NCBI GenBank assembly: GCA_036149055.1
Contig: JAYZQJ010000026.1
Span: 1-23,245, forward strand
DNA from: Myxococcota bacterium
GTDB taxonomy: Bacteria > Myxococcota_A > Polyangia > Polyangiales > Sandaracinaceae
DNA length: 23,245 nt
Reading direction: 5' to 3'
The position numbers were made by a program, and so were the translations under genes. Each line of letters starts with the position of its first letter. Positions within the stretch are counted from its first letter, which is position 1. The notes under the pieces are model-generated. The model saw only the letters and a program-made list of their open reading frames with translations. It did no database searches and was not told the DNA's origin. Shown in pieces: positions 1 through 23,245 of this stretch.

Positions 1-244
1 CGTCGAATTCTGGCCGAGCGCGGGCGCACACCCCGATCGGGCGTGACGATGCCCCTCACCCCTACACCGGAATCATTGGCTTTTTGCCGAATGTCCCCGA
101 CGTGTCGTTTCCGCACGGAGGGGGGCCACGGCCACGGCCGGACCGCGCGCAAAAAAATGCCCCGCGTGACGGATTTGCGCGTGTTTTTTCGGGCAGATAC
201 CGCAGCTTTTCAGCGCTCGCGGAACCTGACCATTCGGCCAGTGT

Positions 245-1081
245 TCAGGCGGCCTTCAGGCGCACCAAGCCGGCGTCCCCGAACAGGCGCGAATGCCACC
301 GCTCGAGGAGGGTGTCCGTCTCGCGCTCTCGGGGATGGAAGTCGGCCCGGTAGTACGCCAGGTAGTCGGGCATCAGCCGGCGCGTGAGCCCCGGGCGGAT
401 CCAGAGGAACCGCGCCACCCGCAGCCACGAGGACGGGCGCCTCGCGCGCCCCACGTCCGCGGCCAGCATGCCGTAGAAGCCGAGCATGAAGAGCAGGAAG
501 AGCGCGGTGGTCAGGGCCATCGTCGCGCGCCGCTCCGCCAGGGTGCCGCCCGCCGCCTGGTAGACGTCGAAGGCCACGTCGGCGTGCTCGACCTCCTCGA
601 AGGCGTGCCACAGCCAGAGCGGCAGCACCGCCGGGTCGATCGCGTCGCGGTGCCGCTCGTCCTCGAGGAGCTGGGCGGCGAGGAGCGCGGTGAAGTGCTC
701 GAGCGCGCACGTCACCCCCAGCTGCTGCCGCGGCGTGAGGAGCGCGTCGGCCCCGTCCCGCAGGATCCACTTCAGCTGCCGCTCGATCGTCTCCGCGGAG
801 GGCAAGCGCCGGGTGAGCGCCCGGTTGAGCGCGAGATGCGCGAAGCCGTGCGCCGCCTCCTGGCCGACGAAGGCGTCGATGCGCCGCTGCAGCTCGGGGT
901 CGCCCTCGGCCGCCGCCCGGTGCGCCTTGACCGCCCGCACGAAGAAGCGCTCGCCCTCGGGGAAGACGGCGCTGAGCGCGTCCCAGAAGAGCGAGACGTC
1001 GACGTCTCCGTCGTACCAGTCGAGCGGGAGGTCCTCGAGGCGGAGCTTCGAGAGGGGGCGGATGACGGGGACTCGGGCCAT
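245..1081 (-). CDS. Predicted metal-dependent hydrolase (Metal_hydrol-type, ferritin-like ExxH motifs), 278 aa
   Basis: Motifs FPEGERFFV, FVGQEAAHGFAH, LEHFTA, LWLWHAFEEVEH and YYRADFHP. Start placed at the second Met (MARVPVIRP, ATG at 1081) of ORF 245..1132. Confidence 0.85.
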   Translation of the reverse strand: MARVPVIRPLSKLRLEDLPLDWYDGDVDVSLFWDALSAVFPEGERFFVRAVKAHRAAAEGDPELQRRIDAFVGQEAAHGFAHLALNRALTRRLPSAETIERQLKWILRDGADALLTPRQQLGVTCALEHFTALLAAQLLEDERHRDAIDPAVLPLWLWHAFEEVEHADVAFDVYQAAGGTLAERRATMALTTALFLLFMLGFYGMLAADVGRARRPSSWLRVARFLWIRPGLTRRLMPDYLAYYRADFHPRERETDTLLERWHSRLFGDAGLVRLKAA

Positions 1082-1136
1082 GGGTTCAATGTCCCGACGC
1101 GGCGGCTCGCCGCCTAGGCCCGGGCGTGCCAACCTC

Positions 1137-2156
1137 TTGTCAATTCAGGCCACGAGCCCCGCGAGCGGCGCTCCTCTCGAGCGCATCCCGGCCGCCCACG
1201 CCCTGCACCTCGTCGACGTGGCGGAGGCGCTCGGGGTCGCGCGGGATCGGCTGTTGCGCCGCTGGGGCGTGACCGAGACCGAGCTGACCGACCCGGAGCG
1301 GTGGCTCGACCTGCCCACCCTCCGCCGCTGGGTCGCGATCACCCGACGGGTCAGCGGCGAGGAGGCGCTCGGGCTCTTCCTCGGCGCGCGCATGCAGGCC
1401 TCCAACCACGGCAGCCTCGGCTTCGCGGCGATGACCGCGCCGACCATCGGCGCCGCGCTGGAGGTGGCGCGGCGCTTCGTGCCGACCCGGACCCACGCGC
1501 TCGCGCTCGACGTGCAGCGGGACGGGGATCGCGCCGCGGTCACGCTCGAGGAGCGGGCCGACTTCGGCGAGGCCCGCGACGTGGTCCTGGTCGCGCTGGT
1601 GGTGGGGATCTGGCGCATCGGGCAGGCGCTGACCGGCCGCGCGCTCTCCGGCGACGTCGACTTCGCGTTCTCGGCCCCGCCCTACGCCGCGCGCTTCGGC
1701 GCCCTCGCGCCCGGCCGCGTCCGCTTCGACCGCCCGGTCACGCGCCTGGTGTTCGAGGCCGAGCTCCTCGAGCTGCCGCTGGTGATGGCCGACCCGGCCG
1801 CCCACCGGCGCGCCTGCGCGCAGTGCGAGGAGCAGCTCCAGGCCCTCTCGCCGCGCTGGACGGACCGGGTGGGCGACGCTCTCCGCGCCTCGCCGCCCCC
1901 CGCGCTCGCCGACGTGGCCCGCGCGCTCGGCGTGTCCGCCCGCACCCTGAAGCGTCGGCTGCGAGACGAGGGCACGAGCTTCGGGACGGTACGCGCGCGC
2001 TCCCTCGGCGCCCGGGCGCAGCGGCTGCTCGAGCGCGGCGCCTCCCTCGACGAATGCGCGGAGGCGCTGGGGTACTGCGACGCGGCGAGCTTCGGGCGCG
2101 CGTTCAAGCGGTGGACCGGCCGCTCGCCAGGCGCGGCTCGCGATCGAAGCGGTTGA
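1137..2156 (+). CDS. AraC family transcriptional regulator (N-terminal ligand-binding domain + HTH), about 339 aa
   Basis: HGSLGFAAMTAPTIGAAL in the N-terminal domain. C-terminal AraC HTH: LADVARALGVSARTLKRRL...LDECAEALGYCDAASFGRAFKRWTGRSP. Start uncertain (TTG 1137 or ATG 1089). Confidence 0.88.
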   Translation: MSIQATSPASGAPLERIPAAHALHLVDVAEALGVARDRLLRRWGVTETELTDPERWLDLPTLRRWVAITRRVSGEEALGLFLGARMQASNHGSLGFAAMTAPTIGAALEVARRFVPTRTHALALDVQRDGDRAAVTLEERADFGEARDVVLVALVVGIWRIGQALTGRALSGDVDFAFSAPPYAARFGALAPGRVRFDRPVTRLVFEAELLELPLVMADPAAHRRACAQCEEQLQALSPRWTDRVGDALRASPPPALADVARALGVSARTLKRRLRDEGTSFGTVRARSLGARAQRLLERGASLDECAEALGYCDAASFGRAFKRWTGRSPGAARDRSG

Positions 2157-2188
2157 CGACACCGCCGTCGGGGAGCGATGACGGCGCC

Positions 2189-2530
2189 ATGGCGGACACG
2201 ACCCCCGACGAAGCGCGCGAGAAGAAGATCGGTTACCTGAACCTGGCGATCTGGGGCGGGCTGACGTTCCTGTTCTGCTGCATCGGCTCGGCGGTGGTCG
2301 GCGTGGCCGGCGCCGACAGCGAGAGCGCCGGCGTGCAGGCCACCTACCTCGCGGCGGGCCCCGCGTGCTGCTCGGTGTCCGGGCTGCTGGGGGCGGTGCT
2401 CGGCATGTTCGCGTTCGCCGGCAAGACGGGGCTGCGCGTCGGCCTGCCGATCGCGCTCGGCGTGCTCGGCGGTCTCTTCGGCGGCATCGGCACGGTCGTC
2501 TTCTTCGAGGCCATCTTCCCGTCGCTCTGA
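2189..2530 (+). CDS. Small membrane protein with about 3 TM helices, 113 aa
   Basis: C-terminal part of ORF 1301..2530 from ATG 2189 (MADTTPDEAREKKIGYLNLAIWGG...). Three hydrophobic stretches and G/C-ending codons. Confidence 0.75.
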   Translation: MADTTPDEAREKKIGYLNLAIWGGLTFLFCCIGSAVVGVAGADSESAGVQATYLAAGPACCSVSGLLGAVLGMFAFAGKTGLRVGLPIALGVLGGLFGGIGTVVFFEAIFPSL

Positions 2531-3246
2531 TGACGTCGCCTCTACGGGTCCGGGCGCGCTGGGTCTTCGCCGGCCAGTCGCGCTCTCTGCTCGACACCGG
2601 TCGGCTGATGGCGCGCTGGGCGGAGGACGCCGCCGCGCTCCTCGCGCCGGAGCTGGAGTGGACCGCGCAGGTGCGCGAGCACGCGGACTACGGGCTGCCC
2701 GGCCAGTGGCAGGCGAGCCACGTGGTGAGCCTCGTGGCCGAGGACGACGGCCGGACGGTGGGCCTCGGCGAGTCGCACCTCGCGGCGGGCGGCAAGGGTC
2801 AGCGCATCGGCGGCAGCGGCCGGGTGATCGTCGAGACCTGCGCGCCGGTGCGCCGCCTCGTCGTCGACAACGGCTGCGATGTGACGCGCTGGGAGCTCGA
2901 CGCCGGCGGGGTCGACGCGCGAGCCCTGGACGCGATGCGCGCGCTCCTCGAGGCGGAGCTGGGGATCCCGGCCGCGGTCGAGGAGACGGAGCGGGAGCCG
3001 CTCGACCCCGAGCCCTTGCGGCTGGACGGCTCCGCCGAGGATCTCGCGCTCTGGGAGCCGGATCTGCGGGCGGCCGGGTTCACCGCCCAGCGGAGCGGCG
3101 GCGGGCTCCTGGTCGAGCGCGCCCGGTTCGCCGACGTCGCCGCGCTCCACGCCGGCCGGATCACGCTCGGCGAGATCTTCGCCGAGGCCGGGTTCGACGA
3201 CTGGGAGGACCGCGCGCTCGACGCGCTGTTGTCCCTCCCGTCGTGA
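2530..3246 (+). CDS. Hypothetical protein, 238 aa
   Basis: ATG overlaps the upstream stop (TGATG at 2528-2532). Normal protein composition and GC3-biased codons. No family recognised. Confidence 0.7.
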   Translation: MTSPLRVRARWVFAGQSRSLLDTGRLMARWAEDAAALLAPELEWTAQVREHADYGLPGQWQASHVVSLVAEDDGRTVGLGESHLAAGGKGQRIGGSGRVIVETCAPVRRLVVDNGCDVTRWELDAGGVDARALDAMRALLEAELGIPAAVEETEREPLDPEPLRLDGSAEDLALWEPDLRAAGFTAQRSGGGLLVERARFADVAALHAGRITLGEIFAEAGFDDWEDRALDALLSLPS

Positions 3247-3396
3247 CCCGCGGCGGGCCCGCCCCGGTGCGCGGCGACCCGTGTCCAGGCCGTGACCGCG
3301 CGCCGAGAGAGGCCCCGCGCCCCACCCCATCGTCGCCCGCCCCAGGAGGACGAGGCGCGAACGACGCGGGGCCGGGCGCGAGACTCGAGGGGTCGG

Positions 3397-3999
3397 CTAC
3401 TCGCTGGGCGGGCCGAGGAACGGGAAGGTCGGGGTCTGCGCGCCGTCGTCGGCGGTGACGGTGTCGTCCACGCCGTCGAGCGCGCCGGCGGCGAGCACCG
3501 AGTAGCTGCGCTCGATGACGTCGTCCGACGGGGTCCGCCCGCCGCAGCCGCCCATGCCCTCCGGCACCGCGCCGACGACCTCCGCCTCGAGCCCGAGGTA
3601 GGTCCCGCAGGTCGTGCGCTCGGTGTGCACGTAGAGGCGGTCGTCGAGGAGGATGGTCGCGAGGGTCTCGTAGCGGCCCGCCTCGGCGGTCTCGCCGGCG
3701 AGCAGCTGGTTGCCGCAGGTCGCGTCGAGCGCGTCGAGGATGGCGAGGCTCGTCTGGACGGTGCCCATGAACGCGCCGGCGGTCGAGGGCGTCGCCGCGT
3801 TGTAGCGGTCCTTGGCCTCGTCCTTCGCGGCCGAGTCGCCGTTGAAGGTCTCGACCAGCGCGGTGCTGATCGCGGGCCGGCCGGTGCGGTCGATCTGCGC
3901 GCCGAGCGCGGGGCGGCCGTCGCGACCGTAGAAGCCCTCGGCCGAGCCGCAGCCGAGCGCGAGGAGAGCGATGGAGATCGTGATCGTACGGGTGATCAT
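3397..3999 (-). CDS. DUF4331-family lipoprotein (C-terminal-half type), 200 aa
   Basis: From ATG 3999: lipoprotein signal MITRTITISIALLALGC. Motifs QIDRTGRPAISTAL, GRTPSDDVI and FPFLGPP. AAGGA SD-like sequence upstream. Confidence 0.75.
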   Translation of the reverse strand: MITRTITISIALLALGCGSAEGFYGRDGRPALGAQIDRTGRPAISTALVETFNGDSAAKDEAKDRYNAATPSTAGAFMGTVQTSLAILDALDATCGNQLLAGETAEAGRYETLATILLDDRLYVHTERTTCGTYLGLEAEVVGAVPEGMGGCGGRTPSDDVIERSYSVLAAGALDGVDDTVTADDGAQTPTFPFLGPPSE

Positions 4000-4016
4000 G
4001 GCGTGTCCTTCTCTGC

Positions 4017-4739
4017 TCAAGGGGCCCGGTGAGTGCTCGCCCACACGGCGACCAACGGGCCGCCGGGGGTGACCAGCGCGGGATCGAGCTGGACGACGAG
4101 GGAGAGGACGTCGGCGCCGGCGAAGGTGTCGCTGGCCGGAGCCCCGCCCTCGCCCGACTGCAGCTGCCCGACGATGGCGTTGGCGGTGTCGGCGTCGACC
4201 GTGGGGCAGCCCGCGGGATCGAACTCGAGCGCGCCGGCCGCGGAGACCACGGTGCTCACCGCGTTGGTGAACCCGGTGAACTCCATGAAGAACGGGTCGT
4301 TGCGCCGCCCGGCGAAGACGCGGATGCCGCCCCCGTCGCTGACGATCCCGGCGGGGTCGGTCGGGTCCCCGGCCACGTACTGGTCGCCGACCCAGCACTC
4401 GATGGCCGTCGGCTCGCTGAACTGGCACTGCACCTCGGTCTCGGTCGTGGCCTCGCCGTAGGCGGTCGTGCTCCCCACGTGGAAGACGTACTGGACCGAG
4501 TCCGAGAACTGCGCGTCGGCGCCGGCGAACGGGTTGACGTCCATGACCAGGTTGAGGCGGGTCTCCCCGTCGACCTGGGTGTTCCAGGCGAAGAGGTCGG
4601 TGATGTCGGCGGTGGGCTCCGCCACGGCGGCGGGGCTGTCGATGTGGTCGGCCGCCTGCACCCACGAGCTCGCGATGGCGAGCGAGAGCGCGGTGAGTGA
4701 GAGCCCGCCCAGGAGGATGGGCCTGCTTCGTGTTCGCAT
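4017..4739 (-). CDS. DUF4331-family secreted protein (N-terminal-half type), 240 aa
   Basis: Signal peptide ending VQA, then ADHIDSP, DITDLFAW, FAGRRNDPFF, DTFAGADVLSLVVQL and VWAST. GGAG upstream of the ATG. Confidence 0.8.
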   Translation of the reverse strand: MRTRSRPILLGGLSLTALSLAIASSWVQAADHIDSPAAVAEPTADITDLFAWNTQVDGETRLNLVMDVNPFAGADAQFSDSVQYVFHVGSTTAYGEATTETEVQCQFSEPTAIECWVGDQYVAGDPTDPAGIVSDGGGIRVFAGRRNDPFFMEFTGFTNAVSTVVSAAGALEFDPAGCPTVDADTANAIVGQLQSGEGGAPASDTFAGADVLSLVVQLDPALVTPGGPLVAVWASTHRAP

Positions 4740-4776
4740 GAGTTTCTCCAGGGGTTGGTTGATTCCCCGGAGCCTC

Positions 4777-4801
4777 TACGGGGCACGCCCGCGATCGGTT
4801 C
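4777..4801 (-). promoter_or_regulatory. Candidate ECF-sigma promoter for the DUF4331 pair
   Basis: Minus strand reads GAACC-N16-CGTA, about 38 nt upstream of the ATG at 4739. This matches the general ECF AAC...CGT consensus. Confidence 0.5.
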
Positions 4802-4819
4802 GGTGGTACGATGCCGGCC

Positions 4820-6451
4820 ATGCTTCGCTCCTGCGCGAGACTGGCGCTCTGCCTGCTCCTGGTCCCGATCGCCGCCTCGTGCGGCGCCGACGTGGCGGCT
4901 CCCGCCCTCGCCCTGAACGACCCGCTCGACGCCATCGACAACGTCGAGGGGAACCTCCGGCTCTTCGTGCTGCCGGCCGAGACCTACGCCTGTGAGGAGG
5001 CGTCGGGCCTGGTCACGCCGGAGGTGCCGGACCTGCCCGAGGGCATGTTCACGGAGGCGGTGGCGGACGTCTCGCTCGAGATCGGCGCGATGACCGGCAC
5101 CGAGCTCGACGTGGTCACCGGCGACTACGTCATCCTGGTGCGCGGCAAGGGCACCGACCCCGTGAGCGGCCGCCGCGACGTCTTCGTCGCCTCCGGCTGC
5201 ACCCGCGCCGCGATCATGGCCGGCGAGACGCGCGAGGTGCGGGTCCGCCTCGAGCCCATCGAGGACGCCGGGGTCTGCGGCGACGGCGTGCTCTCGCCCG
5301 ACGAGCAGTGTGAGGACGGCGGCACCGCGCCCGGCGACGGCTGCGACGCGAGCTGCCGGACCGAGCCCTTCGCGGTCAACACGATGACCGGCGGCGTGCA
5401 GAACAACCCCTCGGTGGGCGGCGCGTCCGGTCAGCGCTGGATCACCGCGTTCGACTCGGACAACACCGCGACGTTCGTGCGCCTCTTCGAGGCGGACGGC
5501 TCGGTGATCGAGACGCCGAGCGTGCTGATGAACGAGAGCGACCTCGACGACGTCGCGCCCGACGTCGGCGCGGGCACCCAGCTGCTCTCGTCGGTCGCGG
5601 TCCACTCGAGCGGCCGGATCGGGATCGCCTTCGTGGACTTCGCGGGCGGCCCGAGCGACATCCGGGTGCTCTTCACCGGCCCCAACCGCGCGCCCGAGGG
5701 GAACACCGCGCTGGTGGTCGACGGCCGCGCGACGAACCCGCGGATCGCCTTCGCGGGCGACGGCGCGGCGATGGTCGTCTACGAGGACATGGACTCGAGC
5801 ACCGGCCTGTCGGGCCAGGTCTTCGCGCCCGGGGCGATCACGCCCGCCATGGCGACGCCCTTCGAGGTCGGCGTGAGCGGCGGGTCCGCGCCCGCCATCG
5901 CGGGCACCGCCAGCGGCTTCGTCGTCGCCTTCGTGGCCGGCGGTCAGGTGCAGGTGCAGCGCTTCGGCGCGGACGGCAGCGCGACGGACGCGCCGGCCCC
6001 GGTCGCCGCGGGCAGCATGCAGTCCGAGCCGGCGGTGGGCGCGCTCGCGGACGGCGCGCACCTCGTGGCCTGGCGTCAGGGCGGGGGCGACGGGGACGGC
6101 GCGGGGAGCGGCATCCGCGCGGTCGCGTTCGACGCGGCGGGCGAAGGCGGCGCCCCGTTCATCGTCAACAGCACCACCGCGGGCGACCAGGGCGCGCCGG
6201 CGATCGCGGCCGGCAACGGCGCCTACGCGGTGGCCTTCACCAGCGGCGGCGCCGTCCGGGTCCGGCTCCTGAACGACACGGGGACCGAGCGCCAGAACCG
6301 CCTGCAGCCCCGCACCAGCGACGACTTCGAGCTCGCGCCGGCCGGGACGCAGCCGCGCCTCGCCGCCGGCGGCCCCGGCGACACGCCGCACTTCCTCGCG
6401 GTCTGGAACCAGGGCGACGACATCTTCGCCCGCCTCCACCCGCTGCCCTGA
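4820..6451 (+). CDS. Lipoprotein with a Myxococcus cysteine-rich repeat (DUF4215-like) and a repetitive beta-rich C-terminal domain, about 543 aa
   Basis: Lipobox LLLVPIAASC. Cys repeat CGDGVLSPDEQCEDGGTAPGDGCDASCRTE. Recurring units PFAVNTMTGGVQNNPSV, PFIVNSTTAGDQGAPAIA and SMQSEPAVGAL. Alternative start at ATG 4811. Confidence 0.8.
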   Translation: MLRSCARLALCLLLVPIAASCGADVAAPALALNDPLDAIDNVEGNLRLFVLPAETYACEEASGLVTPEVPDLPEGMFTEAVADVSLEIGAMTGTELDVVTGDYVILVRGKGTDPVSGRRDVFVASGCTRAAIMAGETREVRVRLEPIEDAGVCGDGVLSPDEQCEDGGTAPGDGCDASCRTEPFAVNTMTGGVQNNPSVGGASGQRWITAFDSDNTATFVRLFEADGSVIETPSVLMNESDLDDVAPDVGAGTQLLSSVAVHSSGRIGIAFVDFAGGPSDIRVLFTGPNRAPEGNTALVVDGRATNPRIAFAGDGAAMVVYEDMDSSTGLSGQVFAPGAITPAMATPFEVGVSGGSAPAIAGTASGFVVAFVAGGQVQVQRFGADGSATDAPAPVAAGSMQSEPAVGALADGAHLVAWRQGGGDGDGAGSGIRAVAFDAAGEGGAPFIVNSTTAGDQGAPAIAAGNGAYAVAFTSGGAVRVRLLNDTGTERQNRLQPRTSDDFELAPAGTQPRLAAGGPGDTPHFLAVWNQGDDIFARLHPLP

Positions 6452-6455
6452 GCGG

Positions 6456-8099
6456 TCACTCCGAGGCGCGGGCGCGGGCCTCGGCGAGGTGGGCCTCGCG
6501 GGTCCGCCCCTCCGCCTCGTAGAGCGCGGCCAGCGCGGCGTAGCCCTCGGCGGTCGGCGCCTCCTCGAGCGCCGCCTCGAGCACCGCCGCGCGGTCGTGT
6601 CCGGCGGGGTCCCAGCTCCGGGTGATGAGGGCCAGCGCGTCCTGGATCTCGCGGTGCTCCGGGCGCGGGTCGAGGAGCAGCGGCCACGCGATCAGGGCGG
6701 CGAGGGGCGGCCCGAGCAGGAGCGAGGTCCAGCGCGTCCAGCCGCTCCGGCCCTGCCAGGCGATCAGGGCCAGCGTTCCGAGCCCGAGCAGCGCGAGCGG
6801 CGCCAGCGAGACGGTGCCCCAGACCCCGAAGAGGTTGGCCGCGGCGTGGGGCGCGTAGTCGTGCGCCATCAGCACCCGCACGATCTGGGAGACCGGCCGG
6901 TCGATCGGGATCGGGTAATGCGGGTAGTAGATCGACGGGACCGCGCTGAGCAGGAGGCCGACCCCGGTGGTGGCCACGGCGAGCGTGCCGGCCAGCCAGG
7001 CGGCTCGGCGGCCGACCCGCTCGAGGCCCACCAGCGCCGGCCAGGCGAGGAACGGGTAGAGCAGCGCCAGGTAGCGCGGCCCGATCACCCAGCCCCCGTT
7101 CCAGTTGATCATGAAGCAGATCACCACCGTGGTGACCACGCAGATGGACAGCGCGACCAGGGCGTCCAGCCGGGTCCGGCGGCGCCACAGCAGGACGGCG
7201 AGCCCGAGCAGGGCGAAGGCCAGGATCGGCGTGAGCGGGAGCAGCCCCTTGCCCGGGTGCACGAGCAGGCCGTAGAGCGCGTCCCACTGGAAGTCCTTCG
7301 CGCCGAAGAAGCCCTGCTCGTGGATCTCCCGGAAGGCGTCGGTCTCGACGTAGCGGTGGCCGGGCGTCAGCGGGTTGCCGAACGCGCGCCACTGGAAGTG
7401 CATCACCGAGAGGGTCGGGAGCAGCGCGCCGACGCCGAACGGGATCCAGCGCCGGGGCCGGAGCGCCACCAGCGCGAACAGGGTGAGGATCGCCGAGGCG
7501 ATGAAGCCCGGGTACTCGAGCCAGCTGATCGCGGCCGTCAGCAGGCCGGCCAGGGCCGCCCTCCCCCACCGCGCGCGCCCGGCGTGCCACGCGTCGGAGA
7601 GCAGCATGAAGGCGCCGAAGGCGGCGGCCGCGCTGGTGGTGTGGCTGACGAAGAGCAGCCCGTAGCCGTAGAGGCAGCTCCCGAGGGCCACCGAGAAGAA
7701 GACCGCGTCGCGCAGCAGCCCGCTCCCCGACGCCCGGCCGAGCCAGCGGTGGAAGTAGAAGAGGAAGAGCAGCCACGGGAGGATCGTGCCGGTGACCCGG
7801 CAGACCCAGAGGGCCACCGTCCGGTCGAGCTCCTGGCCGCGCCACTCGGTCCACGCGTAGTAGAGGGAGTAGCCCGGGACCCCGAGCAGGCTCGTGCCCG
7901 GCGCCTTCACGCTGTAGGCGTGGCCGTCCTTGACCGCGCAGTCGTTGGTCCAGCCCCAGCGCGCCCGGTAGTCGTCGACGACGTAGGTGCCCTGCTCGGC
8001 GATCGCCGCCGTCATGTAGAGGCGCGCGTTCTCGTTGGGGTTGTTGATGCCGGGCTGGTACGGGAAGACGTAGAGGTAGGCCGCGGCGCACACGAGCAT
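6456..8099 (-). CDS. Polytopic membrane protein, probable GT-C-fold glycosyltransferase-like
   Basis: About 10 or more hydrophobic segments. Large first loop NENARLYMTAAIAEQG...DGHAYSVKAPG. Late motif WNGGWVIGPRYL. Short TPR-like C-terminal tail. Confidence 0.65.
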   Translation of the reverse strand: MLVCAAAYLYVFPYQPGINNPNENARLYMTAAIAEQGTYVVDDYRARWGWTNDCAVKDGHAYSVKAPGTSLLGVPGYSLYYAWTEWRGQELDRTVALWVCRVTGTILPWLLFLFYFHRWLGRASGSGLLRDAVFFSVALGSCLYGYGLLFVSHTTSAAAAFGAFMLLSDAWHAGRARWGRAALAGLLTAAISWLEYPGFIASAILTLFALVALRPRRWIPFGVGALLPTLSVMHFQWRAFGNPLTPGHRYVETDAFREIHEQGFFGAKDFQWDALYGLLVHPGKGLLPLTPILAFALLGLAVLLWRRRTRLDALVALSICVVTTVVICFMINWNGGWVIGPRYLALLYPFLAWPALVGLERVGRRAAWLAGTLAVATTGVGLLLSAVPSIYYPHYPIPIDRPVSQIVRVLMAHDYAPHAAANLFGVWGTVSLAPLALLGLGTLALIAWQGRSGWTRWTSLLLGPPLAALIAWPLLLDPRPEHREIQDALALITRSWDPAGHDRAAVLEAALEEAPTAEGYAALAALYEAEGRTREAHLAEARARASE

Positions 8100-8338
8100 C
8101 GCAGTCCAGGTCCATCTCCGGCTCGGCAGCGCGCGCAGCGGGTCCTCCGGCCGGCTTCATACCGCCCCCGCGGGCTCGTGGCACCCTCTCACTTCCCTGG
8201 CGATCTCCACGGCTTCGGCCCGGCTTGACCGGAGGGGGGACCGCCGGTAGAACCGCGTCGCGGCGCACGAGCGCCCGAGGGGCGCGTCGCCCCCGCGAGT
8301 GTCCCGCTCACCGAAGGACCCGGAAGGACTGCGCCAAG

Positions 8339-8812
8339 GTGGCGGAGCGCGAGACCGAGACCGATCGAGAGGACCCCCGACGCGAGAGCCGCCGCTCCCG
8401 CTCGCTCGGCCGCGGCATCGCGACCGCCGTGGTGGTCGCCGGTCTCGTCTACCTGTGCTTCGTCGGGTTCTACTCGGTGATCCCCCAGGTCTTCTGGCCC
8501 GAGCGGGGCGAGGCGCCCGACGGCGTGAGCTGCGCCGCCGGCCTGACCGACCTCCGCGGGGAGCTGCTGGCGCGCGCGGGCGATCGGGTCGCGAGCGGCG
8601 GCGGCGATCAGGCCTCGCTGACCACCTGGCTCGACGGCTGGGACCGGCGCCACCTCGCCCTCGAGGCGCGCTGCGATGGAGAGAGACACGACGCCTGGCA
8701 GGTCCTGGGCCGCCTGCGTCAACGCCTTCAGGGCACCCTGGAGCGATTCGACGCCGAAGAAGGCGGTTTCGCTCGCGACATGGACTCGAGACTGGCCGCG
8801 ATCGGCCAGTGA
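8339..8812 (+). CDS. Hypothetical single-TM protein, 157 aa
   Basis: GTG 8339 follows GGAAGGA. TM segment GIATAVVVAGLVYLCFVGFYSVI, then a helical domain with two Cys. Confidence 0.7.
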   Translation: MAERETETDREDPRRESRRSRSLGRGIATAVVVAGLVYLCFVGFYSVIPQVFWPERGEAPDGVSCAAGLTDLRGELLARAGDRVASGGGDQASLTTWLDGWDRRHLALEARCDGERHDAWQVLGRLRQRLQGTLERFDAEEGGFARDMDSRLAAIGQ

Positions 8813-8829
8813 CACGGACTTCCCTCGAC

Positions 8830-10539
8830 ATGACCGACACGACTGACGACACCGGACCCTCCTTCGCCGACCTCGGCCTCAGCGACGAGGTGCTCCGCGC
8901 CATCGACGACATGGGCTTCGCCGAGCCCACCCCCGTGCAGGCGGCCGCCTACGGCCCCGCCACCGAGGGGCTGGATCTCATCGTCCAGGCCCGCACCGGG
9001 ACCGGCAAGACGGCGGCCTTCGGCCTGCCCCTGGTCGACGCCCTGGTGGACGAGGACGGCGGGCCCCAGGCCCTGATCCTCGCCCCGACCCGCGAGCTCG
9101 CGCTCCAGTCGGCGCGCGAGATCGGCCGGCTCGGCGCCCACCTCGGCATCCGCACCGCCGCCGTCTACGGCGGCGCGCCGATCGAGCGGCAGGTGCGCGA
9201 GCTCGAGGCGGGCGCGCAGATCGTCAGCGGCACCCCCGGGCGCGTGCTCGACCACCTCAAGCGCGGGACGCTCGACGGCGACAAGCTCAAGATCCTCGTC
9301 CTCGACGAGGCCGACGAGATGCTCTCGATGGGCTTCGCCAAGGAGCTCAACGCGATCGTCGCGCTGCTGCCGACCAAGCGCCAGACGCTGCTCTTCAGCG
9401 CCACCATCGACGGCGCGGTCGAGCGCATGTCGCAGCGCATGATGAAGGACCCCCAGCGCATCAGCCTCTCGAGCGACGCGGTCGGGGCCCAGACGATCAC
9501 GCACTACTATTACCTGGTGACCGGCGTCGGGAAGACCCGCGACCTCATCCGCGTGCTCGAGAACGAGGACCCGGAGAGCGCGCTCATCTTCTGCAACACG
9601 AAGGTCATGACCGAGCGCGTGGCCCGCGAGCTCAAGCAGGCCGGCTTCAACGCCGACTGGCTGAACGGCGACCTGCCGCAGTCCGAGCGCGAGAAGGTCC
9701 TGAAGCGGACCCGCGAGGGCACCCTGCGCTACCTCGTCGCCACCGACGTGGCCGCCCGCGGCATCGACATCTCGCACGTCACCCACGTGGTGAACCACGA
9801 CTTCCCCGAGAACATCGAGGCGTACATCCACCGCACCGGGCGCACCGGCCGCGCGGGGCGCACCGGCACCGCGATCGCGATGGTGTCGCCGCAGGAGCTG
9901 GGCTCGCTCTACTACCTGCGCCTCACCTACAAGATCTTCCCGATCGAGCGCTCCCTGCCGTCGCAGGGCGAGCTGCAGACCCGCCGCGAGGCGGATCGCA
10001 TCGGGCTCCTCAGCGAGGCGTTCACCGCCGAGCCGAGCGAGATCGATCGCGCCGTCGCCCGCCGCCTGCTCGCGCACCCCGACGCGGAGCGCCTGCTCGG
10101 GGGGCTCCTGGCGGCCTTCTTCGGCCCGCGCGAGGACGTGGACGAGGAGGCGGCCGCCGCGCGCCGCGAGCGCCCGGCCCCGCCGGCCCCCGAGCCGGAG
10201 GCCCAGGAGGAGCGCCCGAAGAAGAAGGCGCGCGCCGAGCGCCGCCCCTCGCGCGACGAGGAGGACGACGACGAGGGCGCCGAGCACGAGGGCGAAGACG
10301 ACGTCTTCCTCTACATCAACGTCGGCCGCCGCGACGGGGTCCGCCCGGGCGAGATCATCCGGCTGCTCGCCGAGAACTGCGCCGTCGACAAGGCCGAGGT
10401 CGGCCGCATCCGCATCCGTGACCGCCACACCTTCGTCGGCGTCCCGCGCGACAAGGCCGACGAGATCGTCGACCAGCTCGCCGGCACCGAGAGCCACGAG
10501 AAGGAGCTGGTCGTGGAGAAGGCCCGAGCGCAGCCGTGA
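8830..10539 (+). CDS. deaD: DEAD-box RNA helicase with DbpA-type C-terminal RNA-binding domain (DeaD/CsdA-like)
   Basis: Q motif GFAEPTPVQ, then GTGKT, PTRELA, TPGRVLDH, DEAD, SAT, ARGID and HRTGRTGRAG. C-terminal LYINVGRRDGVRPGEI...IRDRHTFV. Alternative start GTG 8809 overlaps the upstream stop. Confidence 0.92.
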   Translation: MTDTTDDTGPSFADLGLSDEVLRAIDDMGFAEPTPVQAAAYGPATEGLDLIVQARTGTGKTAAFGLPLVDALVDEDGGPQALILAPTRELALQSAREIGRLGAHLGIRTAAVYGGAPIERQVRELEAGAQIVSGTPGRVLDHLKRGTLDGDKLKILVLDEADEMLSMGFAKELNAIVALLPTKRQTLLFSATIDGAVERMSQRMMKDPQRISLSSDAVGAQTITHYYYLVTGVGKTRDLIRVLENEDPESALIFCNTKVMTERVARELKQAGFNADWLNGDLPQSEREKVLKRTREGTLRYLVATDVAARGIDISHVTHVVNHDFPENIEAYIHRTGRTGRAGRTGTAIAMVSPQELGSLYYLRLTYKIFPIERSLPSQGELQTRREADRIGLLSEAFTAEPSEIDRAVARRLLAHPDAERLLGGLLAAFFGPREDVDEEAAAARRERPAPPAPEPEAQEERPKKKARAERRPSRDEEDDDEGAEHEGEDDVFLYINVGRRDGVRPGEIIRLLAENCAVDKAEVGRIRIRDRHTFVGVPRDKADEIVDQLAGTESHEKELVVEKARAQP

Positions 10540-11303
10540 AGACGCTCCGGCTCGTGACGGCGCTCCTCGCCTGCACGATGCCGTGCGCCTGCGACGACGA
10601 CGCCGTGCACGGCGGCCCTCGTCGCGGGCGCGGCGCGACCGAGCCCAGCGCGGTGGTGCCCGTCCCCGCGCCCCCCGAGGGCGAGACGAGCCCGCGCCCG
10701 CACCGGCCGCGCCTCCTGGACCAGCGCGCCCTCGAGGCGCAGGAGCGCGGTCCCGCGCCGGCCGCGTCCCAGCCCGGAGGCGCCCCGGGCGAAGCGGCCG
10801 AGGAGGCCGAGGGTCGAGACCTCGAGGCCGACCTGCGGCGCGCGTTCGGGGCGCCGACCGACTGCCTCTCGGAGGAGACCCGCGACGCCATGGGGGACGC
10901 GCTGACCCTCCAGGTGAGCGTTCGGGTCACGCCGGCCGGCCGCGTCGTCTCGGCCGAGGTCACCGGCGGCGCGCTCTCCGAGGCCGATCGCGCGTGCCTC
11001 ACCCGGCGCGCCGAGGGCATCCGGATGGCAGCGCCGATCGAGGACGCGCCCCGCACCGTGAGCGCGACGATCCGATATTCCGTCCAAGACGGGCGGGTGA
11101 CGACCACGGAGCGCGAGCTGCCCGAGCGCAGCTACGGGCCGGGCACCTTGCTGCCCGACTCGACCCTCCCGGCCGCGGGGACCGAGACCGAGCGCCCCGC
11201 CGGCAGCCTCGCGCCGTCGAGCACCCTCCCCGCCCAGGGCGCGGAGGGCCGCCCTCCCGGCTTCGTCCCGCCGTCGAGCACGCTCCCCGCCCTGGGTGAG
11301 TGA
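10536..11303 (+). CDS. Putative lipoprotein with a TonB-C/AgmX-PglI-like domain and three C-terminal repeats, 255 aa
   Basis: GTG start overlaps the helicase stop (GTGA). Signal MKTLRLVTALLACTMPCAC. Domain DCL...VSVRVTPAGRVVSAEV...ACLTRRAEGIRMAAP...VSATIRY. Confidence 0.65.
   Translation: MKTLRLVTALLACTMPCACDDDAVHGGPRRGRGATEPSAVVPVPAPPEGETSPRPHRPRLLDQRALEAQERGPAPAASQPGGAPGEAAEEAEGRDLEADLRRAFGAPTDCLSEETRDAMGDALTLQVSVRVTPAGRVVSAEVTGGALSEADRACLTRRAEGIRMAAPIEDAPRTVSATIRYSVQDGRVTTTERELPERSYGPGTLLPDSTLPAAGTETERPAGSLAPSSTLPAQGAEGRPPGFVPPSSTLPALGE
11119..11300 (+). repeat. Three imperfect 57-60 nt coding tandem repeats (PG/AG-x3-P-x-STLPA-x-G)
   Basis: GPGTLLPDSTLPAAG, RPAGSLAPSSTLPAQG and RPPGFVPPSSTLPALG. 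The Thr codons of STLPA start at 11163, 11223 and 11280. Confidence 0.8.
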
Positions 11304-11348
11304 AGGCTTGTGGCCGGGGGGCCGATCCGGCTAGTTTCGTTCGCTGCG

Positions 11349-13271
11349 ATGGCAGACACCTCCAGCGTGGCCCGACAGAAGGCGCCCGGGCTCGCCCCCG
11401 GATCGGTCGTCGGAGGCCGCTTCGAGATCGAGCGCGCCGTGGCCGAGGACGCCCTCGGCAGCGTGCTCGCCGCCAAGGACCAGAAGACCGGCCGGCCGAT
11501 CGCCGTGCGGGTGCTCTCCCCCGGGCTGATCGCGACGCCCGAGGCGGTGGAGAGGCTGCGGGCGGAGGTCAAGACGGCCGCCACCATCCAGCACAAGAAC
11601 ATCGTCGCCACCTACGGGATGGGGCAGGACAAGGGCGGCGCCCGCTTCATCGCGACCGAGTGGGTCGAGGGGCGGCGGCTCTCCTCGGTGATCGAGGAGA
11701 AAAAGAAAGAGTCGGCGACGCCGATGTCGCTCCGCGGCGCGTACAACGTAGTCGCGCACGTGTGCAAGGGGCTCTCGGCGGCCGCCAAGAAGGGCGCCTG
11801 TCACGGCGCGCTGCGGCCCGGCGTGGTCTTCGTCACCCAGGCCGGCCGGGTGAAGGTCGGCGGCCTCGGGCTCGACCAGGCCATCGCGCTCACCGCGGGC
11901 CCCGCCGCGCTCGGCGCGGGCGAGCAGGCCTTCCTCGCCCCCGAGGTGAAGCAGGGCCAGGCGCCCGGCCCGGCGAGTGACGTCTTCGGCCTCGGCGGCC
12001 TGCTCTACGCGATGCTCACCGGCCGGAGCCCGCTCGACGACTTCGTGGCGCCCTCGCAGGCCCACCCGGAGGCCGGCCCCGAGGTCGACCAGGTCCTCAT
12101 GCGCTGCCTCTCGGCCGACCCGGCCGCGCGCTTCGGCTCGGCCCAGGAGGTGAAGGCGGCGCTGGTCGGGCTCGCCAAGGGCACGGAGCCGGCCACCGAC
12201 CAGGACGACTTCGGGGTGGACGTCGACCTCGACATCGACATCGGCTCGCTGCAGCCGCCGCCCGCCGAGCCGGCGCCGAGCGCCCCCGCGGCCAAGGCGC
12301 CTCCCCGCCCGGCGGCGCCCGCCTCTCCCGGCGGCGGCCCGCAGGTCGGGCAGCGGGTCGCGCTCGACGAGAGCTTCCGCTCGGCGCCCGGCATCGGCGC
12401 GCCGGCCGCGAGCGCCGAGGTCGACCTCACCAACCTCCTGTCGAAGATCACCGAGAACGACGCGCCGCGCTGGATGGTGGTCAAGGACAACCTCGATCAC
12501 GGCCCGTTCAGCGGCCGCGAGCTCGTCAACCTCATCCTCAAGGGCGACGTGCTCGGCGAGCACCGCCTGCTCAACATGGACACCGGCCAGCGCGTCGAGG
12601 TGCGCGAGGCCCCCGAGTTCACCGAGTTCGTCGAGCAGTTCCGGCTCAAGAAGGCCGAGCAGGACCACCAGGTCGCGCTCCAGAAGTCGGAGAAGGCCGA
12701 GAAGGTCTCCATGGTGTCGAAGATCGCCATCCTCGGCGGCGTCGCCGCGGTGGTCGGCATCGGCGTGGTGGTCTTCCTCGTGACCCGGCCCGACGTGCAG
12801 GAGGAGGAGCGCTCCGACGCCGACGTCGCCGACCTCTACGAGCGCGGCGAGATCGAGATCAGCGGCTCGGCCGGCATCCTGCCCGACCCGCCCCGACGGC
12901 GCGGCGGCGGGCGGCGGGCGCGACGCGGCGGAGGCGGCGGCGCGATGAGCTACGAGGACGCGATGAACCAGGTCGCCGACCTCGGCAGCGCCAACAGCAC
13001 CGGCAGCCAGCGTCGCCTGACCCCGCAGCAGGTCGCGGGCGTGATGAACCAGAACATCAACCGGCTCGTCCCCTGCCTCTCCCAGGGCTCGGGCGGCGGG
13101 CAGGTCCGCATCGACATGGCGATCGCGGGGAGCGGCCAGGTGCTCGGCGCCTCGGTGCGCAACGGGACGCCCGGGTTCCAGCGCTGCATCGCGGGCCGGG
13201 TCCGTCAGATCCGCTTCCCCTCCTTCCCCGCCCCACGCATGGGCGCGAGCTACACGTTCAGCGCCAACTGA
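11349..13271 (+). CDS. Ser/Thr kinase-like (pseudokinase) - GYF_2-like - TM - TonB-C/AgmX-like multidomain membrane protein, 640 aa
   Basis: Kinase scaffold GRFEIER...IAVRVL...E...IQHKNIVATY...TEWVEG...FLAPE...SDVFGLGGLLYAMLTGRSP...RCLSADPAARF. GYF-like WMVVKDNLDHGPFSGRELVNLILKG. TM IAILGGVAAVVGIGVVVFLV. C-terminal LTPQQVAGVMNQNINRLVPCL...IAGSGQV...RCIAGRVRQIRFPSF. Confidence 0.85.
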   Translation: MADTSSVARQKAPGLAPGSVVGGRFEIERAVAEDALGSVLAAKDQKTGRPIAVRVLSPGLIATPEAVERLRAEVKTAATIQHKNIVATYGMGQDKGGARFIATEWVEGRRLSSVIEEKKKESATPMSLRGAYNVVAHVCKGLSAAAKKGACHGALRPGVVFVTQAGRVKVGGLGLDQAIALTAGPAALGAGEQAFLAPEVKQGQAPGPASDVFGLGGLLYAMLTGRSPLDDFVAPSQAHPEAGPEVDQVLMRCLSADPAARFGSAQEVKAALVGLAKGTEPATDQDDFGVDVDLDIDIGSLQPPPAEPAPSAPAAKAPPRPAAPASPGGGPQVGQRVALDESFRSAPGIGAPAASAEVDLTNLLSKITENDAPRWMVVKDNLDHGPFSGRELVNLILKGDVLGEHRLLNMDTGQRVEVREAPEFTEFVEQFRLKKAEQDHQVALQKSEKAEKVSMVSKIAILGGVAAVVGIGVVVFLVTRPDVQEEERSDADVADLYERGEIEISGSAGILPDPPRRRGGGRRARRGGGGGAMSYEDAMNQVADLGSANSTGSQRRLTPQQVAGVMNQNINRLVPCLSQGSGGGQVRIDMAIAGSGQVLGASVRNGTPGFQRCIAGRVRQIRFPSFPAPRMGASYTFSAN

Positions 13272-14035
13272 TGCGCGCCCTGGCCCTCGCGCTCGCGCTC
13301 CTCGCCGCCGGCTGCGAAGCCGAGCTGGCGGCGGATCTGAGCGAGCCGCAGGCCGACGAGATCGTGCTCGCCCTCGACGGCCGGGGCATCGCCGCCGACA
13401 AGGCGCGCGCCGACCTCGCGGGCGAGGCGCGCTACCGGGTGGTCGTCGCGCAGGCCGACGTGCCCGCGGCGCTCGCGGTGCTCCGCGACCACGACCTGCC
13501 CCGGCGGGAGGCGCCCGGCTTCGCGGAGATCTTCGACGACGGAAGCCTCGTGCCGAGCGCGGCCGAGGAGCGCGCCCGGTACGCGGCCGCCATCGCGGGG
13601 GAGCTGGCCCGGTCGCTCGAGGCGATGGAGGGCGTGCGCCGCGCGCGGGTTCACGTGGCCACGCCCGAGGTCGGCAGCCGCACCCTGGACGAGGGGCCGG
13701 CCCGCGCCCGCGCGTCGGTGCTCGTCCTGCACGACCCGAGCGCCACCGTGGACGAGGGCGCGGTGCGGGCGCTCGTCGCCGGCGCCGTCCAGGACCTGGC
13801 GCCCGAGGACGTCGCGGTGGTCCGCGCGCCCGCCCGCGCCGCCCGCGGAGAGGACGCCCGGCTCGCCCGCGTCGGCCCCATCGCCGTGAGCCGCGGGACC
13901 GCCGGCGTGCTCAAGGCGGTGCTCGCCGCCAGCTTCGCGCTGAACCTGTTGCTCGTGATGGCGCTGGTGTGGATCCGGCGCCGCGCGGGCGGAGAGACCC
14001 CGAGCCGCCACGGAGGCGCGCCGGCCAAGACCTGA
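13271..14035 (+). CDS. SctJ/YscJ/HrcJ (FliF-related) inner-membrane ring lipoprotein, 254 aa
   Basis: Lipobox LLAAGC. LSEPQADEIVLALDGRGIAADK, V...DVPAALAVL...LPR, GFAEIFDDGSLVPSAAEERARY...GELARSLEAMEGVRRARVHV, ASVLV and LVAGAVQDLAPEDVAVV, followed by a C-terminal TM and basic stop-transfer. Confidence 0.85.
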   Translation: MRALALALALLAAGCEAELAADLSEPQADEIVLALDGRGIAADKARADLAGEARYRVVVAQADVPAALAVLRDHDLPRREAPGFAEIFDDGSLVPSAAEERARYAAAIAGELARSLEAMEGVRRARVHVATPEVGSRTLDEGPARARASVLVLHDPSATVDEGAVRALVAGAVQDLAPEDVAVVRAPARAARGEDARLARVGPIAVSRGTAGVLKAVLAASFALNLLLVMALVWIRRRAGGETPSRHGGAPAKT

Positions 14036-14050
14036 GGGAGGGGAACCGAC

Positions 14051-15286
14051 ATGTCGAAGGACGCGCTCGCGAACGCCAACTACTACTTCAACCGCGCCTC
14101 GAAGATCCTGGGGCTGACCGACGACGTCGCGGTGCAGCTCCGGACCCCGCACCGCGAGGTCAAGGTCGAGTGCACCGTGCGCATGGACGACGGGAGCATC
14201 GGCACCTTCGTCGGCTACCGCGTCCAGCACGACAACGCGCGCGGCCCCTTCAAGGGCGGCCTCCGCTACCACCACGAGGTGGACGAGCAGGAGGTGACGG
14301 CGCTCGCGCAGCTGATGACGTGGAAGACCGCGGTCGTCGGCGTGCCGTTCGGCGGGGCCAAGGGCGGCATCCAGGTCGACACGACCAAGCTCTCCGACGA
14401 CGAGATGCAGCGCATGACGCGCCGCTTCGTCGACGGGATCTACGAGGTCATCGGCGACAAGACCGACATCCCGGCGCCGGACATGTACACGAACTCGCAG
14501 GTCATGGCGTGGATCTTCGACCAGTACGCCAACTACCGCGGCTACACGCCGGGCGTGGTCACCGGGAAGCCGGTCGAGCTCGGCGGCTCGCTCGGGCGCG
14601 GCTCGGCGACCGGCCGCGGCTGCCTCTACGCGTGCGAGAACCTGCTCGAGTCGGTCGGCGAGTCCATGGAGGGCAAGCGGGTCATCGTGCAGGGCTTCGG
14701 CAACGTCGGCAGCTGGGCCGCCCGCCTCTTCGAGGAGCAGGGCGCGAAGGTGGTCGGCATCGCCGACATCTCGGGCGGCTACTACAACCCCGAGGGCATC
14801 GACCTGAACGCGGCGATGAAGGAGGTCGCGACCGACCGGAGCCTCGAGGGGTTCAAGGGCGGCGAGCGGATCAGCGGCGAGGCCATCCTCGTGCAGGACT
14901 GCGACATCCTCATCCCGGCGGCGCTCGGCGGCGTGATCACCAAGGACGTGGCCAAGGACGTCCAGGCGAAGATCATCGTCGAGGGCGCCAACGGCCCGAC
15001 GACGCCCGACGCCGACGAGGTCTTCGAGAAGCGCGGCGTGCACGTGATCCCCGACATCTACGCCAACGCGGGCGGGGTCACGGTGAGCTACTTCGAGTGG
15101 GCTCAGAACATGCAGAACTTCTACTGGGACGAGGACCGGGTGAACGACGAGCTCCGCCGGATCATGAAGAAGAGCTGGGGCGAGCTGCACGGCATCTCGA
15201 AGAGCCGGAACATCCCGCTCCGCATGGCCGCCTACGTGCTCGGCGTCGGCCGCGTCGATCAGGCGACCTCGCTCCGCGGCGTCTGA
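14051..15286 (+). CDS. gdhA: Glutamate dehydrogenase (Glu/Leu/Phe/Val dehydrogenase family), 411 aa
   Basis: GPFKGGLRYH, GGAKGG, DIPAPD, VVTGKP...GGSLGRGSATGRG, QGFGNVG, EGANGPTT and IPDIYANAGGVTVSYFEW. Strong purine-rich RBS GAGGGAGGGG. Confidence 0.93.
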   Translation: MSKDALANANYYFNRASKILGLTDDVAVQLRTPHREVKVECTVRMDDGSIGTFVGYRVQHDNARGPFKGGLRYHHEVDEQEVTALAQLMTWKTAVVGVPFGGAKGGIQVDTTKLSDDEMQRMTRRFVDGIYEVIGDKTDIPAPDMYTNSQVMAWIFDQYANYRGYTPGVVTGKPVELGGSLGRGSATGRGCLYACENLLESVGESMEGKRVIVQGFGNVGSWAARLFEEQGAKVVGIADISGGYYNPEGIDLNAAMKEVATDRSLEGFKGGERISGEAILVQDCDILIPAALGGVITKDVAKDVQAKIIVEGANGPTTPDADEVFEKRGVHVIPDIYANAGGVTVSYFEWAQNMQNFYWDEDRVNDELRRIMKKSWGELHGISKSRNIPLRMAAYVLGVGRVDQATSLRGV

Positions 15287-15288
15287 GC

Positions 15289-16239
15289 TCAGCGGAAGAA
15301 GGGGCGCTCGACCGCGAAGAGGAGGCGGCTGGCGCCCGTCCTCCACTCGGCGGGCGCCGCGCTCCCGCGCAGGACCACCCCCATGGCGTAGGCCTGCCCG
15401 ACGAGCGCCGGCGCCCGGAGGCGCGCGACCACCGCGTCCATCCGATCCGGGTCGTCGAGCAGCTCGAGCAGCGCCTCGCCCTCCTCCCCCGAGGCCCGCG
15501 CCTCCGCGACCAGCGCGTCGCTCTCCCAGCCCTCCCGGCGGGCGAGCGCCAGCGCGGTCCAGAGGGTCGTGGGGCCGACGCCCTCGGTCGCGGGCAGCGC
15601 GGCCGCGCGGACCAGCGCCTCGGGCGGGGCGCCTTCGCTCGCGGCGACCAGGCGCAAGAAGACCGGCTCGTCGGCGAGGCGTGAGCGGAGCGCCTCGTGG
15701 AGCCGGCCACGGGCGAGCGCGCGCCAGGGCGCGAGGGCCTCCGCCTCCTCGGGCGAGACCTCCACCGCCCTCTCGACGGCGAGATAGCTGCGGAGCATCG
15801 GCATCCCCTCCGCCAGCTCCGGGAGCTCGTCCGCGTCCCCCCACGTCGCCCGTCGGACGCGGGCGAGGTCCCACGCCATCGAGCGCCAGAGCGCCGCCGT
15901 GGCCGGCGTCCGGGCGCGCATGAGGAGCGAAGCCGCCTCCCGCCAGGCGCCGCGGGACACCGCCCCGTAGGCCGCGGCCATGCTCAGCCAGGCGTTGTCG
16001 GGGTACTGCGCGTGGGCCGCCTCGTACGCGAGGTGGCGCGCGTCGCGGTCCGGGGCGCACGCCGCCGCGAGGTACGCGTCGTCGCCGCTCTCCGGCGTCG
16101 CGTCGCGCACGCCCTCGCACGCCGCCGCCTTGACCGCGGGATCGTCGTCGCTCGCCAGCAGGTAGCGCCAGAAGAGCACGTCCGGCTCGCGGCGCGCGCG
16201 CTCTCGGACGATCGACGTCGCGTCGGGCGAGTGCGTCAT
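15289..16239 (-). CDS. Helical (TPR-like) protein, most likely the frameshifted C-terminal part of the M48 peptidase
   Basis: C-terminal 316 aa of ORF 15289..18528 (MTHSPDATSIVRE...RLLFAVERPFFR) has coding-like codon bias. The GC3-biased frame extends upstream to about 16281. Confidence 0.65.
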   Translation of the reverse strand: MTHSPDATSIVRERARREPDVLFWRYLLASDDDPAVKAAACEGVRDATPESGDDAYLAAACAPDRDARHLAYEAAHAQYPDNAWLSMAAAYGAVSRGAWREAASLLMRARTPATAALWRSMAWDLARVRRATWGDADELPELAEGMPMLRSYLAVERAVEVSPEEAEALAPWRALARGRLHEALRSRLADEPVFLRLVAASEGAPPEALVRAAALPATEGVGPTTLWTALALARREGWESDALVAEARASGEEGEALLELLDDPDRMDAVVARLRAPALVGQAYAMGVVLRGSAAPAEWRTGASRLLFAVERPFFR

Positions 16240-19109
16240 GTACGCGATCCACGCGCCCAGCTCGGGCGAGCTCGACGGGTCCAACGGAGGTGAGCCTCCA
16301 CCAGGGCGCGCCGCTCGGCCTCGTCCTCCACGTACTGCATGTGGGTCGAGGCGTCGCCCTCGATGGCGGTCAACACGTCGCGCGTCGTGCCGCTGCTCCG
16401 GCTCGACACCCTGAGCTGCGAGGGCGGCTCCTGGAGCACGAAGTCCACGCTCGTGTCGCTCCACCGCGGGGCGCCGAGCGCGACCTCGTTCGCGGGGACG
16501 TCGTAGCCGTAGCTGACCGTCCACTCGACCAGCGCCGAGGCGCCGGCGACGTTGTAGACGTAGTCGCGGAAGGCGTGGTCGACGTCCGCGTCGAAGCGCT
16601 CGACCAGCTCGCCGCTCCGGGTGCGGGCCTCGAGGGTGACCTCCCCCGTGTCGACGTCGAGGCGCTGGCTCGCGTGCGGGAGCACGAACCGCTGCTCCTC
16701 TCCGACCTGCACCACGACCCCGACGCCGAGCCCGTTGTGCACGTGGAGGGTGGCCCCGCCGGTGCTGCCGCCGAGCATCAGCGCCGGGACGAGCACCGCG
16801 CTCGCCACCGCGAAGCGCGCCGTGCCCGGGACCCAGCCGTCGGCGATGACGAAGCGCTCCCACCAGCCGAGCTTCTTCTGCCGCTCTCGCTCCTCGCCGA
16901 CCACGAACGACCGGTACTCGGGCGGCACGAGCGCCGCGGCGGGCGCGGGGCCGGGATCGTCCCCCTCGCGCACGGCGGCGGCGATGCGCTCCTCGACCTC
17001 GAGCAGGGCCTCCAGCGTCACGCCCGCCAGGTGCCTGAACGCGTCGGAGGCGCCGAGGGCCCAGCTGTCCGACGCCTGCAGCCAGTCGCCGAGGTTGGAC
17101 TCGGTGGGCGGCGGGAGCTCGAAGGGGCCGTCGAGGCGCTGCGACCAGCCCTCGACCTCGAGCCGCTCCAGCACCGCGTCGGGGAGGACCACCTGGTCGC
17201 GCTCGGCGAACGCGCGCTCGAGCGGCGCGTAGAGGTCCTCCGCCGCCGACCGCAGGCGGCGCCGCTCGGATCCCGAGACGTGGCCGTCCACGATGACGAT
17301 CGAGAAGACGTGGTGGAGGTAGTCCGCGCCGTCCGCGAGGTTGGCGGAGGTGTGATCGGCGTAGTGCAGCAGGCGCACCAGGCTGACGTGGTGGTCCTCC
17401 CACGCCGGGCCGAGCTGGCGCGCCGCCAGGCGATGCGCGGTCCGGGCGGCGCGGTCGTGGGCCACCACGCGCGCCTCCGCCTCCCGACGCTCCTCCTCGA
17501 CGGACTCGACGACCGCGGCCAGCTTCTTCTTCGGGATCTCGGCGCCGCGGTGATGGATGACGCCGCCGGGCGCGTCCAGCACACCGTCCTGCAGCGCCGT
17601 CAGCATCTGCTTCTCTCGCGTCAGGTCCTTGAAGCTCTCGAGGTCGTGCACGAGCTGCTCGGGGTAGAGCGCGTCCAGCCGCGCGATCACCTCGTCGCGG
17701 TCGAGCTCCTCGTCGCAGTCGTCGAAGCAGTCGCGCACGCCTCGCGCCGACTCCACCACCGACCGCCCGAGGTAGGCGCCGCGGTAGCGCCGGTCGAGCA
17801 TCGGGCGCCCGTAGTCCTCGTCCACCTTGGCGAGCACCTCCTCGATCGGGACCGGCGCGCGCTCGCCCTCGGGGATGACGGTCTCGAGGAAGCGCTCGGT
17901 CACCCGGCGTCGCAGCCCCGGCGCGTCGGTGAAGAGGGCCCAGGCCGGGCGCGGGTCGAGCTTCGAGTCGAGGTAGATCCGCTTGGCGTTGTCCTCGCGC
18001 TCGCGGCTCGGCGGGTGGGTCCACCACATCCGAGGCGGCAGCGCGAGCTCCTGGTCGAACACGCGATGGCCCTCGCGCTGGCGCTCGGGTCGCGCGGGCG
18101 TCTCCCCGAAGGCGGCGTCGTCGAGGATGGCGCGCAGGTGCTCGAGGATGTGTCGCTGGAGGGTGAAGAGGTCGTCGACCTGCCGCTTGCGACCCAGCTC
18201 GCCGATCGCCAGCCGGGAGGCGCGATCCCACGCGTCGTCGGCGGCGCCGAGCTTGTGGAGCGCGTGGATCAGGCTGTCGCTCCCGCTGACCGAGACCGCC
18301 ACCAGGTCGGCCTGCAGCTCCATCTCCCGGCTGAGCGCGCTGTGCGCGTGGATGACGAGGAGGAAGAAGGTGTCGAGCACGGCGCGGAGGGCCCAGACCA
18401 GCAGGCGCAGGATCCAGCCGATCCACGCGATCCGGATGTCGAACCCGCTCAGCCCGTGCAGCATGCGGTCGAGCCACCCGCGGCTGACGATCACGTGCCC
18501 CGCGATCTGGTGCGCGATGTAGACCCACCGGCCGACGGCCATGGTCCGCTGCGCGAAGTGGCCGAACTCGTGGGCCACCACGGCCTTGATCTCGTCGAGC
18601 GACAGCACCTCCACCAGCCCGAGCCCGATCTCGAGGTTCTTGCGCGAGGGCCAGATCAGGTTCCAGAAGGACAGGTCGTAGAAGACCGCGGCGTTGACGC
18701 GCGCGGAGAGGAACACGCGGTGCGGCCGCGGCGCCCCGGTCTCGTCGGCGATGCGGTGCACGAAGCGGAACAGCTCGGGCTGGTCGTCCGGCGTCACCTC
18801 GACCAGGCTCTCGTCCCGCCGGTGCTTCACCAGGAAGAGGCCGCGCACCAGGAAGCCGAAGAAGAGCGCGGGGAGCGCCGCCGCGAGCAGCCCGAAGAAG
18901 GCGCTGCCCCCGGTCACGGCGTCGTAGATCAGCCGGAACGAGAGCCAGCCCAGGTAGACGGTGAGCCCCAGGTAGAGCCCGACGAAGACCACGAGGCCGC
19001 CGAAGGCGAGCCAGGCGCGGCGCTCGTACGCCGGGGTGGGGGCGGTGAGATCCGGGGGGACCTCGCGGGGGTTCGGCGGATAGAGCTCCGCCTGCGTCGC
19101 GATCGGCAT
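16236..19109 (-). CDS. Large M48 (HtpX/Ste24-like) zinc metallopeptidase, apparently truncated by a frameshift near 16281
   Basis: N-terminal TMs, QPELF...IADETGAPRP, VNAAV, AVVAHEFGHF (HExxH), SREMELQAD and THPP...RE. Confidence 0.85.
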   Translation of the reverse strand: MPIATQAELYPPNPREVPPDLTAPTPAYERRAWLAFGGLVVFVGLYLGLTVYLGWLSFRLIYDAVTGGSAFFGLLAAALPALFFGFLVRGLFLVKHRRDESLVEVTPDDQPELFRFVHRIADETGAPRPHRVFLSARVNAAVFYDLSFWNLIWPSRKNLEIGLGLVEVLSLDEIKAVVAHEFGHFAQRTMAVGRWVYIAHQIAGHVIVSRGWLDRMLHGLSGFDIRIAWIGWILRLLVWALRAVLDTFFLLVIHAHSALSREMELQADLVAVSVSGSDSLIHALHKLGAADDAWDRASRLAIGELGRKRQVDDLFTLQRHILEHLRAILDDAAFGETPARPERQREGHRVFDQELALPPRMWWTHPPSREREDNAKRIYLDSKLDPRPAWALFTDAPGLRRRVTERFLETVIPEGERAPVPIEEVLAKVDEDYGRPMLDRRYRGAYLGRSVVESARGVRDCFDDCDEELDRDEVIARLDALYPEQLVHDLESFKDLTREKQMLTALQDGVLDAPGGVIHHRGAEIPKKKLAAVVESVEEERREAEARVVAHDRAARTAHRLAARQLGPAWEDHHVSLVRLLHYADHTSANLADGADYLHHVFSIVIVDGHVSGSERRRLRSAAEDLYAPLERAFAERDQVVLPDAVLERLEVEGWSQRLDGPFELPPPTESNLGDWLQASDSWALGASDAFRHLAGVTLEALLEVEERIAAAVREGDDPGPAPAAALVPPEYRSFVVGEERERQKKLGWWERFVIADGWVPGTARFAVASAVLVPALMLGGSTGGATLHVHNGLGVGVVVQVGEEQRFVLPHASQRLDVDTGEVTLEARTRSGELVERFDADVDHAFRDYVYNVAGASALVEWTVSYGYDVPANEVALGAPRWSDTSVDFVLQEPPSQLRVSSRSSGTTRDVLTAIEGDASTHMQYVEDEAERRALVEAHLRWTRRARPSWARGSRT

Positions 19110-19164
19110 GGTTCCTCGTCCGCGACGCTGAGGGAAGCGCCCTCCGAGCGCAAGCCGCTAGCCC

Positions 19165-19617
19165 TCAAGGTCCGCTGTCGAGCGGGAGCCCGGCGTCCGG
19201 CAGGCCGGTGTCCGGCAGCCCCGTGTCCGGCAGGCCCGTGTCCGGTAAGCCACTGTCGGCCGGGCCGCTGTCGACGCCGGAGTCCCGCACCACCCCCGAG
19301 TCCATCGGGACCCCGGTGTCCATCGGCACCCCGGTGTCCATCGGCGGGCCGCTGTCGGGAGGCGGCGGCCCCCCGTCGATCAGGCCGCCGTCCGGCGCGG
19401 CGCCGTCCATGCCCATCACGCCCGAGTCCATCGTGGGCACCACCCCGCCCTCGAGGCCGGAGAGGTCGGTGGTGCAGGCGCCGCCCACGCACGCGAGGAG
19501 CGGCTCGCACTGCTCGGAGCGGACACACCGCTCGCCCATGCCGCGGAGCTCCGTCTGCGCGCAGCCGGCGAGCATGCCCACCAGCGCCAGGACGCCCCAC
19601 CTCCTCGTGCACCGCAT
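19165..19617 (-). CDS. Small lipoprotein with a 4-Cys module and D(S/T/A/G)G repeat tail, 150 aa
   Basis: From ATG 19617: MRCTRRWGVLALVGMLAGC lipobox, GERCVRSEQCEPLLACVGGAC, then (PMDTGV)n and (LPDTG)n. Confidence 0.75.
   Translation of the reverse strand: MRCTRRWGVLALVGMLAGCAQTELRGMGERCVRSEQCEPLLACVGGACTTDLSGLEGGVVPTMDSGVMGMDGAAPDGGLIDGGPPPPDSGPPMDTGVPMDTGVPMDSGVVRDSGVDSGPADSGLPDTGLPDTGLPDTGLPDAGLPLDSGP
19193..19351. repeat. Coding tandem repeats: 4 x 15 nt (19193-19252) and 3 x 18 nt (19298-19351)
   Basis: gcgtccggcaggccg / gtgtccggcagcccc / gtgtccggcaggccc / gtgtccggtaagcca and gagtccatcgggaccccg / gtgtccatcggcaccccg / gtgtccatcggcgggccg. Confidence 0.85.
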
Positions 19618-19755
19618 GAGGAGAGGGTACGAGAAGGGGGCGACGGTGAGAAGTCCCACCCAAGGTCGGGGTCCGGGCCGGGGTCGGAGTCGCCAGCGGG
19701 CCCGCGAAGCGCCCGGAAACACGAGAGAACCCCATCGACGCGCAGAGTGTGATCG

Positions 19756-19785
19756 TTGACACCCCGGCGAACGGCCCGCTACCCT
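19756..19785 (+). promoter_or_regulatory. Candidate sigma70-type promoter for the gene at 19940
   Basis: Perfect -35 TTGACA (19756-19761), 18-nt spacer, then TACCCT (TAnnnT) at 19780-19785. Confidence 0.55.
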
Positions 19786-19939
19786 TCTTCTCCGGCCCGG
19801 ACGCGGGCCGCCGGATGGGGACCCGGATCGACGATCTGGGCAAAGTCACCGGCACGCCGGCGAAACCCAGTTACAGTGTTGCGGGTCGCCCCCAGCGACT
19901 CCCCCTCCCCAACAGCGATACCAGCGGAGCAGCGGCTAC

Positions 19940-20725
19940 ATGTCTGACCAGAAGGAATCCTCCGTCCTCTTCAACCTCAAGGAGCTGATGAACCTCGAAG
20001 AGGAGCGGATTCACGCCGAGGAAGAAGAGAAGCGTCGCAAGGAGGAAGAGGAGCGCGCCCGCCGCGAAGCCGAGGAGGCCCGCCGCCGTGAGGAGGAGGA
20101 GGCCCGTCGCCGCGCCGAGGAGGAGGCCCGCCTCGCCGAGGAGCGCGCCAAGCGCGACGAGGAAGAGCGCAAGGTCCGCGAGAAGGAGGAGCGCGAGCTC
20201 GCCCTCCGGCTCGAGGCGGAGCAGAAGGCCCGGCTCGCCGAGCAGGAGCGCCTGCTCGCGCACGAGCAGGAGATGAAGCGGATCGAGGCGCAGCGCCGCA
20301 AGGGCGTGCACCCGGCCGTGTTCGCGGTGGTCGCGCTCGTGATCCTGGGCGTCGCCGGCGGGGGCGGCTACGTCTGGTACGCGAAGTCGCAGGAGGCCGA
20401 GCAGCAGCGCATCGCGGCCGAGCAGCGGGCAGCCCGGGCTCGTGAAGAGGCGGAGGCGCGCGCCGAGGCGGCGCGTCAGGCGGCGGCGGACGCCGAGGAG
20501 GCCCGTCAGCAGGCGGCGGCGGCCCAGGCGGCGGCGGCGGCGGCTCAGCAGGCTCAGGCCGAGGAGGCCGAGGAGGAGCAGCAGGCGGCGACCACCCGTC
20601 GCACGCGTCGCGCGGCCCGTCGTCGGGCCGGTGGGGCGGCCCGTCGGAGCGGCCGGAGCGGCGGCGGCGGCGGTGGCGGCGGCGGGAACGACAACGACCC
20701 GCTCGCCGGCCTCGAAGGTCTCTGA
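19940..20725 (+). CDS. Bitopic membrane protein with a long E/R/K-rich helix, TM and A/E/Q-rich helix (TolA-like composition), 261 aa
   Basis: MSDQKESSVLFNLKELMNLEEERI, then about 100 aa of E/R/K/A. TM AVFAVVALVILGVAGGGGYVWY, A/Q/E-rich segment, Arg-rich and poly-Gly linker, and terminal NDNDPLAGLEGL. GGAG upstream. Confidence 0.8.
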   Translation: MSDQKESSVLFNLKELMNLEEERIHAEEEEKRRKEEEERARREAEEARRREEEEARRRAEEEARLAEERAKRDEEERKVREKEERELALRLEAEQKARLAEQERLLAHEQEMKRIEAQRRKGVHPAVFAVVALVILGVAGGGGYVWYAKSQEAEQQRIAAEQRAARAREEAEARAEAARQAAADAEEARQQAAAAQAAAAAAQQAQAEEAEEEQQAATTRRTRRAARRRAGGAARRSGRSGGGGGGGGGNDNDPLAGLEGL

Positions 20726-20751
20726 CCTTCGTCGTCACCCAGCTCGAAACG

Positions 20752-20782
20752 AAGAGCGGAGCCGAGGGGCTCCGCTCTTTTC
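20752..20782 (+). terminator. Intrinsic terminator hairpin
   Basis: AAGAGCGGAGCC-GAGG-GGCTCCGCTCTT, a perfect 12-bp stem running into a T tract, 27 nt after the stop at 20725. Confidence 0.8.
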
Positions 20783-20845
20783 AATTGGGCCCTCCTTCGG
20801 TGGGCCCCGCGCGGCAGGCACAGCGTTTGTGCTAGAGCGCTCCGG

Positions 20846-21541
20846 ATGAAGCCGCGCGACCGCCTGATCTTCGCCCTCGACGTGCCGTCGCTCGAGCGCG
20901 CCCGCCCGCTGCTCGAGACGCTCGGCCCCGAGGTCGGCGTCATGAAGGTGGGGCTCGAGCTCTTCGTGGCCGAGGGCCCGCCGGCGGTGCGCGCGGTGAC
21001 CGACGCCGGCGCCGCGTGCTTCCTGGACCTCAAGCTCTCGGACATCCCGGCCACCGTCGCCGCGGCCACCCGCTCGGCCATCGGGCTCGGCGCCCGCTAC
21101 CTCACGCTCCACGCGTCGGCGGGTCCGGCCGCGCTCGAGGCGGCCGCCCGGGCCGCGGAGGGCAGCGGGACCCAGCTCCTCGCCGTCACCGCCCTGACCA
21201 GCCTCGACGACGCCCAGCTCGGCGCGATCGGCTGGGCCCCCGAGCCGGCGGCGGTGGTCGCTCGGCTGACCGAGCTCGCGCGCGCGGCCGGAATCGACGG
21301 CTTCGTCTGCTCGCCGCGCGAGGCGCCGCTGGTGCGCGAGCGCGCGCCCGACGCGATCATCGTGACCCCCGGGGTGCGACCGGCCGGAGCCGACGTCGGC
21401 GATCAGCGGCGGGTCGCGACCCCCGCCGACGCCGTCGCGGCCGGCGCCGACCTGCTCGTCGTCGGGCGCCCCATCCGCGAGGCCCCCGACCCGGTCGCCG
21501 CGGCTCGCGCCGGCGGGGCCGAGATCGAGGCCGCGTCGTGA
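20846..21541 (+). CDS. pyrF: Orotidine-5'-phosphate decarboxylase
   Basis: LIFALD, KVGLELF, FLDLKLSDIPATV (DxKxxD), LTLHASAG, LLAVTALTS, VCSPRE, VTPGVRP, DQRRVATP and VVGRPI. Confidence 0.96.
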   Translation: MKPRDRLIFALDVPSLERARPLLETLGPEVGVMKVGLELFVAEGPPAVRAVTDAGAACFLDLKLSDIPATVAAATRSAIGLGARYLTLHASAGPAALEAAARAAEGSGTQLLAVTALTSLDDAQLGAIGWAPEPAAVVARLTELARAAGIDGFVCSPREAPLVRERAPDAIIVTPGVRPAGADVGDQRRVATPADAVAAGADLLVVGRPIREAPDPVAAARAGGAEIEAAS

Positions 21542-22254
21542 GCCGCGTGGTCACCGGCGTCCGCGCCGTGCACGAGGCGCTGCGCAGCCGCCGCCCGGTC
21601 CAGGCGGTCTACGTCGCCGCCGACGCGCGCAAGGCCCTCTCGGAGCTCGCCGGCGAGGCGTCCCGGCGCGGGATCCGGGTCGAGGAGCGGAGCCCGGCGG
21701 AGCTCGACGCGCTCGCCGAGGGTCACAAGCACCAGGGCGTCGTCGCGATCACCGGGGAGTTCGTCTACGCGGACTACGACCGGCTGCTCGCCGACGCGCC
21801 CCGCCTCCTGCTCGCCCTCGACCAGGTGACCGACCCGCACAACTTCGGGGCCATCGTGCGCAGCGCGGTGGCGTTCGGCGCGGACGGCATCCTCACGCTC
21901 AAGAAGCGCGCCGCGCCGGTCACCCCGGTGGTGGTGCGCGCGTCGGCCGGCGCGACCGAGCACGCCCGGATCGCCAAGGTGACCAACCTCGCCCGCACGC
22001 TCGCCGATCTGGCGAAGGCCGACTACCAGGTGGTGGGCCTCGACGCGGAGGGGGATCACGACATCGGCGAGCTCCCGGCCGCTCCGTTCGGGCGGGTCCT
22101 GGTGGTGGGCGCGGAGGGCAAGGGGCTGCGGCGCCTGGTCCGAGAGCGCTGCACGCACCTCGCCCGCATCCCCATGGCCGGGCCCGTCGCGTCCCTGAAC
22201 GCGTCGGTCGCCGCGGCCATCGCCCTGTACGCGACGGCTTCGGATCGCGGCTGA
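21538..22254 (+). CDS. rlmB: 23S rRNA (guanosine-2251-2'-O)-methyltransferase RlmB (SPOUT/TrmH family)
   Basis: GTG overlaps the pyrF stop. Motifs GVRAVHEAL, HQGVVA, LDQVTDPHNFGAIVRSA, RASAGA, GAEGKGLRRLV and IPMAGPVASLNASVAA. Confidence 0.92.
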   Translation: MSRVVTGVRAVHEALRSRRPVQAVYVAADARKALSELAGEASRRGIRVEERSPAELDALAEGHKHQGVVAITGEFVYADYDRLLADAPRLLLALDQVTDPHNFGAIVRSAVAFGADGILTLKKRAAPVTPVVVRASAGATEHARIAKVTNLARTLADLAKADYQVVGLDAEGDHDIGELPAAPFGRVLVVGAEGKGLRRLVRERCTHLARIPMAGPVASLNASVAAAIALYATASDRG

Positions 22255-22367
22255 CGCCCGGGCCGCACAGGTGTGCCGCACACCCGGAGCACGCACGATG
22301 CGGGGGGCATCGACGCCGATCCCCCGGGCCCAGGGGGCTGGCACGATGCCTGTAGAGGGGAGCGACC

Positions 22368-23111
22368 ATGGTCCCTGGTCTCCCCCCCTGGTACCTCGCC
22401 TCGGCGCTGCTCCTCTGCGCCGATCCGATGTCCTTCGCGCCCGAAGAAGGCCCGACCCTGTCGCAGGCCCTCGAGGGTGAGATGAGCGTCCCCTACCTCG
22501 AGGTGGTCGCGTCGAGCCCGGTCCCCGCGGGCATCGGCGTCGGCAGCCACTACGGCTGGCGCACCTCGACCCGCACGGGCCGACGCACCTTCCACGCCGG
22601 CGCGGACTTCCTCGCCGGCCGCGGCACCCCGGTCTACGCGGTCCGCGAGGGTGTGGTCGAGTCGGTCGCCGTCGAGGGCGCCCGCACCCGGCGGTTCTCC
22701 GGCTACGGCAACGCCGTCGTCGTCCGCCACGAGGACACCGGCGAGTGGTCCTTCTACGCCCACCTCGGCGAGGTGTCGGTCGAGGAGGGCGACGTCGTCG
22801 TCCCCGGCCAGCAGCTCGGCCTGGTCGGCAACACCACCAACGGCCGCTTCCCCGGCATGGTGCCCCACCTCCACTTCGAGGTCCGCGAGGCCACCCCCGA
22901 GGGCGAGTCGCCCTTCCCCGGCCCCTACCGCCGCTACAACCTCGACCCCGAGGAGTGGCTCGCCGAGCTGGGCGTCCGCTACCACCACGACCACGAAGAC
23001 GAGGACTGCGTGGTTCACGGCGAAGGCGAGGCGCCGGCCCCGATCCTGGTCGTCCGCGCCGCCGAGCCCACCCTCGTCGCGGACAACCACTTCGGCGCCG
23101 CCGCGTTCTGA
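22368..23111 (+). CDS. M23 family metallopeptidase (putative peptidoglycan hydrolase), 247 aa
   Basis: SHYGWR...FHAGADF (HxxxD), GTPVYAV, GYGNAVVVRH, FYAHL, GDVV..GQQLGLVGNT and PHLHFEV (HxH). GGGGAG RBS. Confidence 0.9.
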   Translation: MVPGLPPWYLASALLLCADPMSFAPEEGPTLSQALEGEMSVPYLEVVASSPVPAGIGVGSHYGWRTSTRTGRRTFHAGADFLAGRGTPVYAVREGVVESVAVEGARTRRFSGYGNAVVVRHEDTGEWSFYAHLGEVSVEEGDVVVPGQQLGLVGNTTNGRFPGMVPHLHFEVREATPEGESPFPGPYRRYNLDPEEWLAELGVRYHHDHEDEDCVVHGEGEAPAPILVVRAAEPTLVADNHFGAAAF

Positions 23112-23118
23112 GCTCTTC

Positions 23119-23240
23119 GGAGGGTTTGGGGCAAACCCTCCCCCCATTGGGCAAAGCGCCAATGGGGCCCCCCTCCCGACTCCGTCGGCGCCTCGCGCTT
23201 CGCGCTCGCGCCGCGACCCCAGCGACGGGGCGCTGGGGGC
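23119..23240. repeat. Cluster of adjacent palindromes (REP-like or structured element, runs to the window edge)
   Basis: GGAGGGTTTG-GGG-CAAACCCTCC (23119-23141), CCCCATTGG-N8-CCAATGGGG (23142-23167), CCGAC-TCC-GTCGG and CCCCAGCG-ACGGGG-CGCTGGGG. Confidence 0.6.
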
Positions 23241-23245
23241 CCTGC

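Follow-up and report, generated by a model that had tools for sequence, protein, structure and literature searches.

Type III secretion genes scattered round the Polyangiales chromosome, with sctJ placed behind a conserved pseudokinase gene

The window analysed here, a stretch of 23,245 nucleotides from a Sandaracinaceae-like genome of the order Polyangiales (contig JAYZQJ010000026.1 of assembly GCA_036149055.1, hereafter G000), raises the question of whether a gene for an SctJ-type ring protein works with the two envelope genes in front of it or belongs to a T3SS (type III secretion system) encoded elsewhere. The initial annotation reported three consecutive envelope genes on the + strand, the last two coupled by a TGATG overlap, and both observations hold: the open reading frames lie in a row at 10536-11303 (255 aa), 11349-13271 (640 aa) and 13271-14035 (254 aa), and the overlap, at 13269-13273, joins the stop of a pseudokinase gene to the start of sctJ. 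The pseudokinase frame is read from the ATG at 11349, its longest form opening with the GTG at 11310, and the start of the first gene, for a lipoprotein, overlaps the stop of a DEAD-box helicase gene by 4 bp. The features of the region are these:

8650..10539, + strand, DEAD-box helicase (DEAD, Helicase_C, DbpA), start approximate
10536..11303, + strand, putative lipoprotein, Pro-rich on either side of a Cys-pair domain of AgmX/PglI-tail, TonB/TolA-CTD-like type
10812..11093, + strand, Cys-pair domain of the lipoprotein gene, folded, its two Cys invariant in 30/30 aligned homologues
11311..11341, + strand, weak terminator-like hairpin in the gap between the lipoprotein and pseudokinase genes
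11349..13271, + strand, bitopic pseudokinase - GYF_2-like - TM - AgmX-tail protein, conserved among Myxococcota whether or not they have a T3SS
11400..12176, + strand, Hanks-type kinase fold without catalytic residues, PknA/PknB being the top matches
12462..12608, + strand, GYF_2-like domain with the near-invariant motif RWM..K..LDHGPFSGREL
12723..12779, + strand, single transmembrane helix of the pseudokinase protein
13020..13259, + strand, periplasmic AgmX/PglI-type tail of the pseudokinase protein, under the family cut-off
13271..14035, + strand, sctJ, putative inner-membrane ring lipoprotein of a dispersed non-flagellar T3SS, with lipobox Cys15, a ring-building region and a C-terminal TM
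14051..15286, + strand, Glu/Leu/Phe/Val dehydrogenase, one among several differing downstream neighbours of sctJ

Terminator-like sites numbered four in the region against an expected 1.5 +/- 1.5, and a promoter scan of the region found none.

The third gene encodes an SctJ-type protein, as first proposed: its product matches YscJ_FliF at E 1e-24 and scores 140.5 bits on TIGR02544 (below the cut-off of 161.95) versus 40.3 on FliF, and the lipobox Cys15 is invariant in 73/73 aligned homologues. Some SctJ proteins are without the first ring motif, and those of some families are truncated; families f3 and f7 seemed to have no SctJ, but this was dismissed as an effect of the threshold. The description of this SctJ as solitary fails at the level of the genome, which encodes an export gate, an ATPase complex and a sorting platform elsewhere. 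Polyangiales keep some twelve type III secretion genes, scattered round the chromosome. In G000 the non-flagellar sctN (C58), sctR and fliO (both C106), sctS-T (C189), sctU (C55), sctQ (C286), sctO (C220) and sctL with a sctK-like gene in the K position (C125) lie at loci of their own, and the flagellar genes form another set. For J, N, Q, R, T and U the Sct models outscore the flagellar ones, with R and Q above cut-off; SctS is above the SctS cut-off, yet its FliQ score is higher. Of the core required of a non-flagellar T3SS by Abby and Rocha, which includes SctV, the members SctJ, N, Q, R, S, T and U were found. Unrelated conserved genes adjoin sct genes other than sctJ too, sctU for one lying before priA, with a 4-bp overlap in G000.

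No SctV was found in the G000 assembly; since its usual flanking genes alaS, recR and ybaB are missing there as well, a gap in the assembly most likely accounts for this. G001 and G003 each have an SctV of Sct type, and its absence from the organism was rejected, the missing flanking genes being essential. In G003, a relative whose genome is closed, seven of the genes are present once each: U at 1.96, J at 5.48, T at 5.75, V at 5.80, R at 7.98, Q at 9.10 and N at 9.78 Mb, which makes seven loci across 8 Mb. Among 121 genomes of the order, SctJ was matched in 77, SctR/FliP in 101 and SctU/FlhB in 86. Another sct-like gene accompanied the SctJ-like match in only seven clusters from outside the order and a flagellar locus, among 123 fetched loci that overlap and differ in length.

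The initial annotation also held that any complex here would not be a canonical T3SS, and the missing parts bear this out. Full-length SctD was above cut-off in 0/5 searched genomes, which gave only partial, N-terminal (FHA-region) matches, and G052, the sole Bradymonadales-like genome searched, lacked it. A seven-sequence SctI profile returned nothing credible from G000 (best E 0.09), where the gene may have diverged too far or may lie in a gap. The four secretins recovered from this gapped assembly by an in-genome profile are, by their neighbours, of Tad, T2SS (two) and PilQ types, none of them T3SS-linked. A needle or translocon candidate from locus L106, chosen by resemblance, had no match in G000. 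Because no SctD, SctI or T3SS-linked secretin was found, the set is read as a dispersed, needle-less myxobacterial T3SS.

Its ancestry is partly visible in gene order and trees. The order I-J-K-L-N-O was seen in 7/7 loci read from outside the Polyangiales, and the scattered genes may descend from a sctI-J-K-L-N-O cluster that broke up, one that Bradymonadales-like and other relatives still keep whole; sctJ would then have come to sit behind the pseudokinase gene, probably on a shared transcript. Six dispersed and four clustered SctN proteins group together, apart from the FliI of G000 (support 96), in a tree built without Myxococcus sequences; its root is uninformative because it includes only one FliI, and two clustered SctN fall outside that FliI. 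The SctJ tree, likewise without Myxococcus sequences, is poorly resolved at its base. No genome in a 70-genome sample of the phylum had two strong SctJ matches, and a divergent SctJ used as the query had six matches.

The synteny that was to link the three genes holds for one junction and is patchy for the other. The pseudokinase gene stands directly before sctJ in 52/56 genomes, whereas the control pair sctU-priA is rarer (33/71); the former link is kept in family f17, where the latter is gone, and a diverged sctJ follows the pseudokinase gene in 10/13 further genomes fetched. RNA-library contigs from 3/4 runs in two studies (contigs only) bridge the junction, which does not imply one transcript and may reflect DNA carry-over. 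The two genes are unlinked in 5/11 inspected genomes of divergent families and in Bradymonadales-like genomes, where the pseudokinase gene is far from the sct cluster (in G052, 0.84 Mb from sctJ). All 15 genomes of genus g20 possess the pseudokinase, full-length at ~40% identity, while SctJ, SctR and SctU are each found in 0/15; this loss of the T3SS counts as one event, not 15. A predicted complex of SctJ 15-212 with pseudokinase 481-640, both with alignments, scored 0.00, which counts neither way for binding. What usually lies upstream of the pseudokinase gene is the DEAD-box helicase gene, even without sctJ. The lipoprotein gene is directly upstream (within 600 bp of the pseudokinase match) in only 25/91 genomes, is inverted at three loci, and has no match in families f17 (0/20), f18 (0/20) and f11 (0/7), in which sctJ is common; the trio stands together in many Sandaracinaceae and in some further families.

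The pseudokinase assignment is sound: the query lacks both the catalytic Asp and the Asn of the catalytic loop, A, G or T stands in place of the Asp in 102/102 aligned sequences, and Arg replaces the beta3 Lys in 95/102, so that the protein has neither of the residues (beta3 Lys, catalytic Asp) by which an active Hanks kinase is recognized. The claimed GYF domain was missed by the Pfam GYF_2 profile (PF14237) and was recovered as a lead by predicted structure (TM 0.65-0.75 to GYF_2 clusters, feature score 0.80); a fold search with the whole protein returned kinases only. Its proposed TonB-C/AgmX tail matches the AgmX/PglI family (NF033768) weakly, at 24-28 bits against a cut-off of 40, and is not Glt-specific, because G000 has 38 matches to this tail, 25 of them above cut-off. 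The similarity claimed for the Cys-pair, TonB-C-like domains of the first two genes stands (hhalign 87%, E 4e-6), as a relationship of weak matches and fold. The lipoprotein domain is confidently predicted (pLDDT 94), and C-terminal domains of TolA/TonB head its PDB matches, none of which reaches E <= 0.001; it scores 14 bits on NF033768 (cut-off 40), which 14/30 of its homologues match. The lipoprotein signal with its Cys was read by eye.

Taken together, sctJ is with a probability of roughly 0.65 a member of the scattered Polyangiales non-flagellar set, likely a needle-less inner-membrane export gate, and the genes for the pseudokinase and the lipoprotein are both likely bystanders, neighbours of greater age that have their own role in the envelope. 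In canonical T3SS, SctJ rings SctRSTU and SctV, SctN-L-O drives ATP-dependent loading, and SctQ and SctK form the platform. By analogy, SctJ would ring the SctRSTU gate and SctV, SctN-L-O would supply ATP-driven loading, and SctQ with the SctK-like protein would form the cytoplasmic platform; with neither SctD nor rod nor a secretin of its own found, the system would deliver substrates to the periplasm or hand them to another outer-membrane conduit. For the pseudokinase protein a role as non-catalytic, GltJ-like adaptor is likely, with pseudokinase and GYF domains inside and the AgmX tail outside, where it would bind an envelope partner. Counted against the scattered-set reading are the pseudokinase-sctJ link, tighter than the control, a second GYF-TM-tail gene just upstream of sctS-T in 3/4 loci read, the single loss event in g20, and the losses of the SctU NPTH motif and the SctJ ring motif, by which parts of the dispersed T3SS may be decaying.

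SctD has a cytoplasmic adaptor, one TM and a periplasmic domain, and the pseudokinase-GYF-TM-tail protein is of the same topology class. It might have been recruited in place of the missing SctD, sitting beside the SctJ ring with its GYF and pseudokinase domains turned to cytoplasmic partners and its AgmX tail to the envelope; the close adjacency with its stop/start overlap, the absence of full-length SctD from all five genomes searched, the GltJ-like gene near sctS-T and the bridging contigs, which are not proof of a single transcript, are consistent with this. The full-length pseudokinase of T3SS-less g20, the unlinked genes of divergent families and of Bradymonadales-like genomes (G052 also being without SctD), and a periplasmic domain that is TonB-CTD-like and not a ring-building motif make the recruitment unlikely, and it is equally doubtful that such a replacement couples an overlooked dispersed needle-less T3SS gate to a gliding or contact-sensing GYF/TonB-tail envelope network.

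That the scattered genes are decaying relics which no longer assemble is distinctly improbable: the cluster is broken up, SctI and SctD were not found, the whole set is gone from g20, of the SctU copies shown 4/5 are without NPTH, and some families have a truncated SctJ, but most families of the order keep intact single-copy frames, six Polyangiales SctN copies are 59-76% identical with Walker A kept, and sctJ has a dN/dS of 0.29 (versus G001). A stand-alone, T3SS-independent Glt-like envelope machine of lipoprotein, pseudokinase protein and orphan SctJ ring, as the initial annotation envisaged, could explain why three envelope genes adjoin, why the Cys-pair domains of two of them are related, and why all three co-occur in many Sandaracinaceae and some other families. 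It is very improbable, and largely refuted already by the genome-wide Sct set: SctJ is kept or lost with SctR and SctU and not with the pseudokinase, which largely places it in a T3SS encoded elsewhere, the lipoprotein is unmatched in three families where sctJ is common and inverted at three loci, and the tail domain is abundant in G000.

'Solitary' T3SS genes in windows from Polyangiales should not be taken for orphans, and the set that most sampled Polyangiales keep as scattered singletons widens the range of the early-branching, secretin-less T3SS. Passages of PMC3459982 give the myxobacterial needle-less T3SS as 'only present in Cystobacterineae', those of PMC10196010 as 'mainly' in Myxococcales, and bioRxiv 2026.07.10.737566 as 'primarily restricted to' Myxococcia; PMC11509652 notes sctV and sctR annotations in Polyangia. 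A cluster-based search that requires a secretin for scattered systems, as in the methods passages of PMC3459982, would miss the Polyangiales set. No description of the dispersed T3SS or of the pseudokinase protein was found in the article texts searched; Supplementary File S4 (PMC11509652), Table S5 (PMC11821767) and Dataset S2 (PMC12403147) may list the T3SS genes. What an SctD-less system exports becomes testable in a second order, with g20 as a natural loss lineage and Sandaracinus, S. amylolyticus being the named source of a pseudokinase homologue (P0053), as a cultivated genus.

The Polyangiales set is nearer, by gene content alone, to T3SS(2) of M. xanthus, the Myxococcales 'short' NF-T3SS locus (MXAN_5643-5654 in passages of PMC3459982 and PMC10196010), than to the predation T3SS*. 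As far as those passages go, it shares with T3SS(2) an export gate, ATPase and SctJ, with no SctD and no secretin, and lies outside the published range of that system. T3SS(2) is one locus of conserved order with an inner rod SctI, whereas the Polyangiales set has 10 or more separate loci (seven over 8 Mb for the genes mapped in G003) and no SctI was found in G000; FliO is in both M. xanthus systems (PMC12403147) and in the Polyangiales set. The needle-less T3SS* (MXAN_2434-2464), in the sections of PMC10433427, PMC12075869 and PMC12428579 that describe it, is likewise without a secretin and has SctJ, L, N, Q, R, S, T, U and V, but its cluster includes SctD, SctI and LcrH-like chaperones, of which SctD was not found in the five genomes searched nor SctI in G000. 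An FHA-containing Tad locus of G000 (C59) is a further likeness to T3SS*. A pairing of the T3SS with Tad/Kil is unsupported, as cpaB occurs in 102/121 genomes and persists where the T3SS is lost (13/15 in g20). According to passages of PMC3459982, the T3SS of Chlamydiales is likewise vertically inherited and split over several loci; Chlamydia spreads its genes over four or more multi-gene loci and has a secretin, whereas Polyangiales have mostly singletons and pairs, with no T3SS secretin found. In the Agl-Glt gliding machinery, as described in parts of PMC11761067 and PMC11135422, GltJ/AgmX and GltG/PglI resemble the pseudokinase protein in being bitopic, with a GYF-type adaptor on the cytoplasmic side, one TM and a TonB-CTD-like tail in the periplasm, but the latter has a kinase fold in place of the GltJ zinc ribbon and does not match the GltJ model (NF033761), a better GltJ-like gene of G000 being located at C189:14214-16043.

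ORF reading bore out the three open reading frames proposed by the initial annotation, including the TGATG overlap that couples the last two:

10536-11303, + strand, putative lipoprotein gene
11349-13271, + strand, pseudokinase protein gene
13271-14035, + strand, sctJ

Profile searches support the assignment of the third product to the SctJ family, as an SctJ-type lipoprotein and not FliF: it scored 140.5 bits with TIGR02544 (below the cut-off of 161.95) versus 40.3 bits with FliF, and the best PDB matches of its profile are PrgK, MxiJ, and EscJ. The sctJ gene (dN/dS 0.29) is under purifying selection. The second product consists of a kinase fold, a GYF_2-like domain, one transmembrane helix, and an AgmX/PglI tail, in that order. 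It is a pseudokinase, as proposed, without the residues needed for catalysis: all 102 aligned sequences have A, G, or T in place of the HRD Asp, and the beta3 Lys is replaced by Arg in 95 of the 102. The proposed GYF domain is GYF_2-like by predicted structure but gains no support from Pfam, and the TonB-C/AgmX-PglI C-terminal domain was detected as an AgmX/PglI tail, but at a sub-threshold score. The Cys-pair domain of the lipoprotein is related to that of the pseudokinase protein, and its predicted structure weakly resembles TolA/TonB C-terminal domains. The tail common to both proteins says little, since its family has 38 matches in the genome holding the window (G000). The lipoprotein gene lies within 600 bp of a pseudokinase match in 25 genomes out of 91, and widening the distance to 4 kb raises this to 32. 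It has no match in three families (f11, f17, and f18; 0 of 47 genomes) and is inverted in three loci; in the window, a weak hairpin of terminator type stands behind it. A three-gene envelope machine is not supported; the main value of the region lies instead in an overlooked, dispersed type III secretion system (T3SS).

The window also contains a DUF4331 gene (4017-4739, - strand) followed by the gene of a related-looking secreted protein (ORF ending at 3397), a small conserved membrane protein gene (8345-8601; no Pfam match) just 5' of the DEAD helicase gene in many relatives, and genes for a large M48 peptidase membrane protein (16236-19109, - strand) and an M23 peptidase (22368-23111, + strand). 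The gene at 19940-20725, upstream of pyrF- and rlmB-like genes, encodes a coiled-coil transmembrane protein whose N-terminal motif is strongly conserved and for which Pfam gave no convincing match; the gene recurs near the neighbourhood across Polyangiales (L110, L112, L166, L189, and L194).

The SctJ had been considered solitary, but a second, non-flagellar sct set is scattered over the contigs of G000.

Scattered T3SS genes of G000 (contig:positions)
SctN, C58:32012-33334
SctR, C106:8256-8966
SctS-T, C189:16952-18021
SctU, C55:45281-46267
SctQ, C286:9663-10733
SctL and K-position gene, C125:84984-86086 (K called by position and size only)
SctO, C220:10161-10625
FliO, C106:25585-25932

SctN, Q, R, T, and U scored highest on non-flagellar models; the scoring of SctS was ambiguous. 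The distinct flagellar set of this Sandaracinaceae-like genome, including FliF, FliG, FliI, FliP, FlhA, and FlhB, is located at C4:83500-100100 and C259:9274-17400; a second FliP-type copy is patchy in relatives and missing from the closed relative genome G003. No match in the G000 assembly was found for SctV, nor for alaS, recR, and ybaB, the neighbours of sctV in related genomes; the same-genus relative G001 possesses an Sct-type SctV. No full SctD was found in any of the five genomes searched, and nothing credible as SctI was found in G000. The four secretins found in G000 have neighbours, read from gene calls made in this analysis, that assign them to the Tad, T2SS, and type IV pilus classes. 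A Tad locus (C59:27774-36017, L219) brings the Kil system to mind: it encodes CpaB, a secretin, TadB/TadC-like proteins, an FHA protein, and a pair of secretion ATPases, one of them fused to FHA; cpaB occurs a second time, on C19. A GltJ-like gene (C189:14214-16043, L161; zinc ribbon-GYF_2-TM-AgmX-tail) stands two genes 5' of sctS-T, and similar genes are upstream in G037 and G031 but not in G003. Of four loci read, three have such a gene near sctS-T, a coincidence spotted after the fact.

Closed G003 lacks second (flagellar) copies, and its genes are dispersed: U at 1.96, J at 5.48, T at 5.75, V at 5.80, R at 7.98, Q at 9.10, and N at 9.78 Mb. SctN, U, T, and Q were each present in all five genomes tested. 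Among 121 Polyangiales genomes of at least 90% completeness, G000 included, SctJ was matched in 77 (E <= 1e-25), SctR or FliP in 101, and SctU or FlhB in 86, the latter two counts taking in flagellar copies; such counts are samples of related, non-independent genomes, and the unpublished genome G023 enters into tallies only. The figure of 77 is a floor, because ten of 13 below-threshold genomes fetched had a diverged sctJ behind the pseudokinase gene (the others being two loci of genus g20 without sctJ and one contig end). Outside the order, all seven sctJ loci read have an I-J-K-L-N-O cluster (with I, L, and O verified in one or two of the loci), and one SctJ of this clade carries a Bradymonadales name. 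Six dispersed and four clustered SctN proteins group together, apart from FliI of G000 (support 96), and an ancestral sct cluster probably broke up in Polyangiales. A sigma-70-family gene of G000 (C70:24404-25069, L218), is possibly another scattered piece: its best match is the sigma factor encoded immediately 5' of sctI-sctJ in three clusters from outside the order (L106-L108). Upstream of the sigma-sctI-sctJ cluster of G043, a 142-aa gene (L106:7129-7557) has no Pfam or NCBIfam match and no homologue in G000; to us its C-terminus recalls needle or secreted helical proteins. The literature searched, which lacked most subscription papers, yielded no account of a dispersed T3SS in Polyangiales; PMC11509652 notes sctV and sctR annotations in Polyangia, and related literature comprises PMC10433427, PMC12428579, PMC11821767, PMC12075869, and bioRxiv 10.64898/2026.07.10.737566.

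Adjacency of the pseudokinase gene and sctJ is widely kept, which speaks for a partnership: the former is directly 5' in 25 of the first 29 loci and, among the 56 genomes with strong matches to both, in 52 (in the other four, the contig is split in three and a gap of 1.7 kb intervenes in one). This count omits 21 genomes that have sctJ but no strong match to the pseudokinase; 11 of these were inspected (five adjacent, one at 1.4 kb, five unlinked). RNA-library contigs span the junction in three of four runs from two studies, which does not prove a single transcript. Conserved neighbours are the rule for scattered sct genes, so overlap and synteny alone are no proof of partnership: sctV is often behind recR, sctT is ahead of hpt, and sctU, overlapping priA by 4 bp in G000, precedes it in 33 of 71 genomes (from 72 rows hand-picked as non-flagellar, flagellar-judged rows removed). 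The pseudokinase-sctJ link is tighter than this control, two links having been measured. Against a partnership, the scattered set was lost jointly in g20, where all 15 genomes have the pseudokinase and none has a match to SctJ, SctR/FliP, or SctU/FlhB (SctJ is missing even at E <= 0.001 in four), and five fetched loci keep the DEAD-pseudokinase order with no sctJ behind; this loss is one event. Also against it, 0.84 Mb separate the pseudokinase homologue from the sct cluster in the Bradymonadales-like genome G052, where the homologue has as its neighbour a gene that we take to be tsaE. That the pseudokinase protein substitutes for SctD is quite improbable; it is likely, by analogy, a GltJ-like adaptor in its own pathway, GYF binding to a Pro-rich partner and a tail modelled on GltD being described in PMC11135422 and PMC11761067, respectively. 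Seven SctJ copies directly behind the pseudokinase gene (L192, L193, L194, L119, L144, L151, and L155) match only from about residue 65-90 on, apparently without the first ring-building motif. Pseudokinase homologues of small Polyangiales genomes (L110 in G098, L056 in G031, L061 in G029, and L197 in G112), still directly ahead of sctJ, apparently lack the kinase domain, retaining GYF-TM-tail only.

In canonical T3SS, SctJ forms a ring around SctRSTU/SctV, and SctN-L-O, seated on a platform of SctQ/K, supplies the power. The dispersed system may be built likewise, with SctJ oligomerizing around SctRSTU/SctV and SctN-L-O providing drive on SctQ/K; without SctD, rod, and secretin, substrates would be exported to the periplasm or handed to another conduit. 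The NPTH motif of SctU is missing in four of the five copies shown, which fits a system no longer switching from needle to effector export, though decay would account for it too. In L089 (G037:C10:3529-4537), sctU is apparently in two frames in the assembly, NPTH nonetheless being kept. Prey lysis in the manner of T3SS*, the needle-less M. xanthus predation system, is a less probable role; we favour non-predatory periplasmic export (probability about 0.55), because Tad is retained where the scattered T3SS is lost, because the second M. xanthus system is reported to be dispensable for prey killing (PMC10196010 and PMC12403147, citing Thiery 2022), and because the scattered set is by content nearer to the Myxococcales 'short' locus, or T3SS(2), than to T3SS*; according to PMC3459982, the 'short' locus has the gate, ATPase, SctJ, and SctI and no SctD.
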